Origin: Eubacteriales bacterium
GTDB taxonomy: Bacteria > Bacillota > Clostridia > Oscillospirales > CAG-272
Reading direction: 5' to 3'
DNA length: 64,000 bases
NCBI GenBank assembly: GCA_045611965.1
Contig: JAZKYE010000005.1
Location: 836 to 64,835, forward strand
Shown piece by piece: positions 1 to 64,000 of this stretch. Under the pieces are notes generated by a model, which worked only from the letters and a program-made list of their open reading frames with translations, did not search any database and was not told where the DNA came from. How positions within the stretch are numbered: position 1 is the stretch's first letter; every line of letters starts with the position of its first letter. The position numbers were made by a program, and so were the translations under genes.

Positions 1-11
1 ATAATCCTGCA

Positions 12-1433
12 TTATTCCTGCACCTCGCTGTCAGCGTTTGCTTCGTCATTTACTACCTCGGGCTTCTTGAATTTGTTAAGAAGCAGGTTTACAACGATAC
101 CGAGAATAAGAGCGCAGGCGATAGCGGTAAGAGTTACCTTGCCGATTTCCATTGCCATACCGCCAATTCCCGTGATAAGTATTACGGATACAGTAAAGAG
201 GTTTGCGTTATCCTCAAGGTTAATCTTCTGTATCATTTTAAGACCCGATACCGCGATAAAGCCGTAAAGGGTGATGCACACACCGCCCATTACGCATCCG
301 GGGATAGAGTCAAGGAATGCAACAAAGGGGGATACGAATGAGATGAGCAGCGACATAATAGCGGTGGTGGTAATAGTGGCAACCGATGCGTTACGGGTGA
401 TAGCGACGCATCCTACCGACTCACCGTACGTGGTGTTGGGGCATCCGCCGAACATCGCGCCGACTACCGAGCCGACACCGTCACCGAGAAGCGTGCGGTG
501 AAGTCCGGGCTCTTCAAGCAGGTCTGCGCCGATTATGCTCGACAAATTCTTGTGGTCTGCTATATGCTCTGCGAATACGACGAAGGCAACGGGCACGTAT
601 GCAACCGCAACGGTAGCAATATAACCCCACTCAAAGTTAGCGAAGCCCTCAAAGCCCTTGACAAACGTAAACTCGGGAATTGCGAGGAAGGTCTTCACCG
701 TAACACCGTCAGCAACAAGCGCGGTAAAGGGCGAAAGGTCGATTATCTTCAGCGCGTCAACGCCTGCGATATAGCCGATAACGGTGAACACAAGTCCTAC
801 TGCGTAGCCCGAAAGAACGCCGATGATAAAGGGGATAAGCTTCGTCATTCTTTTGCCGTAGGTAGAGCAGAGAATGACGACTACGAGCGTTACCAACGCG
901 CAGATGAGGGAAATCCAGAGGTTAGTTGACATTATGAACGCGCCGCTTGTTTCGTTCTGCGGACCGTAGGAAAATACGTCATTGATAGCCGCGCCCGAAA
1001 GAGAAAGACCGATAAGCGCTACGGTAGGGCCGATAACTGCAGGCGGCATAAGCTTGTTAATCCACTCAACGCCGACATACTTAACGACAAGAGCGATAAC
1101 GACGTACACAAGTCCTGCGAAAATAGCACCGAAAAGCAATCCGAGATAGCCAAGGCTTGCTGTGGTTGCGCCTGCGAATGCCGCGCTCATAGAGCCGATA
1201 AACGCAAATGACGAGCCGAGGAATACGGGGCTTCTGAATTTGGTAAAGAGCTGATATACCAGCGTACCTATGCCTGCGCCGAAGAGTGCTGCGGATGCGG
1301 ACATTCCGTTACCGACGATTGCGGGAACGGCAATCGTTGCCGCCATAATTGCGAGAAGCTGCTGAATAGCGAAAACTATCATTTTACTGAACGGCGGCTT
1401 TTCATGTACATCATAAACGAGATTTTTTGCCAT
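12..1433 (-). CDS. uraA: NCS2-family uracil/xanthine permease
   Basis: 473-aa polytopic membrane protein with NCS2 motifs (LGSSFAF, AEHIADH, GDGVG, PNTTYGES, GGV..TLYGFIAVSG). Confidence 0.85.
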   Translation of the reverse strand: MAKNLVYDVHEKPPFSKMIVFAIQQLLAIMAATIAVPAIVGNGMSASAALFGAGIGTLVYQLFTKFRSPVFLGSSFAFIGSMSAAFAGATTASLGYLGLLFGAIFAGLVYVVIALVVKYVGVEWINKLMPPAVIGPTVALIGLSLSGAAINDVFSYGPQNETSGAFIMSTNLWISLICALVTLVVVILCSTYGKRMTKLIPFIIGVLSGYAVGLVFTVIGYIAGVDALKIIDLSPFTALVADGVTVKTFLAIPEFTFVKGFEGFANFEWGYIATVAVAYVPVAFVVFAEHIADHKNLSSIIGADLLEEPGLHRTLLGDGVGSVVGAMFGGCPNTTYGESVGCVAITRNASVATITTTAIMSLLISFVSPFVAFLDSIPGCVMGGVCITLYGFIAVSGLKMIQKINLEDNANLFTVSVILITGIGGMAMEIGKVTLTAIACALILGIVVNLLLNKFKKPEVVNDEANADSEVQE

Positions 1434-1486
1434 TTTTGTTATATCCTTCCTTCTTTAAATTGGGGTATGTACCCCCCACGCTTAAC

Positions 1487-1515
1487 ATTATACTACCCGT
1501 GAGGAAAAATGTCAA
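1487..1515 (-). promoter_or_regulatory. sigmaA promoter of the permease
   Basis: Minus strand TTGACA (1515-1510), 17 bp, TATAAT (1492-1487). Confidence 0.75.
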
Positions 1516-1622
1516 TTCCTGACGGGAATATTGCGGTTTAAATACCAAAAGCCCCTCTCGGCGCGAGCGGGGTATAACTGCTCTTTTGAAAAAGCCTTTA
1601 TCAAACGGCCAAGCCTATAATA

Positions 1623-1685
1623 CTTGTTGACATTTCAACAAGATTGTGGTATTCTATAACTGTACTTGTTGAAGCTTCAACAAGT
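1623..1685 (+). promoter_or_regulatory. Promoter with two palindromic MarR-type operators
   Basis: CTTGTTGA-catt-TCAACAAG (1623-1642) overlaps TTGACA (1627-1632); extended -10 TGgTATTCT ends at 1655; perfect 22-bp palindrome ACTTGTTGAAGCTTCAACAAGT at 1664-1685. Confidence 0.75.
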
Positions 1686-1699
1686 CAAAAGGGGTGATT

Positions 1700-2143
1700 A
1701 TGAAAGAACGCTTTGAAACCTTTACTGTTCTGATTGCCAAAATCAGCCGAAACGTCAGAAGAATAAAGAATGAGCAAATGGCAGAATACGGACTTCGCAG
1801 CGCGCACATATCCTGCCTTTATTATCTCTATACCTTTGACCTTTTGACCGCAACCGACCTTTGCGAAAGATGCGAGGAGGATAAGGCAACCATTTCCCGC
1901 GCGCTCGATTTTCTTGAGGAAAAGGGCTTTATCACCTGTGAAACAAAATCTGCAAAAAGATATAAAAGCCCCCTTCTGCTAACCGAAAGGGGCAGAGAGG
2001 TCGGCAGAAAAATATCCGAAAAGATAGATAGGGTTTTAGATGCGGTGAGCGTTGGGCTTACCGATGAAGAGCGAGCGGAATTTTATCGCAGCCTTACCAT
2101 TATCAGCGATAACCTCGACAAAATTACTAAAGAAATTAAATAA
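1700..2143 (+). CDS. MarR-family transcriptional regulator
   Basis: wHTH pattern (DKATISRALDFLEEKGFI...LTERGRE); RBS AAGGGGTG before ATG 1700. Confidence 0.9.
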   Translation: MKERFETFTVLIAKISRNVRRIKNEQMAEYGLRSAHISCLYYLYTFDLLTATDLCERCEEDKATISRALDFLEEKGFITCETKSAKRYKSPLLLTERGREVGRKISEKIDRVLDAVSVGLTDEERAEFYRSLTIISDNLDKITKEIK

Positions 2144-2174
2144 ATATCATAATACGAGAAAGGAAACATCACCA

Positions 2175-4247
2175 ATGAACAATACAAGTCCAAAGTACGA
2201 GGCATTGTTTTCCCCTTGGAAAATAGGAAACGTTGAGATCAAAAACCGAATAGTAATGTGCCCTATGGGCGGTACGTCGCTGTTCGGATGGTTTGAGCTT
2301 ACGGGATGCCATTTTGACAAGGAAGCGGCAAAGCTCTTTCTTGAAAGAGCAAACAACAACGTAGGTCTTATCATCCCCGGAATTGCCCCCCTTCGCGATA
2401 CCTTCTGGGGTAAATGGCTCTGGCAGAACGAAAAGATGTTCAAGGACCTCAAGGTCTTTATGGACGAAATTCACAAGACCGGTGCAAAGCTCTTTATTCA
2501 GCTTACCGCAGGTATGGGACGCTCTTGGGCGATAACTGAGCTTGTTGCCCCTCTGCACAAGAACAGATTTACCCGTGCCCTAATCAAGCCTATCATTGAT
2601 ACGAGCCACGAGCTTGCATCCCCCTCACCCCAGAAATCCCGTTGGGCGCACGACATTGAGTGCCCCGAAATGACAGTAGAGCAGATACACGAGATAATCG
2701 AGGCGTTTGCAAAGACCGCAAAGCTCTGTAAGGAAGCAGGCGTTGACGGTGTCGAGGTGCACGCAGTTCACGAGGGCTATCTGCTTGACCAGTTTGCAAT
2801 AGAATTTTTCAACAAGCGTACTGACGAGTACGGCGGAAGCTTTGAAAATCGCTACCGCTTTGCCGCAGAGGTTGTAAAGGCGATTAAGGACGCGTGCGGA
2901 AAGGATTATCCCGTATCGGTCCGTTATTCGGTAGAGTCCAAGATGAAGGGCTTCTGCGAGGGCGCTATGCCCGGCGAGGACTACGTCGAGGTAGGAGGTA
3001 ATATGGAAGAATCCGAAAGAGCCGCAAAATACCTTCAGGACGTCGGCTACGATATGCTTAATGCCGATAATGGTACATACGACTCTTGGTGTTGGGCGCA
3101 CCCCCCGATGTATATGCCTGAAAACTGCAACCTCGACGACGTATCGCACATCAAGAAATTCGTCGATATCCCCGTCGTTTGTGCAGGACGAATGGATCCC
3201 GAGGTCGGTGCAAGAGCTGTTGCCGAGGGAAGAATAGATGCTATCGGTATTGCCCGTCAGTTCCTCGTTGATGCCGAGTGGATTACCAAGCTTATCGAGG
3301 ATAGACTTGAGGACATCAAGCCCTGCATCTGCTGTCATAGTGCCTGCTTCAACTTCTCGTCCTCTAAAGGACACGCAAACACGCAGGACCTTACCGATAC
3401 GATGGGACTTGCGCGCTGTGCGCTCAACCCCGAAACAATGCAGTCAAAGAAATATCACATTGAGCCTGCCAAGAAAAAGAAGAATATTGCCGTCATCGGT
3501 GGCGGTATCGGCGGTATGGAAGCGGCTATCGTGCTTGCCAAGCGCGGACATAGCGTAACTCTTTATGAGAAGAGCGATAAGCTCGGCGGCGTCTTTATTG
3601 CGGCGGCAGCCCCCGCCTTCAAGGAAAAGGACAAGGCGCTTATCGCCTGGTATATCCGCGAGCTTTCCAAGTATCCTCAAATCACCGTTAAGATGAACAC
3701 CGAAATCAAGGATGTAAAAGCACTTGATGCAGACGAGATTATAGTAGCAACGGGCGCTGTGGCAAAGAGAATACCCGTAAAGGGCGCAGAGAGCGCTGTC
3801 GAAGCGGTGGATTATCTGCTTGGCAACAAGACCGTAGGCGAGAGAGTTGTGGTCGTCGGCGGCGGACTTACGGGATGCGAGATTGCATACGACCTTTACC
3901 TTAACGGCAAGAAGCCTGTTATAGTAGAAATGCAGGATGACCTTATCACGACCCCCGGCATCTGCCTTGCAAACACGAGCTATCTTCGCGACTTCTTTAA
4001 GACAAATAAGGTTCCCGTATATCTTGAAACCTCTCTTTCCGAGATTGACAGCGAGGGTGTAACCCTTAAGGATAAGGACGGCAACACCTTTAAGGTTGAT
4101 GCAGATTCCGTAATTCTTTCGGTTGGATATAATCCCGCGCCCGTAGCATCAAAGGGCAGGCGCATCCACGTCATCGGTGATGCTAAAAAGGTAGGAAACC
4201 TTCGTAGCGTTATCTGGGGCGCTTGGAATATCTGTATGAAACTTTAA
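2175..4247 (+). CDS. 2-enoate reductase-type NADH:flavin oxidoreductase (Old Yellow Enzyme family, FMN/Fe-S/FAD)
   Basis: KNRIVMCPMG, HAVHEGYLLDQF, NKRTDEYGGSFENR, Fe-S motif CICCHSAC...C, two GxGxxG dinucleotide folds; start ATG 2175 after AAGGAA. Confidence 0.9.
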   Translation: MNNTSPKYEALFSPWKIGNVEIKNRIVMCPMGGTSLFGWFELTGCHFDKEAAKLFLERANNNVGLIIPGIAPLRDTFWGKWLWQNEKMFKDLKVFMDEIHKTGAKLFIQLTAGMGRSWAITELVAPLHKNRFTRALIKPIIDTSHELASPSPQKSRWAHDIECPEMTVEQIHEIIEAFAKTAKLCKEAGVDGVEVHAVHEGYLLDQFAIEFFNKRTDEYGGSFENRYRFAAEVVKAIKDACGKDYPVSVRYSVESKMKGFCEGAMPGEDYVEVGGNMEESERAAKYLQDVGYDMLNADNGTYDSWCWAHPPMYMPENCNLDDVSHIKKFVDIPVVCAGRMDPEVGARAVAEGRIDAIGIARQFLVDAEWITKLIEDRLEDIKPCICCHSACFNFSSSKGHANTQDLTDTMGLARCALNPETMQSKKYHIEPAKKKKNIAVIGGGIGGMEAAIVLAKRGHSVTLYEKSDKLGGVFIAAAAPAFKEKDKALIAWYIRELSKYPQITVKMNTEIKDVKALDADEIIVATGAVAKRIPVKGAESAVEAVDYLLGNKTVGERVVVVGGGLTGCEIAYDLYLNGKKPVIVEMQDDLITTPGICLANTSYLRDFFKTNKVPVYLETSLSEIDSEGVTLKDKDGNTFKVDADSVILSVGYNPAPVASKGRRIHVIGDAKKVGNLRSVIWGAWNICMKL

Positions 4248-4266
4248 TATTTGATAGGAGAGAAAA

Positions 4267-5541
4267 ATGATACTTACGAAAGAACAGCAGGCTATCCTTG
4301 ACGGTGAGCAGGGTGAAACGCTTGCAAAGGTAATGAAAACTCTCGTGATGTACGGAGATGCGTTTGAGGCAGAAAAGCTCGTGCCCATCACATCAAGCTA
4401 CAATCACCTTGTTACGTCATTCGGACTTAAGGTAATGTCCCCCGTGTACGACCTGATGCAGCAGCTTCTTGATGCAGGCGTATGCTCTGAACAGAAGTTC
4501 TCGGTCGATCCCCGTCCTATTGATAAGAACGTTCCCGCAAGCTTCTTGCAGAACCTCGTGTTTGGTAAGTTTATGTACACCAAGCAGGACTTTTATGAGC
4601 AGCAGCTCATAAAGCTCGGTCTTATGGATAAAAACGCCTTTACCTGCACCTGCTATATGGATGAGGTGGGCAATAAGCCGAAGAAGGGCGACGTGCTCTC
4701 TTGGGCAGAGTCAAGCGCGGTTGTTTACGCAAACTCGGTGCTTGGCGCAAGATGTAACCGAAATTCGGGCATCATTGATATTATGGGCTCTATCGTCGGC
4801 TATGTTCCTTACTTCGGACTTCTTACCGACGAGGGAAGAAAGGCAACTTGGGTTGTAAGGGTCAGGACTACCAAAAAGCCCGAGGCACAGCTTCTTGGCT
4901 CTGCTATCGGTATGAAGGTTATGGAGGACGTCCCCTACGTAGTAGGACTTGATAAATGGATAGGTAACGAGCTGAATGATGCCGCCTGTGCATATCTCAA
5001 GGATTTTGGCGCGGCAACTGCATCCAACGGTGCTGTCGGCCTTTACCATATCGAAAACCTCACCCCCGAGGCAGTCGAGCTTGGCGAGAGCCTTATCGCA
5101 GAGGGCGCTATGGAATATATCATAGACGATGCCGAGCTTGAAAGAGTAAAGAATAACTATCCCGTCATCTGGAAAAATCCCGATGCCAAGCCCAAGCTTT
5201 GCTTTGTCGGATGCCCTCACCTCTCGCTTGAACAGCTTAAGGACTGGACTGTAAAGCTTGAGAATGAGCTGAAAAGCAATGGCAACAAAAAGGTTAAGAT
5301 AAATACCGTGTTTACAGCAGCACCCGGTGTTCTTGAAGCATTTAACAAGACCGAATATGCACCAAGGCTCAAAGCAACTGGCGTTATCACCTCGTATATC
5401 TGTCCTCTGATGTATATGAATAACCCTCTTTGCAAGAAGATGCCCGTTATTACGTCATCAAATAAGCTTCGCACCTATACGAGCGCAAGATATTACACCG
5501 ACGCGGAAATTCTCAAAATCATTACGGGAGGTAAGCTTTAA
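4267..5541 (+). CDS. Aconitase X catalytic (large) subunit, DUF521
   Basis: N-terminal LTKEQQAILDGEQGE, CTCY, WAESSAVVYANSVLGARCNR, GAVGLYH, GCPH, ICP, TSSNK. Confidence 0.85.
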   Translation: MILTKEQQAILDGEQGETLAKVMKTLVMYGDAFEAEKLVPITSSYNHLVTSFGLKVMSPVYDLMQQLLDAGVCSEQKFSVDPRPIDKNVPASFLQNLVFGKFMYTKQDFYEQQLIKLGLMDKNAFTCTCYMDEVGNKPKKGDVLSWAESSAVVYANSVLGARCNRNSGIIDIMGSIVGYVPYFGLLTDEGRKATWVVRVRTTKKPEAQLLGSAIGMKVMEDVPYVVGLDKWIGNELNDAACAYLKDFGAATASNGAVGLYHIENLTPEAVELGESLIAEGAMEYIIDDAELERVKNNYPVIWKNPDAKPKLCFVGCPHLSLEQLKDWTVKLENELKSNGNKKVKINTVFTAAPGVLEAFNKTEYAPRLKATGVITSYICPLMYMNNPLCKKMPVITSSNKLRTYTSARYYTDAEILKIITGGKL

Positions 5542-5984
5542 TGAAACAGTTTAAGGGAAGAGTTGTTACCCCTGGCGAGGTAACCGCAGAAGCGGTTGTA
5601 ACAAAGGAAGGCTTCAATACGTTAGCATCGCTTCAGATGGCGCTTCAGTTTGGTGATAAGGAAGTAAAATGTGGGGATCAGAGCAATAAGGAGCTGTACG
5701 GCAAGCCCCTGCTTGGCAAGGCGCTTTGCCTGCCGCAGACCATCGGCTCGACCACGGGCGGACTCGTGCTTTACTGCGCCTGCTCAATGAAAAAGAACCC
5801 TGCTTGTATGCTGTTTGCCAACCATATCGACTCGCTTGCAGCCGCAGGCGCAGTCCTCGCTGACGTGTGGGTTGACGGCGTTACTATGCCCGTTATCGAC
5901 GGACTCGGTGACGAGTTCCTTAGCTACGTAAAGGACGGAATGAAAATCACCGTAAAGCCAGACGGTGTAGTTGAAGTAGAATAA
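5541..5984 (+). CDS. Aconitase X swiveling (small) subunit, DUF126
   Basis: FKGRVVTPGEVTAEAVVT, GKALCLP..IGSTTG, PVIDGL; TAATG translational coupling to the large subunit. Confidence 0.85.
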   Translation: MKQFKGRVVTPGEVTAEAVVTKEGFNTLASLQMALQFGDKEVKCGDQSNKELYGKPLLGKALCLPQTIGSTTGGLVLYCACSMKKNPACMLFANHIDSLAAAGAVLADVWVDGVTMPVIDGLGDEFLSYVKDGMKITVKPDGVVEVE

Positions 5985-6063
5985 TGCTCATACTCAAAAA
6001 ATCGGATGAAGCTGATGAATGGAAAAGAGCTTAAAAGCTTTTATTATACGATAGGAGAAATCT

Positions 6064-6900
6064 ATGAGAAAAATTAAAATTGTCGCAGACTCATCTTGCG
6101 ATCTTTTTAAGTTGGCGCATGCCGAGCTTGCAACTGCACCTATGAAAGTAATTACAAGCGAGAAGGAGTTTGTTGACGATCCCTCTCTCGATGTTGTCGG
6201 AATGGTCGATTTTCTGTATCAATACAAAGGAAAATCCAAATCGTCTTGCCCGAATACGATGGATTGGCTTGATGCCTTTGGAGATGCGGACGAAATCTTC
6301 TGCGTAACGATTACAAGCGGACTTTCGGGAAGCTACAATTCCGCCTGTGCTGCAAAGCACGTCTATGAATCAGAAAATCAAGGCAAGCGCGTTCATGTTT
6401 TTGATACACTTTCGGCAGGCCCCGAGATTACCTTAATTATTGAAAAAATCGAAGAATGTATAGGTCGAAATATGTCCTTTGAGGATATTTGTGATTGCGT
6501 AAGTGCATATATGAAAAAGACAGGACTTGTCTTTATGCTGAAATCACTTAAAAATTTTGCTAATAACGGCAGAGTTTCCCCTATCGTAGCAAAGCTTGTG
6601 GGTATTGTAGGCATTTGTATCGTTGGCAAAGCGAGCAACGAGGGAACGCTCGAACCGATGCATAAGTGCCGTGGCGAGCGCCGCTCGCTTGAAACCTTGG
6701 TAGAGGATCTTGAAGCAGAGGGCTTCCGTTCAGGTAAAATCAGTATAGGTCATTGCCAGAATGAATCTGCCGCCGAGCAGTTAAAGCAACTGATCCTTGC
6801 CAAATTCAAAAACGTACAGATTGAAATTCATAAATTAAGAGGACTTTGTAGCTTTTATGCTGAAAAAGGCGGCGTTCTGGTTGGATTTGAAAAGGCATAA
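6064..6900 (+). CDS. DegV-family fatty-acid-binding protein
   Basis: IVADSSCDL, KSSCPN, ITSGLSGSYNSA, DTLSAG, LKNFANNGRV. Confidence 0.9.
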   Translation: MRKIKIVADSSCDLFKLAHAELATAPMKVITSEKEFVDDPSLDVVGMVDFLYQYKGKSKSSCPNTMDWLDAFGDADEIFCVTITSGLSGSYNSACAAKHVYESENQGKRVHVFDTLSAGPEITLIIEKIEECIGRNMSFEDICDCVSAYMKKTGLVFMLKSLKNFANNGRVSPIVAKLVGIVGICIVGKASNEGTLEPMHKCRGERRSLETLVEDLEAEGFRSGKISIGHCQNESAAEQLKQLILAKFKNVQIEIHKLRGLCSFYAEKGGVLVGFEKA

Positions 6901-7065
6901 AGCAACCGGCGTTACCACCTCGTAATCTGTCCTATGATGTATATTAATAACCCTCTATGCAAGGGGATGCCCGTTATCGACGGACACGGCGACGACTTCC
7001 TTAACTATGTAAAGGACGGAATGAAAATCACCGTAAAGCCAAACGGCATAGTCGGGGCAGAGTAA
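6899..7065 (+). pseudogene. Degenerate chimeric copy of the 3' parts of the two aconitase X genes
   Basis: 6899-6977 aligns to 5371-5450 and 6967-7065 aligns to 5886-5984; joined through shared ATGCCCGTTAT; one 1-nt deletion. Confidence 0.85.
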
Positions 7066-7086
7066 AAACTACACAATGTTAATTGA

Positions 7087-7123
7087 CATGCACCCCTGAA
7101 TCGTCTGATTTCAGGGGTGCATG
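7087..7123 (+). terminator. 14-bp-stem hairpin closing the operon (terminator-like)
   Basis: CATGCACCCCTGAA ... TTCAGGGGTGCATG followed by an interrupted T-rich tract. Confidence 0.55.
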
Positions 7124-7241
7124 CTTCGTTTTGTTAGGCGTTTTTTGACACGCATCTCGACAAATCCCTTGAAAAGCCTTGATTTATTCACACCTTTATG
7201 GTACAATAAACCAAATTGACAAATCTTTGGGAGGTGAGCCT

Positions 7242-8195
7242 ATGACAATCGGATATGTAATTACCTTGGCGTTTGCCGTGGGCTTGACTGTTGCCTACTT
7301 TGCCATCGTCAAAAAAAGAGAGTTTTGGTTATCATTGCTTTATATCTGCGTGGCGGTGGTTAACCTCGGATATCTTTTACTCTCGGTATCAAAAACAGTA
7401 GAGTTCGCAATCTTCGCAAACGACGTGACGTACCTTGGCAGTGTGTTCCTCTCAATGTGTATGCTTCTCACCATTGTCAAGCTCTGCGGATTTGAAATTA
7501 AGAAGGCGCACGTTATCACCTGTGTGTCGCTCGGTGCAGTTATGTTCGCCATAATCGCAACCGCAGGTATCCTGCCTTGGTATTATAAGGAAGTATCGCT
7601 TGAATTTATCGACGGCTCTGCAAAGCTCGTAAAGGAATACGGCCCTTTGCATAATACCTATCTTGTTTATCTGCTCGGCTACTTTGCCGCAATGATCGCC
7701 ACTATTATCCATTCGATCAGAAGAAAAAAGCACGGCTCTTATAAGTTTGCAGGGCTTATTGCCGCTGTTGTTTGCGGAAACATTCTCGTTTGGTTGATTG
7801 AGAAATTTATCACTTGGGAATTTGAATTCCTATCGGTAACCTACATAATTTCCGAGCTGATGTTCCTCTTCCTCTATTGGATGATGCAGGACTACGTTCA
7901 CGTAAATGACATTTCAAAATATACGCCTGCCGAAAAAGAGCAGCTTGGTGTGGATATTGCCACGATGCCGATGGAAACGAAGATAGGCAAGGTTCTTCTT
8001 TTTGTAAGAGAGGGCGAGCTGCTTGCACCGCGAGAGCGTGAGATACTTGAGATGATATTGCAAAACAAGAAGCGAAAAGAGATCGCAGACGAATTGTATC
8101 TGTCGGAAAACACCATTAAAACCTATACGCGAACACTTTACAACAAGCTTGGCGTCGGCTCACGCGAGGAGCTTTACGCGTTGCTGTTAAAATAA
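7242..8195 (+). CDS. Membrane-anchored LuxR-family regulator (about 7 TM helices plus C-terminal HTH)
   Basis: Hydrophobic N-terminal region; C-terminal LAPREREILEMIL...EIADELYLSENTIKTY...LYNKLGVGSR; RBS GGAGGTGA. Confidence 0.85.
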   Translation: MTIGYVITLAFAVGLTVAYFAIVKKREFWLSLLYICVAVVNLGYLLLSVSKTVEFAIFANDVTYLGSVFLSMCMLLTIVKLCGFEIKKAHVITCVSLGAVMFAIIATAGILPWYYKEVSLEFIDGSAKLVKEYGPLHNTYLVYLLGYFAAMIATIIHSIRRKKHGSYKFAGLIAAVVCGNILVWLIEKFITWEFEFLSVTYIISELMFLFLYWMMQDYVHVNDISKYTPAEKEQLGVDIATMPMETKIGKVLLFVREGELLAPREREILEMILQNKKRKEIADELYLSENTIKTYTRTLYNKLGVGSREELYALLLK

Positions 8196-8203
8196 CATTT
8201 TTG

Positions 8204-8247
8204 GGGGGCTGTCTCAAATTTTTATTTGAGACAGCCCCCTTTTTTTT
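8204..8247 (+). terminator. Rho-independent terminator
   Basis: GGGGGCTGTCTCAAAT / ATTTGAGACAGCCCCC plus T8. Confidence 0.85.
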
Positions 8248-8263
8248 GCGCCCAAAAACAACC

Positions 8264-8313
8264 TTCACCCCTTTTTCACCCCTGAAAATGCATGATTTCA
8301 CCCCTAAGGGGTG
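8264..8313 (+). promoter_or_regulatory. Phased TTCACCCCT boxes, putative LuxR-type operator
   Basis: TTCACCCCT at 8264, 8275 and 8297; the last extends to the palindrome CACCCCTaAGGGGTG (8299-8313). Confidence 0.55.
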
Positions 8314-8403
8314 TACCGAAGATATATATAATTATCTTATAATGTAGTCAAGATGGAGTGAAAACCTTGTTTTCACCACAAAAAAAGAAAAAGGAGATTC
8401 ACT

Positions 8404-11160
8404 ATGAAAAACACGTCAAAAATTCTGTTCAGCGTACTGCTGGTCCTCTTGCTTTGTATTACGGTTGTTGCTTGCGGACATGATGCCGACGAGCACGTGG
8501 CTGCAGGCGAGTGGCAAACCGACGCAACCCACCATTGGAAGGGTTGTGAGGACGAATGTGAGGGCGCAGAGGTCGATAAGGCTGAACATACCTTCGACAA
8601 CGCTTGCGACACCACCTGCGACGTATGCGGTTATACGAGAACGGTAGGCGCGCACGTTTACGACAACGCTTGCGATACCAAGTGTAACGTATGTGAGGCA
8701 GAGAGAACTATCACACACGCACACGGCACTACGCTGACCGTAGGTGATACCACTCACTATTATCTCTGCTCAGTTTGCGGTGATAAGAAGGACGAGGTTG
8801 CTCACAGCTTTGACAAGACCGTTGCCCACAGCGACTACTTAAAGGCAGCGGCAACCGCTACTACTAAGGCTCAATACTGGAAGTCCTGCGTATGCGGTAA
8901 GGCATCGGCTACCGAGTATTTTGAAACCGATAAGACCGCCGCAACCCTTTCGGGTATTCAGGATCTTTCCAAGACCTACGATAAGGTAGCGCTTGCAAAT
9001 CCCACCTATACTACTAATTCTGACGGTGCGGTTACCTTTGAGTGGTACAAGGGCGATACCAAGCTTGATGCAAAGCCCGTTAACGCAGGTACTTATAAGG
9101 TAAAGGTTATCATCCCTGAAACCGCAACCTACGCAGGTGTTAGCGCAGAGAAGGAATTTACCATTGCGACAAAGACGCTCTCCAACCTGACCGTGGATCT
9201 GACCTATAACGGCACCGCTTACTTTGAAGTGCCTTTGGGTGCAGCAAACGGTATTGTATCCGGCGATGTTGCGGACGGAATTAAGGTCTGCATCACCTTC
9301 GCAAGCAAAAATGTAGGCGCATCGGTAACAGGCGCAGGTCTGGATGCCGAGGACGGCGACGGCTACACCAACTACGAGCTTGACCTGACTACCTGCACTG
9401 CAAGCATAGTGCCCAAGGTGCTGAACGACGTTACCTACAATTTCACTTACAACGACAACGATTATCAGCAGGTTGTTCTTACGAGCGCAAATCATAGCGG
9501 CATTATCGGCAGTGATCAAGTATTCCTTGAGGTCTGCTTTGTAGACACCGTTGTAGACTCGGATGTGGACACAACCGCAGGCTCGGCACCCGCGTTTAAT
9601 GACGATAACTACACGCTTGGCACCTACTCCTTTGCGATCGTACCCAAGAAGCTGACTTTGAAGGCAGGAGAGAAGATTGAGCGTATAATAACTTATAATG
9701 GCCAGAAAAATCATACACTTTCAGTAAGCTCTGATAGCTTTGACGGATACGTTGACGCAGATGCTGCATCGCTATGGCTTACGGCAACGACTCCTTCTAA
9801 AAACGTGGGTCAGTACACTGACGGCGTTATCTTGACACCTTATGTTGGCAACTCCGCCTTCGGTACGGTAAGCCACAACTACGACTTTTCCGAGGTTGCG
9901 GCTACGATCAAAGTGAATAAGATGATTGTTAATGTGTCTGGCGTTACAGCAGAGTACAACGGAACAACTCAATTCACCTTTGATGAGCCCCTCAGACTTA
10001 CTAGTGCGCATACTAGTGGTCAGGACTATATTTTGAGTGCGGACGAGGTTTACCTTAACAGCTTCAAGCTTTCCGCCCCCGACGCCAGCTCAGAGGAATT
10101 TGTAAACTACGGCGACTATACGCTTAGCGGAGCCGATGTTGGCAACTATGATATTGACGAGTTTGCTGTTGAGATCACCAAGAAAAAGCTGACTAATCTT
10201 CAAATTGACGTGACCGAAGCTGTTTATGATGTTCCCGGCACCGACGGCTCGGAAACCGCAACTCTCACCCTTCTTGTAAAAGACGGTATCATCCCTGGTG
10301 AAATCGTTCAGATCACCGTTACCAACTACGCAGAGATGGATCTTTGGAACGGCACCTTTGAACTGTGTCTTAAGAATGAGACGGAAATTACACAAGGTCA
10401 GGAAATCATCGCTCTTGTTGCAAGCGGCGATTATGCAAACTACGAGCTTGTTGCAGATGCAAACGGTGTAGTAGGCATACTCAACATCGTTGCCAACTGT
10501 GACGTACAGTACAACGGCACCTGCAACTGCGGTAATAGCCACGTAACCAGCACCTTCCGTTCGGTTGACACAGTTGCGACCGTTCCCGTTGGCCCTGCCG
10601 GTGGCACCACCTGGGAAGGCGGTATCTACGCGCTGAACACTACCAATTCCGGTTACTGGAATATCAAGCCCAATGGTAATTATTGCACTATAACCGTATA
10701 TGACTCCGAGGGAAACACGGTGACGGTGAAGGGCTTTGAGTTCTATGCTAATAAGGGTGGCACCTACTACGTGCATATTGGCAAGAACTCCACCACTGCC
10801 TCCGGCGACGCGATCACCTTCCGTTACGCCGAGGAGCTTGTTGACGTATCCTCGAATCAAAGCGGATACTATGAATCCGATTACGTTGACGGCGTTGCCA
10901 CCGGCGAGTATTGGTTCAAGATCAACCCTGATACACAGTGGGGGCAGTCGCTTGCGATCCTTGACGAAAACGAGCAGGAGCTTGACCCTACGAAGTATAC
11001 TGTTAAGGCATATGATGCAAACTTCAACCTGCTTGAAGACGTCGTTTATGAGGATCAAGAGGATATCTACAGAACCGGCGGCGAGTCCTTGTATGGAAAG
11101 GATATCTACATCGCAGTCGTGCTGAATGAAGATCTTGAATTCTACATTGCGGTTTACTGA
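8404..11160 (+). CDS. Large surface lipoprotein with His/Cys repeats and MBG/YDG-like beta-repeat stalk
   Basis: Lipobox VVAC; repeats HTFDNACDTTCDVCG / HVYDNACDTKCNVCE; KPVNAGTYKVKV; several (T)YNG...KNVG...NY units. Confidence 0.75.
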   Translation: MKNTSKILFSVLLVLLLCITVVACGHDADEHVAAGEWQTDATHHWKGCEDECEGAEVDKAEHTFDNACDTTCDVCGYTRTVGAHVYDNACDTKCNVCEAERTITHAHGTTLTVGDTTHYYLCSVCGDKKDEVAHSFDKTVAHSDYLKAAATATTKAQYWKSCVCGKASATEYFETDKTAATLSGIQDLSKTYDKVALANPTYTTNSDGAVTFEWYKGDTKLDAKPVNAGTYKVKVIIPETATYAGVSAEKEFTIATKTLSNLTVDLTYNGTAYFEVPLGAANGIVSGDVADGIKVCITFASKNVGASVTGAGLDAEDGDGYTNYELDLTTCTASIVPKVLNDVTYNFTYNDNDYQQVVLTSANHSGIIGSDQVFLEVCFVDTVVDSDVDTTAGSAPAFNDDNYTLGTYSFAIVPKKLTLKAGEKIERIITYNGQKNHTLSVSSDSFDGYVDADAASLWLTATTPSKNVGQYTDGVILTPYVGNSAFGTVSHNYDFSEVAATIKVNKMIVNVSGVTAEYNGTTQFTFDEPLRLTSAHTSGQDYILSADEVYLNSFKLSAPDASSEEFVNYGDYTLSGADVGNYDIDEFAVEITKKKLTNLQIDVTEAVYDVPGTDGSETATLTLLVKDGIIPGEIVQITVTNYAEMDLWNGTFELCLKNETEITQGQEIIALVASGDYANYELVADANGVVGILNIVANCDVQYNGTCNCGNSHVTSTFRSVDTVATVPVGPAGGTTWEGGIYALNTTNSGYWNIKPNGNYCTITVYDSEGNTVTVKGFEFYANKGGTYYVHIGKNSTTASGDAITFRYAEELVDVSSNQSGYYESDYVDGVATGEYWFKINPDTQWGQSLAILDENEQELDPTKYTVKAYDANFNLLEDVVYEDQEDIYRTGGESLYGKDIYIAVVLNEDLEFYIAVY

Positions 11161-11201
11161 TCCAAGGCAATTTTATAGCCGACAACAATCAGCAAACCTA
11201 C

Positions 11202-11236
11202 GGGCGGTGAGCTTCGGCTCACCGCCCCCCTTTTTT
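11202..11236 (+). terminator. Rho-independent terminator
   Basis: GGGCGGTGAGC-TTCG-GCTCACCGCCC followed by a T tract. Confidence 0.85.
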
Positions 11237-11488
11237 ATCAAAAAGCAAAAGCCCACTCTCGTCAGGCAAAGAGAAATGATAGCAAAGGTCGGTTATTATC
11301 AGGCTGATGAAAAATACGGTGGGTAAAATATCATTATAAAGATTTATATAAGGGGCTTTGTGCGGTGGCATTTGAATTTTTTTGGAAATTTTTTAAAAAA
11401 ATATTTTTTCCTTGCGATAAAAGCGCATCTTTGCCGATTAGTTAGGTGAAGGGTCCGAGAGACGGACACCACGAAAGGAGAAAAAATC

Positions 11489-12772
11489 ATGAAAAAAATT
11501 CTAATCGCACTTACACTTATGCTTACGCTTCTGACGACTTGTCTTGTCGGATGCACACCCGCTTTGGGCAACAGCCCTGAAGCTTCAGACAGCAGCGCAC
11601 TCAAGGCAACCGCAGCGGCAGTATTCACACTTGACGTAAACCCCGGAGTACGTATATATGTAAAGGAAGATAATACGGTTATTTCGGTTGAAGCCACCAA
11701 CGAGGACGGCGAGGACGTCATAGCAGAGCTTGAGCCTGAAGGCGAGGACTATGAGCAGGTCGTTGAGCAAATCATCGACGAAATGGACGAGCAGGGATAC
11801 CTTGAGGGCGACGAAAGCTCGGTTCTTGTTTCCGTAGAGAAAAAGGCTATGGATATTTCCGAGAGGGTAAACGATAGAATCAACAAGGCATTTGAAAAGC
11901 ACGGCAAGCGCGCTTCTGTAATCGAGCAGGATTTTGATGCGCTTGATGAAGAGATTGGCAAGACAATCGGTGAGATGGCTAAAAGATACAAGATTTCCGA
12001 GGGCAAGGCTCACCTTATCGAAAAGATAAGAGAGGAATTTCCGGAGCTTTCCGAGGAAGAGCTTGCTTCACTCAAGGTAAATGACCTCGGTATGATGCTT
12101 GAAGATACCTCTGATGATATTAAGGGTCACTTCAAAAAGGTCGGAAAGGCTGTTGAGGGTGCTTACGTCGGCAGAGAGCAGGCACTTGAAATCGCGATTG
12201 AGAGCCTTGAAAATCCCAACCTCACCGCGCAGAGCATCACCATGCACCGCGTTCGCGTTACCAGAGGCGAGGGCAAGATGCTCTATGAGGTAGAGTTTGT
12301 ATATGACGGTATGGAATACACGGTCACCGTTTGTGCAAAGACCGGCGAGGTTCTTGCAAGCGAAAGCAAGGAATTTGAGCAGCTTGATGCCGAGAAAATC
12401 ATTGACGATTTCTGCCACAAGCATAATGTTGATAAGGAAGGTATTAAGGATCACGTAATGAACGAGATCTTCGACAGGGATGAGAAGAAGGACGAAAAGA
12501 AGGACGAAAAGGAAGAGGATAATAAGCCCTTGACACGCCGCGAGCTTCTTAAGGGTGTGATAGAAGCACTCGGTATTTCCGAGGATGCCTTAAAAAAGAC
12601 CGACGTTAAGCTTCACAGAGCTAAAGGCGGCGAGGTCGCAGCTGTTATCATTGAGCTGAATAACGGTGACACTTACAAAATTGTCGTTGAGACATTTAGC
12701 GCAACGGTCCTGAAGGCAGAGCTTAACGGTGCGGAATTTGAAATTCCCGCAAGCGAGGCTGAGGCTGAATAA
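11489..12772 (+). CDS. Lipoprotein with RsgI-like extracellular domain and PepSY-like domains
   Basis: Lipobox LVGC; TLDVNPGVRI...VEATNEDG...GYL...VLVSV; ISEGKAHLI; YEVEF...VCAKTGEV. Confidence 0.75.
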   Translation: MKKILIALTLMLTLLTTCLVGCTPALGNSPEASDSSALKATAAAVFTLDVNPGVRIYVKEDNTVISVEATNEDGEDVIAELEPEGEDYEQVVEQIIDEMDEQGYLEGDESSVLVSVEKKAMDISERVNDRINKAFEKHGKRASVIEQDFDALDEEIGKTIGEMAKRYKISEGKAHLIEKIREEFPELSEEELASLKVNDLGMMLEDTSDDIKGHFKKVGKAVEGAYVGREQALEIAIESLENPNLTAQSITMHRVRVTRGEGKMLYEVEFVYDGMEYTVTVCAKTGEVLASESKEFEQLDAEKIIDDFCHKHNVDKEGIKDHVMNEIFDRDEKKDEKKDEKEEDNKPLTRRELLKGVIEALGISEDALKKTDVKLHRAKGGEVAAVIIELNNGDTYKIVVETFSATVLKAELNGAEFEIPASEAEAE

Positions 12773-12980
12773 ATAATACCAGGCGCGTCAGTATCGCGGA
12801 TTGCGACGCTGGCGCGTCAGTGGCAAGCGCGTAGTAAATTACGATGCCAAGTTGAAAAAATTGCAAAAAACAAAATGATACTGCAAATTTAAAGCAGACT
12901 ATAGAAAAATGTTGTTTTTTATTACTTTTTGTGCTATAATTTAATAGATAATTCACTAACTGCGAAAGGTGATAAAAACC

Positions 12981-13556
12981 GTGCTTTACGTGTACACGTT
13001 GACTGAAGGAGAGGTTCGTAGCAGGGACACAAAGACCGAAGAGCTCATCGCGCGAATGTCTCGCGGTGATGTGTCTGCTATGGGTGACCTTTACCAGCTT
13101 ATAGAAACTGATATTTTTGCATACGCTCTGTCAAAAACCGCAAATAAAGCGGATGCAGAGGATATAACCCACGACACCTTCGTTCAGGTATGGAAAAACG
13201 CAACGCAGTATAAGCCTATGGGTAAGCCGCTTGCGTGGATATTTACTATCGAAATGAACCTGATGCGTAGACAGTTTAGTAAAAATCAAAGATTTGTTCC
13301 GCTTGACGAGTCTATTGATATCGAGTCCGACGACGGTGATTTTACAAAAGATATGATAAGGAGCGAATTTCTCAGACAGATGCTGGGCATCTTGAGTGAT
13401 GAGGAACGCGAGATCATCGCGCTACATATCGTGTCAGGGCTAAAGCATAGAGAAATAGCGAAGCTTTTGGCAAAACCGCTATCAACCGTGCTGTCAAAAT
13501 ATAATCGCGCAATAAAGAAGCTTCAAATTGAAATCAAGGAAAGGGATGAGCAGTAA
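12981..13556 (+). CDS. ECF RNA polymerase sigma factor
   Basis: DAEDITHDTFVQVW, LAWIFTI, LSDEEREIIALH...GLKHREIA...STVLSKYNRA; GTG 12981 follows RBS AAAGGTGA (alternative start 12969). Confidence 0.9.
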   Translation: MLYVYTLTEGEVRSRDTKTEELIARMSRGDVSAMGDLYQLIETDIFAYALSKTANKADAEDITHDTFVQVWKNATQYKPMGKPLAWIFTIEMNLMRRQFSKNQRFVPLDESIDIESDDGDFTKDMIRSEFLRQMLGILSDEEREIIALHIVSGLKHREIAKLLAKPLSTVLSKYNRAIKKLQIEIKERDEQ

Positions 13557-14765
13557 GTGAAAAGACGGGATTTAAAAAACAAAATAACCGAAGCCTTCGA
13601 GGCTGAAGCGCCGAATCTTCGCTCGAAAATTCTTGCTTCCTGTGAAAAAGAAGCGCAGCTACCGGTTACTGCTTCTTCGGTGCAGGTTAAAAAAGAACCT
13701 GTGAAACGTCCTAATTATACTATGATGTTCAGGCGAATTGCAGCGTGCGCGCTCTGCCTTGTGCTCTTTATTTCGGGCTTGTCGATAGGCTTGTTTATTC
13801 CAAACGGAATCGGTGATACGGTAGCGTCAGGGGATGCCGAAACCTTTGTTTACATTGACGTAAACCCAAGCATAGAGCTTCAGATGGATGGCGAAAGCAA
13901 GGTTGTGGAATGCTTGGCGGTTAACGAGGATGCAAAGGCAATTCTCGCAGGACTAAAGCTTGAGGGTGTGGATATGAACACCGCGCTCACTGCAATCGTC
14001 GGCTCAATGTATGTGAACGGCTATCTTACCGAGGATTCAAATTCCATTCTGATAAGCGTGGATAGAAAGAACGATGAAGCAACCGATACGCTTCTGTCCG
14101 ATATTACGGGCAAGATTAATACCGTGTTTAAAAACTCCGGGCTTGAATGTTCTATCATAGCGCAGAAGGTTAACGTTGATGACAACCTTAAGCAAAGAGC
14201 GAGCGAAAACGGTGTTTCGGTCGGTAAAATGCACCTTGTTGACAAAATGGTCGGAACGGACGACTTCAATGCCGAGGATGCTTCCGACCTTGCCGATATG
14301 TCTATCAAGGAGCTGAATCTGATATATTCTACAAGGCCGAACAAGGGCGACGGAAACGATCCGTTTAACAATGATATTTCAAGCGGTGACATCGGTGGAT
14401 TTGTAGGTCAGGACGATGCTTTGACCTTGCTTCTCGCGGAGCTCGAGGTGGAACGTTCAGAGCTTGAATGGCATCGTGTGAAGGCAAAGCCGCAGCACAA
14501 TAACGGCAACAGACAGATGGTATATCACGTGTCCATCCGCATAAAGGGTGACACCGCCACCTATGACTTTGAGGTGGATTGCAAGACGGGTGAGGTTGTG
14601 AAGATAGACCACGATATGCCAGCAGTCAATACCCCTGGCGGTAGCGGCGGCACACCTCAATCAGGAACACTTCCCGGCACCCACGGGCAGAATAAAGACA
14701 ACACATCGCCCACCCACACAAACGGTGGCGAACCGCCCCGTGGCGGTAACGATGGGCAACGGTAA
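13557..14765 (+). CDS. Transmembrane anti-sigma factor with RsgI-like and PepSY-like domains
   Basis: Abuts the sigma gene; cytoplasmic N-terminus, one TM helix, YIDVNPSIEL...NEDA...NGYL, GVSVGK, VDCKTGEV, Gly/Pro/Thr-rich tail. Confidence 0.8.
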   Translation: MKRRDLKNKITEAFEAEAPNLRSKILASCEKEAQLPVTASSVQVKKEPVKRPNYTMMFRRIAACALCLVLFISGLSIGLFIPNGIGDTVASGDAETFVYIDVNPSIELQMDGESKVVECLAVNEDAKAILAGLKLEGVDMNTALTAIVGSMYVNGYLTEDSNSILISVDRKNDEATDTLLSDITGKINTVFKNSGLECSIIAQKVNVDDNLKQRASENGVSVGKMHLVDKMVGTDDFNAEDASDLADMSIKELNLIYSTRPNKGDGNDPFNNDISSGDIGGFVGQDDALTLLLAELEVERSELEWHRVKAKPQHNNGNRQMVYHVSIRIKGDTATYDFEVDCKTGEVVKIDHDMPAVNTPGGSGGTPQSGTLPGTHGQNKDNTSPTHTNGGEPPRGGNDGQR

Positions 14766-14806
14766 AACCCGACAACTAAACGCCAGGTGATGATATACAC
14801 CTTTGG

Positions 14807-14920
14807 TGATGATATGCCAAGCCTATGGCTTGGATAAAAAACGACAGGTTGAAACCTGTCGTTTTTTGGTCGAAGCGGCGGGACTCGAACTCACGGCTTT
14901 CAGTAGCCGAAGCTGGCGCG
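14807..14920 (-). repeat. Direct repeat of the tRNA-Pro 3' portion plus downstream hairpins (att-like)
   Basis: 14867-14920 matches 23971-24024 with 6 mismatches in 54 nt; 14807-14866 closely matches 23909-23970. Confidence 0.9.
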
Positions 14921-14941
14921 GCGTAATATAGTATGATTGAG

Positions 14942-14976
14942 AAAGCCTCGGTAGGGAGTTTCCTTGCCGAGGCTTT
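14942..14976 (-). terminator. Terminator-like hairpin downstream of the YyaL-like gene
   Basis: AAAGCCTCGGTAGGGA-gtt-TCCTTGCCGAGGCTTT. Confidence 0.6.
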
Positions 14977-15132
14977 TGTCTTTTACAATCTAAAGTTGTA
15001 AAATCCGCTTTTAAATAAACTTTGCTGTTCTTGAAATGGCAACTTTTCTATAATATAGTCAAGATAAGAGCTTATCAATCTAAATAAAAGTGGACTAAAT
15101 ATATGGAAATTATCCATCAATTCTTTGTGAGA

Positions 15133-17088
15133 TTAAGTGTGCACATTTTCAAACAAATCATTGAGGTCGTTGGTTGGCGGCAGACAGCTGTGACCTCGGC
15201 ACACGTAATAGGTGGTCTTGCCGTTTTTTGGCAAGTATTCCTTTGTGGGGGCATCCAAAAGGATGACAATCGCGTTTGATGGGAATGCAAGAGGTAATGT
15301 GCGTCTGTCCGTTGTTTCATCTGTTACAACCGTTATTTTCATCGATGGCTTTTCGTATTCCAAAAGCGCAGTCAAAAACACAGCGTGGTTTGTGGGATAT
15401 TGTGCGGCGCTTTGTGCAAGAAAATCAAGTTGCCGTTCCGCTTCGTTTTTGTATCTCTCCTCATCGGTAATAAGAGACAGACGCACAAGGCTATACGCCA
15501 TAAGCGAATTTCCGCTCGGAATAGCGCCGTCGTAGGTTTCTTTCGGACGCAAAATCAGCTCCTCGTGACCGTTGCCGTATAAATAAAATCCACCCGTGTT
15601 ATCCCCGAAATCTGATATGACCTTATCGCATAAGCGCTTTGCCCTGTTCAAATGTTCACTATCCAAAGTGGCGCGATACAACGACAGTTGAGCAAAAATA
15701 TACGAGGAATAATCATCGAGAAATCCCTTCACACCCCGTTTTTTCATATGAAAGCTGACGTAAAGCGTGTCAGCGTCGCACAGATATTTCTGTATAAAGT
15801 TGTCTGCGTTTTGCGCGGCGGAAAGATATACATCTTTTCCGCTGATAAGATACAGCTCACACATAGCGGCGATCATCAGGCTGTTCCATGACGTTAAGAT
15901 CTTTTCGTCGCGGTGAAGCGAATACCGTTTTTTACGGAAGTCATAAAGCATGGGAAGAAAAGCTTCAAAGCTGTTATTGGAAGGATCGCTTTTTAAGAGA
16001 TTCGGAATATTTTTGCCTTCAAAATTACCTGCGTCAGTTATATCAAAATGACGGTTGAATCGCTTGCCGTCCTCTTGCCCAAGTATCCCGATGCTCTCGT
16101 CGGGCGTAAACAGATAATATTTTCCTTCCTCGCCTTCGGTATCAGCGTCCTGCGAGCTGTAAAATCCGCCCTCGTCCGAGGTCATCTCACGGAGGATATA
16201 GCTTGCCGTTTTTTCTGCAATCTCAAGATATATTTCCTTTTTTGTCACCGCATACGCTTTGCAATAGGCAAGGATCAGAAGCGCGTTGTCGTACAGCATT
16301 TTTTCAAAATGGGGAACGAGAAACTTCTTGTCGGTGGAATAGCGGCAGAAGCCAAATCCGATGTGATCAAACATTCCGCCGCGGTACATCTGCAAGAGGG
16401 TATGCTCCGCCATCTTCAGGCACGAGGCTGTTTTGTACCGCTCATAGTAGTCGAATAAAAATAGCAGATTGTGCGGTGTGGGGAATTTGGGTGCACGTCC
16501 AAATCCACCGTACTTTTCGTCATAGATGCGCTCGTATTGCGACACCGCCAAGTGCGTCAGATCAATATCTGCTATATCCGACACGCTCACCGAGCTATTC
16601 AGATGCTCAATAATTTTCTCTGAATCCCTCAAGAGCATATCGCGGTCGGACACCCATTTTTCGTGAATGGCGAGCAGCAGCTCCCGAAAGCCTATCATAC
16701 CGCCTCGTGAGGTTTTGGGGAAATAAGTTCCCGCGAAAAACGGCTTCTGATCCGCCGTCATAAAGATACTTGTCGGCCAGCCTCCGCCTCCCGTGAAGGC
16801 TTGACAGACCGCCATATAGACGCTGTCAATGTCGGGCCGTTCTTCCTTGTCTACCTTGATGGATATAAAATATTTGTTCAAAACCTCGGCAATTTCTTCG
16901 TCCTCAAAGCTCTCGTGAGCGAGCACGTGACACCAATGGCACGCGCTGTATCCGATGCTTAAAAATATGGGCTTGTCCTCTTTTTTTGCCCGCTCAAACG
17001 CCTCGTCGCACCAAGGATACCACTCAACGGGATTGTCCTTGTGCTGAAGTAAATAGGGGCTCGTTTCATTTGCTAATCGATTACTCAT
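15133..17088 (-). CDS. yyaL: YyaL/SSP411-family thioredoxin-domain protein
   Basis: [47 protein letters not shown]. Confidence 0.9.
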
Positions 17089-17210
17089 ATCTTCACCTCC
17101 GTTATCCTTTTTATTTTCGGCATTTCTTAAGTGATCTATACGAGATTTTGGCAGGTATGTAAGAAACGAAAATTACAAATACTATTCCTATTACAAATCG
17201 GAGGATTGAT

Positions 17211-18509
17211 ATGGAATCGGTATGGGAGGAAACGGCAGTAAAGCCGCAGTTTGATGCGCCTCGCGGAAATAAAAAGACCGACGTTTTGATCATCGGCGGC
17301 GGTATCGCGGGGATTTTGTGTGCCTACAAGCTCAAAAGTGCGGGTGTGGATTGTATGCTCGTAGAGGCGACGGAAATCTGCGGTGGAATTACAAAAAGCA
17401 CCACGGCGAAGATCACGCTTGGTCACGGACTCATTTACAATGAAATGATAAAACGCTTCGGTGAGGATAAAGCACGCCTTTACGTTGACGCACAAAACAA
17501 AGCAATCCAAGAATACGCCCGATTTTGCGAAAACATCGATTGCGACTATGAAACACGGGATAACTACGTATATTCTACGTGTGATCGCAAGAAGATTGAA
17601 AAGGAGATCGCCGCCTTGGACCGTCTTGGTATGAAAGCCGAGTTCTCGGATGCCCGAGAGCTTCCGTTTACCGTTGCAGGTGCGGTGTGCGTTAAGGATC
17701 AAGCGCAGCTCCACCCGTTGAAATTTCTCTATACAATTGCAAAAGAGCTTCCAATCTACGAGCATACTAAAGTCGTGGAACTGATGCCGCACAAGGCAAT
17801 CACCAACCACGGTGAGCTCACCTACAAAAAGCTGATTATTGCAACTCATTTCCCGATGCTCAATAAACACGGCTTGTACTTCCTCAAACTCTATCAGCAC
17901 CGTTCCTACGTTCTTGCGCTCAAAAATGCAAAAAACGTAGAAGGAATGTATGTGGACGAATCCGACACGGGTCCGTCCTTCCGTAGCTACGGCAATCTGC
18001 TACTTCTCGGCGGTGGCGGACATCGCACAGGCAAGCAGGGTGGCTGTTGGCAGGAGCTTGAAGATTTTGCCCGCAAGCACTACACGCGCGCTGAGATCGT
18101 CGGTAAGTGGGCAACGCAGGATTGCATGACGCTTGACGACATTCCATATATCGGGCAGTACGCAAGATCCACGCCCGACGTCTTTGTTGCAACGGGATTT
18201 AACAAATGGGGCATGACAAATGCAATGGTTTCCGCCGACATTCTCTGTGACCTCATCCAAGGAAAACGCAGTCCGTATGCCGCTGTTTTCGATCCATCAC
18301 GCACCGTCTTGCGCCCACGGCTTGCCGTTAACGCCTTTGAATCGGCGGTAGGAATTCTCACCCCCACCGCACCGCGCTGCCCACACCTCGGTTGCGCCCT
18401 AAAATACAATAGCGCAGAGCACACCTGGGATTGCCCCTGCCACGGCTCGCGCTTCAACGAACACGGTGAGCTGATCGACAATCCCGCGACGGATGATAAG
18501 AAGATATAG
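17211..18509 (+). CDS. FAD-dependent oxidoreductase with C-terminal Rieske domain (YhfW-like)
   Basis: IIGGGIAG, TTAKIT, WATQD, TGFNKWGMT, CPHLGC...WDCPCHGSRF. Confidence 0.9.
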   Translation: MESVWEETAVKPQFDAPRGNKKTDVLIIGGGIAGILCAYKLKSAGVDCMLVEATEICGGITKSTTAKITLGHGLIYNEMIKRFGEDKARLYVDAQNKAIQEYARFCENIDCDYETRDNYVYSTCDRKKIEKEIAALDRLGMKAEFSDARELPFTVAGAVCVKDQAQLHPLKFLYTIAKELPIYEHTKVVELMPHKAITNHGELTYKKLIIATHFPMLNKHGLYFLKLYQHRSYVLALKNAKNVEGMYVDESDTGPSFRSYGNLLLLGGGGHRTGKQGGCWQELEDFARKHYTRAEIVGKWATQDCMTLDDIPYIGQYARSTPDVFVATGFNKWGMTNAMVSADILCDLIQGKRSPYAAVFDPSRTVLRPRLAVNAFESAVGILTPTAPRCPHLGCALKYNSAEHTWDCPCHGSRFNEHGELIDNPATDDKKI

Positions 18510-18680
18510 CAGTATACGCTGATGAATTATGGAAAATAATAGTATTAAATCCCAAAACGGAAGTCAATATTGCTATCCTTAAACACGAAAAACAGTTATT
18601 CCATCCCGTAGAGGTTGAAGGACCGAACCGCAGTACGCCGTACTGCTTCAGGAACAAAACCGAGCCGTAGTGCACATGAA

Positions 18681-18714
18681 AATAGCCACCGACAAGAAAA
18701 TGTCGGTGGCTATT
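18681..18714. terminator. Hairpin, terminator-like
   Basis: AATAGCCACCGACA-agaaaa-TGTCGGTGGCTATT. Confidence 0.5.
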
Positions 18715-18895
18715 CTTCTGCCGTTAGTATCCACAGTTCTCATAAAAGCGCAATAGTTTTTTGCCAAAATGCAAAAATTGATGTGCAGTAGACGAAAGAA
18801 AACGCCCGATGAAAACTTTAGATTTATTTTCGAAAAAGTGCTGGACTTTCCTCCTCTTCAGTGGTATTGTTGTGTGCTAACAGGAGGTACAACCT

Positions 18896-19171
18896 ATGAA
18901 AAACATGATAAAAGAACTATGGCACGGAAACATAATACCGCAAGAGGACAGTCGAACAAACTCAAAAGTGATGAAAGAACGGCTCGGCTACATGGCAAGG
19001 CATCACGAGGACTTGGCAAAGACCTTCACCGACGAGCAGAAGGAAATATTCGAAAAGTTCCACGACCGCTGGGACGAGTACGTAAGCCTCGCCGAAGCTG
19101 CCATCTTCGAATACGCCTTAAAGCTCGGAACACGGTTGGCGATGGAGGTACAATTAGACACAAATGAATAA
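18896..19171 (+). CDS. Small hypothetical protein (DUF6809-like)
   Basis: RBS AGGAGG; IKELWHGNIIPQE...F..ALKLGTRL pattern typical of a small clostridial accessory family. Confidence 0.65.
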   Translation: MKNMIKELWHGNIIPQEDSRTNSKVMKERLGYMARHHEDLAKTFTDEQKEIFEKFHDRWDEYVSLAEAAIFEYALKLGTRLAMEVQLDTNE

Positions 19172-19465
19172 CAGATCAGGCATCGGAGAAAACCTTCGAT
19201 GCCAATTTCATAAATATCGTATAATGAAGCAAATATAGTTGAAGTATTCATAAAATTATGATATAATGATCTTATCAAAATAAGTTCCCCTTGAGGTTGT
19301 GGGAAATCAATCGATATGAGAATGAGGATGCGCCCATAGCTTTGGATAAGTTATGGGCGCATTTCGCTTATTTATAAGAAAATTATCAAAAACATTGGAA
19401 AATTATGTGACATTCTTTTTTAAAACCGTAGTATATAGGTGAGGCATACAAAGGAAGGTGATGAT

Positions 19466-20023
19466 ATGGACGATAGTAAGATAATTGAATTGTTCTACGA
19501 GCGCTCGGAACAAGCAATCGTTGAGTTATCGAAAAAGTATGGAGATACTTGTCATAAAATCGCCGTCAATATTCTGAAGAACGATTCTGATGCCGAGGAA
19601 TGTGTCAACGATACCTATTTAGGAGCATGGAACACTATACCGCCTCAAAAGCCTAATCCCTTACTTACCTATATTTGTCGCATTGTTCGGAACATATCAA
19701 TCAAGCGTTATCATCAAAATACCGCAAAGAAGCGTAACAGCTACTATGACGTGGCTCTCCACGAGCTCGAAAACTGCTTGCCATCTGCAACAACTGTGCA
19801 GGACGAGGTAAACGCGGGCGAGCTCGCCGAGCTGCTTGATGATTTTCTTGACGGATTGGATAAAACCAATCGTGTTATGTTTGTAAGGCGTTATTGGTTT
19901 TCAGATTGCATTTCGGATATTGCGGCAATGTTCAAAATGAGCAACCACGCCGTAACTGTCCGTCTTTCTCGTACAAGAGAAAAGCTCAGGCAGTATCTAA
20001 CTCAAAGAGGAGTCACAGTATGA
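19466..20023 (+). CDS. ECF RNA polymerase sigma factor
   Basis: MDDSKIIELFYERSEQAI, DAEECVNDTYLGAWNTIPP, FVRRYW, VRLSRTREKLR. Confidence 0.9.
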   Translation: MDDSKIIELFYERSEQAIVELSKKYGDTCHKIAVNILKNDSDAEECVNDTYLGAWNTIPPQKPNPLLTYICRIVRNISIKRYHQNTAKKRNSYYDVALHELENCLPSATTVQDEVNAGELAELLDDFLDGLDKTNRVMFVRRYWFSDCISDIAAMFKMSNHAVTVRLSRTREKLRQYLTQRGVTV

Positions 20024-21270
20024 AAAGAGAAAAAATATCTGAAGCTATGGGACTTATAAGTTCCCGTCATATCGAAGAAGCGGCAGAGCTTAAGGAAGAA
20101 GAAAAGCCCCAACGAAATAAGAATGCTTGGATGAAATGGGTGTCAGTTGCAGCTTGTTTTTGCTTAATAATCACGTGTGTACTTGCAGCCCATCAAATGG
20201 GATTGCTCGGCAATAATAAGCTTGACGAGCCTCAGCGCGGCGAAAACGCCCCCGACAACAATTTCGATGGAAAGCCTCCCGACATTAACAACGGTGAAAT
20301 CAATGATATATTCAGTATCGCCAATGGTTCACTATATTTGGAAATCTATGACGCTTATACAATCCCTAACGAAGCAGACATTATTACGATTTATCTTAGC
20401 GAATGTAAAGGAAACAGCGCAGTATTCTTCCGTTCATCGAATAAAATTGCCGATCAAGTTATCCGGCGTATCGAATCCACAGACGGCAAGCAAGTGGCAA
20501 CTAATAATAACGGTGTATTTACATTCGATTTGCTTGACGAACAAGATTTCGTTGCACTAAACCTATACTTTGATGCCGGAACGTTCAAAAAAAGTGTAGA
20601 AATTAACGGCGGCACGGGTGGAAACGAGGATGTTAATTACGATCCTAACGCCCCCGTAGATGAAGATGTGACGGATGACAATACTTCCACTACAACCGCA
20701 ATCCCTGCAACCGTATATTTTGAATGTTCTGCAATACTTCCCGATCGTGGATACGATGAGATACACTTCTCTTGTGTTTTGTCTACGATTACCAATGAGC
20801 CTAAAGTAAACATTTTTGGAACTACCGACAATCTTGAAGAAGCAATAAATGCGGTTGGATTACAGGCAATTCTTCTGTTTGAAGAATATACTCCTACAAA
20901 TATTGTGTATAGCAAGTCAAACAATAGTACACATGTGATGTACCAATACGGCGTAAACGCAACCGTCACTGTACGTATCTATGAATATTACAATATCAAT
21001 TATACGCTTGAAACCTTTGTGTATTCAACCAACGCAATTGATTATGATCTGTACCCGTGGGCTACCGAAACAGCACGAGAAAAAGACGGACTGCCGTATA
21101 GCCTTCACGTTTGCTACAAAAACGATGATGAATCGAAATCCGAAATAGCCGTGCTTAACTACACAGGAGATGGTAACAACATTTTCTTCGTAGTTCAGTT
21201 TGATCTTTTTGGTGAAGATGTAAAACACGATGTTAAGCTTCTGCTGGAACAAATGGAACTTATTAAATAA
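20020..21270 (+). CDS. Putative transmembrane anti-sigma factor
   Basis: ATGA overlap with the sigma gene; ISEAMGLISSRHIEEA, then WMKWVSVAACFCLI TM helix and a large extracellular region. Confidence 0.75.
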   Translation: MKREKISEAMGLISSRHIEEAAELKEEEKPQRNKNAWMKWVSVAACFCLIITCVLAAHQMGLLGNNKLDEPQRGENAPDNNFDGKPPDINNGEINDIFSIANGSLYLEIYDAYTIPNEADIITIYLSECKGNSAVFFRSSNKIADQVIRRIESTDGKQVATNNNGVFTFDLLDEQDFVALNLYFDAGTFKKSVEINGGTGGNEDVNYDPNAPVDEDVTDDNTSTTTAIPATVYFECSAILPDRGYDEIHFSCVLSTITNEPKVNIFGTTDNLEEAINAVGLQAILLFEEYTPTNIVYSKSNNSTHVMYQYGVNATVTVRIYEYYNINYTLETFVYSTNAIDYDLYPWATETAREKDGLPYSLHVCYKNDDESKSEIAVLNYTGDGNNIFFVVQFDLFGEDVKHDVKLLLEQMELIK

Positions 21271-21317
21271 GTTGTCTATTTCGACTGCATTTATCAGAGA
21301 ATATTGAGGATCAAGAA

Positions 21318-21749
21318 ATGAAAAAGACAATATCTATCCTTCTGCTCGTAGTAACGCTGATTTTCGCACTATCCGCTTGCGGAATGGGAAAACCCAAAAT
21401 CGAAGATTACAAGTGGAAAATGCGGACGATTATGCACATTGAAGATAATCAATCTGTTTATGATGCGGCGGCAGAAGAAAGCAGCACCCACCCCGAAGCG
21501 AAAATTATTGAAATGACTCTCGTAGCGAAGGACGGTAAGATTACGATTACCGATGTTACGAACGGCAAGACCTACGAAGGAACTTATACCGTGTCGGGCA
21601 GAAATCCCGAAGGAACGGACTATCATATCACGATAGACGGCAAATCGGGATATGCAACGGTTGCTATGACTACATACGCAGACGGCTCGGAAGAACCGAC
21701 CTTGCCCATTAGCCTTGACGGTTATTCGATGTATTTCTACGCTGAATAA
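21318..21749 (+). CDS. Hypothetical lipoprotein
   Basis: Signal peptide with lipobox LSAC. Confidence 0.7.
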   Translation: MKKTISILLLVVTLIFALSACGMGKPKIEDYKWKMRTIMHIEDNQSVYDAAAEESSTHPEAKIIEMTLVAKDGKITITDVTNGKTYEGTYTVSGRNPEGTDYHITIDGKSGYATVAMTTYADGSEEPTLPISLDGYSMYFYAE

Positions 21750-21850
21750 GGCATTTTCCCGTATTTATTACTTGTCACATAGATGTCACGCCGTTATATC
21801 TTGTCTTTCCGCAGGTTGCGTAGTAAAATTATAGCGGAGGTGATCTCAAT

Positions 21851-22363
21851 ATGGAATTAAAAGATAGACTCAAAGAACTCAGAGCAAAAGCTAACTTCAC
21901 ACAAGAGGACTTGGCAAATCAAATTTTTGTGTCGCGCACTCTCGTATCCAAGTGGGAGTCAGGCGACCGTTATCCGAGTAAAGATAATCTCGCTCGACTT
22001 GCTGTTCTGTTCCAAATACCGCAAGATGAACTTATCGGCGGTCAGAAGGAAAAGGACAAATATAACAAGTACAATATCATCAGCATTGCATATTCGTCGG
22101 TATGCGGTGTTATGACTCTTGGTTTGGTTGTTATGATGATTATAGCGGTCGTGGAAAGACTGACGATCAATGACGGTTGGACAGGTATCGGCGGTTTTAT
22201 GATATCCATTGTTTTCGTTCTGCCGTTCATTCTTGGCTTGTTGCTTTTTGAAGCAATCACACTAAAGAAGAAAAACGGATATAAGACAATGGAACTGTAT
22301 AGCTTGTTTACGCTAATCCTCGTGTGGTTGCTATCAATACCGACATATCTTTATGTGATATAA
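21851..22363 (+). CDS. XRE-family HTH protein with about 3 C-terminal TM helices
   Basis: LKELRAKANFTQEDLANQIFVSRTLVSKWESGDRYP; RBS GGAGGTGA. Confidence 0.85.
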   Translation: MELKDRLKELRAKANFTQEDLANQIFVSRTLVSKWESGDRYPSKDNLARLAVLFQIPQDELIGGQKEKDKYNKYNIISIAYSSVCGVMTLGLVVMMIIAVVERLTINDGWTGIGGFMISIVFVLPFILGLLLFEAITLKKKNGYKTMELYSLFTLILVWLLSIPTYLYVI

Positions 22364-22390
22364 GAGTTTAACAAAATGGAGGTCAACACA

Positions 22391-23707
22391 ATGAAGAAAA
22401 TTATATCTTTAATACTTATTTTAACAATGTGTCTCGCTTTTTCATCCTGCGCGTTAAATCCCGAGAATTATTCTTTGGCACTTGCCGCGAAGGCGGTGGA
22501 TATAAGACACTCCGATGCCGAACAAGAAGGCTATGAGAAATTCATTGATAAATTGGATGCCTTTGCTGCCAAGCTGACCTACGAGGTCTATGCAGACAGT
22601 AACAAGCAAACGAATATTTGCATTTCACCCGTGTCGGTCTACATGGCACTCGCTCTTGCAATCGAGTGCGCGAATGGCGAAACAAGGGATGAAATACTGA
22701 ACGCTGTGGGTGTTACCTACGATGAGGTAAGGAATTTTACCAAGGCACTATATGCCTTCTCAAACCGCGAGTATTACTACACAAATATGCAGGGAAGCGA
22801 GATGATTCTCGCGTTTGATGAGCTAGCAAATTCCATTTGGGTAGACAAGAATACTACTCTCAAGGAAGATGGTATAAACAATATTGCGGGTAACTTTAAC
22901 TGTGACGTCTTTAGCGTGAACTTTAAGACGAGTGAGGGCGAGAGGGCAATTAACGCTTATATCAAGGAAAAAACACACGGAATTATTGATGGTGACATAG
23001 AGCTATCACCCGAGACCTTGATTACGCTTATAAATACATTCTATCTCAAAGAGGTTTGGAACGAGGATGGCGACGAGCTTAAGCTTACGGATAGGGCTTA
23101 TGATTTCAAAAACGCAGACGGAAGTGTGACGAACACAAGGCTGCTTCAAAGCTATTATTTTAACGGAAATATCTACGAGGGAGAGGGATATACCTCTTTC
23201 TACACAAGAACTGAGCACGACTTTGATATCAAGTTTATCGTTCCTACCGACGGACATACTCTTGCGGAGGTATTTACCTCGGATAACATTTACAAGATCA
23301 ACAATCTCGGGGATTACGGATATATTGACGAGGAAAACAAGCTTTTGCATAATACAAGAGTATTTTTTCCGAAATACAAAGCTACCTTTGACGGTGATCT
23401 TGCCGAAATACTCAAAAACGATTTTGGTATCAACAATCTGTTTGATTTTAAGCAATGCGATTTTTCTAATGTAACCGATGAGCAGCTCGCTTGCGACGGC
23501 GTTATCCATAAGTGTAGCATCGACGTGAATGATAAGGGTATCGAGGGTGCGGCAGTTACTGTTATGCCTATGTGTGGCTCAGCAGGTCCTCTTGAGGGCT
23601 ATGAAAGGGTATATCGCGACTATATCGTTGACAGAGCCTTCGGGTTTGTCATTACCGATAGTTATGGCGCAGTGCTTTTTTCAGGAGTTGTAAATAGCGT
23701 GAATTGA
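22391..23707 (+). CDS. Serpin-family lipoprotein
   Basis: Lipobox FSSC; NICISPVSVYMALAL, ANSIW, LINTFYLKEVW, IDVNDKGIEGAAVT hinge, VDRAFGFVI...VLFSGVV. Confidence 0.9.
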   Translation: MKKIISLILILTMCLAFSSCALNPENYSLALAAKAVDIRHSDAEQEGYEKFIDKLDAFAAKLTYEVYADSNKQTNICISPVSVYMALALAIECANGETRDEILNAVGVTYDEVRNFTKALYAFSNREYYYTNMQGSEMILAFDELANSIWVDKNTTLKEDGINNIAGNFNCDVFSVNFKTSEGERAINAYIKEKTHGIIDGDIELSPETLITLINTFYLKEVWNEDGDELKLTDRAYDFKNADGSVTNTRLLQSYYFNGNIYEGEGYTSFYTRTEHDFDIKFIVPTDGHTLAEVFTSDNIYKINNLGDYGYIDEENKLLHNTRVFFPKYKATFDGDLAEILKNDFGINNLFDFKQCDFSNVTDEQLACDGVIHKCSIDVNDKGIEGAAVTVMPMCGSAGPLEGYERVYRDYIVDRAFGFVITDSYGAVLFSGVVNSVN

Positions 23708-23800
23708 TGTGTACGGCTGTTGTGCTATCGCTTAAGTCTAAAAAAGCTAAAAAGATATTTTCAGTGCAGCGCTTACGCGATTTGAGCTTTCACCCCAAAT

Positions 23801-23970
23801 CACGGCAAAGCCGTGTATCAGAGCCGTGCATATCATCAATGTAAAGCATTGGATATCACCAAAACGAAGTTTTATATATCATAAAGTAGCAGGGGATGCA
23901 CGCTTCGCGTGATGATATGCCAAGCCTTTTGCTTGGATAAAAAACGACAGGTCGAAACCTGTCGTTTTTT
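23801..23970. repeat. Array of short hairpins linked by ATATCAYC / GATGATAT spacers, ending in the tRNA terminator
   Basis: CACGGC-aaa-GCCGTG, CAATG-taaag-CATTG, AAAAC-gaa-GTTTT, CACGC-ttc-GCGTG, CCAAGC-ctttt-GCTTGG, AAAAAACGACAGGT-cgaa-ACCTGTCGTTTTTT. Confidence 0.7.
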
Positions 23971-24046
23971 TGGTCGAAGTGGCGGGACTCGAACTCGCGG
24001 CCTCCAGTACCCGAAACTGGCGCGCTACCAACTGCGCTACACCTCG
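23971..24046 (-). tRNA. tRNA-Pro (anticodon CGG)
   Basis: CGAGGTGTAGCGCAGTTGGTAGCGCG-CCAGT-TTCGGGT-ACTGG-AGGCCGCGAGTTCGAGTCCCGCCACTTCGACCA, 76 nt with encoded CCA; promoter TTGACT-17-TAAAAT at 24110-24082. Confidence 0.95.
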
Positions 24047-24316
24047 CTATGCTTTGCTGATTTTCAAAATCAGCGCATATTATTTTATCACACCTTTTGA
24101 TAAAAGTCAAGGGTATATTGGGGATTTTTTAATAGTGCAAAAAGCAAAGGGGGGAATACATTGAGTCAAAGTGCGTCGAGGGGGCATTGTATCGGCATCG
24201 AGCAGGCGTTGCGTCGGCATAGCTGACACGTGGGGCAGAGGAAAAAATAAGAGCAAAAGCAGAAGGATTTTGCACCTTTTGTTTTTGCTCTTTTGCTCTT
24301 ATGCTATTTCGGTATT

Positions 24317-25468
24317 TTAAAAATCAATCTCTCTGCCTTCGAGTGCGGCAAGGCCTACGCGGAAGGCTCTTGCGGCAATGAGCTTATCGTCCTCGTTGTC
24401 GCCCTCAAGAAGGGGAAGAAGATTTCTGAAAAGCTCGCCCTTTACACTCATATCGCGCTTGAAGCTCTCTGTGCCGTAGAGAGGCAGGGTTTTGTCCACT
24501 ATATCAAAATAGTAAAGACCGAATGCCTCACACTCAAAGTTCTTCGGTACGATAAATCTTGGGTCAAGATAGCCCACAAGCTCAACCTTGAGGGCGGTTT
24601 CGATGCCGTACTTTTTCTCGGAAATAAGACGGCTTATGCGGTTGATTATCTCATTGTACTTGTCAACACCCGTGATGTCTATAACCTCGGTGTAGTGACG
24701 CATATGTCCGAATGCGTGACGTCTTACGTCGATAGAGGTCGCACCCTCACCCGTTTCGATGATAATGAGGTTCGCACCACCGAGACCGGGGTTTTCAAAG
24801 CCCGTGCATTCAAGCGAGCCGGAGTAGGTGTAGAGCGCACCGCCGACCTTAACCGTTTCACTCATATCATGGCGAGAGCCGAATGCGTAGTAGTCAGCGC
24901 CAAAGCTTTTGAGGTCGTCCATCGTGACGGGGCACTTGTCAGAGCCGACGAGCGCGTCAAGGTCTGCATAGCCTGCAACGATATTAATTCTCGACGTATC
25001 GTCAACACGGCGCTGATAGAGGGGATTTTCGCGCATAACGGGCTCGGTAAATGCCCACGAGTAAACCGTGAGGTTAAGCTCGTCGTAGTCAATTCTGGTG
25101 AGGTTAGGCGTAGCAACGACCTTTACGTTGTCAGGAAGTCTGCCCGAGGTGTAAATCGGGTTGCCGTTATAGTAATCGCTCTTTCCGGGGGTGATTATAA
25201 ACTGCGTATCAGGGCAGGAACGGAATTCGCGTATCAGCACCTCGGCGGTGGTATTAGTAGCGTAGTCGGTGTCAAACAAATCACCGCAGATGAGCACGAT
25301 GTCAATGCCTCTGTTCTGCACGTACTGCATAAGGCGCACGAAGCTCTCACGAAGCTGACGGCGGCGCTCTTCGCTTTTTTCGGCAGACAGCCCGATATAG
25401 GGCGTGTCAAGGTGAATATCCGAGCATTGAAGAAGCTTTATGTGCTTTTTTATCTGATTTTCGCTCAT
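24317..25468 (-). CDS. SbcD/Mre11-like metallophosphoesterase (DNA repair exonuclease)
   Basis: SDIHLD, GDLFD, PGKSD, DYYAFGSRH, YSGSLE; several usual His positions appear substituted. Confidence 0.8.
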   Translation of the reverse strand: MSENQIKKHIKLLQCSDIHLDTPYIGLSAEKSEERRRQLRESFVRLMQYVQNRGIDIVLICGDLFDTDYATNTTAEVLIREFRSCPDTQFIITPGKSDYYNGNPIYTSGRLPDNVKVVATPNLTRIDYDELNLTVYSWAFTEPVMRENPLYQRRVDDTSRINIVAGYADLDALVGSDKCPVTMDDLKSFGADYYAFGSRHDMSETVKVGGALYTYSGSLECTGFENPGLGGANLIIIETGEGATSIDVRRHAFGHMRHYTEVIDITGVDKYNEIINRISRLISEKKYGIETALKVELVGYLDPRFIVPKNFECEAFGLYYFDIVDKTLPLYGTESFKRDMSVKGELFRNLLPLLEGDNEDDKLIAARAFRVGLAALEGREIDF

Positions 25469-25632
25469 ATGTTTTCTCCAAAAAATATTTTGATATTTTA
25501 AGTATATCATCAAATGTTATCTTTTGCAATATTTTTTTGAAAAAAGGGATAAAATCTCTTGAACTTTAATAAGAAATATGCTATAATGCTATACATAAAT
25601 CAGGGCAGAAACCAAAGAGAGGGGGTATATCT

Positions 25633-27156
25633 ATGCTTGCTTTAGCAGTAAGAAATACGGCAAAGCTCGTGCGCGAGCATTCACAGCGTGACGGTGTCAG
25701 GCTCGGCAGACTTTTCACCAAAAAGGATACGGCAAGGCTTATGGCGGATATGCTTAAGCTCTCGGACACCAAGACCTCGTACACCGTGCTTGACGCAGGG
25801 GCCGGAACGGGTATCCTTTCGGGCGCTGTAATTGACGCGATATGTAAGCGCGCACCGCAGGCAAAGGACATCTTCCTCACCTGCTACGAGTCCGACAGGA
25901 AATTTCTGCCTATGCTTGAGGACAACCTTGAGCGTATGAGAAAGAAATGCCGCCACGACTACGGCGTGCGTCTTTACTACACTGTTCTTGATGAGAATTA
26001 TCTCACCGACTACAAAAACCACTATGCCGTAACCTTTTACGGAAACGTAGAGGACAAGTTTGATATTATCATAACCAATCCGCCACAGCACCTTATTGAA
26101 AAGGGCTCTGCCGAGGCAGAGGCGGCAGGGGGAATTACCTCTGTGTCGCTGTCGGCTGCATATCTTTTCGTGCGTGTTGCAAGCAAGCATCTTGAGGATG
26201 GCGGTCAGCTTGTATGCGTGCTTCCGACCACGGTTGCCACAGCATCGGCTCTCACCGATTTCAGACGCGATATGGCAAACCGACTTTCGGTAAGACGTGT
26301 TCACCTTTTCGTCGGCGCATCCAAGAATGCGAAGCGCGCCATACCCCTGAAGAAGAACCTCGTTATCTGCTATGAGAACAGTGCAGAGCATACCGACGTG
26401 CAGATTTCCGCTTCGGTTGACTCAGGCTCGCAGAGCGGCACGTCCTTACTGCCGCCGCTTCCGTACGACTTCGTTATCAGCGACAAGGACGGCACTATGA
26501 CCTTGCCAAGAAACCTTGAAGAAACAAGGATTGTCAAATACATAGGCTGCTTCCCTGAAACTCTCGCATCATTAGGGCTCAAAATGTCAACAGGACTTGT
26601 TATTGATTCCAAATGCGACAGAATTCTGCTTGATGACGAGCGCCCCGGCACGATACCGATTATCCGCACCTCGACGATGCGCGGCGGTAGGATATTCTTC
26701 CCTGCGCCGAATACGAAAAAGCAGTATCTTCTGCCTATTGAGGCATCGTTGTTCCAACGCAACAAGAATATGATAATCGTAAAGCGCGTGCCTGCCAAGA
26801 GTGACGAGAGATTTCTTAACTGCGCGATATACGTCGCTACGATGCGTCCGCAGAATCAGTACGTGACTACGCACAACAAGGTCAACTTTATCGACACCAA
26901 GGACTCAAAGGACGAGATGTCTATTCGTCTTGCTCTCGGACTTTTTGCGCTTCTTAACTCTACTATCTACGATAGATACCTTAGCATTACCTCAAAGTCA
27001 AAGCAGATAAACTCAAAGGAAATGCGTGAGCTTCCGTTGCCGCCTAAGTATCTTATCGAGAATATCGGTTCAAGGCTTCTTGCAGGAAATGATTTGAGTG
27101 TGCGTGCTTGCGATGCTATTGTAAATCCTACTTTACATATAACTGAAAGAAACTAA
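25633..27156 (+). CDS. BsuBI/PstI-like N6-adenine DNA methyltransferase homolog with degenerate catalytic motif
   Basis: VLDAGAGTG (motif I), FDIIITNPPQ (motif IV variant), GGQLVCVLP, LGLKMSTG, LLNSTIYDRY; promoter TTGAAC-17-TATAAT at 25559-25587. Confidence 0.8.
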   Translation: MLALAVRNTAKLVREHSQRDGVRLGRLFTKKDTARLMADMLKLSDTKTSYTVLDAGAGTGILSGAVIDAICKRAPQAKDIFLTCYESDRKFLPMLEDNLERMRKKCRHDYGVRLYYTVLDENYLTDYKNHYAVTFYGNVEDKFDIIITNPPQHLIEKGSAEAEAAGGITSVSLSAAYLFVRVASKHLEDGGQLVCVLPTTVATASALTDFRRDMANRLSVRRVHLFVGASKNAKRAIPLKKNLVICYENSAEHTDVQISASVDSGSQSGTSLLPPLPYDFVISDKDGTMTLPRNLEETRIVKYIGCFPETLASLGLKMSTGLVIDSKCDRILLDDERPGTIPIIRTSTMRGGRIFFPAPNTKKQYLLPIEASLFQRNKNMIIVKRVPAKSDERFLNCAIYVATMRPQNQYVTTHNKVNFIDTKDSKDEMSIRLALGLFALLNSTIYDRYLSITSKSKQINSKEMRELPLPPKYLIENIGSRLLAGNDLSVRACDAIVNPTLHITERN

Positions 27157-27250
27157 TATTCAGAACTATTAAAAAGAACAGATTAGGTTGCAAAAAGCAC
27201 CCGAGTCTGTTCTTTACTAATGCAAAGAAAAAAGGGAAGGGGGATACCGT

Positions 27251-29860
27251 ATGAAGTCGGTAACGCTTGGTATTTTAGCTCACGTTGACGCAGGAAAAAC
27301 CACGCTCAGCGAGGCTATGCTGTATGTCAGCGGCGCAAAGGATACGCTGGGACGCGTTGATAACGGAAGCTGTCTTTTAGACGGCCACGCTATTGAGCGT
27401 CAGCGCGGTATCACCGTCTTTTCAAAGCTTGCGCGCTTTACCCTTGACGATACGGCTGTTACTGTTGTTGACACCCCGGGACACCTTGATTTCTTTGCCG
27501 AGGCAGAGCGAAGCCTCGCTATTATGGATTACGCGGTGCTCGTCGTCAGTGCGACCGAGGGCGCGGTATCGCACACAGTAAATCTTTTCAGGATGCTTCG
27601 GGCGAGAAGAATTCCTACCTTTATATTCGTTAACAAGATGGATATGGGGCGCGAGAGAAGAATTGATATTCTTGCCTCTCTTCGCACAGCGCTTGATAAT
27701 AGCGTGTGCGACTTTAATCTTAAAGGCGAGGACAGAGGCCGCTTTCTTGAAGAATGTGCCGCGTGCGATGAGCGTCTTATCGGCGAGTATCTTGATTCTT
27801 CCGACCTTAGTGATGAGTCGATTGCGGATGCGATTTCAAGGATGAAAATTACGCCATGCTTTTTCGGCTCGGCGCTGAAAAACAACGGTGTTGACACTCT
27901 TCTTAATGCTCTTGATATTTACACGAGGGAAAAGAACTTCAGCAAAACTCTTTTTGGCGCAAGGGTTTATAAAATCAACACAGCGCCCGACGGCACGAGG
28001 CTTACCTATATGCGTATCGTCGGCGGCACGCTCTCTGTTAAGGAAAGCATAACTGTACCCACGGATGAGGGTGAGGTCACCGAGCGCGTTGAGCAGATAC
28101 GCCTTTACAGCGCAGAGCGCTTCAAGCAGGTAAAGGTCGCGGTGGCAGGCGATGTTATTGCAATTCCCGGACTTAAGCACACGAGAGCAGGTATGGGACT
28201 TGGCACAGCGGCAAAGGATGAGGTCGCGGCAGAGCCCGTGCTTGATTATAAAATCGAGTTTGCAAAGGGCACGGATATTATGCGCGCCTACCTTGATTTA
28301 GCACCGCTTGCAGATGAAGAGCCGACACTGGGGCTTCGATACGACGAGGTGAGCCGAGAGGTGCGCGTCAGGCTTATGGGACAGATACAGACCGAGGTGC
28401 TGACACGACTTATAAAGGACCGCTTCTCGCTTGACGTAAGCTTCACCGAAACGGGTGTAATATACCGCGAAACCGTAACCGAAACCGTCTTTGGCGCAGG
28501 TCACTTTGAGCCGCTTATGCACTATGCAGAGGTAAGAGTTCGTATCGACCCATTACCGCAAGGGTCGGGTACGGTTTTTGCAACCGAGGTGCCGCCTGAC
28601 AACCTTAAGCTCAACTGGCAACGCCTGATACTCTCGCATCTTGAAGAAAGACGGCACAAGGGTAAGCTTATTGCAGCACCGCTGACGGACGTGAAAATAA
28701 CCGTCATAGGCGGCAGAGCGCATCCGAAGCATACCGAGGGCGGTGATTTCAGACAAGCAACCTTCAGGGCCGTAAATCAGGCGCTGATGAAGGCGCGCGC
28801 ATCGGGAACGCTTATGCTTCTTGAGCCGACTTATAGCTTTGAGGCGGTTTTGCCCGAGGGCGCACTCGGCAGATTTTTGAACGATATAGAATTGCGACAC
28901 GGCAGGTGCGATGCACCCGAGTTTTCGGGTGACGGCACGGTAAGACTATGTGGCATAGCACCCGTGTTCAGTATGCGCTCGTATCAGAACGAGCTTCGCT
29001 CATACACGAGGGGCGAGGGAAAAATCAGCTTGAAGTATTCGCAGTATCAGCCCTGCCATAACGCAGACGAGATTATAGCGCAGCGCGAGTACGACCCTGA
29101 GAGCGATATACGCGCAAATCCTAACTCGGTGTTCTGCAAGGGTGGCGCAGGATACCTCGTGCCCTGGTATGAGGCAGACGAAAAAATGCACACCCCACCG
29201 CCCTATACCTCGCGTGAGGCGAGTGAGGATGACACCCCAGAGATAAGCCTGCCGAGGCGCAGAGCAGACACACCCAAGGACTACCGACAGACGGTAGCCG
29301 AGGATAAAGAGCTTATGCGTATATTTGAGGCAACCTACGGCAAGGTGACCAAGCGCACCGTCAGCGAGCGCACCACCTACGAAGCGCCGAAGGAAAATCA
29401 GAAGAAGCGTCCACGCCCCATAGAGCGCGGTGATGAATATCTTATCATCGACGGCTACAACGTCATATTCGCATCAGAAGAGCTTTCAGCGCTCGCTAAG
29501 GAAGAGCTGTCCCACGCGAGAGATACGCTGATACGGCTTATGTGCAACTATCGCGGCTTCAAGCGCGTCAAGGTTATCATTGTATTTGACGGACATAAAC
29601 GACGGGATAATGTCGGTAGCACCGAGGACCTTGGCGGCGTTACTGTAATATACACCAAAGAGCGGCAGAGTGCCGATGCGTATATCGAGCGCGCGACCTA
29701 CGAAATAAAAGCGCCCGATACGGTACGGGTAGTCACCGACGACCGCGATGAGCAGCTCATAGTGCTTGGCGCAGGCGGTGTAAGGGTAACGACGCGCGAG
29801 TTCTTTGCTGAGCTTGATACAGTTGCACTTGAAATCAAAGAGTTCTTGGGCAAGAAATAA
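27251..29860 (+). CDS. EF-G/TetM-like translational GTPase fused to a C-terminal NYN (YacP/Rae1-like) nuclease domain
   Basis: AHVDAGKTT, RGITV, DTPGH, NKMD, GSAL; C-terminal LIIDGYNVI, IVFDG, SADAYIE, VVTDD. Confidence 0.9.
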   Translation: MKSVTLGILAHVDAGKTTLSEAMLYVSGAKDTLGRVDNGSCLLDGHAIERQRGITVFSKLARFTLDDTAVTVVDTPGHLDFFAEAERSLAIMDYAVLVVSATEGAVSHTVNLFRMLRARRIPTFIFVNKMDMGRERRIDILASLRTALDNSVCDFNLKGEDRGRFLEECAACDERLIGEYLDSSDLSDESIADAISRMKITPCFFGSALKNNGVDTLLNALDIYTREKNFSKTLFGARVYKINTAPDGTRLTYMRIVGGTLSVKESITVPTDEGEVTERVEQIRLYSAERFKQVKVAVAGDVIAIPGLKHTRAGMGLGTAAKDEVAAEPVLDYKIEFAKGTDIMRAYLDLAPLADEEPTLGLRYDEVSREVRVRLMGQIQTEVLTRLIKDRFSLDVSFTETGVIYRETVTETVFGAGHFEPLMHYAEVRVRIDPLPQGSGTVFATEVPPDNLKLNWQRLILSHLEERRHKGKLIAAPLTDVKITVIGGRAHPKHTEGGDFRQATFRAVNQALMKARASGTLMLLEPTYSFEAVLPEGALGRFLNDIELRHGRCDAPEFSGDGTVRLCGIAPVFSMRSYQNELRSYTRGEGKISLKYSQYQPCHNADEIIAQREYDPESDIRANPNSVFCKGGAGYLVPWYEADEKMHTPPPYTSREASEDDTPEISLPRRRADTPKDYRQTVAEDKELMRIFEATYGKVTKRTVSERTTYEAPKENQKKRPRPIERGDEYLIIDGYNVIFASEELSALAKEELSHARDTLIRLMCNYRGFKRVKVIIVFDGHKRRDNVGSTEDLGGVTVIYTKERQSADAYIERATYEIKAPDTVRVVTDDRDEQLIVLGAGGVRVTTREFFAELDTVALEIKEFLGKK

Positions 29861-29923
29861 TATACAATATAGCAATAATTATTTACATTTACGAAAGATT
29901 ATATTAAGGGAACAGAGGCTTTT

Positions 29924-31345
29924 ATGTCACGACTTTCACTAAAAAAGTATATAGGTGACCGCGCATTTTATAAGGCGGTGCTTGCCGTTTCAGTACCTAT
30001 GATGGTGCAAAACGGCATCACGAACTTTGTCAATATGCTTGACAACGTAATGGTTGGCAGACTTGGTACTGAGGCTATGTCGGGCGTGTCTATCGTCAAC
30101 CAGTTTATGTTTATATTTAACCTTCTTATATTCGGTGCGGTTTCGGCGGCAGGTATATTTACCGCGCAGTATTTCGGTAGCGGAAACGATGAGGGAATTA
30201 GGCACACCTTCCGCTTCAAGATGCTTATCTGCCTTGTGTCTGCGCTGCTTGGAATTGCCGCGTTTATTCTGTTTGACGAGGCGCTTATCGGCATTTTCTT
30301 GCACGAGAGCGACGGCACGGGCGACCTTGCACTCACGCTTGATTATGGCAAGAAGTATCTGTATGTGATGCTGATAGGACTTATCCCGTACTCGCTGACG
30401 CAGGCGTATGCCTCGACGCTTCGTGAAACCTCGGAAACCGTGATGCCTATGATAGCAGGCCTTGCGGCAATAGTAACAAACTTTACACTAAACCTTGTGC
30501 TTATCTTCGGTCTTTTGGGACTGCCCGCCCTCGGTGTTGTCGGCGCGGCAATAGCAACTGTTGCATCAAGATTTGTTGAGCTGTTTACGCTTGTAATTTT
30601 CTCTCACAGACGCACCGAGCGCTTTGCCTATCTCAAAGGTGCTTACCGAAGCCTCTTTATTCCAAGGGCGCTTACTCGCTCGATATTCAAAAAGGGAATT
30701 CCGATTATGGCTAACGAGTTCTTCTGGGCTATCGCTATGGTGCTTCGTAATCAGGCGTACTCGGTCAGAGGACTTGATGCTGTGGCGGCGCAGAATATCT
30801 GCTCGACCATTTTTAACGTGTTTAACGTCGTGTATATTTCTCTCGGCTCGGCTATTGCAATTATCGTCGGAAAGCTTCTTGGCGCAGGTGACTTTGACGA
30901 GGCTCGGGATACTGCAAGAAAGATGCTTGCCTTCTCGGTTTTCGTGTCGTTTATGATGACGGTGCTGATGTCGCTTACCGCTCTGTTCTTCCCCTCGCTC
31001 TACGAAACCTCTGCCGAGGTGCGTCAGCTTGCATCCTATATGATGGTGGTAAGCGCTATGACGATGCCGTTTTGCGCCTATGCAAATGCCGCGTATTTCA
31101 CAATGCGCTCGGGCGGTCAGGTGTTTGTTACCATACTGTTTGACAGCGTGTATATGTGGGCAGTAGTAGTACCGCTGTGCCTTGGACTTTCCTATTTTAC
31201 GACACTCGGAATTTATCCGTTGTTCTTTATCTGCCAATTTACCGAGGGACTTAAAATGCTATTCGGTATGATGCTTCTGCGCCGTGGCGCTTGGGTAAAG
31301 CGACTTGTCGAAAATGACAGCACCGCCACGCAAGAGCAGGCATAA
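29924..31345 (+). CDS. MATE-family efflux transporter
   Basis: DNVMVGRLG, AQYFG, LGVVGAAIAT, about 12 TM helices. Confidence 0.9.
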   Translation: MSRLSLKKYIGDRAFYKAVLAVSVPMMVQNGITNFVNMLDNVMVGRLGTEAMSGVSIVNQFMFIFNLLIFGAVSAAGIFTAQYFGSGNDEGIRHTFRFKMLICLVSALLGIAAFILFDEALIGIFLHESDGTGDLALTLDYGKKYLYVMLIGLIPYSLTQAYASTLRETSETVMPMIAGLAAIVTNFTLNLVLIFGLLGLPALGVVGAAIATVASRFVELFTLVIFSHRRTERFAYLKGAYRSLFIPRALTRSIFKKGIPIMANEFFWAIAMVLRNQAYSVRGLDAVAAQNICSTIFNVFNVVYISLGSAIAIIVGKLLGAGDFDEARDTARKMLAFSVFVSFMMTVLMSLTALFFPSLYETSAEVRQLASYMMVVSAMTMPFCAYANAAYFTMRSGGQVFVTILFDSVYMWAVVVPLCLGLSYFTTLGIYPLFFICQFTEGLKMLFGMMLLRRGAWVKRLVENDSTATQEQA

Positions 31346-31405
31346 ATACAAGCGATATTTCAAAATACACTTGAAAAAACCTGAACTTGATGAGGTCATA
31401 ACAAC

Positions 31406-31445
31406 AAAAGAGGCTGACGCATAGTCCTTGCGTCAGCCTCTTTTT
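31406..31445. terminator. Bidirectional terminator
   Basis: AAAAGAGGCTGACGCA ... TGCGTCAGCCTCTTTT between convergent genes. Confidence 0.85.
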
Positions 31446-31447
31446 AG

Positions 31448-31840
31448 TCACTCAACCTGACTCGGCTTGTCAGGAACGAGTGGGGTATCGTGTGGCTTTC
31501 CACTCTGCGTACCACCGTTTTGCGTACCGCCGTCCTCGTCGGGGGTAGTGGTGCTTTCATCATCTGCGCCATCATCATTTGGTGGCGTTTGAGCGTCACC
31601 GTCCTCTTGTGTTGGTGGCGTTGGGGTATCGGGTGTCAGGTCATTTTCGCCGTCTGTCGTGTTGTCCTCGGGGGTGTCGGGCGGGTTGGTGTCACCGTCA
31701 TCCGGCGGTGTGATGCCTTGCGTGTTGTCGCTCGGCTTATTGTCGCTTTCGTCACCGTCGTTTTTTTCGCAAGAGCAAAAGGCAAAAAGAACGGCAAGAA
31801 TGAGAAATACCGCGATTAAGGTAAAAGCGATTTTTTTCAT
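31448..31840 (-). CDS. Small low-complexity Asp/Thr/Pro-rich lipoprotein
   Basis: MKKIAF signal with FCSC lipobox, then disordered acidic repeats. Confidence 0.65.
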   Translation of the reverse strand: MKKIAFTLIAVFLILAVLFAFCSCEKNDGDESDNKPSDNTQGITPPDDGDTNPPDTPEDNTTDGENDLTPDTPTPPTQEDGDAQTPPNDDGADDESTTTPDEDGGTQNGGTQSGKPHDTPLVPDKPSQVE

Positions 31841-31921
31841 AATTCCTACCGTCCTTTTTAGGTTGCCGTGTGGCAAATGTTGTTCAAATAATGCCGACCT
31901 TGGCAAATGGTGAGGGAAGGG

Positions 31922-34291
31922 TTATGCGTTGTATTTAACGCCTGCTTCCTCAAATGCCTTGATTATTGACGAGGTCATAGGCTCAAGCTCGCCCTTTGAG
32001 AGGGTGCGCTCGCCCGATGCAAAGGTGAAGCGAAGTGTCAGCGCACAGCTTCCGTCCTGCTCGTATATATCCTTAACCGCAACCGCTTTAAGCACCTCGC
32101 CTGCGGTCTTTTTAGCAAGTGCTTCAAGCGCGCCGAAGTCAACTTCAGAAAGCGTTACCCCAAAGGTAAGGTCGATGTCGATTTCAGGGAATCTTGAGGG
32201 CACCTGATATGAAATTCTGTCCTTTTCAACGAGTGACACAAGACCCGTGTCAATTTCGAAGAACACAACTGCACATTTCTTATCTATCTCACAAAGCACC
32301 GCAGGGTGGCAGGGGGCAACGAAGCCGACCTGATTTCCTTCAAGATAAATACCGTAGGTGTTCATAGGATGCTCAAAGCCGAAGCGTCCCTCGATAGCGC
32401 GGTATTCGGGTGATTTGTGAAGCACGTCAGAGCAAAGCTCGCCTACCATATCAAGCGCGCGATTGAAGAGCACCTCTTCGCTCTCGCCCTTTGAGAAGAG
32501 CGCAACGCCAAGCTTCTTTCTCTCGTTGCAAAGACCGTTGCCGTTAAGACCGTCAACCGTGTGACCTATCTCAAAGATACCGAAGGTCTGCGCGTAAGAG
32601 CGGTTGCTCTTGACGAAAGAGAGAAGGGTAGGTATCATCGACACGCGAAGATACTGATGGTCAGGGGTCTGCGCGTTGATTACGCGAACACCCTCGGGGG
32701 TTTTGATGTTAAGCTCGCGGTCCTTTGCCGAATCCGACCAGATGTAGGAATGTACCTCGTGCAGTCTGTACGAGCCGACAAGCACGTCCTTCATTCTGTC
32801 CTCGTATGCCTTCTGCGTCTGCTCTCTTACGGGTGAGATGGGGCTTACTGACGTGCATACGTCGAAGTTATCGTAGCCGTAAATACGCGATATTTCCTCA
32901 ATTACGTCTGCCTTTATGGTAACGTCCTTGGTCGCGCGGAAGGTGGGAACGGTTACCTTGAAGCATCCGTTGTCAAGGCAAACACCGAAGCCAAGACCCG
33001 TGAGGGTTTTTACGATAGTTTCATCGGGAATGTCTATACCCGTGTATCTGTTTACATAGGCCTTGTCAAATTCAAGCTCGATTACGGGGTACTTTCTCAC
33101 ATACGCGTCGGTAAAGGACGAGATTACTCGCACACCCTCGTCAAGCTCGCAAAGAAGCGAGATAACTCTCTCGGTGGCAAGACGGCAGAGCTCGGGGTCG
33201 AGCATCTTCTCATATCGCATCGAGGCATCGGTACGCAGACCGAGCTTCGTCGTGGTCTTACGCACGCTGACACCGTCAAAGGTCGCGCTTTCAAGAAGCA
33301 GAGAGGTGGTGCTGTCAGAAATCTTCGACGCATCACCGCCCATAACGCCTGCGACTGCAACGGGCTCGCCACCCGAGGTAATCATAAGCATAGTGTCGTC
33401 GATGTTGCGAACTATGCCGTCAAGCGTAGTGAACTTAAAGGGGGCGGGGAAGGTCTGAACCTCTATCTTATCAACGAGGCTCAAATCAAACGCGTGCATA
33501 GGCTGACCGAGCTCAAGCATTACGTAGTTCGTGAGGTCGGCAAGGAAGTTGATAGCACGCGATCCGCAGTAATAGAGTCTTATTCTCATATTAACGGGGC
33601 TTACCTTACGGGTGATATTCTCAACCTTGATTGCGGTATAGCGGAAAGCAAGGTCGGTTGCCTTAACCTCAACTGCGACGGGCTCAAGCGCATCGTACGC
33701 GCCAAGGTCGCAGGTCTTGGGTGCGATAAGAGGTCTGCCGGTAATGGTCGAGAACTCTCTTGCAATTCCGTAATGTCCCCAGAGGTCGGGGCGGTTGGTG
33801 AGGGACTTGTTGTCAACCTCAAAGATAATATCGTCAATGTCGTAAACCGACTTGATATCCGTTCCGAGAGGAATGGTGGGGTCGAGGTCCATAATGCCCG
33901 AGTTATCGTCGCTGATGCCAAGCTCTGCTTCAGAGCAGCACATACCGTGCGACTCGTAGCCTGCAACGACTGCCGCGCCTATGCTGTGGCCGCAAACCGC
34001 ACCGCCCTCGGTAGCAAGAGCAACGTGCATACCCTCTCTTACGTTGGGCGCACCGCACACAACGTCAATAACACCGTTACCCGTGTCAACCTTAAGCAGG
34101 TGAAGCTTCTTTGAGTTCGGGTGGTTTTCAACCGAGAGAATTTTTGCCGCTACGACACCGTGAGTGTCAGCGCCCTTGATTATAATATCCTCAACCTCGG
34201 CGGTTGAGAGAGTGAAGTTTCTGATAAGAGCAACCTTGTCAAGCCCCGAGAGGTCAACGAAGTCGGAAATCCAGTTCATTGATAAAAGCAT
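31922..34291 (-). CDS. pheT: Phenylalanine-tRNA ligase beta subunit
   Basis: VCGAPN, GMCCSEAELG, NRPDL, LGQPMHAFD, IEEISRIYGYD. Confidence 0.97.
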   Translation of the reverse strand: MLLSMNWISDFVDLSGLDKVALIRNFTLSTAEVEDIIIKGADTHGVVAAKILSVENHPNSKKLHLLKVDTGNGVIDVVCGAPNVREGMHVALATEGGAVCGHSIGAAVVAGYESHGMCCSEAELGISDDNSGIMDLDPTIPLGTDIKSVYDIDDIIFEVDNKSLTNRPDLWGHYGIAREFSTITGRPLIAPKTCDLGAYDALEPVAVEVKATDLAFRYTAIKVENITRKVSPVNMRIRLYYCGSRAINFLADLTNYVMLELGQPMHAFDLSLVDKIEVQTFPAPFKFTTLDGIVRNIDDTMLMITSGGEPVAVAGVMGGDASKISDSTTSLLLESATFDGVSVRKTTTKLGLRTDASMRYEKMLDPELCRLATERVISLLCELDEGVRVISSFTDAYVRKYPVIELEFDKAYVNRYTGIDIPDETIVKTLTGLGFGVCLDNGCFKVTVPTFRATKDVTIKADVIEEISRIYGYDNFDVCTSVSPISPVREQTQKAYEDRMKDVLVGSYRLHEVHSYIWSDSAKDRELNIKTPEGVRVINAQTPDHQYLRVSMIPTLLSFVKSNRSYAQTFGIFEIGHTVDGLNGNGLCNERKKLGVALFSKGESEEVLFNRALDMVGELCSDVLHKSPEYRAIEGRFGFEHPMNTYGIYLEGNQVGFVAPCHPAVLCEIDKKCAVVFFEIDTGLVSLVEKDRISYQVPSRFPEIDIDLTFGVTLSEVDFGALEALAKKTAGEVLKAVAVKDIYEQDGSCALTLRFTFASGERTLSKGELEPMTSSIIKAFEEAGVKYNA

Positions 34292-34305
34292 ATTTCCTTA
34301 CCCCC

Positions 34306-35328
34306 TTATATGGACTTGAACTGCGAGAGCGCCTTAAGGTCGCCCGAGTTGAAGTCACGAATGTCCTTGATGCCGTACTTCATCATAGCAAGTCTTGTAA
34401 GTCCAAGACCGAATGCGAAGCCCGTATATTTGTCGGTGTCAATTCCGCCCTCACGAAGCACGTTGGGGTGTATCATGCCGCACGGACAGAGCTCAAGCCA
34501 GCCCTCACCCTTACAGGAAGGACAGCCCTCGCCGCCGCAGATAAGGCAGGAAATGTCAAGCTCAAAGCCGGGCTCGACGAAGGGGAAGAAGCCGGGACGA
34601 AGTCTTACCTTGATGTCGCGCTTGAACACCTCGGAAAGCATCGTTTTCATAAAGTAAATGAGGTTTGAGATAGAGATATTCTCGTCTATCATCATACCTT
34701 CCATCTGGAAGAAGGTATTTTCGTGGCATGCGTCGGTGGACTCGTTACGGAAGCATCTACCGGGGAAGATAGCGCGAAGGGGCGCGCCGTACTTCTTCAT
34801 AATCGCATTCTGCGCCGCAGAGGTCTGCGTCTTTAAAAGCTGACCGTTGTCGAGGTAGTATGTATCCTGCATATCGCGCGCAGGGTGGTGCTTGGGGATG
34901 TTAAGCGACTCAAAGCACTCGTAGTCGGTAACGACCTCGGAATAGTCCTCAATGGTAAAGCCCATAGAGCGGAACGCCTCTTCAACCTCTCTCGTAGCAA
35001 GGGTTATCGGGTGATAAGAGCCAAGCTCTCTTTCATAGCGAAGAGTGGGATTGTACTTCTTTGCCGAGCGGATTTTTGCTTCAAGCTCTGCTGTGCGAAG
35101 CTCGTCCTGACGTGCGACGATAGCAGACTCAACCTCGGTCTTGAATACGTTGATGAGCATACCTGCCGCCTTCTTGTCACTCGCGTCGCGAAGTCCTGCC
35201 ATAAGCTCGGATACGTGACCCTTCTTGCCGAGGTATCCGATTCTGATAGCCTCAAGGTCCTCGTTGGTATTAGCCGCTGCGAGCTTTTCGTCAAACACGC
35301 GCTTTAGCTGTTCAATTCTTTCCTTCAT
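34306..35328 (-). CDS. pheS: Phenylalanine-tRNA ligase alpha subunit
   Basis: HPARDMQDTY, GRCFRNE, FFPFVEPG, GFAFGLG. Confidence 0.97.
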   Translation of the reverse strand: MKERIEQLKRVFDEKLAAANTNEDLEAIRIGYLGKKGHVSELMAGLRDASDKKAAGMLINVFKTEVESAIVARQDELRTAELEAKIRSAKKYNPTLRYERELGSYHPITLATREVEEAFRSMGFTIEDYSEVVTDYECFESLNIPKHHPARDMQDTYYLDNGQLLKTQTSAAQNAIMKKYGAPLRAIFPGRCFRNESTDACHENTFFQMEGMMIDENISISNLIYFMKTMLSEVFKRDIKVRLRPGFFPFVEPGFELDISCLICGGEGCPSCKGEGWLELCPCGMIHPNVLREGGIDTDKYTGFAFGLGLTRLAMMKYGIKDIRDFNSGDLKALSQFKSI

Positions 35329-35367
35329 TTATTCGTCCTCGAATCTAAAATATATTAAAACATTAAT

Positions 35368-35396
35368 ATTATATAACAGATTTTGCCGTTTGTCAA
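35368..35396 (-). promoter_or_regulatory. sigmaA promoter of pheST
   Basis: TTGACA (35396-35391), 17 bp, TATAAT (35373-35368). Confidence 0.75.
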
Positions 35397-35399
35397 CGG

Positions 35400-35945
35400 T
35401 TAGTTTAAGTCATCTTTATTTAAAGATGAAATATAAGATGCAACCGCCTGCCCGACGAGTGCGTCAACGCTCTTGCCGGAAGAGAGAGCCTCGCGCACCT
35501 TGGTCGAGCTGATATCGGAAAGCGCATCGCAGGCAGGCAGAAGAACGGTGTTGTATCCGCCCATTTTCTTGTTCCACTCTGCCATTTTCATCTCGTACTC
35601 GTAGTCGGCATCGGTGCGGTAGCCCTTGACTATCTCGTCAATTCCGTGCTCGCGCATATAGTCGATAACGAGCCCTGACGAGAAGCTTACAAGGCAGTTT
35701 TCAATTCCCTCGGTTGCAAGCATAAGCATACTCACTCTGTCAGAGAGTGAAAAGGTATAGCTCTTGTCGGGGTTGCGGAATATCACCGCATATACCTCGT
35801 CATACTCTTCGGATGCGCGCCTGATAATATCAGCATGACCGAGCGTCACGGGGTCGTAGCTTCCGGGAATTATCGCTCGCCTCGGCTTCGCATCTGGCTC
35901 GTCCTGCTCAACGCCATCGGTAATTTTATCAATAAAATCTTCCAT
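35400..35945 (-). CDS. coaD: Pantetheine-phosphate adenylyltransferase
   Basis: PGSYDPVTLGH, KGYRT..DYEYE, ISSTKVRE. Confidence 0.92.
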   Translation of the reverse strand: MEDFIDKITDGVEQDEPDAKPRRAIIPGSYDPVTLGHADIIRRASEEYDEVYAVIFRNPDKSYTFSLSDRVSMLMLATEGIENCLVSFSSGLVIDYMREHGIDEIVKGYRTDADYEYEMKMAEWNKKMGGYNTVLLPACDALSDISSTKVREALSSGKSVDALVGQAVASYISSLNKDDLN

Positions 35946-35984
35946 AATATCAACCTTTATTTACATATTTGCATAAATCTTATA

Positions 35985-36563
35985 TCAGTTTCCGTCAGCA
36001 TCGCTCTCGGGTTTTCTGTAAAGCAGGATAAGCAGATAGGTCATTTTTCCGTAGCTTGTGCGCTTCAGCACCTCAAAACCGTTAAGGTCGTCACCGATTT
36101 CCTCGCATCCGCCCTCAATACATACGATAGCGCCGTCGCGAAGCATATCAGCCTTGACGAGTCTGTCAAGGGCATCCTTAGCGCATAGCATCGCATACGG
36201 TGGGTCGATAAAGACCAGGTCAAAGCGGTCGCGCCCCGATGCCTTTCTTATATAGTTTCTGTAATCCGATACGAGGTACTTTGATACCGAAAAGAAGCCC
36301 GTGCCCGTCGCATTTTGCTTTACGATGTCAATAGCCTCTCTCGAGCTGTCGATAAAGATGCAGGATGCAGCGCCGCGTGAGAGCGCTTCAAGTCCAAGTC
36401 CGCCTGACCCTGCAAACAAATCAAGCACCGCGCGATGAGCAATATCAAACTGTATCGAAGAGAAGAGCGCTTCCTTTACTCTTGATGACGTAGGCCTCGT
36501 TGCCTCACCCTCAAGCGTTTTCAGTACCTTTCCCTTTGCACTTCCCGTAATTATTTTAAGCAT
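35985..36563 (-). CDS. rsmD: 16S rRNA m2G966 methyltransferase
   Basis: TRPTSSRVKEALF, LDLFAGSG, DPPY. Confidence 0.93.
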   Translation of the reverse strand: MLKIITGSAKGKVLKTLEGEATRPTSSRVKEALFSSIQFDIAHRAVLDLFAGSGGLGLEALSRGAASCIFIDSSREAIDIVKQNATGTGFFSVSKYLVSDYRNYIRKASGRDRFDLVFIDPPYAMLCAKDALDRLVKADMLRDGAIVCIEGGCEEIGDDLNGFEVLKRTSYGKMTYLLILLYRKPESDADGN

Positions 36564-36572
36564 AGCATCACC

Positions 36573-38438
36573 TTATTTCTTCGAGCGGCGGGTTTTCGCT
36601 TTACCATCATCGCCGTCCTTTTTATTTTTAAAGAAATTATATACTGCGTCAGCAGAGCTTTTATTCATTCCGTCAACCGCCGCAAGCTCGTCTGCCGTAA
36701 GGTCAGGAAGCTCTGATAGCTTGTATTTTGCAAGCAGAGCGCGAGCCCTCGCAGGGCCGATGCCCTCTATATCCTGAAGCATCGAGCGCGTGAGCGTTTT
36801 CGTCTTTGCGCGCTGAGATGCGTTGTAGGCAAATCTGTGCGCCTCTTCCTGAATTTTATAAACGAAGGAATACACACCGAGCTCTTGCGCTATGGAAATC
36901 TCGTTTTCACCGTCGGTCATAGCGCGCGTTTTGTGAAAGTCGTCCTTTACCATTCCAAATACGGGAATATCAAGTGCCGACTCGCGTATCAGAGGCCTAA
37001 CAGCGCCTACGTGCGTCATGCCACCGTCAAGCAGAATGAGGTCGGGCGCGCATTTGAGCGAGGGGTCGTCACCGCCTATTTTAGCGAGCCTTCTCGTTAT
37101 AGCCTCACGCATTGAGCCGTAGTCGTCGCGGCCGTCGGTGGTGCTTATTTTAAAGAGGCGGTAGTCGCTTTTCTTCATTTTGCCACCCTCGTAAACGACC
37201 ATTGAGGCGGTTATATGCTCGTCACCTATATTGGATATGTCATAGGCCTCGATGCGCTCGGGTGGGCTGTCGAGCGAGAGAAGCTCGGATAGCCTTATGA
37301 GATTTTTATTCTGTCTTTGTCCGTCAAGGGCGTGCTGGTGCGCGGCTTCCTTGGCGTTGTCACTCGCAAGCGAGCAGAGCGCGCGTCCGTCACCTCGCAT
37401 GGGCCGCCTGACGCTGACACGCCTTGTCGAAAGTGAGGTGAGGTATTCTGAAAGAAGCTGCTCGTCATCCTCGCTTATCTCAAAGTCAACGAGCACCTCT
37501 TTCGGTATATCCGAGCTGTTTTCGTAGTAGTCCGCGATAAGATATACGGCATCCTCGGGGCTCGTCAGGTCAGAGTGCGAGAGGATGAATTCGACCTTGG
37601 ATATGACCGCGCCCTCTCTTACAGAGAGCATAGCCATAACGCTTACCTGCTCGGAAAGGTATATTGAAAACGCGTCGCGCATAACCCTCTCGTCGCATAC
37701 GACGTGCTGGCGCTCACGAAGCCTTTTCAGCGCTGAAATTTTGTCACGAAGGTCAATGGCGCGCTCAAACTCAAGATTTTCTGACGCCTCGTTCATTTTC
37801 TCGGTGAGCTCTGCTACGGTTTTGTGAACGTTGCCCGAAAGCACGCGCTCTGCACACCTTACAAGCTCGCGGTAGCTCTCGGCGCTCACACCGCCTGCAC
37901 AGGGGGCAATGCACCTGCCCATATCACGGTAGATGCACGGGCGTTCCTTGCCGATATCGCTCGGAAATTTTCTCTTGCAGGTGGGTAGGGTGAAGATGCG
38001 CTTTATTACCTCAAGGGCGTTGTAAGCATCAGAGGTGCTCTGATACGGACCGAAGTAGCGCGCCCTGTCAGGCACTCTCTCGCGCGACACTAAAATCTGC
38101 GGATACTCGCCCTCGGTTATCTTGATATACGGATAGCTTTTTGAGTCCTTAAGCCTGATGTTGTACCTTGGAAGATGCTTTTTGATAAGCACGTTTTCAA
38201 GCGTCAGCGACTCTATCTCGCTTGCACAAAGAATAAAGTCAAAGTCGCTTATCTGACTTACAAGACGCGCCGTTTTAGGGTGCTTGTGGTTGGTAGAAAA
38301 GTAACTGCCGACGCGGTTTTTAAGGCGCTTTGACTTACCGACGTAAATCACCTCGCCCATATCGTTTTTCATTATATATACGCCAGGTGTCTCGGGCAGA
38401 GATGCCGCCTTGGCGCGAAGATAGGTTAATCTGTCCAT
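36573..38438 (-). CDS. uvrC: Excinuclease ABC subunit C
   Basis: PGVYIM, YVGKSKRL, FGPY, RIEAYDISN, PDLILLDGG, EEAHRFA; RBS GAAAGGA before ATG 38438. Confidence 0.96.
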   Translation of the reverse strand: MDRLTYLRAKAASLPETPGVYIMKNDMGEVIYVGKSKRLKNRVGSYFSTNHKHPKTARLVSQISDFDFILCASEIESLTLENVLIKKHLPRYNIRLKDSKSYPYIKITEGEYPQILVSRERVPDRARYFGPYQSTSDAYNALEVIKRIFTLPTCKRKFPSDIGKERPCIYRDMGRCIAPCAGGVSAESYRELVRCAERVLSGNVHKTVAELTEKMNEASENLEFERAIDLRDKISALKRLRERQHVVCDERVMRDAFSIYLSEQVSVMAMLSVREGAVISKVEFILSHSDLTSPEDAVYLIADYYENSSDIPKEVLVDFEISEDDEQLLSEYLTSLSTRRVSVRRPMRGDGRALCSLASDNAKEAAHQHALDGQRQNKNLIRLSELLSLDSPPERIEAYDISNIGDEHITASMVVYEGGKMKKSDYRLFKISTTDGRDDYGSMREAITRRLAKIGGDDPSLKCAPDLILLDGGMTHVGAVRPLIRESALDIPVFGMVKDDFHKTRAMTDGENEISIAQELGVYSFVYKIQEEAHRFAYNASQRAKTKTLTRSMLQDIEGIGPARARALLAKYKLSELPDLTADELAAVDGMNKSSADAVYNFFKNKKDGDDGKAKTRRSKK

Positions 38439-38553
38439 TAGCAGTCCTTTCACCCGAATAGCACGGGTGACCTTTCAGAAAATGAAAGAGAGCAAGAGCA
38501 AAGGAACACAAATCCTCTGTTCTTACTCTCTGCTCAAATCAGCGCGACTTGCC

Positions 38554-38802
38554 TTATGCCTCGATAAGAGCCGCAAGCTCGGCAACCGCATCGTCCTCGT
38601 CTGCACCGTCTGCAATAACGGTGATAGTAGTACCGTTGCTGATTCCGAGTGAAAGCACGCCAAGAAGGCTCTTTGCAGAAACTCTGCAATCATCCTTTTC
38701 AATCCAGATAGAGCATTCGAAGCTGTTTGCCTTTCTTATAAAAAGCGAAGCTGGACCTGCGTAGAGGCCGGCGCCCCTCATAGTAGCAGTGCGAGTTGTC
38801 AT
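38554..38802 (-). CDS. HPr-family protein lacking His15 (Crh-like)
   Basis: GLYAGPAS in place of GLHARPA; AKSLLGVLSLG with the Ser46 equivalent; RBS GAGGT and promoter TTGATT-17-TATACT upstream. Confidence 0.85.
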   Translation of the reverse strand: MTTRTATMRGAGLYAGPASLFIRKANSFECSIWIEKDDCRVSAKSLLGVLSLGISNGTTITVIADGADEDDAVAELAALIEA

Positions 38803-38939
38803 CGGTAAATACCTCGTTAAAAATAATATTATAGTTAGTATAACAAATAAAATTATAAAAATCAATACTCTTTTCAAAAAAAATTGACACCGCCTGCAAA
38901 TTGTTGCACTTCGGCAGGACCGCTTTGGGATTTTCTGCT

Positions 38940-40277
38940 TTAACGGCAGCTTTTGCTGTTCGTGTCGCGCCCATGCGCGTTAAGCATTCCCATAAGCAGA
39001 AAGAAAAGATAAAGGATTTCCGAAGAATAAAAAATATAGTCGGTAAAGCCGAATATAAGCATAGCGAGTACGGCGCACAGCACACCGAGTGAGGTAAAGC
39101 GCTCGGTGTCCGAGTCCCTTATCGCCCTTGACGATAAGACGAGTGACAGTATTACGAAAAGCATAAATGGAATAAACGCGAGAATACCGCCCTCGGTCAG
39201 AATTTCAAGATACAGACAGTGCCCGTGCGGCGGAATATAGGCAGAGGTAAATCTTTGCTTGTATTTTTCCATAAAATTCTGACTTCCCACACCTATGCCG
39301 AAAAGAGGACTGTCCTTCAGCATTGTGGCGCAGGCACGGAAAACGGTAACTCTTGATAACACCGAACCGTCCTTCAGGGTGAAAAGCGTCGCAAGCCGCG
39401 CCCCTGCCTTGCCGAAAAGCATAGCCCCCGTCGGTAGCAGGGCAAGAGGAAGAAGTCTTACGCGCTTGCCCCTTGGAATAGCAAGGAAAACAAGCACCGC
39501 AGCGCAGAGTGCAAACGCAATATAAGCCCCTCTCGTATAGGTGAGTATGAGGGCGGTGAGGTTTAAGGAAAAGCATATGAAAAGCATAGCGCGTGGGATA
39601 AAGCCCCTGCGCCTGATGAGAAGCGAGAGGGATAATGCGAGCGATGCGAGAAGGTAGGATGAATATATATTCGGGTTGCCAAAGCCTGCCGTAATTCTTC
39701 TTGAAAACTGTGAAATAACTCGGCTGTCAACCCACTCTGGATGGTGGGTAGGGAATATAAAATAAAGCGCGATGCTGACAGCGGCAACGACCGCTGAGGA
39801 TATCAGGAAAAGCTTGGCAGTCAAGCGCCGCCTGCTATGCTGAAAGAGCAGACGCGAGGCGGTGAGGGATACCGAGCCTATGCTGACGAATGAGAGCGAG
39901 GACAAAAACGATACAGCACCACCGAGCGCCCCTGACAAAAGAAGAGAAAGAAAAAACAGGACGAGTAAAATGTCGCGCCGCGAGAGCTTTATCCTGACAC
40001 GCCCCCCTGCATTTGCTACTAAAAGCAGGATAAAATCAAGCGTGCACAGAGCCGAGAGCGCCACCGTCTTGTGAGGCAAAAGCGCTATCAGCGGTAGGGC
40101 GGTGGCGGTGATATAAAGTAAAATCAGGCAGAGCCATTCTGCTACTCTTGCATAATGGGGAAGCTCTTTGGAATATTTTTCCTGCGCCAAAGAAAAACGG
40201 GCTACCCCGTCAGAATGAAGCCCTGCCTCACTCGGATGGTTGTAGCCCTTGTTTTTCTTTTCCTTAAAAATTTTCAC
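38940..40277 (-). CDS. O-antigen ligase/Wzy_C-family membrane protein
   Basis: FGNPNIY, LTYTRGAY, SR..., PLFGIGVG, HGHCLYLEILTEGG. Confidence 0.85.
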   Translation of the reverse strand: MKIFKEKKNKGYNHPSEAGLHSDGVARFSLAQEKYSKELPHYARVAEWLCLILLYITATALPLIALLPHKTVALSALCTLDFILLLVANAGGRVRIKLSRRDILLVLFFLSLLLSGALGGAVSFLSSLSFVSIGSVSLTASRLLFQHSRRRLTAKLFLISSAVVAAVSIALYFIFPTHHPEWVDSRVISQFSRRITAGFGNPNIYSSYLLASLALSLSLLIRRRGFIPRAMLFICFSLNLTALILTYTRGAYIAFALCAAVLVFLAIPRGKRVRLLPLALLPTGAMLFGKAGARLATLFTLKDGSVLSRVTVFRACATMLKDSPLFGIGVGSQNFMEKYKQRFTSAYIPPHGHCLYLEILTEGGILAFIPFMLFVILSLVLSSRAIRDSDTERFTSLGVLCAVLAMLIFGFTDYIFYSSEILYLFFLLMGMLNAHGRDTNSKSCR

Positions 40278-40294
40278 TGTGATACCGCTTGATT

Positions 40295-41029
40295 TTATTT
40301 TTTCTTTTTCTTCTTTTCTAAAAGCGCCTCTTCGTATTCGGGATGCTTTGCCAAGAGGTCAGGACGGCGCGCACGGGTAAGCTCAACGGCCTCTCTCAGA
40401 CGCCACTGATTTATTTTCTTGTGGTCACCCGAGAAAAGCACCTCGGGAACATTCATTCCGCGAAACTCGCGTGGCTTCGTATATTGCGGATATTCGAGTA
40501 TTCCCGAGGCGATGCTCTCGTCCTGATAGCACTCGGGGGATGCAAGCACGCCGTCAATCAGGCGCGATACCGCGTCGATAACTATGCACGCAGGCAATTC
40601 GCCGCCCGTCAGCACGTAATCACCGATGGATATTTCCTCGTCGATAGCCGCGTCAATTATTCTCTGGTCAACCCCCTCGTAGTGACCGCAGAGGAAGATA
40701 AGCTCGTCATACTCGGAAAGCTCGCGCACGACCTCGTGCGTCAGAGTGCGCCCCTTGGGTGACATATATATCGTGCGGGTGCGCTTGCCCTCGGGGATGC
40801 CGCTCTTTACGAAATCATAGCAGTCAAGAACCGGCTGGCAGGTCATAACCATTCCGACACCGCCGCCGAAGGGGGTATCGTCGGTCTTGCGGTGCTTGTC
40901 GGTTGAGAAATCGCGGATGTTGTAGGTGCGAAGCGATATTATTCCGGCAGACAGCGCGCGGCCGATGATGCTCTCACCGAGCGTTCTCTCAATAAGCTCG
41001 GGAAACAAAGTCATAACGTGATAATTCAT
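40295..41029 (-). CDS. trmD: tRNA m1G37 methyltransferase
   Basis: DDTPFGGGVGM, CGHYEGVDQR, SIGDYVLTGGE, EYPQYTKP. Confidence 0.97.
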   Translation of the reverse strand: MNYHVMTLFPELIERTLGESIIGRALSAGIISLRTYNIRDFSTDKHRKTDDTPFGGGVGMVMTCQPVLDCYDFVKSGIPEGKRTRTIYMSPKGRTLTHEVVRELSEYDELIFLCGHYEGVDQRIIDAAIDEEISIGDYVLTGGELPACIVIDAVSRLIDGVLASPECYQDESIASGILEYPQYTKPREFRGMNVPEVLFSGDHKKINQWRLREAVELTRARRPDLLAKHPEYEEALLEKKKKKK

Positions 41030-41034
41030 AGCCG

Positions 41035-41541
41035 TCAGTCAATAAGACCGGGAATAGTGTGAATAAACACGCCGCGGTCCTCGTCTATCTCCTTAATGAA
41101 TTCGTCAACCTCGGGCACGAGAGATATGCCGTGACCCGTGTCGATGTGATACAGCCTTCCGCGAGGCGCGTCGGTGATGTCCGCAACCCTGCCAAGACGC
41201 TCGCCCGTATCCGCATCGAAGCAGTCAAGCCCGATTATATCCGAAAGAAAGTGCGCCCCGGGACTTTTCGGCACGTCCTCGCGCTTGAGATACAGCACGG
41301 TATTTTTCATGCCCTGCGCCGTTTCTCTGTCCGTGATACCTTCAAGTGACATAAGAATATACTGCGCCTGCCTTACGCACGACTCAACTCTCACTTCCCG
41401 ATAGCCGTCTCCAGCGGCGAGGAATACGCGCTTCTGCACAATGAGAACACGGGGTGAGTCGCACCACGGCTCGACCTTTATAAGTCCTCTGACACCGTGA
41501 GGCGCGAGGATTTTTCCACATTCAAGATAAGCTTTTTTCAT
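41035..41541 (-). CDS. rimM: Ribosome maturation factor RimM
   Basis: GKILAPHGVRG, EGITDRE, DIIGL; immediately upstream of trmD. Confidence 0.92.
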   Translation of the reverse strand: MKKAYLECGKILAPHGVRGLIKVEPWCDSPRVLIVQKRVFLAAGDGYREVRVESCVRQAQYILMSLEGITDRETAQGMKNTVLYLKREDVPKSPGAHFLSDIIGLDCFDADTGERLGRVADITDAPRGRLYHIDTGHGISLVPEVDEFIKEIDEDRGVFIHTIPGLID

Positions 41542-41550
41542 AACGGCTTT

Positions 41551-41579
41551 ATTTTAACATAAAACTTCTTAAATGTCAA
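41551..41579 (-). promoter_or_regulatory. sigmaA promoter 9 nt upstream of the rimM start codon
   Basis: TTGACA (41579-41574), 17 bp, TAAAAT (41556-41551). Confidence 0.65.
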
Positions 41580-42665
41580 CTAAATAAGCGCCCGATAAAG
41601 CTCAAGATACGACTTGCTCATCCGAGGTAGTGAAAACGAGCGCTCGAAAGCCTCACGCGCGCCGCGACAGAGCCTTTGATACAGCGCGCGGTCGGATATC
41701 AGCATATCAAGCGAGAGGGCGAGGGATAGCTCGTCGTCACTCTGAAAAACAAGACCGCTGACACCGTCCTCTATCATTTCGGTGTTTCCACCGAAGTCGG
41801 ACACCACCGACGCAATACCGAGCGACATACACTCGCTCGTCGCAAGGCACGAGGTTTCTGTGCCCCTTGATGCGTTTACATTTATGTCAAATATGCTCTG
41901 ATAGGGGTTAGGGTCGCTGACAAAGCCCGTAAATATTACTCTGTCAAGTAGACCGAGAGATGCACACAGCGCCCTGATTTTCGCAGCCTCACCGCCGTCC
42001 CCGACGAAAAGAAGCCTGATGTCGTGCATAGGTACAAGCCGCCTTGCCGCTCGGATAATAAGGTCGTGCCCCTTTATATATTCAAGCCTTGCACAAGAGC
42101 CTATCACCACCGCCCCGTCGGGTATTGAGAGTGAGTGGCGAAGCCTTCGTCGATTTTCGGGCGAGAGCCTTTCGCGGCTGGGGCTTGCGTTTTTTATCGT
42201 GACGATTTTCCCCTCGGGCACGCCCTCTCTTTTCAGGTTTTCCTTGGCAAAATCTGCCGTTGCTACCGTAAGGTCGGTAAAGCGGTTGTATAGCGCCCTC
42301 GCGAGAGGGCTTCGCCCGGCTTCTGCCTTGGCACAGTGCCGCGTTGATAAAAGACGCCTGATACCGAGAAGCCTGCCTGCAATTCTTGATGAAAGACTCG
42401 CGTGCGAGTGAAGTATGTCAGGGCGGTTTCTTGAAAGATACAGATAAAGCTCGCATATATCGCTCGGGCTGAAGCTTTTGTCGGGCGAAATCGGAAGCTC
42501 TGTGATGCGTGCGCCAAGCGAGCGAAGTCGGTCGGTGAGCCGTGAGCCCGTCGGCAGAATGACCTCGACCTCAAAGCTGTCCGATATAGCCCCGACTATC
42601 CTTGAAAGCAGTACGCCTGCCCCACCTATATTTGAGTCTGAAATTACTTGCGTTATTTTAGCCAC
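41580..42665 (-). CDS. Glycosyltransferase family 4
   Basis: NIGGAG, ARLEYIKGH, VGDG, ETSCLATSECMSLG, GGNTE. Confidence 0.9.
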   Translation of the reverse strand: MAKITQVISDSNIGGAGVLLSRIVGAISDSFEVEVILPTGSRLTDRLRSLGARITELPISPDKSFSPSDICELYLYLSRNRPDILHSHASLSSRIAGRLLGIRRLLSTRHCAKAEAGRSPLARALYNRFTDLTVATADFAKENLKREGVPEGKIVTIKNASPSRERLSPENRRRLRHSLSIPDGAVVIGSCARLEYIKGHDLIIRAARRLVPMHDIRLLFVGDGGEAAKIRALCASLGLLDRVIFTGFVSDPNPYQSIFDINVNASRGTETSCLATSECMSLGIASVVSDFGGNTEMIEDGVSGLVFQSDDELSLALSLDMLISDRALYQRLCRGAREAFERSFSLPRMSKSYLELYRALI

Positions 42666-42799
42666 CGTGTTTAAAATCCTTTTAGCTTCTAATTATGCAA
42701 ATAATGCTTTGCATATAAGAGATGTTTGATTTTATTATAAACAAAAACAGCCCGAAGCATACAAGCCACGGGCTGCTTTCCGTTTTGTATATTTCTGTC

Positions 42800-43285
42800 T
42801 TAATGCTTTTTTCTCTTTTTTCTGAAATAATCCGATAAAAGTCCTGCCGCCTCGTCATTAAGCACCCCACCGACAAGCTCAAACGTATGGTTGAAGCCGA
42901 GGCTGTTCAGGTTTATAAGCGAGCCGAGCGCGCCAAAGCGCTTGTCGTACGCGCCAAAGACCACGCGGTCAATCCTCGCGTTTATGATAGCACCTGCACA
43001 CATAGGGCAGGGCTCAAGGGTCACGTAGAGCGTCGCGTCGGGAATGCGCCAGCCGCCTACCGCCTCGCAGGCGCGCTCAATGGCAACAAGCTCTGCGTGG
43101 TGGGTTGCTATGCGTGAGGACTCTCTTGCGTTTCTTGCGCGTGCGATTATCTCGCCGCCACGCACGATTACCGCACCGATAGGCACCTCGTCAGCCTCTG
43201 CCGCAAGCCTTGCCTCTTCAAGCGCTACGCGCATAAATTTTTCATCATGGGTAAGCATTTCGTTCTTTTCCTTGGCATCCGTCAT
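42800..43285 (-). CDS. tadA: tRNA adenosine(34) deaminase
   Basis: EVPIGAVIV, HAE, TLEPCPMC. Confidence 0.93.
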   Translation of the reverse strand: MTDAKEKNEMLTHDEKFMRVALEEARLAAEADEVPIGAVIVRGGEIIARARNARESSRIATHHAELVAIERACEAVGGWRIPDATLYVTLEPCPMCAGAIINARIDRVVFGAYDKRFGALGSLINLNSLGFNHTFELVGGVLNDEAAGLLSDYFRKKRKKH

Positions 43286-43320
43286 AATTTACTACTTCCT
43301 TCCGATTTGCACGGCATTGA

Positions 43321-44121
43321 TTAGCGCACCAAAATAAGAGTGCTTATAGCAATAGTGAGTGATACTACACCAAGTGCGATAGGGGCAAGTCCCACGCGCT
43401 CATCGTTGCCCTTGACAAGGGCAGGGGATATCCAATTGATATAGTCCTTCCTTTTAATCACCGCGAGTACAGCGCCTGCGAGCGCAAGCCCACCGAGCGT
43501 TATGAATACGAAAATTCCGCTTTCGGGGTAGAGCATAGTCGTAAGCGAGAGCGCGTTGTTTAAAAAGTGAAGAATAACCGACGGAAGAATGCTTCCCGAC
43601 GCAATATCAAGTGAAGCAAATATTATACCGCCGACGAGCGCATAGGGAATTTGAAAAAGGTCTGTGTGACAAAGCGCGAAGAAGAGCGAGGATATAATCA
43701 CGCATACACGCGGACTTTCGTTTCCCATAAGCTTTATCGGCACGAAGCGGAATAAGCACTCTTCAAGAAGCGCGGGAAGAAGTGCGTGAAGCAGAAGCGC
43801 TAACGCAAACGGCTCATCAATAGAAGAGGTATTCTCAAAGCCAAACGCCCCCATCATAAGCGAGGTAAGATAGGCGAAAAGCACGATAATTCCAATGCAA
43901 AGCGGCGCTATGGGCAAAAGGCGCATAGCATCGGTGCGCGATAGCCCGACTGACAGACCGTCACCCTTATTTTTGCCTAACATAAGGCAGAGAACTATCG
44001 GCGCGATAAAGGCAAGATAATATAGCAAATCCGAGGTAAGGTCGCGTGTGCTTCCTGCGAGCGCAAGCAATAAAATAAAGAGCATATCGCATAGCGCAAG
44101 TAAAGTTACTTTCGTTTTCAT
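43321..44121 (-). CDS. CPBP/CAAX-family intramembrane metalloprotease
   Basis: EECLFR, FFALCH, HFLNN; start uncertain (44121 or 44184). Confidence 0.85.
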   Translation of the reverse strand: MKTKVTLLALCDMLFILLLALAGSTRDLTSDLLYYLAFIAPIVLCLMLGKNKGDGLSVGLSRTDAMRLLPIAPLCIGIIVLFAYLTSLMMGAFGFENTSSIDEPFALALLLHALLPALLEECLFRFVPIKLMGNESPRVCVIISSLFFALCHTDLFQIPYALVGGIIFASLDIASGSILPSVILHFLNNALSLTTMLYPESGIFVFITLGGLALAGAVLAVIKRKDYINWISPALVKGNDERVGLAPIALGVVSLTIAISTLILVR

Positions 44122-44198
44122 ATTCTCAAAAGCTTTCTTGTAGTTTAAAGGTGTAAAATTAAACCGCTTTGCGGTATATGACAATAATAGTGTGCAAA

Positions 44199-46292
44199 TT
44201 AAGCATTAACAACCGAATAGCGAAGCCTTACCTGCGCTATGCTCGCTTCTTCAAGACGAACCCTGACGGATGTGCCTATCGTATAGCAAAGCTCGCCGTG
44301 GCTGACGCTCATCGTGCTCTCGTTATACACAAATCCGACACCGAGCTCGCTCATCGGCACAAGTCCCTCGCAGGTGTTTTCGGGCGTGACGAAGATGCCG
44401 TGCTCGCTGACACCCGTCACACGCGCGTCAAATTCCTCACCGATATGGCGCGTCATATACATAACCTTGTAGAGCGCCTCGATTTTTCGCTCTGCGCTCT
44501 GCGCGCGAAGCTCGCCCTCGGTTGCCGCCGCCGCGGCGCGCCTCGCATACGAGCGAAGCCTTCCCCCTGCAACATCCTCAAAGAGCGTTTTGTGTATAAT
44601 GCGGTGCGTCGCAAGGTCAGAGAGCCTTCTTATAGGCGAGGTGAAATGGCAGTAGGTCGAAATATTAAGACCGAAGTGGCGCGATTTTATATCAGAGTAT
44701 TTTGCCTTTGACATAGAGCGAAGCATAACGTAGGATACAGCGTCCGAAATTCCAGCCTCTTTTGCCGCGTCAAGCACCCCTGCCATCACCGACGGCTCAA
44801 CCGTCTGTGCGCGAAGGGCAGAAGAATCAATGCCCACACCTCGCAGGTAGTCGGCAAGCGCAGTAAGCTTCTCGGGCTTCGGTACGTCGTGCACGCGGTA
44901 AACTACGGGAAGTCCCCTCTCGGTAAGATAGGTGGCTACCGCCTCGTTTGCCGCGAGCATAAATTGCTCTATCAGCATCTCGGCATCCCCTCTGTCATAC
45001 CTTAAAATATCGGTGGGCTGACCGCTCTCGTCAAGCGGAATATACACCTCTGCGCTATCAAGCTCAAGCGCGCCTCGCTCGACGCTTTTCCTCTTCAGCT
45101 TTAAATATAGCTCGTGCATAATGCGAAGCGAGGGAATTAGCTCGCGATACTCGTCAAGAATATCCCCGTCTGCCGTGCCGTCGAATATTTTGTTGATTTT
45201 ACTGTAAACGCCCTTCTTTTTGCTTCTTATAATTCCCTTTCTGATGGTACAGCCCCTGATATTAGCATCCGTATCGAGCGAAATCTCGCACGAGAGCGTG
45301 TACTTGTCGGCCCCGGGATGAAGCGAGCAGGCATTTTCCGAGAGCGCAGGCGGAAGCATAGGCACAACCTTGTCTGTAAAATAAACGCTTGTGCCGCGCG
45401 CCATAGCAAGACGGTCAAGCGCGGTTTTTTCCTTTACATAGTGTGACACGTCGGCTATATGCACAAACAGCGTGTAGCCGTCAGGCTCGCGCCTTATCGC
45501 AATAGCATCGTCAAGGTCCTTCGCCCACTCTGAGTCAATGGTGAATATCACACCGTCGTATCGGGTTCTGCCCGCGTCGGATATGACCTCGGATGCCGCC
45601 CGCTCTGCCGCGTCAAGCTCGTCGCTTGTAAATTCGGTTTCAATGCCGCACTCGGCGAGAATTGCGCCGTAGCTTGCCTCGGGCTCACCTGCCTTGCCGA
45701 ATATATCAATAACCTCACCGACAAGCACCGCGCCGTGACTTTTTGGGCGACGAAGCGCCGCAAGCACCTTGTCACCGCTCTCGGCCTCACCGAGAAGAAT
45801 TATCTCGCGTCTTATATGGGCATCGTCGGGTATTAGCGTAAGGGTGCGTACGCGCCGCCTGTGAAGGTATCTTATATCCTCGCTGACCGTGCCGACTATC
45901 CGTCCCTCGCGCTCTTTGATTATGTCATTCACGCGTCCCTCGGTGCGAGTGCGTCCGTAGCTGTCCTTGTACTCAAAAAAGCTTACCTCTACCGTGTCGC
46001 CGCCGATGGCATCCTGCTTTTTGCCCTGCGGAATAAAAATATCACCGCCCGAGTAATCCTCTGTACGCACGAAGCCGTAGCCCGACTGGCTCTCGAAAAA
46101 CACACCGACCGCGGTATTATTTCCGTCGCGCGAGTCGTACTGCGAGCCGATGCGGATTTTTGCGCCTGATGTGCCGACACCCACGCTTTCTGCAAGCCGA
46201 ATAAGCTCGCGCTTCATCATCTGTCGCTTGTCGCGCCTCGAAACCGAGCTTCTTGCAGAGAAGGTTTTTTTAGTATTTTTGTTTCTCTTCAT
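44199..46292 (-). CDS. rnr: Ribonuclease R
   Basis: FTID...AKDLDDA, HIADVS, IEQFMLAAN, HFTSPIRR, C-terminal S1; follows secG. Confidence 0.93.
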   Translation of the reverse strand: MKRNKNTKKTFSARSSVSRRDKRQMMKRELIRLAESVGVGTSGAKIRIGSQYDSRDGNNTAVGVFFESQSGYGFVRTEDYSGGDIFIPQGKKQDAIGGDTVEVSFFEYKDSYGRTRTEGRVNDIIKEREGRIVGTVSEDIRYLHRRRVRTLTLIPDDAHIRREIILLGEAESGDKVLAALRRPKSHGAVLVGEVIDIFGKAGEPEASYGAILAECGIETEFTSDELDAAERAASEVISDAGRTRYDGVIFTIDSEWAKDLDDAIAIRREPDGYTLFVHIADVSHYVKEKTALDRLAMARGTSVYFTDKVVPMLPPALSENACSLHPGADKYTLSCEISLDTDANIRGCTIRKGIIRSKKKGVYSKINKIFDGTADGDILDEYRELIPSLRIMHELYLKLKRKSVERGALELDSAEVYIPLDESGQPTDILRYDRGDAEMLIEQFMLAANEAVATYLTERGLPVVYRVHDVPKPEKLTALADYLRGVGIDSSALRAQTVEPSVMAGVLDAAKEAGISDAVSYVMLRSMSKAKYSDIKSRHFGLNISTYCHFTSPIRRLSDLATHRIIHKTLFEDVAGGRLRSYARRAAAAATEGELRAQSAERKIEALYKVMYMTRHIGEEFDARVTGVSEHGIFVTPENTCEGLVPMSELGVGFVYNESTMSVSHGELCYTIGTSVRVRLEEASIAQVRLRYSVVNA

Positions 46293-46362
46293 ATTTTTCC
46301 TTTTCTTTTTATCTTCGGGGACAAGACATCACTTTATACAAGCGCCTGCCTTGCAAAATAAT

Positions 46363-46390
46363 AAAAGCGGAGAACGACATCTCCGCTTTT
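46363..46390 (-). terminator. Terminator after secG
   Basis: AAAAGCGGAGA ... TCTCCGCTTTT. Confidence 0.7.
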
Positions 46391-46396
46391 CGTATC

Positions 46397-46687
46397 TTAC
46401 TTAAAGATTTCAGCGTAATCCGAAATGGTATTCCAATCGTTAGTGATGTTGGAATAGTCGGGCTGAAGAACGTAAACCAGCGTAACTGCAACTGCAAATA
46501 CAAGGCACGCGATGAGCGTGATTCTGTAGAGCAGCTTGCCGTTGCCGGCCTTCTTATCCTTACCGTAAAAGTTGTCAGAGCCGCCTGCAATAGAGCCTGA
46601 AAGACCCTCGTTAGATTTTTGGAAGGTAACTGCAACTACTATAACAATAGCACAAACGAGCAGTACCGCAAGAAGTACGTATTCCAT
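46397..46687 (-). CDS. secG: Preprotein translocase subunit SecG
   Basis: Two TM helices around Q...GLSGSIAGG; upstream of rnr. Confidence 0.9.
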   Translation of the reverse strand: MEYVLLAVLLVCAIVIVVAVTFQKSNEGLSGSIAGGSDNFYGKDKKAGNGKLLYRITLIACLVFAVAVTLVYVLQPDYSNITNDWNTISDYAEIFK

Positions 46688-47001
46688 TAATTTTCTCCCT
46701 GAATGTTTTTCTTATGGTGAGCAGCATCCGAAATCGGTGCATAAACCGCCCATTTTTCAAAATATATTAGTATTTTATCATATCGTTTTAAAAAATGCAA
46801 TACCTTTTTATAAAAAAACTAAATATTCTATCTTTACCGAGTGCGTATCCGCACGAGGCGGCTTTGGCGGTGGTTATTTTTACAAAAATGTTTGGTTAAA
46901 TAATTTTTTTTGTTTAATTGCAATTGACATACGACAGGTTAAAGTATATAATAAAACCTATAGGTATTGCCTTACGACACTTACGCAGTATGGGGGATTT
47001 T

Positions 47002-48813
47002 ATGAAAAGACTATATCAGAAAAACGGTTTTTCGGGTGCGGATATTCTGCCGCTTGACGCACTTTCGCTTTTCCTTGACGGAAAAGAGGATAAAAGGATA
47101 AACGAAAGAAAGGGCAAGGTGGCGGTCGCACATGCGGAGTCCTGGCTTGACGTGCAAATTCCGGCACTTCTGGCAAGCGACTTTATGCGCTATTCCAAGG
47201 ACGGCGACCGTATGATATACGAGCGTCCCTTCCACGAAAGACGCAAAGCACTCGTCACTCTCGCTATTGCCGAGGCATACGAGGGCGAGGGAAGATTTGT
47301 AAACAAGGCGCTTGACTATCTCTTTTGCATTTTAGAAGAGAGCACCTGGGTTGTTCCTGCACATCAGCGTTGTAACCCTACTACCACCGACGGAGTTCTT
47401 CCGCCCCTGCTTGAAGAGGGCAGTGAGTACGGCATCGACCTCTTTGCCGCAACTACTGCGTCTGTGATTGCCACGGCGTATCTCTGCCTTGGCAAGCAGT
47501 TTGACGGCATATCTCCTGATATAAACAAGAGAATTGGCATCGAGCTTAAGCGCCGCATCTTCCGTCCGTTTGCCGAGCGCGATTACTTGTGGACGGGCGA
47601 GGCAGGCAGCCGACCCTCAAACTGGAACCCTTGGATTACGTCCAACGTCCTTTATGCAAACGCGGTGCTGAACGGTGAGCTGCAGCTGCGCCGTGCCGTC
47701 TGCGAGCGCGCTATGAGATACCTTGACAACTACACCTCGTACATACCGAATGACGGCGGCTGTGACGAAGGACCGAGCTATTGGTCATCGGCTGGCGCAA
47801 GCTGCTTTGACTGCGCTGAAATTCTTTACGATATGTCGGGTGGCAAAATCAATATATTCGCAGAGCCGCTTCTTAAGCAGATGTGCGAATACGAGGCTAA
47901 ATTCCATATTGACGACAAGAGGTTCATAAACTTTGCCGACTGTCCGCCCGGTGTCTTACTCAACCCCTCGCAGATTGCGAGAATGGGCGAGCGCCTAACT
48001 TCCCCCGTTATGTCGAGCTTTGCTTACACGGTGGCAAAAAATAATCCGGTAGCGCTCGAGGCCTCGCACGGATACCGTGTATTCCGCGGCTTCTTTGACG
48101 AGTCGGTAGCGTGCGATAGCTCGTGCGGCTTTACTGATGTCTGGTTTCCCGACCTTAAGGTTATGGTGGCGAGAGAAAATCCCGAAACCAACCGCGGTAT
48201 CTTCGTCGCGGTAAAGGGCGGCAACAACGGTGAGCATCACAACCATAACGATATGGGAAATATTATGGTTTGCTATGACGGCAAGCCCGTAGTTATTGAT
48301 AACGGCGCTGGCGAATATACGAAGATTACCTTCTCATCGCAGCGCTACACGCTCTGGTATATGCAGTCGGGGTATCACAATACCGTAACGGTAAACGGAA
48401 TAACCCAGCATGACGGCGAACAATACAGAACGACCGATGAAATTTATAACAAGGACGAGCGCTCTGTATCTATGCAGCTTAAGTGTGCCTACCCCGAGTG
48501 TGCAGGAATAGAATCGCTCGTAAGAAGCGTGCGACTTGACGGCGGCAGAATAGTGATAACCGATAAGGTAAGCCTTCACGACGAGGGGCACGTGCAAATA
48601 CACTTCCTGCTTAAGGCAGAGCCCGTCATAGAGGGCAGACGCGTCGCGATAGGCGAGGGACGCACGCTAACCTTTGACGAGAGAATGACACCCGAGGTTG
48701 AGTGCATAGCGCTTGACACCTCACTCGTTAAAAGATGGAAAAGTGACAGTCTTTATATGTTAAGACTGAATGCTACTGTAAAGGATGCAGAGCTTGTAAC
48801 CTTTATTGAGTAA
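47002..48813 (+). CDS. Heparinase II/III-family protein
   Basis: EESTWVVPAH, IDLFA, NWNPWI, DGGCDEGPSYW, KGGNNGEHHNHND, QSGYHN; no signal peptide. Confidence 0.85.
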   Translation: MKRLYQKNGFSGADILPLDALSLFLDGKEDKRINERKGKVAVAHAESWLDVQIPALLASDFMRYSKDGDRMIYERPFHERRKALVTLAIAEAYEGEGRFVNKALDYLFCILEESTWVVPAHQRCNPTTTDGVLPPLLEEGSEYGIDLFAATTASVIATAYLCLGKQFDGISPDINKRIGIELKRRIFRPFAERDYLWTGEAGSRPSNWNPWITSNVLYANAVLNGELQLRRAVCERAMRYLDNYTSYIPNDGGCDEGPSYWSSAGASCFDCAEILYDMSGGKINIFAEPLLKQMCEYEAKFHIDDKRFINFADCPPGVLLNPSQIARMGERLTSPVMSSFAYTVAKNNPVALEASHGYRVFRGFFDESVACDSSCGFTDVWFPDLKVMVARENPETNRGIFVAVKGGNNGEHHNHNDMGNIMVCYDGKPVVIDNGAGEYTKITFSSQRYTLWYMQSGYHNTVTVNGITQHDGEQYRTTDEIYNKDERSVSMQLKCAYPECAGIESLVRSVRLDGGRIVITDKVSLHDEGHVQIHFLLKAEPVIEGRRVAIGEGRTLTFDERMTPEVECIALDTSLVKRWKSDSLYMLRLNATVKDAELVTFIE

Positions 48814-48830
48814 CTGCAAAACCTAATAAT

Positions 48831-48875
48831 AAAAAACGCGTTATGCTAACCAATGGTGTGCATAACGCGTTTTTT
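48831..48875. terminator. Bidirectional terminator
   Basis: AAAAAACGCGTTATGC ... GCATAACGCGTTTTTT. Confidence 0.85.
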
Positions 48876-48881
48876 GTTATA

Positions 48882-50360
48882 TTAATTCAACTTGTTATGG
48901 TTATTGTGGTTTTTCCACGTGCTTGGGGATAAGAGAATAAGCATAGGATAAATTTCAAGCCTGCCGAAGAGCATCGCAAACGAAAGCATAAGCTTTACCA
49001 AGGGCGAGAAGAGCGCAAAATTCTGTGCAGGTCCTATGAGGCTTCCAAGTCCCGGTCCTACGTTGTTGATGCAGGTCACAGCAGCAGTGATGCTCGTCGT
49101 TAAATCATATCCGTCGAGCGCCACGATAAGCATGGTGCAAAGAAGCGCTGCCGTATATAGCGAAAGATAGCCGAGTGCGGCTCTGCCCGTTTCCTCACTC
49201 ATCGGCTCACCGTTGAGCTTAAGGGTTTTTACCGAGCTTGGCTTAAGCATATGACGGATGTTTGCGCTCATCATCTTAAATACGATAATAAGCCTTGAAA
49301 TCTTAAAGCCGCCTGCCGTAGAGCCGGCGCACGCGCCGAAGAACATAAGGATAAACAGCACGGTTTTTGAAAGCTCCGGCCACAGATTAAAGTCAACGGA
49401 GGCAAAGCCCGTGGTGGATACGATAGAGGTGACCTGAAAGAATGCCGCGCGTATAGCGTCACCGACGCTCGGCGCTACGGTGTCAATTGATGCTACGAGG
49501 TTTACCGATATTATCGCGGTTGCGACGAATATCATCACGAGGTAAACCTTAAGCTCGGTGTTTTTCAGTATAGGTGTGAAGCTTCCTATAAGCAGGAAGA
49601 AATAGAGAGTATAGTTTATGCCCGACAGAAGCATAAATATCGCAATTATCCATTCTGCGGCAGGATTTGCATAGCCGCCGACGGATGCCGCACTTACCGA
49701 AAAGCCGCCCGTGCCCGTTGTGGCAAACGCGGTTACGATAGCATCGTAAAACGGAATCCCCGCGATAACGAGCGCGACTGCTTCGATAAGCGTGATGCCC
49801 ACGTAAATGCCGTAGAGAATAAGCGCCGTCTGGCGTAGCCTCGGCACAAGCTTACCCTTCGTAGGGCCCGGCACCTCTGCGCGCATTATGTGAATTGCGC
49901 TTGAATCTGCTGGAAGAATTGCGAGCATAAACACAAGCACGCCCATACCGCCTATCCAATGCGTGAAGCTTCGGAAGAACATAATTCCTCGCGCCGCCGT
50001 GTCGATTTCAGCCCCCATTACGGTTGCGCCCGTGGTGGTGAAGCCCGATGCGGTTTCAAACAGCGCGTCGATATAATTCGGTATAACACCCGAGAATACG
50101 AAGGGAAGTGCGCCGATGGCTGACATAAGCGTCCAGCTGAGGGCGACGAGCACGAAGCCTTCCTTTGCGTATATGCTTTTCGTTTTCGGCCGTGAAAAAA
50201 TGACCGCCGGCACCGCTACCGCGCAGATGATGAGAATCGTGTAGACGAACGGCAGAACACTCTCGCCGAAAATCACCGAAACCAGCATCGGAAGGAGCAT
50301 AAGAGCCCCGAGTATCAGCATAACGACACCGAGAAGATAAATCAGAAATCTGAAATTCAT
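48882..50360 (-). CDS. trkH: Trk potassium uptake membrane protein
   Basis: FETASGFTTTGA, GTGGF, STTGF, GSTAGG, NNVGPG. Confidence 0.93.
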   Translation of the reverse strand: MNFRFLIYLLGVVMLILGALMLLPMLVSVIFGESVLPFVYTILIICAVAVPAVIFSRPKTKSIYAKEGFVLVALSWTLMSAIGALPFVFSGVIPNYIDALFETASGFTTTGATVMGAEIDTAARGIMFFRSFTHWIGGMGVLVFMLAILPADSSAIHIMRAEVPGPTKGKLVPRLRQTALILYGIYVGITLIEAVALVIAGIPFYDAIVTAFATTGTGGFSVSAASVGGYANPAAEWIIAIFMLLSGINYTLYFFLLIGSFTPILKNTELKVYLVMIFVATAIISVNLVASIDTVAPSVGDAIRAAFFQVTSIVSTTGFASVDFNLWPELSKTVLFILMFFGACAGSTAGGFKISRLIIVFKMMSANIRHMLKPSSVKTLKLNGEPMSEETGRAALGYLSLYTAALLCTMLIVALDGYDLTTSITAAVTCINNVGPGLGSLIGPAQNFALFSPLVKLMLSFAMLFGRLEIYPMLILLSPSTWKNHNNHNKLN

Positions 50361-51712
50361 TTTAATATATCCCTTATGCTGTTGAGCATAGTGTCCTTTG
50401 CAACCACGATAACGCTGTCACCCTTGCGGATTTCATCATTACCCGTGGGTATTATAATTTCCTTTCCGCGCGCAATGCAGGCGATAAGCACACCGTCCTT
50501 GCGCTTAATATCCTTGATGGCGATATTGGTTATTTCCGCAATGTCGTCCTTGATATTAAATTCAAGCGATTCAAGCGCGCCCGACATCATATGGTGAAGC
50601 GCGCGGATTTCCGAGCCTCTTGAATCTGCCATTCCGCGAATAAATCTCACGACCTGACCTACCGTTGAGTGCTTTGGCGAAACCACGTTGTCAAGCCCTG
50701 CCGCCTTGAAGAAGTCAACGTAGGTAAGATTGCTTATCATAGTAATAACGACGGGCACACCCTTTGTTCTTGCGAACATCGAGCAGATTGCATTTTCCTC
50801 GTCAATGCGAGAGAGCGATAAAAAAGCGTCCGCGCGCTCAATGCCCTCTTCAAGCAGAACCTCTTGACGCGAGGGGTTGGCGCAGATTACGTTCACCGTG
50901 TTAATCATAGAAAGCTCACGGCACAGCTCGGGGTCCTTCTCAATTACGGTTATGTCGGTTTTTGTGCGGCGAAGCAGGTCGCAAAGATAATAGGTTGTTC
51001 TGCCGCCGCCGACTATAAGCAGATTTCTTACCGGGCGCTTGTAGCTTTTCGTTGCCTTTAAGAACTTTACCGTGTCCTCAACCGCGGTAGTGACGCAGAT
51101 AGAATCCTTCGCGCATAGCACCGTGCTTCCGTTGGGTATAAACACCTCGTCACCGCGACGGACACCGCACACAAGAAAGCCGATGCCAAGCTCTTCGCGA
51201 AGCTCATAGAGCGTTTTTTCCGCGAGTGGCGAATCCTCGGCGAGGGTATATTCAATCGTCTCTACCCGTCCGTCGCAGAAGGTGTCAACTCTCGATGCCG
51301 ACGGCAGACGCAAAACGCGAGAAATGGTCTTTGCCGCCGAAAGCTCGGGGTTGACAATAAGACCGAGACCGAGGTCCTGACTCGTAAGCTCGCAAAGCTC
51401 GGTATATTCGGGGTTTCTTACTCTTGCTGCCGTGTTCTTGACACCAAGCTTTTTCGCAAGAAAGCAGCATAAAAGATTAACCTCGTCAGAGTCGGTAAGC
51501 GCGAGCAGAAGGTCTGCGCGGCCGGCACCCGTTTCCTTAAGTGACGACGCGCTGGCGCAGTTGCCTATAAAGCCCGATACATCATAGGTGTTGACGAGCT
51601 CGTTTACGGCATCCTCTGAGCAGTCGAGTACGGTTACAGCGTGTCCCTCGCCGACAAGCTCGCCGCACACGGCAGAGCCGACAGAGCCAACGCCTGCAAT
51701 AATAATTTTCAT
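50357..51712 (-). CDS. trkA: Trk potassium uptake NAD-binding subunit
   Basis: Two RCK units, IIIAGVGSVG and LIVGGGR; overlaps trkH. Confidence 0.93.
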   Translation of the reverse strand: MKIIIAGVGSVGSAVCGELVGEGHAVTVLDCSEDAVNELVNTYDVSGFIGNCASASSLKETGAGRADLLLALTDSDEVNLLCCFLAKKLGVKNTAARVRNPEYTELCELTSQDLGLGLIVNPELSAAKTISRVLRLPSASRVDTFCDGRVETIEYTLAEDSPLAEKTLYELREELGIGFLVCGVRRGDEVFIPNGSTVLCAKDSICVTTAVEDTVKFLKATKSYKRPVRNLLIVGGGRTTYYLCDLLRRTKTDITVIEKDPELCRELSMINTVNVICANPSRQEVLLEEGIERADAFLSLSRIDEENAICSMFARTKGVPVVITMISNLTYVDFFKAAGLDNVVSPKHSTVGQVVRFIRGMADSRGSEIRALHHMMSGALESLEFNIKDDIAEITNIAIKDIKRKDGVLIACIARGKEIIIPTGNDEIRKGDSVIVVAKDTMLNSIRDILK

Positions 51713-51755
51713 AGTTAAATCCTCGTTTTTGTAAAGGAATGTTTATATAAAAGCC

Positions 51756-52970
51756 TTACGCGTAAATTTTTACAAGCTCTTCAAGAATTTTTACAACCGA
51801 ATCCATAGCCTCTACGCTGATATGCTCATAAGGACCGTGGAAGGCGTGACCGCCCGTTCCGAGGTTGGGGCAGGGAAGTCCCATAAACGAGAGCCTCGCG
51901 CCGTCAGTGCCGCCTCTGATGGGAAGCGTTTTCGGGGTAAGTCCCGCGCGCTCGGTGGCAAGCCTTGCGTTGTCGATAAGATGTATGCAGGGCTCGATTT
52001 TTTCCTTCATATTTCGGTACTGCTCACGTACGGAAAGGCTGACCGTACCCTCGCCGTATTTACCGTTAAGAGCCTCTTCAATATCGAAAAGGGTATTGAG
52101 CCTTGCAACCATACATTCTGCGCTGTGATCTCTTACGATGTACTGAAGAAGCGCGCTTGATACGTCACCCCTGATATCCGTCAGGTGATAGAAGCCCTGA
52201 TAGCCATCAGTCTGTCTTGGTATCTCAAAGGTGGGAAGCGCAGAGTTGAATTCGCAGGCAACGAGGGATGCGTTTATCATCTTGTCCTTCGCCTCGCCCG
52301 GATGCACGCTAACGCCCTTAATCTCAACCCTCGCGGCGCACGCGTTGAAGTTTTCATATTCAAGCGAGCCTTCCTCGCCGCCGTCAACCGTGAAGGCAAA
52401 ATCGGCACCAAAGCGCTCTATATCAAAGCCCTCTGCGCCCTCACCGATTTCCTCGTCGGGGGTAAAGGCAAAGCAAAGCTTGCCGTGAGGTATATTCTCA
52501 CTCTGTACGCGCTCAATGAGCGTCATAATCTCTGCGACGCCTGCCTTATCGTCTGCGCCAAGCAGGGTGTAGCCGTCTGCGGTGATAACAGTTCTTCCCT
52601 TAAGCGACTTCAGGTGAGGGAAGGTTTCGGTGCTGATAACGAGGTCGCAGTTAGGAAGCCTTATGTCAGCGCCGTCGTAATTTTCCCAAAGCACGGGATT
52701 TACACCGTCACCGCGATAATCGGGTGAGGTGTCGATGTGCGCGATAAAGCCGAGCGCAGATGCGTTTTCGTGTCCCTCGCTTGCAGGAAGCGTTGCGTAG
52801 GTGTAGCAGTCGTCAGAAACGAAAACACCCTCGCACCCAAGGGCGCGAAGCTCGTCAGCGAGCGCCTGCGCCAGCGCAAACTGCGACTTCGTGCTTGGAT
52901 GCTCAAGCGTTTCCTCATCGCTCTGCGTTGCAAATTTAACGTATTTTAAAAATCTCTCATATGCTCTCAT
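51756..52970 (-). CDS. pepT: Peptidase T
   Basis: AHIDT, LGADDKAG, PDEEIG, VHPG.AK, IRGGTDG. Confidence 0.95.
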   Translation of the reverse strand: MRAYERFLKYVKFATQSDEETLEHPSTKSQFALAQALADELRALGCEGVFVSDDCYTYATLPASEGHENASALGFIAHIDTSPDYRGDGVNPVLWENYDGADIRLPNCDLVISTETFPHLKSLKGRTVITADGYTLLGADDKAGVAEIMTLIERVQSENIPHGKLCFAFTPDEEIGEGAEGFDIERFGADFAFTVDGGEEGSLEYENFNACAARVEIKGVSVHPGEAKDKMINASLVACEFNSALPTFEIPRQTDGYQGFYHLTDIRGDVSSALLQYIVRDHSAECMVARLNTLFDIEEALNGKYGEGTVSLSVREQYRNMKEKIEPCIHLIDNARLATERAGLTPKTLPIRGGTDGARLSFMGLPCPNLGTGGHAFHGPYEHISVEAMDSVVKILEELVKIYA

Positions 52971-53027
52971 AGGATACCTCTGTGGTGATAAATTATATTT
53001 TAAATAATATTTCAGTTATTATGTCAT

Positions 53028-53197
53028 AAAAGGCATGGCAGAGCACTAACACGGTGAGTGCTCTGTTGCGGTTTTCATAAAACCGCCGCGCTGTGCGTGG
53101 GCACAGTCTGCCTTTTTGAGAATAGCTGCACGGCAAATCTTCGATTTTATAAGGCAAAGCCTTATTTCTCGCTCACAACGAGAGCGAGTTCGTGCAG
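53028..53197 (-). ncRNA. Candidate structured RNA / 5' leader of pepT with two four-way junctions
   Basis: Eight perfect stems of 5-9 bp nested as two multiloops, directly downstream of a consensus promoter. Confidence 0.55.
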
Positions 53198-53199
53198 AT

Positions 53200-53228
53200 A
53201 TTATATCACAGAATTTGCCTTTTGTCAA
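53200..53228 (-). promoter_or_regulatory. Consensus sigmaA promoter
   Basis: TTGACA (53228-53223), 17 bp, TG-extended TATAAT (53205-53200). Confidence 0.8.
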
Positions 53229-53441
53229 ATAATTATTTCGCACGAGCGCGCACCAGAGGCTTTTTCGGGGATTTTTTGGCAAAAATACATCAAAGCTATT
53301 GCTTTTTATAAATAAAATTGATACAATAGTTAGCGTGATGATTTTAAGCCTCGGAGGACCTTTAAGACTATGGCATACGCCGGGGCTTCACAAGTGCCGC
53401 AAATGCGGCAAAAACGAACGAAAATCAAGGATGTAAGAATT

Positions 53442-54695
53442 ATGTATTTTGAATACGAGATAAGTGATGAAACTGTCGCTCTTGCAGAGAAAGCAGAGGC
53501 GGATTGCAAAGAAATATTTGCAAAAATAGACGAAAACGCGATGAAAATATCCTCTAAAATTTTATCATCGTTTCAGAAGCTTCGCGTGTCGAGCTCGGAT
53601 TTTATTGACATAACGGGCTACGGCTATTCCGATGCAGGACGCGATAAGCTTGAGGCTCTTTACGCGGATGTTTTCGGTGCAGAGGATGCGCTCGTACGCC
53701 CTCAGCTTATGTCGGGAACTCACGCGCTCGCGGTAACCCTCGGCGGTATGCTTAAGCCCGGCGACACGCTCGTTTATATTTCGGGAGAGCCCTACGATAC
53801 GTTGAGAAGCGTTATCGGCACATCGGGAGAGAGCCGCAATTCTCTTATTAAATACGGTGTCAGGTATGAGGAAATCGACCTTCTTGGCGACGATTTCGAT
53901 TATGAAAAGGTAAAAGAGCGCATATCGCGCGGTGACGTTACGGTTGCCGCAATTCAGAGAAGCCGCGGCTACTCTCACAGATTAAGCCTTAATATTGATA
54001 AAATTGAGAAGGTAATCAAAACCGTGAAGGATGCCTGCGCGGATACGCTCGTTATGGTTGACAACTGCTATGGTGAGTTTTGCGAGGACCGCGAGCCCAC
54101 CCACGTCGGTGCTGACGTTTTCGTCGGCTCGATGATGAAAAATCTCGGTGCAGGCTTTGCTACGAGCGGTGCTTACTGTGTCGGCAAGGCTAAGGTTATC
54201 GAGGATATTGCAGAGCGCTTCAGCGCACCCTGCATCGGCAAGGACCTTGGTGCTAACTTCAATCAGCTTGCCTCGTACTTCAAGGGCTTCTTCGTCGCGC
54301 CTACGACGGTTGCCGCTACCTTGAAATCTATGGTGTTTGCCGCGAGAATGCTTGAGCTTTCGGGCTTTGAGGACATAAGCCCTCGCTACGATGGTGAGCG
54401 CACCGATATCGTGCAGACCGTGGACCTTCACGACGAGAATCTGCTCGTCAAATTCTGTACGGGAATACAGAAGGGCTCGCCCATCGAGTCCTACGCAACG
54501 CCGTATCCGTCGGAGATGCCCGGCTATCCTCACCTTGAGGTCAGCGCGGCAGGTACTTTTGTAACGGGCGCTACCAACGAGCTGTCCTGCGACGGACCTC
54601 TCACACCGCCCTATACCGCGTATCTTCAGGGTGGACTTACTTATGAATACGGCAAGCTCGGTGTAATGCGCGCCATTGACGAGATGAAGAGCTGA
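53442..54695 (+). CDS. Methionine gamma-lyase-family PLP protein (YnbB/aluminium-resistance family)
   Basis: TGYGYSDAGRD, SGTHAL, QRSRGY, VDNCYGEF, GSMMKNLG, ELSCDGP. Confidence 0.9.
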   Translation: MYFEYEISDETVALAEKAEADCKEIFAKIDENAMKISSKILSSFQKLRVSSSDFIDITGYGYSDAGRDKLEALYADVFGAEDALVRPQLMSGTHALAVTLGGMLKPGDTLVYISGEPYDTLRSVIGTSGESRNSLIKYGVRYEEIDLLGDDFDYEKVKERISRGDVTVAAIQRSRGYSHRLSLNIDKIEKVIKTVKDACADTLVMVDNCYGEFCEDREPTHVGADVFVGSMMKNLGAGFATSGAYCVGKAKVIEDIAERFSAPCIGKDLGANFNQLASYFKGFFVAPTTVAATLKSMVFAARMLELSGFEDISPRYDGERTDIVQTVDLHDENLLVKFCTGIQKGSPIESYATPYPSEMPGYPHLEVSAAGTFVTGATNELSCDGPLTPPYTAYLQGGLTYEYGKLGVMRAIDEMKS

Positions 54696-54723
54696 AATAT
54701 GCTCTGAAATTTCAAAAAAGCAC

Positions 54724-54753
54724 TTGACATCGGGTGTAAATCCGTTGTATAAT
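54724..54753 (+). promoter_or_regulatory. sigmaA promoter upstream of the TPP riboswitch
   Basis: TTGACA (54724-54729), 18 bp, TATAAT (54748-54753). Confidence 0.7.
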
Positions 54754-54772
54754 GTGGTTGTCACAATAGAAT

Positions 54773-54862
54773 ATATCAGGGGTGCTGATTTATCGGCTGA
54801 GATGCGGCGTAGGCTGCAAACCCTTTAACCTGATACGGATAATACCGGCGTAGGGAGATGCT
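54773..54862 (+). ncRNA. TPP riboswitch
   Basis: AGGGGTGCT...GCTGAGA...ACCCTTTAACCTGATACGGATAATACCGGCGTAGGGA upstream of thiT. Confidence 0.95.
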
Positions 54863-54886
54863 TACATAGAGGTGATTTTTCACCCT

Positions 54887-54927
54887 TTTCTGCCACACGG
54901 GATATTTTCTGTGTGGCAGAAATTTTT
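54887..54927 (+). terminator. Riboswitch expression-platform terminator
   Basis: TTTCTGCCACACGG ... CTGTGTGGCAGAAA-TTTTT. Confidence 0.8.
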
Positions 54928-54954
54928 ATGGCTAAAAGCCAAAGGAGAGAAACC

Positions 54955-55839
54955 ATGAAAACACGCGCACTCGTCAAAAGGCTCGTTGAGGCGGCACTTC
55001 TTATCGCTATCTCGACAGTCCTCTCAACCCTGAAGCTCATTGATATGCCGTACGGCGGCTCGGTGAGCTTCGCATCCTGCATCCCCGTTATGATAATCGG
55101 CTACCGCTACGGGATGAAATTCGGTCTTGCTTCGGCAGGCGTTTACGCCCTGATTCAACAGCTGCTGGGGCTTGAGAATTTCGCCTACCTTCCCGTGCCA
55201 ACGCCCGTTGCCATTATCGGACTTATTCTTTTTGACTACGTACTCGCATTCCTTGCCATAGGCGTAGGATGTATCTTCCGCGGCAGACTCGGTGAGCATA
55301 GCGCCTCTGTGCAGTCACTTGAGCTTTGCCTCGGTGCTGTGCTCGTATGTGTCCTTCGCTATATTTGTCACACCGTCGCAGGCTGTACCGTATGGCAGGA
55401 GCTTCCTATTCCCGATAGCGCGGCTATCATTTATTCAATCAGCTACAACGCAACCTATATGATTCCCGAAACTATAATCTGCGCGCTCGTCGGTGCATAT
55501 CTTGGCAGGGCTATTGATTTTTCAAGGCCTGTCCCGATGCCGTTTGCCGAGCGAAGCACCTCAAATCAGAGCAGAGGTGTGGGGGCGTGTCGTATTTTTG
55601 CCCTCTCGGCGTGGCTCACCTGCATCGGTGGCGTAATCGCGGACGTATGCCTCATTTTTAAATTTACGCAGGATGCCGAGAGCGGTGAGCTTACCCTCTC
55701 ATACCTCTCGTCGGTAAACTGGACCGCCGTTGCTGCCGTCAGCGGTGTGTGCGCTATATTTACCGTCATCCTCGCGACCGCCGCCACCGTGCTTCGCCGC
55801 GCGCAGAGCAAGGACGGCGAGTGTGAGTCTTTGACGTAA
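54955..55839 (+). CDS. thiT: ECF-type thiamine transporter S-component with C-terminal extension
   Basis: MPYGGSVS, LFDYVLAF, RYICH..AG, YSISYNATYM; TPP riboswitch upstream. Confidence 0.9.
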   Translation: MKTRALVKRLVEAALLIAISTVLSTLKLIDMPYGGSVSFASCIPVMIIGYRYGMKFGLASAGVYALIQQLLGLENFAYLPVPTPVAIIGLILFDYVLAFLAIGVGCIFRGRLGEHSASVQSLELCLGAVLVCVLRYICHTVAGCTVWQELPIPDSAAIIYSISYNATYMIPETIICALVGAYLGRAIDFSRPVPMPFAERSTSNQSRGVGACRIFALSAWLTCIGGVIADVCLIFKFTQDAESGELTLSYLSSVNWTAVAAVSGVCAIFTVILATAATVLRRAQSKDGECESLT

Positions 55840-55860
55840 ATAAACACGCTATATTTTAAG

Positions 55861-55905
55861 TTGGCACATTGCACAAGCCGTTTTGTGTAATGTGCCGATT
55901 TTTGT
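55861..55905 (+). terminator. Terminator after thiT
   Basis: TTGGCACATTGCACAAG ... TTTGTGTAATGTGCCGA plus T tract. Confidence 0.7.
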
Positions 55906-55997
55906 TTCGTTCATATTCCGTTTATTGACCGTCGCGCGGTGATATGATATAATTAACCTGTTCAAATGTTAGATAATATCATTTGGGAGTGAAAGCT

Positions 55998-58573
55998 ATG
56001 AAATGATTTTGCTTAAGGGTTGCGTGCCTTGTGCTTACATTCGTGCTTGCACTTTTCACCCTTGCCTCGTGCTACGAAGAAGAGGAGGATAACGGCACGG
56101 ACGTCGTGCTTATCAAGGACGGCGTTGCTCAGTTCAAGGTGGTTTATTCTCTTGACGCAGGCAACCAGATAAGACGCGCCGCAATTTCCTTCGTTGAGGA
56201 ACTGCGCGACCTCGGTGTTGAGGTTGAGGATGCTATCAGCGACAGCGACGCAATCGATATCGCCCCGTGTGAGATTCTTATAGGAACCGACATCAAGAAC
56301 TGTCCTGACGGGTGCGCGGTTTCGGTTGACGATATCGGTGAGAACGGCTATGTTATCAAGGCGGTCGGCAAGAGAATTGTTATCGTTGCAGGCACCGTAG
56401 AGGGAACCAAGAACGCTATTAGCAAATTTATGTCAGAGCACCTCGGTGTAGAAGAGGACACCGAAACCCTGAAGAACGTGAGAGTTAAGGAAGGTTTGCT
56501 TGACGAGCTCATTAACAACAACACCATCTTTGCCTTCAATATTGCGGGCAATCCTATTGCGGATTTCGTTGTTGCATACGATTTCGGCGAGGATAGTAAT
56601 ATTTTAAGCGCATGCCCCTCGCCTACTGAATTCACTAACGCTATCAAGACTGCGACGGGCATCGACCTTACGGTAAAGAAGCTTTCCGAGACTTCGCGCG
56701 ACGATAAAAGAATCGTTATCAAGCTCGTTGACAACGCAGGCAAGGACGGCTTCAGAGCCTATGTTTATCGGGGCGAGCTTATTATCGAGTGCGCTTACTG
56801 GAACAAGTTTGCACAAGCCTTTAAAGCGTATATCAATGATGAAATAACCGGCAAGAGCGGTACTGTTGAGCTGGATAGCGGCTATTCCTACACCTACCCT
56901 GTATCCTCTGTAACCTATGAGGAATTCGGAGCGGTCGGTGACGGTAAGACCAACGACATCGACGCTATCCGCAGGACGCACGAGTTTGCCAACCAATGCG
57001 GCCAGAAGGTAATTGCCGACGACAGCGCGAATTATTACATAGGCCTTATCGGTGGCAAGAGCGTGCCGATTATGACCGATACCGACTTCGGCAGCGCGAC
57101 CTTCACCATTGACGATACCGCACCCGGAGTTTATCATGAACGCGGAGTTCACATCTTCCACATCATGCGTGAGGCAGATAATGAGCCCATTTACCTTAAC
57201 GAGGCTGATATCAAGGCACTTGCCGGTACTGACGACCCTCAGGTGCTTCGTACCTACGATTCTGACGGAAATCTGATTTCCGGCTCAATACCGTGGCTTG
57301 CAAGGAAGCTTACATCCGGCGCTATGATAATGCTGAATAACGCCAACCATTCGGACTACATTCGCTTTGGCGTAAACAGGAACCTCGGTAATCCAAGATG
57401 CGAGATGATAATCGTTGACAAAGACGGAAAGATTGACGATTCAACCCCCGTAATCTTTGATTATACCGATATCACCTCTATGTCGATTTTCTATACCGAC
57501 GATGACCCTATTACGGTTGAGGGCGGCCGCTTCTATAACGTCTGCTGTAGGGTAGTACCTGAAACCGAAAACCTAAACATATACCGTGAATATGCAAGAG
57601 GCTTCCTCGTTGAGCGCTGCAACACCACTATGCGGTCTGTCGACCATAAGATGAAGAACGAGCCCAAGAGATTTGTCAACGGTGTAGATGGCTTTAATCA
57701 GGGCTATCCCTACTTCGGCTTTATAGTCCATTCTAAAACCTACAATTCAAAGGCGATTTCCTGCGATTTTACCGATCGTAAGGTATATGCAATGCATCCA
57801 ACGTTTCGATGGGCACTTACGATCTTATCGTAGAGTACAGCATAGGCTCGTACTTCGATCGCGTCACGCAGAGCAAGGTTCCTATTAACGACACCGCGTA
57901 CTGGGGAATGATGGCATCCAACTACTCGCGTAATATGACCTTCAAGTCCTGCTCTATCTCGCGCTTTGACGCGCATTGCGGCTTCTGGAATGCCGACCTC
58001 ATCGATTGCGAGATTGGTCAGTCTATTAACGTAATCGGTGGCGGTAAGCTTAATATTATCCGTACTAAGAGATACGGCGTGAACTTCATCGCTCTAAGCA
58101 ATGATTACGGTGCTACCTTTGAGGGTGAGATTCTTATTCAGGACTGTGATTTCTTGGCAGAGAGAGGCTATAGCTCGGATACCAAAGAGGGCGGTGATAA
58201 GTACGTAGCAGGCAATCTGTATGATGCAGCCTATATCATCAAAGCAGACGTAAAAAATTATACGGTTGATAACAGACCCGAGCCTACCGAAGATTACACG
58301 CTCTGGGATTTCGGCTACAAGTGCTATATGCCGAGTAAGGTTATCATAGATAATCTTAAAACGCACACGAATACCTACGTATTCAACGACATACACGACG
58401 CACACTTCATCCCTCAGGCGGAGGGTGACGAGATTTACGAGCCTACCAAGGAAATCGTGTTCCGCAATATGACACAGTCGGCAATCGACGCTATTCCTAA
58501 CTGTAGGACACCCGCGAATTCGCCTATGGTGGCGGCATTCAAGAGGACGGTTCAGAATCTCAAGACAGGCTAA
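55998..58573 (+). pseudogene. Disrupted paralog 1 of a predicted beta-helix lipoprotein family
   Basis: ATG 55998 followed by in-frame TGA at codon 3 (56004-56006); frameshift near 57789-57791 splits it into ORFs 56031-57833 and 57809-58573, which together are colinear with the two downstream paralogs. Confidence 0.75.
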
Positions 58574-58596
58574 TACCGATTTGTGAGGACCTTTCT

Positions 58597-61212
58597 GTGA
58601 AAGATTTAAAAAGACTGTTATTACTTATTCTCGTGCTCTCACTCGCGGCATTTGCCGCAGTGGGGCTCACGGGATGTGACGGGGATGTCCCCGATAATAA
58701 GAATCCTGAGGATGACATTCCTCTGGATGGACTCGTGCTAATTCACGAGAATGAGGCTAAATTTAATATAATCACAGCGCAGGGCGCAGGCTCTGCGGGC
58801 ATTCGCGCGGCAAACGACCTTTACAAGCTTTTTACCGATAAGCTCGGTGTTGCCGAGGTCAACGCGCCGATACCCGACAGCGATGTCGAAAGCCTTTGGA
58901 ATTGCGAGATTATTATAGGCACGGACTGCCGCAACCGCGGTGATGAGTGCTCGGTCGATGCGCGCGAGATAGGACATCTCGGCTACGTCATAAAGGTCGT
59001 GGGTGAGCGTGTTATTATTGCAGGCGGCTCACCCGCAAAGACGCGCGAGGCGGTCAATATCTTTATAAGCAAGTATCTCGGTGTTACCGATACTACCGAA
59101 GCGCTTAGCAATATAGCGTTAAGCACGACGCTTAACGAAACCGTCTATACCGATTACAATATCGACTCGCTTAAAATAGGCGACAACGATATCAGTATGT
59201 ATAAGGTCGTTTGCGACACGTCCGACGAGAATATCTGCCCGACGATAACGACTACCTTCACAGAGTCTGTGTCGATGCTTACGGGTAAGTATATCGAGGT
59301 CGTTGACCAGAGCGTCGCGCAGGACGTAACGCATAAGATTATATTCAGAAAGCTTCCCGTGTCACATGACGCTAACGGAAACCGCACCTATGCCGACGGC
59401 TTTTACATCAGGGTAGAGGGTAACGATCTTATCTTCGAGTGCGAATACTACAATGCCTTCGTCAAATTTTACGACAGCTTTATGGAAGAGTACGTGCTCA
59501 CCAAATCGGGTGACGTAGTTATCCCCAAGGACCTGAACATAACCAAGTGTGCGAGCATCGTCAAGTACAGCGACTTTGGCGCGTTTGGCAACGATACCGA
59601 GGACGATTTTTCCTATATGCTTGATGCACACGAGTATGCAAATCTCGGCGGACAGAAGGTCGTTGCCGACGGTGAGGTTTATTACATAGGAATAGGTGGC
59701 ACACAAATTCCTATAAGGACCAACGTGGATTTCGGCACGGCGCGCTTCGTCATTGACGACAACGCAAAGGGCATAAATCGCAAAAAGCATATATTCATCA
59801 TCGAGCGCGAGCACAAGAACAAAACCGTGTTCTTCGGTGTGGACCATCCTACGAATACCGCGCTTAAAAAGCTTGAAACCACCTCGCTTCCGTGGCTTGA
59901 CGAGCATCTTGATTACGATTCGCTCGTCTTGGTTAATACCGCGCATATGGATTATATAAGATACGGCGCAAACGGAAACCTTGGTCGCACGAGATGCGAC
60001 GTGCTTCTCGTCGATAAGGACGGCAACATAGACGAAAGCACACCCGTTACCAACGACTACGAGTTCGTAGGTCAGGTCAATATATTTAGGGTTGACGACG
60101 AGCCCATCACCGTGAACGGTGGCTTCTTTGAGAACATCTGCGCGCGCTCCGGCTGTGAGCACAACAATAAGTGGGGCTGCTATAAGGGAAGGACGGAAAA
60201 TTACTGCCGCTCAAACGTATATCAGTCGGTTTCTCGCGGCTTCCGTATAGAGAGAGCGAACTGCATTATTACCAATGTTGACCACAAGGTGGTTGACGAG
60301 CCCCAGGACGGCAGCTATCCGTACTACGGCTTCTTCCTCTTCTACAACGCGCATAACGTAACGGTCAAGGACTGCAACCTCACGGGTCATAAATACTACG
60401 TTGAGTACAAGACCAACGACTACGGTCAGACCAACTGGGTTCCTATGGGTACTTACGACTTGGTTTGTGAGTATTCAAACGAGATTCACTTTGAGAATAT
60501 AACGCAGACAAACGGTAAAAACGATATAGGTGACTCGGGCTATTGGGGCATTATGTCCTCAAACGGCTCAAAGAACCTTCACTTCAAGAGCTGTATAATT
60601 TCGAGAATTGACGCGCATTGCGGCTTCTGGAATATGACGGTAGAGGATACTGTTATCGGTCACACCTTTAACGTAATTGGCGGCGGTAACCTTACGGTTA
60701 AGAATAGCCAAAGACGCGTTGGCCAATCCTTTATAAGCCTGCGCGGTGACTACGGCGCAACCTTTGACGGGGATCTCGTTATAGAAAACTGTCTGCTCGA
60801 CGGTATCAAGTCATATAACAGCGTATGGGGCAAGTACGAAAATAAACCAACATCAAGACCCTCGTCAAGAGAGCCAATCGGTTATATCATCTCGCCCGGC
60901 TTCGATACGACGAGTAAATATCTTAATTGGGATTTCGGCTATAAGTGCTACCTTCCGCATACGGTAACGATAACCAACTTCCAGAGCAATACGTCATATC
61001 TCTATATTTACAACAGCGTAGGTGACTCTGCCTTTAGCGCAAAGTATCCTAATCAGTATCAGATAACTCGGAAGATTACCTATATCAGGGATACTACGGT
61101 AGCTCTTCCCACCTTCTTGAAGGCAGGAAGCATAAAAACGAATATCAGCATTGCACCGAGTGGATGCAGCAAGCTGAATTCAATTCCTTACGAGTCAAAG
61201 AAAATTCAGTGA
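58597..61212 (+). CDS. Lipoprotein paralog 2, GH20-domain-2-like modules plus pectin-lyase-like beta-helix (putative glycan-active enzyme)
   Basis: Lipobox LTGC; CEIIIGT...GYVIKVVGERVIIAGG; YSDFGAFGN; MGTYD; YWGIMSSN; SRIDAHCG; GTG start. Confidence 0.7.
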   Translation: MKDLKRLLLLILVLSLAAFAAVGLTGCDGDVPDNKNPEDDIPLDGLVLIHENEAKFNIITAQGAGSAGIRAANDLYKLFTDKLGVAEVNAPIPDSDVESLWNCEIIIGTDCRNRGDECSVDAREIGHLGYVIKVVGERVIIAGGSPAKTREAVNIFISKYLGVTDTTEALSNIALSTTLNETVYTDYNIDSLKIGDNDISMYKVVCDTSDENICPTITTTFTESVSMLTGKYIEVVDQSVAQDVTHKIIFRKLPVSHDANGNRTYADGFYIRVEGNDLIFECEYYNAFVKFYDSFMEEYVLTKSGDVVIPKDLNITKCASIVKYSDFGAFGNDTEDDFSYMLDAHEYANLGGQKVVADGEVYYIGIGGTQIPIRTNVDFGTARFVIDDNAKGINRKKHIFIIEREHKNKTVFFGVDHPTNTALKKLETTSLPWLDEHLDYDSLVLVNTAHMDYIRYGANGNLGRTRCDVLLVDKDGNIDESTPVTNDYEFVGQVNIFRVDDEPITVNGGFFENICARSGCEHNNKWGCYKGRTENYCRSNVYQSVSRGFRIERANCIITNVDHKVVDEPQDGSYPYYGFFLFYNAHNVTVKDCNLTGHKYYVEYKTNDYGQTNWVPMGTYDLVCEYSNEIHFENITQTNGKNDIGDSGYWGIMSSNGSKNLHFKSCIISRIDAHCGFWNMTVEDTVIGHTFNVIGGGNLTVKNSQRRVGQSFISLRGDYGATFDGDLVIENCLLDGIKSYNSVWGKYENKPTSRPSSREPIGYIISPGFDTTSKYLNWDFGYKCYLPHTVTITNFQSNTSYLYIYNSVGDSAFSAKYPNQYQITRKITYIRDTTVALPTFLKAGSIKTNISIAPSGCSKLNSIPYESKKIQ

Positions 61213-61268
61213 TTTTCATATCTTAAATAGTTTACGTAAACTAAAATTCACACGATAGGGTGTTTTTT

Positions 61269-63962
61269 ATGAAAAGACAAATACTTATTCGCGCAGTTTT
61301 ATTCCTACTTACTCTTACACTTGCATTAGCTTCTATGAGCGCGTGCAACGGATTTGAGGTTGCCGATGACGAGCTTCTGCTCATATCTCGCGGCGAGGTG
61401 AAATTTGATATAGTCGTATCAAGTGAGCTCACCGAGGACGAGGTGGCTATGGTAGAGGAATTTGTCAAGACCTTCGAGGCGCTTGATATACAGATGCCCG
61501 AAATCATATACGACGTAGAGCCTGACGATGCTACCGACGGCGGTGACGCAGACGAGAGCGCCGACGGTGATGACGCAAGGTGCGAGATACTCTTCGGCAC
61601 AGGCTTTAAGGGCAGAGAGGGCTGTGAGGTAACCAAGAGCCAGCTTGGCGAGGACGGCTATGTCGTTAAGGTTGTCGGTGACAAAATAATTGTCGCAGGC
61701 GGTACTCGTGAAAAATTTTCCGAGGCAATAGCCCTGCTTCTATCAGACGGACTTAAAATTACTGATGCAACCGAGCCTGACAAGTATATGTACCTTGTTA
61801 TCAAGCGTGACTTCCTTGCAGAGCAGTACACGGAACACGATAATCCCGTACACGATAATCCCGTACAGGATAATCCCGTACAGGATAATCCCGTATACGA
61901 TATTCCCGTACCAACAGTCGGTAACCTTGACCTTGCTGAATTCGTGCTTTCCTATGCTGACAACGATATCGTGCGCTCGGTTGCCGACCTGGTGCGTCAA
62001 ACTATACGCGAGCGCACAGGCATAGCTCTTATCGACGAGGATGACCTGCCCGACGGGGCGAGCGCAAAGCATTGCTTTACCATCTGCGTGTCCTCATCCT
62101 CATCCGACGCGCACTTCTCTGTCGGGGTAATGGGTGATGACCTTGTTATGACCTGTAACGCGCCGACTCGCTTGCTTCTCGGTGCACAACGGTGGATAGA
62201 GGAAATGCTCATCCCCGATGCTGACGGCAAGGTTGACTTCGGTAAGAGCTTTGAGTGGAATGCAGCTTACCGCTATTCCGAATTCGGTGCTGTCGGTGAC
62301 GGTGTTACCGATGATTTCGATGCCCTTATGAAAACGCACGTTGCGGCTAATGGTGAGGGCGTTAACGTTATTGCCGATGACAGCGCTGTTTACTATATCG
62401 GCAGAAGCTCGCACGGCAAGGTAATTCCGATCGAAACGAACGTAAACTTCGGCAGAGCAAAATTCATTATCGACGATACGATAGTAAACCCCTTTGATGA
62501 CAACGTTATCACAAAGAACATTTTTGATGTAGTTCCATCGGCAAACCGCTCGTCATATCTCGTCAGCAATACCCGATTTACCGATGCAGGCTACGTTGCA
62601 AGCACGGTGGGCTCGGGAGCTGAGGCATTCACGGTGTATAAAAAAAGCGACAGCTCGCCTGCCTTGAAGAAGGGTGCGGCTGAATTCCCGATGACCTTCG
62701 GTGAGGATGTTATGCTCGTTCTCGTTAACGCAGAGGAACGCGTTTACATTCGCTCTGGTGGCAACGCAAATAACGGTGCGGAAAAGCGAGAGGTCATTCT
62801 CGTCAGCTCAAGCGGCAGAATTGACCCATCGACACCCGTGCTCTGGGATTACTCGGGCTTTTCTGAGATTCGGGTAATTCCGATTGCAGAAACCACCGTT
62901 ACCGTAACGGGCGGTATCTTTACAACGTGGGCTAACCAGATTAAGACGGGCGCGCCTGCGGGCAAGGCAGAGGGTGACCAGTATTACTATTTTTCCAGAG
63001 GTATTCGCGTTTCAAGAAGCAACACGGTTGTGCGCGGACTGACGCACCTTATAGAAAAGGAAGCCGTACCTACGGGCTCTACTAATGACGGCGGCTATCC
63101 CTACAACGGATGGCTTGATATAAGCCTTTGCAACGGCGTGCTTGTTGAAAACGTAACCTTTACAGGGCACAGAGTTTATAAAGAGGACCGTGTGGACGCA
63201 AGCGGTAATCCCGTAAAGGATTCTGGCACGCATATGGGAACATACGATATCAATGCCAACTCTGCAAACAACATCACCTGGCGAGGCTGTAAGCAGTCTA
63301 ACAGTATAACGAATAACACCTACTGGGGTCTTATGGGCTCAAACTTCGTGAAAAATCTTACCTTTGATTCCTGCGAGCTCTCGCGCTTTGATGCACATCA
63401 GGGAGTTTGCAACGCAACAGTTATCAACAGCACGATAGGACAGTATATAAACTGCATCGGCGGTGGAACGCTTTCCATTATTAATACGAAAAAGCTCGTC
63501 GGAGGCTCATTCGTAAACTTAAGAAACGATTACGGCGGAACGTGGGAGGGTGACGTTATTATAAAGAACTGCACGCTTCTCGGCTATAAGGCAGGACCTA
63601 ACGACGATTATACGAAGAACGGTTTTGAAAGCAAGATTGCAATCTTTATGATTGGCTTTCAGGCGGGTCACGACTACGGTTATCAATGCTATCTGTTCAA
63701 GAACATAGAGATTGATGGCTTTAAGTTTGATCTTAACGTAGCAGACAGGCTTATGTTCCGTGGCGGTTATAACGCGACAAGCTTTACCGACCCCGATTAC
63801 GCCTACGTACCGCCTGAGAAAATAACGATAAAGAATATGGATGCGACACAGACCTTTAAAATGAGCCTTTATTCAAAGGTATTTCCGAGCCTTGTCGCGA
63901 CGTCACCTGAAAAGGGCAAAATTTATATCGACGACCCGATGGGCCTTATGACGGTTAATTAA
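61269..63962 (+). CDS. Lipoprotein paralog 3, same family
   Basis: Lipobox MSAC; CEILFGT...GEDGYVVKVVGDKIIVAGG; YSEFGAVGDGVTDD; MGTYD; YWGLMGSN; SRFDAHQG. Confidence 0.7.
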   Translation: MKRQILIRAVLFLLTLTLALASMSACNGFEVADDELLLISRGEVKFDIVVSSELTEDEVAMVEEFVKTFEALDIQMPEIIYDVEPDDATDGGDADESADGDDARCEILFGTGFKGREGCEVTKSQLGEDGYVVKVVGDKIIVAGGTREKFSEAIALLLSDGLKITDATEPDKYMYLVIKRDFLAEQYTEHDNPVHDNPVQDNPVQDNPVYDIPVPTVGNLDLAEFVLSYADNDIVRSVADLVRQTIRERTGIALIDEDDLPDGASAKHCFTICVSSSSSDAHFSVGVMGDDLVMTCNAPTRLLLGAQRWIEEMLIPDADGKVDFGKSFEWNAAYRYSEFGAVGDGVTDDFDALMKTHVAANGEGVNVIADDSAVYYIGRSSHGKVIPIETNVNFGRAKFIIDDTIVNPFDDNVITKNIFDVVPSANRSSYLVSNTRFTDAGYVASTVGSGAEAFTVYKKSDSSPALKKGAAEFPMTFGEDVMLVLVNAEERVYIRSGGNANNGAEKREVILVSSSGRIDPSTPVLWDYSGFSEIRVIPIAETTVTVTGGIFTTWANQIKTGAPAGKAEGDQYYYFSRGIRVSRSNTVVRGLTHLIEKEAVPTGSTNDGGYPYNGWLDISLCNGVLVENVTFTGHRVYKEDRVDASGNPVKDSGTHMGTYDINANSANNITWRGCKQSNSITNNTYWGLMGSNFVKNLTFDSCELSRFDAHQGVCNATVINSTIGQYINCIGGGTLSIINTKKLVGGSFVNLRNDYGGTWEGDVIIKNCTLLGYKAGPNDDYTKNGFESKIAIFMIGFQAGHDYGYQCYLFKNIEIDGFKFDLNVADRLMFRGGYNATSFTDPDYAYVPPEKITIKNMDATQTFKMSLYSKVFPSLVATSPEKGKIYIDDPMGLMTVN
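61836..61910 (+). repeat. In-frame 15-bp tandem repeat, 5 copies
   Basis: CACGATAATCCCGTA x2, CAGGATAATCCCGTA x2, TACGATATTCCCGTA; encodes HDNPV-HDNPV-QDNPV-QDNPV-YDIPV. Confidence 0.95.
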
Positions 63963-64000
63963 AGTCGCTCGTTATTCGCTTTATAAGTAACGGTAATAAG

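Follow-up and report, generated by a model that had tools for sequence, protein, structure and literature searches.

Aconitase X paired with a flavin enoate reductase in gut Clostridia: a possible CoA-free salvage route for 3-hydroxy fatty acids

Introduction

What does an aconitase X (AcnX) do when the gene before it encodes a flavoenzyme of 2-enoate-reductase architecture? The question is raised by a locus of an Eubacteriales bacterium (contig JAZKYE010000005.1), which lies in the window, that is, the whole stretch of 64,000 nucleotides that was analysed. The known AcnX substrates are both small and polar, that of the archaeal relative has a 3-hydroxy-3-methyl skeleton, and the remaining bacterial subclasses have no assigned reaction (PMC8184944). 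Many uncultured gut bacteria lack fatty-acid synthesis, and uptake of exogenous acids has been suggested for them (PMC6784871). The reading that we favor, and to which we would give an even chance, is that reductase and AcnX form a CoA-free system that turns 3-hydroxy fatty acids into saturated acids, which are thereby salvaged for the membrane. Among open-access papers and preprints we found none that links aconitase X, AcnX or DUF521/DUF126 with an enoate reductase, and none that describes such a salvage route.

Results

Five co-oriented ORFs lie behind one promoter-like site, as the original prediction had it (Table 1). The spacings between successive ORFs are 31, 19, -1 (a TAATG overlap) and 79 bp. 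A consensus promoter match alone is weak, because the promoter scan gave 13 sites where 7.7 were expected; the -35 and -10 boxes are conserved in an alignment upstream of related marR genes. The palindrome claimed earlier just 5' of the marR ribosome site is indeed a perfect repeat. The second palindrome, over the -35 box, had been overlooked. These two are the only perfect operator matches in the 1.84-Mb host genome, and a genome scan for the regulon of this MarR found operator matches with fewer than two mismatches only at the same two sites. The arrangement is kept upstream of related marR genes at nine other loci.

Table 1. Features of the locus (positions in the window)
Feature	Position	Strand	Basis or remark
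MarR-family regulator, 147 aa	1700-2143	+	Pfam MarR; predicted autorepressor
OYE/Fe-S/FAD flavoenzyme, 2-enoate-reductase architecture, 690 aa	2175-4247	+	Pfam Oxidored_FMN + Pyr_redox_2
Aconitase X large subunit (acnXL), 424 aa	4267-5541	+	Pfam AcnX
Aconitase X small (swivel) subunit (acnXS), 147 aa	5541-5984	+	Pfam AcnX_swivel
DegV (FakB-like) protein, 278 aa, predicted fatty-acid carrier	6064-6900	+	Pfam DegV
Sigma-70-type promoter-like site, TTGACA-17-(TG)TATTCT	1627-1655	+	Promoter scan
Operator palindrome 1, TTGTTGA-N4-TCAACAA	1624-1641	.	Overlaps -35 box
Operator palindrome 2, perfect over 22 bp	1664-1685	.	Just 5' of marR ribosome site
Decayed duplicate: end of acnXL (5364-5450) fused to end of acnXS (5886-5984)	6892-7065	+	87-91% identical
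Likely terminator: 14-bp perfect inverted repeat, 9-nt loop, then CTTCGTTTT	7087-7123	+	Read from sequence

Is the whole operon the unit that evolution has kept? What is conserved is the trio enr-acnXL-acnXS. The five-gene operon, which the original prediction took as the unit, is ruled out as such and is a local arrangement, because most copies lack marR (present in 14 of 80 close loci) and degV (5 of 80), and neither gene is found in 40 evenly drawn loci. The original prediction staked itself on conservation of the AcnX-reductase linkage in other genomes, and the gene-neighbourhood survey found it conserved: the reductase is next to acnX in 76 of 80 close GTDB loci, three of the four remaining loci ending no more than 150 bp from a contig edge, and it adjoins acnX in 43/80 metagenome loci and in 30/40 evenly drawn ones. 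Among 61 relatives, a reductase orthologue (at least 52% identity) occurs in 17 of the 18 genomes with AcnX and in none of the 43 others. Where acnX stands alone the reductase is encoded elsewhere in the genome (5/5 tested), and a second reductase clade, 28-31% identical, is also a partner of this AcnX; some deep-branching AcnX members lack an adjoining reductase. The clade is large: it counts 8000 or more protein clusters, and about 3100 stretches of GTDB match it. Look-ups of distant AcnX clusters returned almost no names, the ESM Atlas contributed AcnX labels only, and plasmid-borne relatives of the reductase stand alone next to regulators and gave no substrate clue.

Domains and fold both place the AcnX in the aconitase X family. 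AcnXL scores 309.9 bits against PF04412 (cut-off 31.5) and AcnXS 44.3 bits against PF01989 (cut-off 27), and the AlphaFold model of AcnXL (pLDDT 94) matches 7CNR by Foldseek at E 1e-30 and TM 0.81. AcnXL retains C127, C316, C379, E148, S149, K400 and Y404, all invariant in 200/200 clade members except S149, which is kept in 199; S70 of AcnXS, in S-T-T, is the predicted catalytic base. With its cluster cysteines, its Glu/Ser/Lys/Tyr set and a separately encoded small subunit that carries the Ser base, the protein is, judged by these predicted residues, a type II aconitase X.

Which of the known AcnX enzymes does it resemble? With type IIb, the mevalonate-5-phosphate dehydratase of T. kodakarensis (7CNR/7CNS; PMC8184944), it has in common the two subunits, the fold (TM 0.81 at 28% identity), the three cluster cysteines, the Glu, Ser, Lys and Tyr, and the small-subunit Ser base. 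It differs in an additional helix at 93-103 and in its partner, a flavin reductase instead of a UbiD decarboxylase. In place of the type IIb phosphate site (G48-V49-S50, N53 and N79), whose register was taken from stand-in rows L151/L156 where the 7CNR pairwise alignment is gapped, there is a clade-specific loop, H47-L-V-T-S-F-G53, plus D86; V-T-S-F and D86 stand for the G-V-S loop and Asn79, and the present protein has no G-V-S in either register. Within the clade V49 is found in 200/200 members and F52 in 195/200. With the cis-3-hydroxy-L-proline (C3LHyp) dehydratase, type I/IIa, the likeness extends to the fold (TM 0.82), the residues for elimination of the C3 hydroxyl, Thr72, and a following reductase step, predicted in the present case; however, by alignment V49, L28 and F52 take the places of Asp203, Trp35 and Ile206, the cysteine set is that of type II, and hydroxyproline genes are absent here. 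The NCBIfam model NF051439 gives 134.5 against a cut-off of 700. The proline racemase family gene reported as absent from the window was found nowhere in the host genome (91% complete), nor did that genome give a match to the UbiD family (PF01977). A quick tree, built with rows whose neighbours suggest the characterised types in place of characterised AcnX sequences, puts this AcnX in a clade apart from the groups whose neighbours are of the hydroxyproline or UbiD type, and the substrate residues of those groups are absent from it. Membership in a characterised clade was part of what would have refuted the original prediction, so that neither of its two refuting outcomes, this one or a linkage not conserved, was seen.

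The HAVHEGY-type motif that had been read in the reductase is confirmed as H196-AVHEG-Y202. The enzyme also has an OYE barrel, four Fe-S cysteines (C384, C387, C391 and C415) and an FAD/NADH domain, the features that PMC5882074 gives for the clostridial 2-enoate reductases of C. tyrobutyricum, M. thermoacetica and C. sporogenes (FldZ), and the lengths are similar, 690 versus 665 aa. The structure model has a pLDDT of 84. The enzyme is tied to AcnX, not to the CoA-transferase and radical dehydratase that we take to be the FldABC context of FldZ. It is 40% and 34% identical to proteins annotated by their sources as 2-enoate reductase, these being labels and not characterised sequences, and reaches neither of two NCBIfam cut-offs (BilR, 357 bits against 750; BaiCD, 347 against 825). 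In comparison with the partner labelled 2-enoate reductase at locus L134, its cysteines are spaced further apart and about 20 residues are inserted behind the AGxGR motif. Membrane-binding helices in the hydrophobic inserts of both enzymes were also considered; the idea is not used because the hydrophobic-moment scan was not distinctive (D 0.43 for AcnXL 88-105; D 1.3-1.5 for the reductase insert, with two other windows higher).

What points to fatty acids? No match to fabD, fabF or fabZ was found in the host genome (91% complete), which carries two FakA-like (fatty-acid kinase) genes and two PlsX genes. Across 301 genomes of the host's order, AcnX occurs in 45/157 that lack fabF versus 5/144 that bear it, kin among them not being independent. 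After family and genome size are taken into account the odds ratio is 10, and joint carriers of AcnX and fabF number 4 against 10.9 expected (permutation p 0.00075), both in 7 informative families with 145 genomes. One might suspect general genome streamlining; the size term argues against it, as does the aroC control, found in 282 of the same 301 genomes, and a fabF-less genome of 0.9 Mb retains both AcnX and reductase. Loss of fabF may however track a habitat in which some other substrate is on offer. In other orders replication is weak (9/82 fabF-less versus 9/163 fabF-bearing genomes, p 0.13), and sharpens only under identity cut-offs picked afterwards. The cassette is absent from 112 of the 157 fabF-less genomes, and deep-branching AcnX members sit in fabF-bearing ones (4/4 in one set; also G639, G670, G699 and G700). 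The class counts exclude G723.

The regulator and the DegV protein give further hints. The degV gene here, one of three in the host genome, scores 158.5 against 99.7 for TIGR00762 and falls short of the FakB1 equivalog (58.8 versus 350); the MarR is far under the BilQ cut-off. Elsewhere a second operator pair, 41 bp apart, precedes marR-degV-fakA in G880, whose MarR is only 28% identical, an operator-like pair stands in front of marR-degV at L194, and a related MarR gene heads yhhN in G603. No good operator match was found at the marR genes of G603 and G375, and of 10 further genomes probed with the MarR 2 matched and 8 did not. The FabT repressor and the FakAB-PlsX uptake route (PMC9083066, PMC8406281) offer a parallel: the MarR gene comes first in the operon that it would repress, TTGA/TCAA half-sites make up the palindromes of both, and a sibling regulator heads degV-fakA. 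In contrast, the FabT palindrome ANTTTGACTGTNAAATT upstream of fab genes is not found here, the half-site spacing being 4 and not 3 as in FabT, and no fab genes for it to regulate were found in the host.

Among the neighbours, one locus (L021) has the trio in a co-oriented run with genes for an Fe-alcohol dehydrogenase, DegV, an aldehyde dehydrogenase, YhhN (lysoplasmalogenase family), a patatin and DUF1295. Dissimilar DegV genes flank the trio in 5/80 loci, both upstream and downstream; acyltransferases (L061, L224 and L227), an AMP-binding (acyl-CoA) ligase (L270) and an oleate hydratase family gene (L290) are neighbours elsewhere. Most cassette copies have no lipid neighbour, and the queries used found DegV, MarR, YhhN and patatin at 0/40 evenly drawn loci. 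A PanE-like gene after acnXS (3/80) and an amide-hydrolase neighbour (2/80) are not explained by fatty-acid salvage.

Discussion

How might the trio work? In the salvage that we propose, the two-subunit AcnX would dehydrate a free 3-hydroxy fatty acid to a 2-enoate, the flavoenzyme would reduce this with NADH to the saturated acid, and DegV would deliver the product to the host fatty-acid kinase for membrane lipid. By the chemistry of the two families, as given in PMC8184944 and PMC5882074, the [4Fe-4S] cluster as Lewis acid and the Ser base would eliminate the C3 hydroxyl, after which the reductase would add a hydride and a proton. This CoA-free dehydrate-then-reduce sequence fits the retained catalytic residues. 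From genomic context, the substrate tail would be a long alkyl chain, and the source 3-hydroxy acyl chains shed from the lipid A and Bacteroidota lipids of neighbouring cells. The MarR would repress the operon from its two palindromes and respond to an acyl signal.

The net chemistry proposed, from 3-hydroxyacyl through trans-2-enoyl to acyl, is that of the FabZ and FabI steps in type II fatty-acid synthesis. The folds are unrelated, and the present enzymes would work on the free acid, bound to neither ACP nor CoA, in hosts where the type II pathway was not found. That AcnX and the flavin ene-reductase serve auxotrophic gut Clostridia as a carrier-free FabZ/FabI counterpart, making membrane fatty acids from the 3-hydroxy chains of the endotoxin and outer lipids of Gram-negative neighbours, seems to us slightly short of evenly balanced. 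If true, AcnX would have a third chemistry, 3-hydroxy fatty acids in the gut would meet a fate not described so far, and there would be an account of how bacteria there that lack fatty-acid synthesis use hydroxylated chains otherwise unusable for building. The reading would also suggest a medium supplement for growing uncultured gut Clostridia, and it would offer a cheap assay with commercial substrates and an enzyme pair for CoA-free deoxygenation.

Could the substrates instead be plant phenylpropanoids? AcnX would then dehydrate 3-aryl-3-hydroxypropionates, or isomerise cis- to trans-cinnamates, and the reductase would use the product as an electron sink. A 48% identical homologue in Rhodococcus opacus PD630, inside the same clade, adjoins a hydroxyphenylpropionate ring-cleavage cluster (monooxygenase, hydrolase and 2,3-dihydroxyphenylpropionate dioxygenase), without a reductase. 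In addition, F52 and V49 stand where polar residues were, the close loci include many from genomes of the ruminant gut, the neighbourhoods surveyed show no recurring transporter, and FldZ reduces only cinnamate and p-coumarate (PMC5882074). We nevertheless regard this reading as unlikely. The Rhodococcus locus is a single aerobic one, and no aromatic gene was seen to recur beside the gut loci surveyed. Nor would phenylpropanoids account for the tenfold excess of AcnX in genomes that lack fabF, for DegV, YhhN and patatin as neighbours, or for the operator on marR-degV-fakA. The reading may apply to the deep, fabF-bearing branches rather than to this one. Of the two substrate hints first drawn from the locus, then, the fatty-acid one has gained genomic support and the aromatic one is left with a Rhodococcus locus and FldZ-type chemistry; an electron sink, the purpose first suggested, is less well supported than fatty-acid salvage.

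A lipid other than a straight 3-hydroxy acid is decidedly improbable, though it shares the fabF evidence with the salvage reading. Phytenic acid is derived from phytol; AcnX as an isomerase or hydratase might act on it (E/Z isomerisation, with reduction to phytanate afterwards), or on 2-/3-enoic acids from fatty-aldehyde oxidation. The Fe-alcohol and aldehyde dehydrogenase genes co-oriented with the trio at L021 and L047 would suit this, as would a carotenoid-desaturase-like gene 5' of acnX at L239 and the substrate skeleton of the archaeal relative (PMC8184944). The dehydrogenase pair is however found in 2/80 loci only and is explained equally by aldehydes that YhhN releases, and a reductase of ambient enoates should often occur without AcnX, yet does so in 0/43 genomes. 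If the substrate is aromatic or isoprenoid, the AcnX reaction is still new.

Quite improbable, too, is that the pair takes the hydroxyl off a 3-hydroxy acid that is small and polar (3-hydroxybutyrate, carnitine, or one that is dicarboxylic or derived from a sugar) as an NADH sink, the lipid links being incidental: the precedent of both known substrates (PMC8184944), the PanE-like gene and the Thr72 retained in the small subunit as in the hydroxyproline enzyme stand against a non-polar specificity loop, the want of a recurring transporter, and a fabF association left unexplained. That AcnX dehydrates cis-3-hydroxy-L-proline or mevalonate 5-phosphate, and that the gene beside it has nothing to do with this, is hardly credible and was rejected on residues and context: fold and core residues are common to all, and one deep member (L134) has a convergent proline-racemase-family gene, but the landmark residues are absent, NF051439 is far from its cut-off, the 91%-complete host genome shows neither racemase nor UbiD, and the clade is separate and strictly co-occurs with the reductase.

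Two observations concern the 3' end of the locus. The likely terminator is not in the output of the terminator scan, which accepts loops of 3-8 nt. Just before it lies the decayed duplicate of the acnXL and acnXS ends, which had escaped notice earlier; the two ends are joined at an 11-mer that they share, ATGCCCGTTAT.

Conservation of the AcnX-reductase pair

The five genes lie where the original prediction had placed them and have the identities it gave (sequence reading and Pfam; table below). In a gene-neighbourhood survey, linkage of aconitase X (AcnX) to the enoate reductase is conserved in other genomes. In the first locus set, the best 80 GTDB loci at 80-94% identity, the reductase adjoins AcnX in 76; of the other four, three run into a contig edge and L066 is a genuine solo case. 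Of 80 metagenome loci, many being short, 43 show the adjacency, as do 30 of 40 loci that come from the 50 AcnX carriers in an even draw of the host's order. AcnX occurs in 18 of 61 relatives, and 17 of these have a reductase orthologue, the single miss having AcnX at a contig edge; none of the 43 AcnX-less relatives has one, four holding only relatives of 31-43% identity. All five solo-acnX genomes examined carry the orthologue elsewhere, and the same AcnX also occurs with reductases of a second clade (28-31% identity), both gene orders being seen. Given this adjacency, co-occurrence, separate retention and second-clade partnering, AcnX and the reductase behave as an obligate pair. A search of open-access papers and preprints found no AcnX-enoate reductase link; both enzyme families are already known, and the combined route appears to be undescribed.

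Features of the window and of other genomes
Feature	Location	Remarks
Twin palindrome	window 1624-1641	over the -35 box
Palindrome	window 1664-1685	perfect over 22 bp
marR	window 1700-2143, +
Enoate reductase gene (enr)	window 2175-4247, +
acnXL (large subunit)	window 4267-5541, +
acnXS (small subunit)	window 5541-5984, +
degV	window 6064-6900, +
Decayed acnXL + acnXS tail duplicate	window 6892-7065	overlaps degV stop; join at 11-bp shared word (microhomology)
7TM (HisKA_7TM) domain fused directly to LuxR-type HTH	window 7179-8195	no kinase (Pfam)
ECF-type sigma factor gene	window 11489-14765	between two similarly built anti-sigma/PepSY-looking genes (by eye)
Carotenoid-desaturase-like flavoprotein and ferredoxin-reductase-like gene	L239 6209-8987	directly 5' of acnXL, replacing enoate reductase
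Distant AcnX pair (28%)	L257 6126-11031 (Burkholderia arboris)	FadH-like flavoenzyme two ORFs away
AcnX clade member	L171 10977-13730 (R. opacus PD630 plasmid)	divergent LysR, MFS transporter, hydrolase, SDR
fakA-degV, two separate loci	G000:C48 52183-56490; C60 28900-31495	genome without fatty-acid synthesis match; one locus also has second plsX and acyltransferase

The marR gene adjoins 14 of the best 80 GTDB loci, none of the 80 metagenome loci and none of the 40 evenly drawn loci, and degV adjoins 5 of the best 80. How did degV join the cassette? The decayed tail copy sits behind it, which suggests that degV was gained through duplication or recombination at the cassette end. We note separately a 0.9-Mb, 100% complete, fabF-less genome (G729, locus L304) that retains acnXL-acnXS near degV, with the reductase on a separate contig.

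Operators and regulation

The palindrome that had been put forward as the MarR site is perfect throughout, and a pattern search of the host genome finds perfect copies only there and at the twin. Since the promoter and operator layout is kept 5' of nine related marR genes in an aligned set, predicted autorepression by MarR is a reasonable inference. The operator is also present at five cassettes without an adjacent marR (L034, L045, L077, L214 and L316), which suggests control in trans or recent loss of marR. The operator pattern was searched in five genomes with marR-led cassettes. In one, G880, a second operator pair heads marR-degV-fakA, whose MarR is 28% identical; other one-mismatch sites inspected are within genes or unexplained. 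In genome G603, a related MarR heads yhhN, and no operator match was found there. FabT, according to excerpts of PMC8406281 and PMC9083066, is a MarR regulator of fatty-acid genes that binds a palindrome; as given there, that palindrome has the same half-sites as the present operator but different spacing, a case of resemblance, not membership.

Cassette neighbours and fatty-acid synthesis

Among 84 co-oriented ORFs around the first 80 loci, plus 9 chosen by eye, the repeated informative neighbours are MarR, DegV, aldehyde and Fe-alcohol dehydrogenases, and PanE-like and amide-hydrolase genes. At one locus (L021) the enr-acnXL-acnXS trio is embedded among Fe-alcohol dehydrogenase, DegV, aldehyde dehydrogenase, YhhN, patatin and DUF1295 genes. 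Because YhhN-family proteins free fatty aldehyde from lysoplasmalogen (PMC3137066 and PMC9052158), this set reads as a putative toolkit for taking fatty acids out of the lipids of other cells. Lipid-gene queries had no match in the 40 evenly drawn loci. Thirteen of the 69 neighbour ORFs there, picked by eye for a profile scan, include an oleate-hydratase-family gene and an AMP-binding ligase whose best match, to long-chain acyl-CoA ligases, is below cut-off. Most copies are bare cassettes without a transporter. In the window, the 7TM-LuxR product is a possible one-component membrane sensor; its gene was not seen near other cassettes in the neighbour loci examined.

The DegV linkage led us to examine fatty-acid synthesis in the host. 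Its genome (91% complete) gave no fabZ, fabF or fabD match; FakA-like and PlsX genes number two each, and DegV genes three. An excerpt of PMC6784871 gives background on uncultured gut bacteria lacking fatty-acid synthesis. A single draw from the order, comprising 301 genomes each at least 90% complete, has AcnX in 45 of 157 fabF-less versus 5 of 144 fabF-bearing genomes. The within-family Mantel-Haenszel odds ratio is 6.3; in the 7 informative families (145 genomes), with genome size also accounted for, it is 10. The p-values overstate the association because kin are not independent. The aroC control is found in 282 of the 301, and fabZ and fabF are concordant in all 61 genomes searched for both. 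Beyond the order the association is weaker: by hand counts from tables, with G723 omitted, AcnX is in 9 of 82 fabF-less versus 9 of 163 fabF-bearing genomes (p 0.13), and, at cut-offs picked afterwards, in 9 versus 5 at identity of at least 60% and 5 versus 0 at 80% or above. Deep AcnX members with other reductases, or with none, are in fabF-bearing genomes.

A proposed pathway and its alternatives

What, then, might the pair act on? We give an even chance to a pathway in which AcnX would remove water from a free 3-hydroxy fatty acid, the reductase would reduce the resulting 2-enoate, and the product would be handed over to DegV and FakA. The source of the 3-hydroxy fatty acid would be lipid A or Bacteroidota lipids. 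The predicted dehydration-reduction chemistry is drawn from family residues, and the putative lipid substrate from the cassette's distribution, its neighbours and its regulator.

By Pfam and motif reading, the reductase has the features that an excerpt of PMC5882074 gives for clostridial 2-enoate reductases (OYE barrel, four cysteines, FAD/NADH domain), and it scores under the BilR and BaiCD cut-offs. The family leaves the substrate unfixed, since FldZ is aromatic-only but other clostridial enzymes are broader (same excerpt). The main rival, a phenylpropanoid substrate, is unlikely; it draws on the R. opacus PD630 locus, whose AcnX clade member lies next to a hydroxyphenylpropionate cluster and is a candidate to handle coumarin or cis-cinnamate in this aerobic host.

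The AcnX large subunit has a predicted fold like 7CNR, the mevalonate-5-phosphate dehydratase of T. kodakarensis, and 7CNP. Residue roles follow PMC8184944. All of 200 clade members share the three type II cluster cysteines as well as the Glu, Lys and Tyr, and alignment shows the small-subunit Ser base retained. The substrate-specific loop reads H-L-V-T-S-F-G, its register being set by stand-in rows because direct alignment to 7CNR was gapped; in the alignment it lacks the Asp found in the hydroxyproline enzyme as well as the G-V-S phosphate site, and the Asn79 position is Asp. With cluster and catalytic residues retained and polar landmarks replaced, the head-group chemistry looks to be kept and the tail site looks non-polar. 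Less probable as substrates than a phenylpropanoid are an isoprenoid or other enoic lipid and, about equally so, a small polar acid.

A quick tree built from 81 rows places this AcnX in a 49-row group (SH-aLRT 98), and the rows that have racemase or UbiD neighbours fall outside it. A separate two-subunit group (L162-L166 and L169; 100% tree support) may represent a further, unassigned AcnX reaction; its neighbours are histidine-utilisation-like (urocanate hydratase, imidazolonepropionase; named by eye) or histidinol-dehydrogenase-like genes. Four other bacterial AcnX loci (L151, L153, L160 and L170) have a G-V-S or G-x-S loop and lie beside runs of similar genes of 216-224 aa, RraA-type aldolase-like by eye, with UbiD/UbiX-like genes in some.
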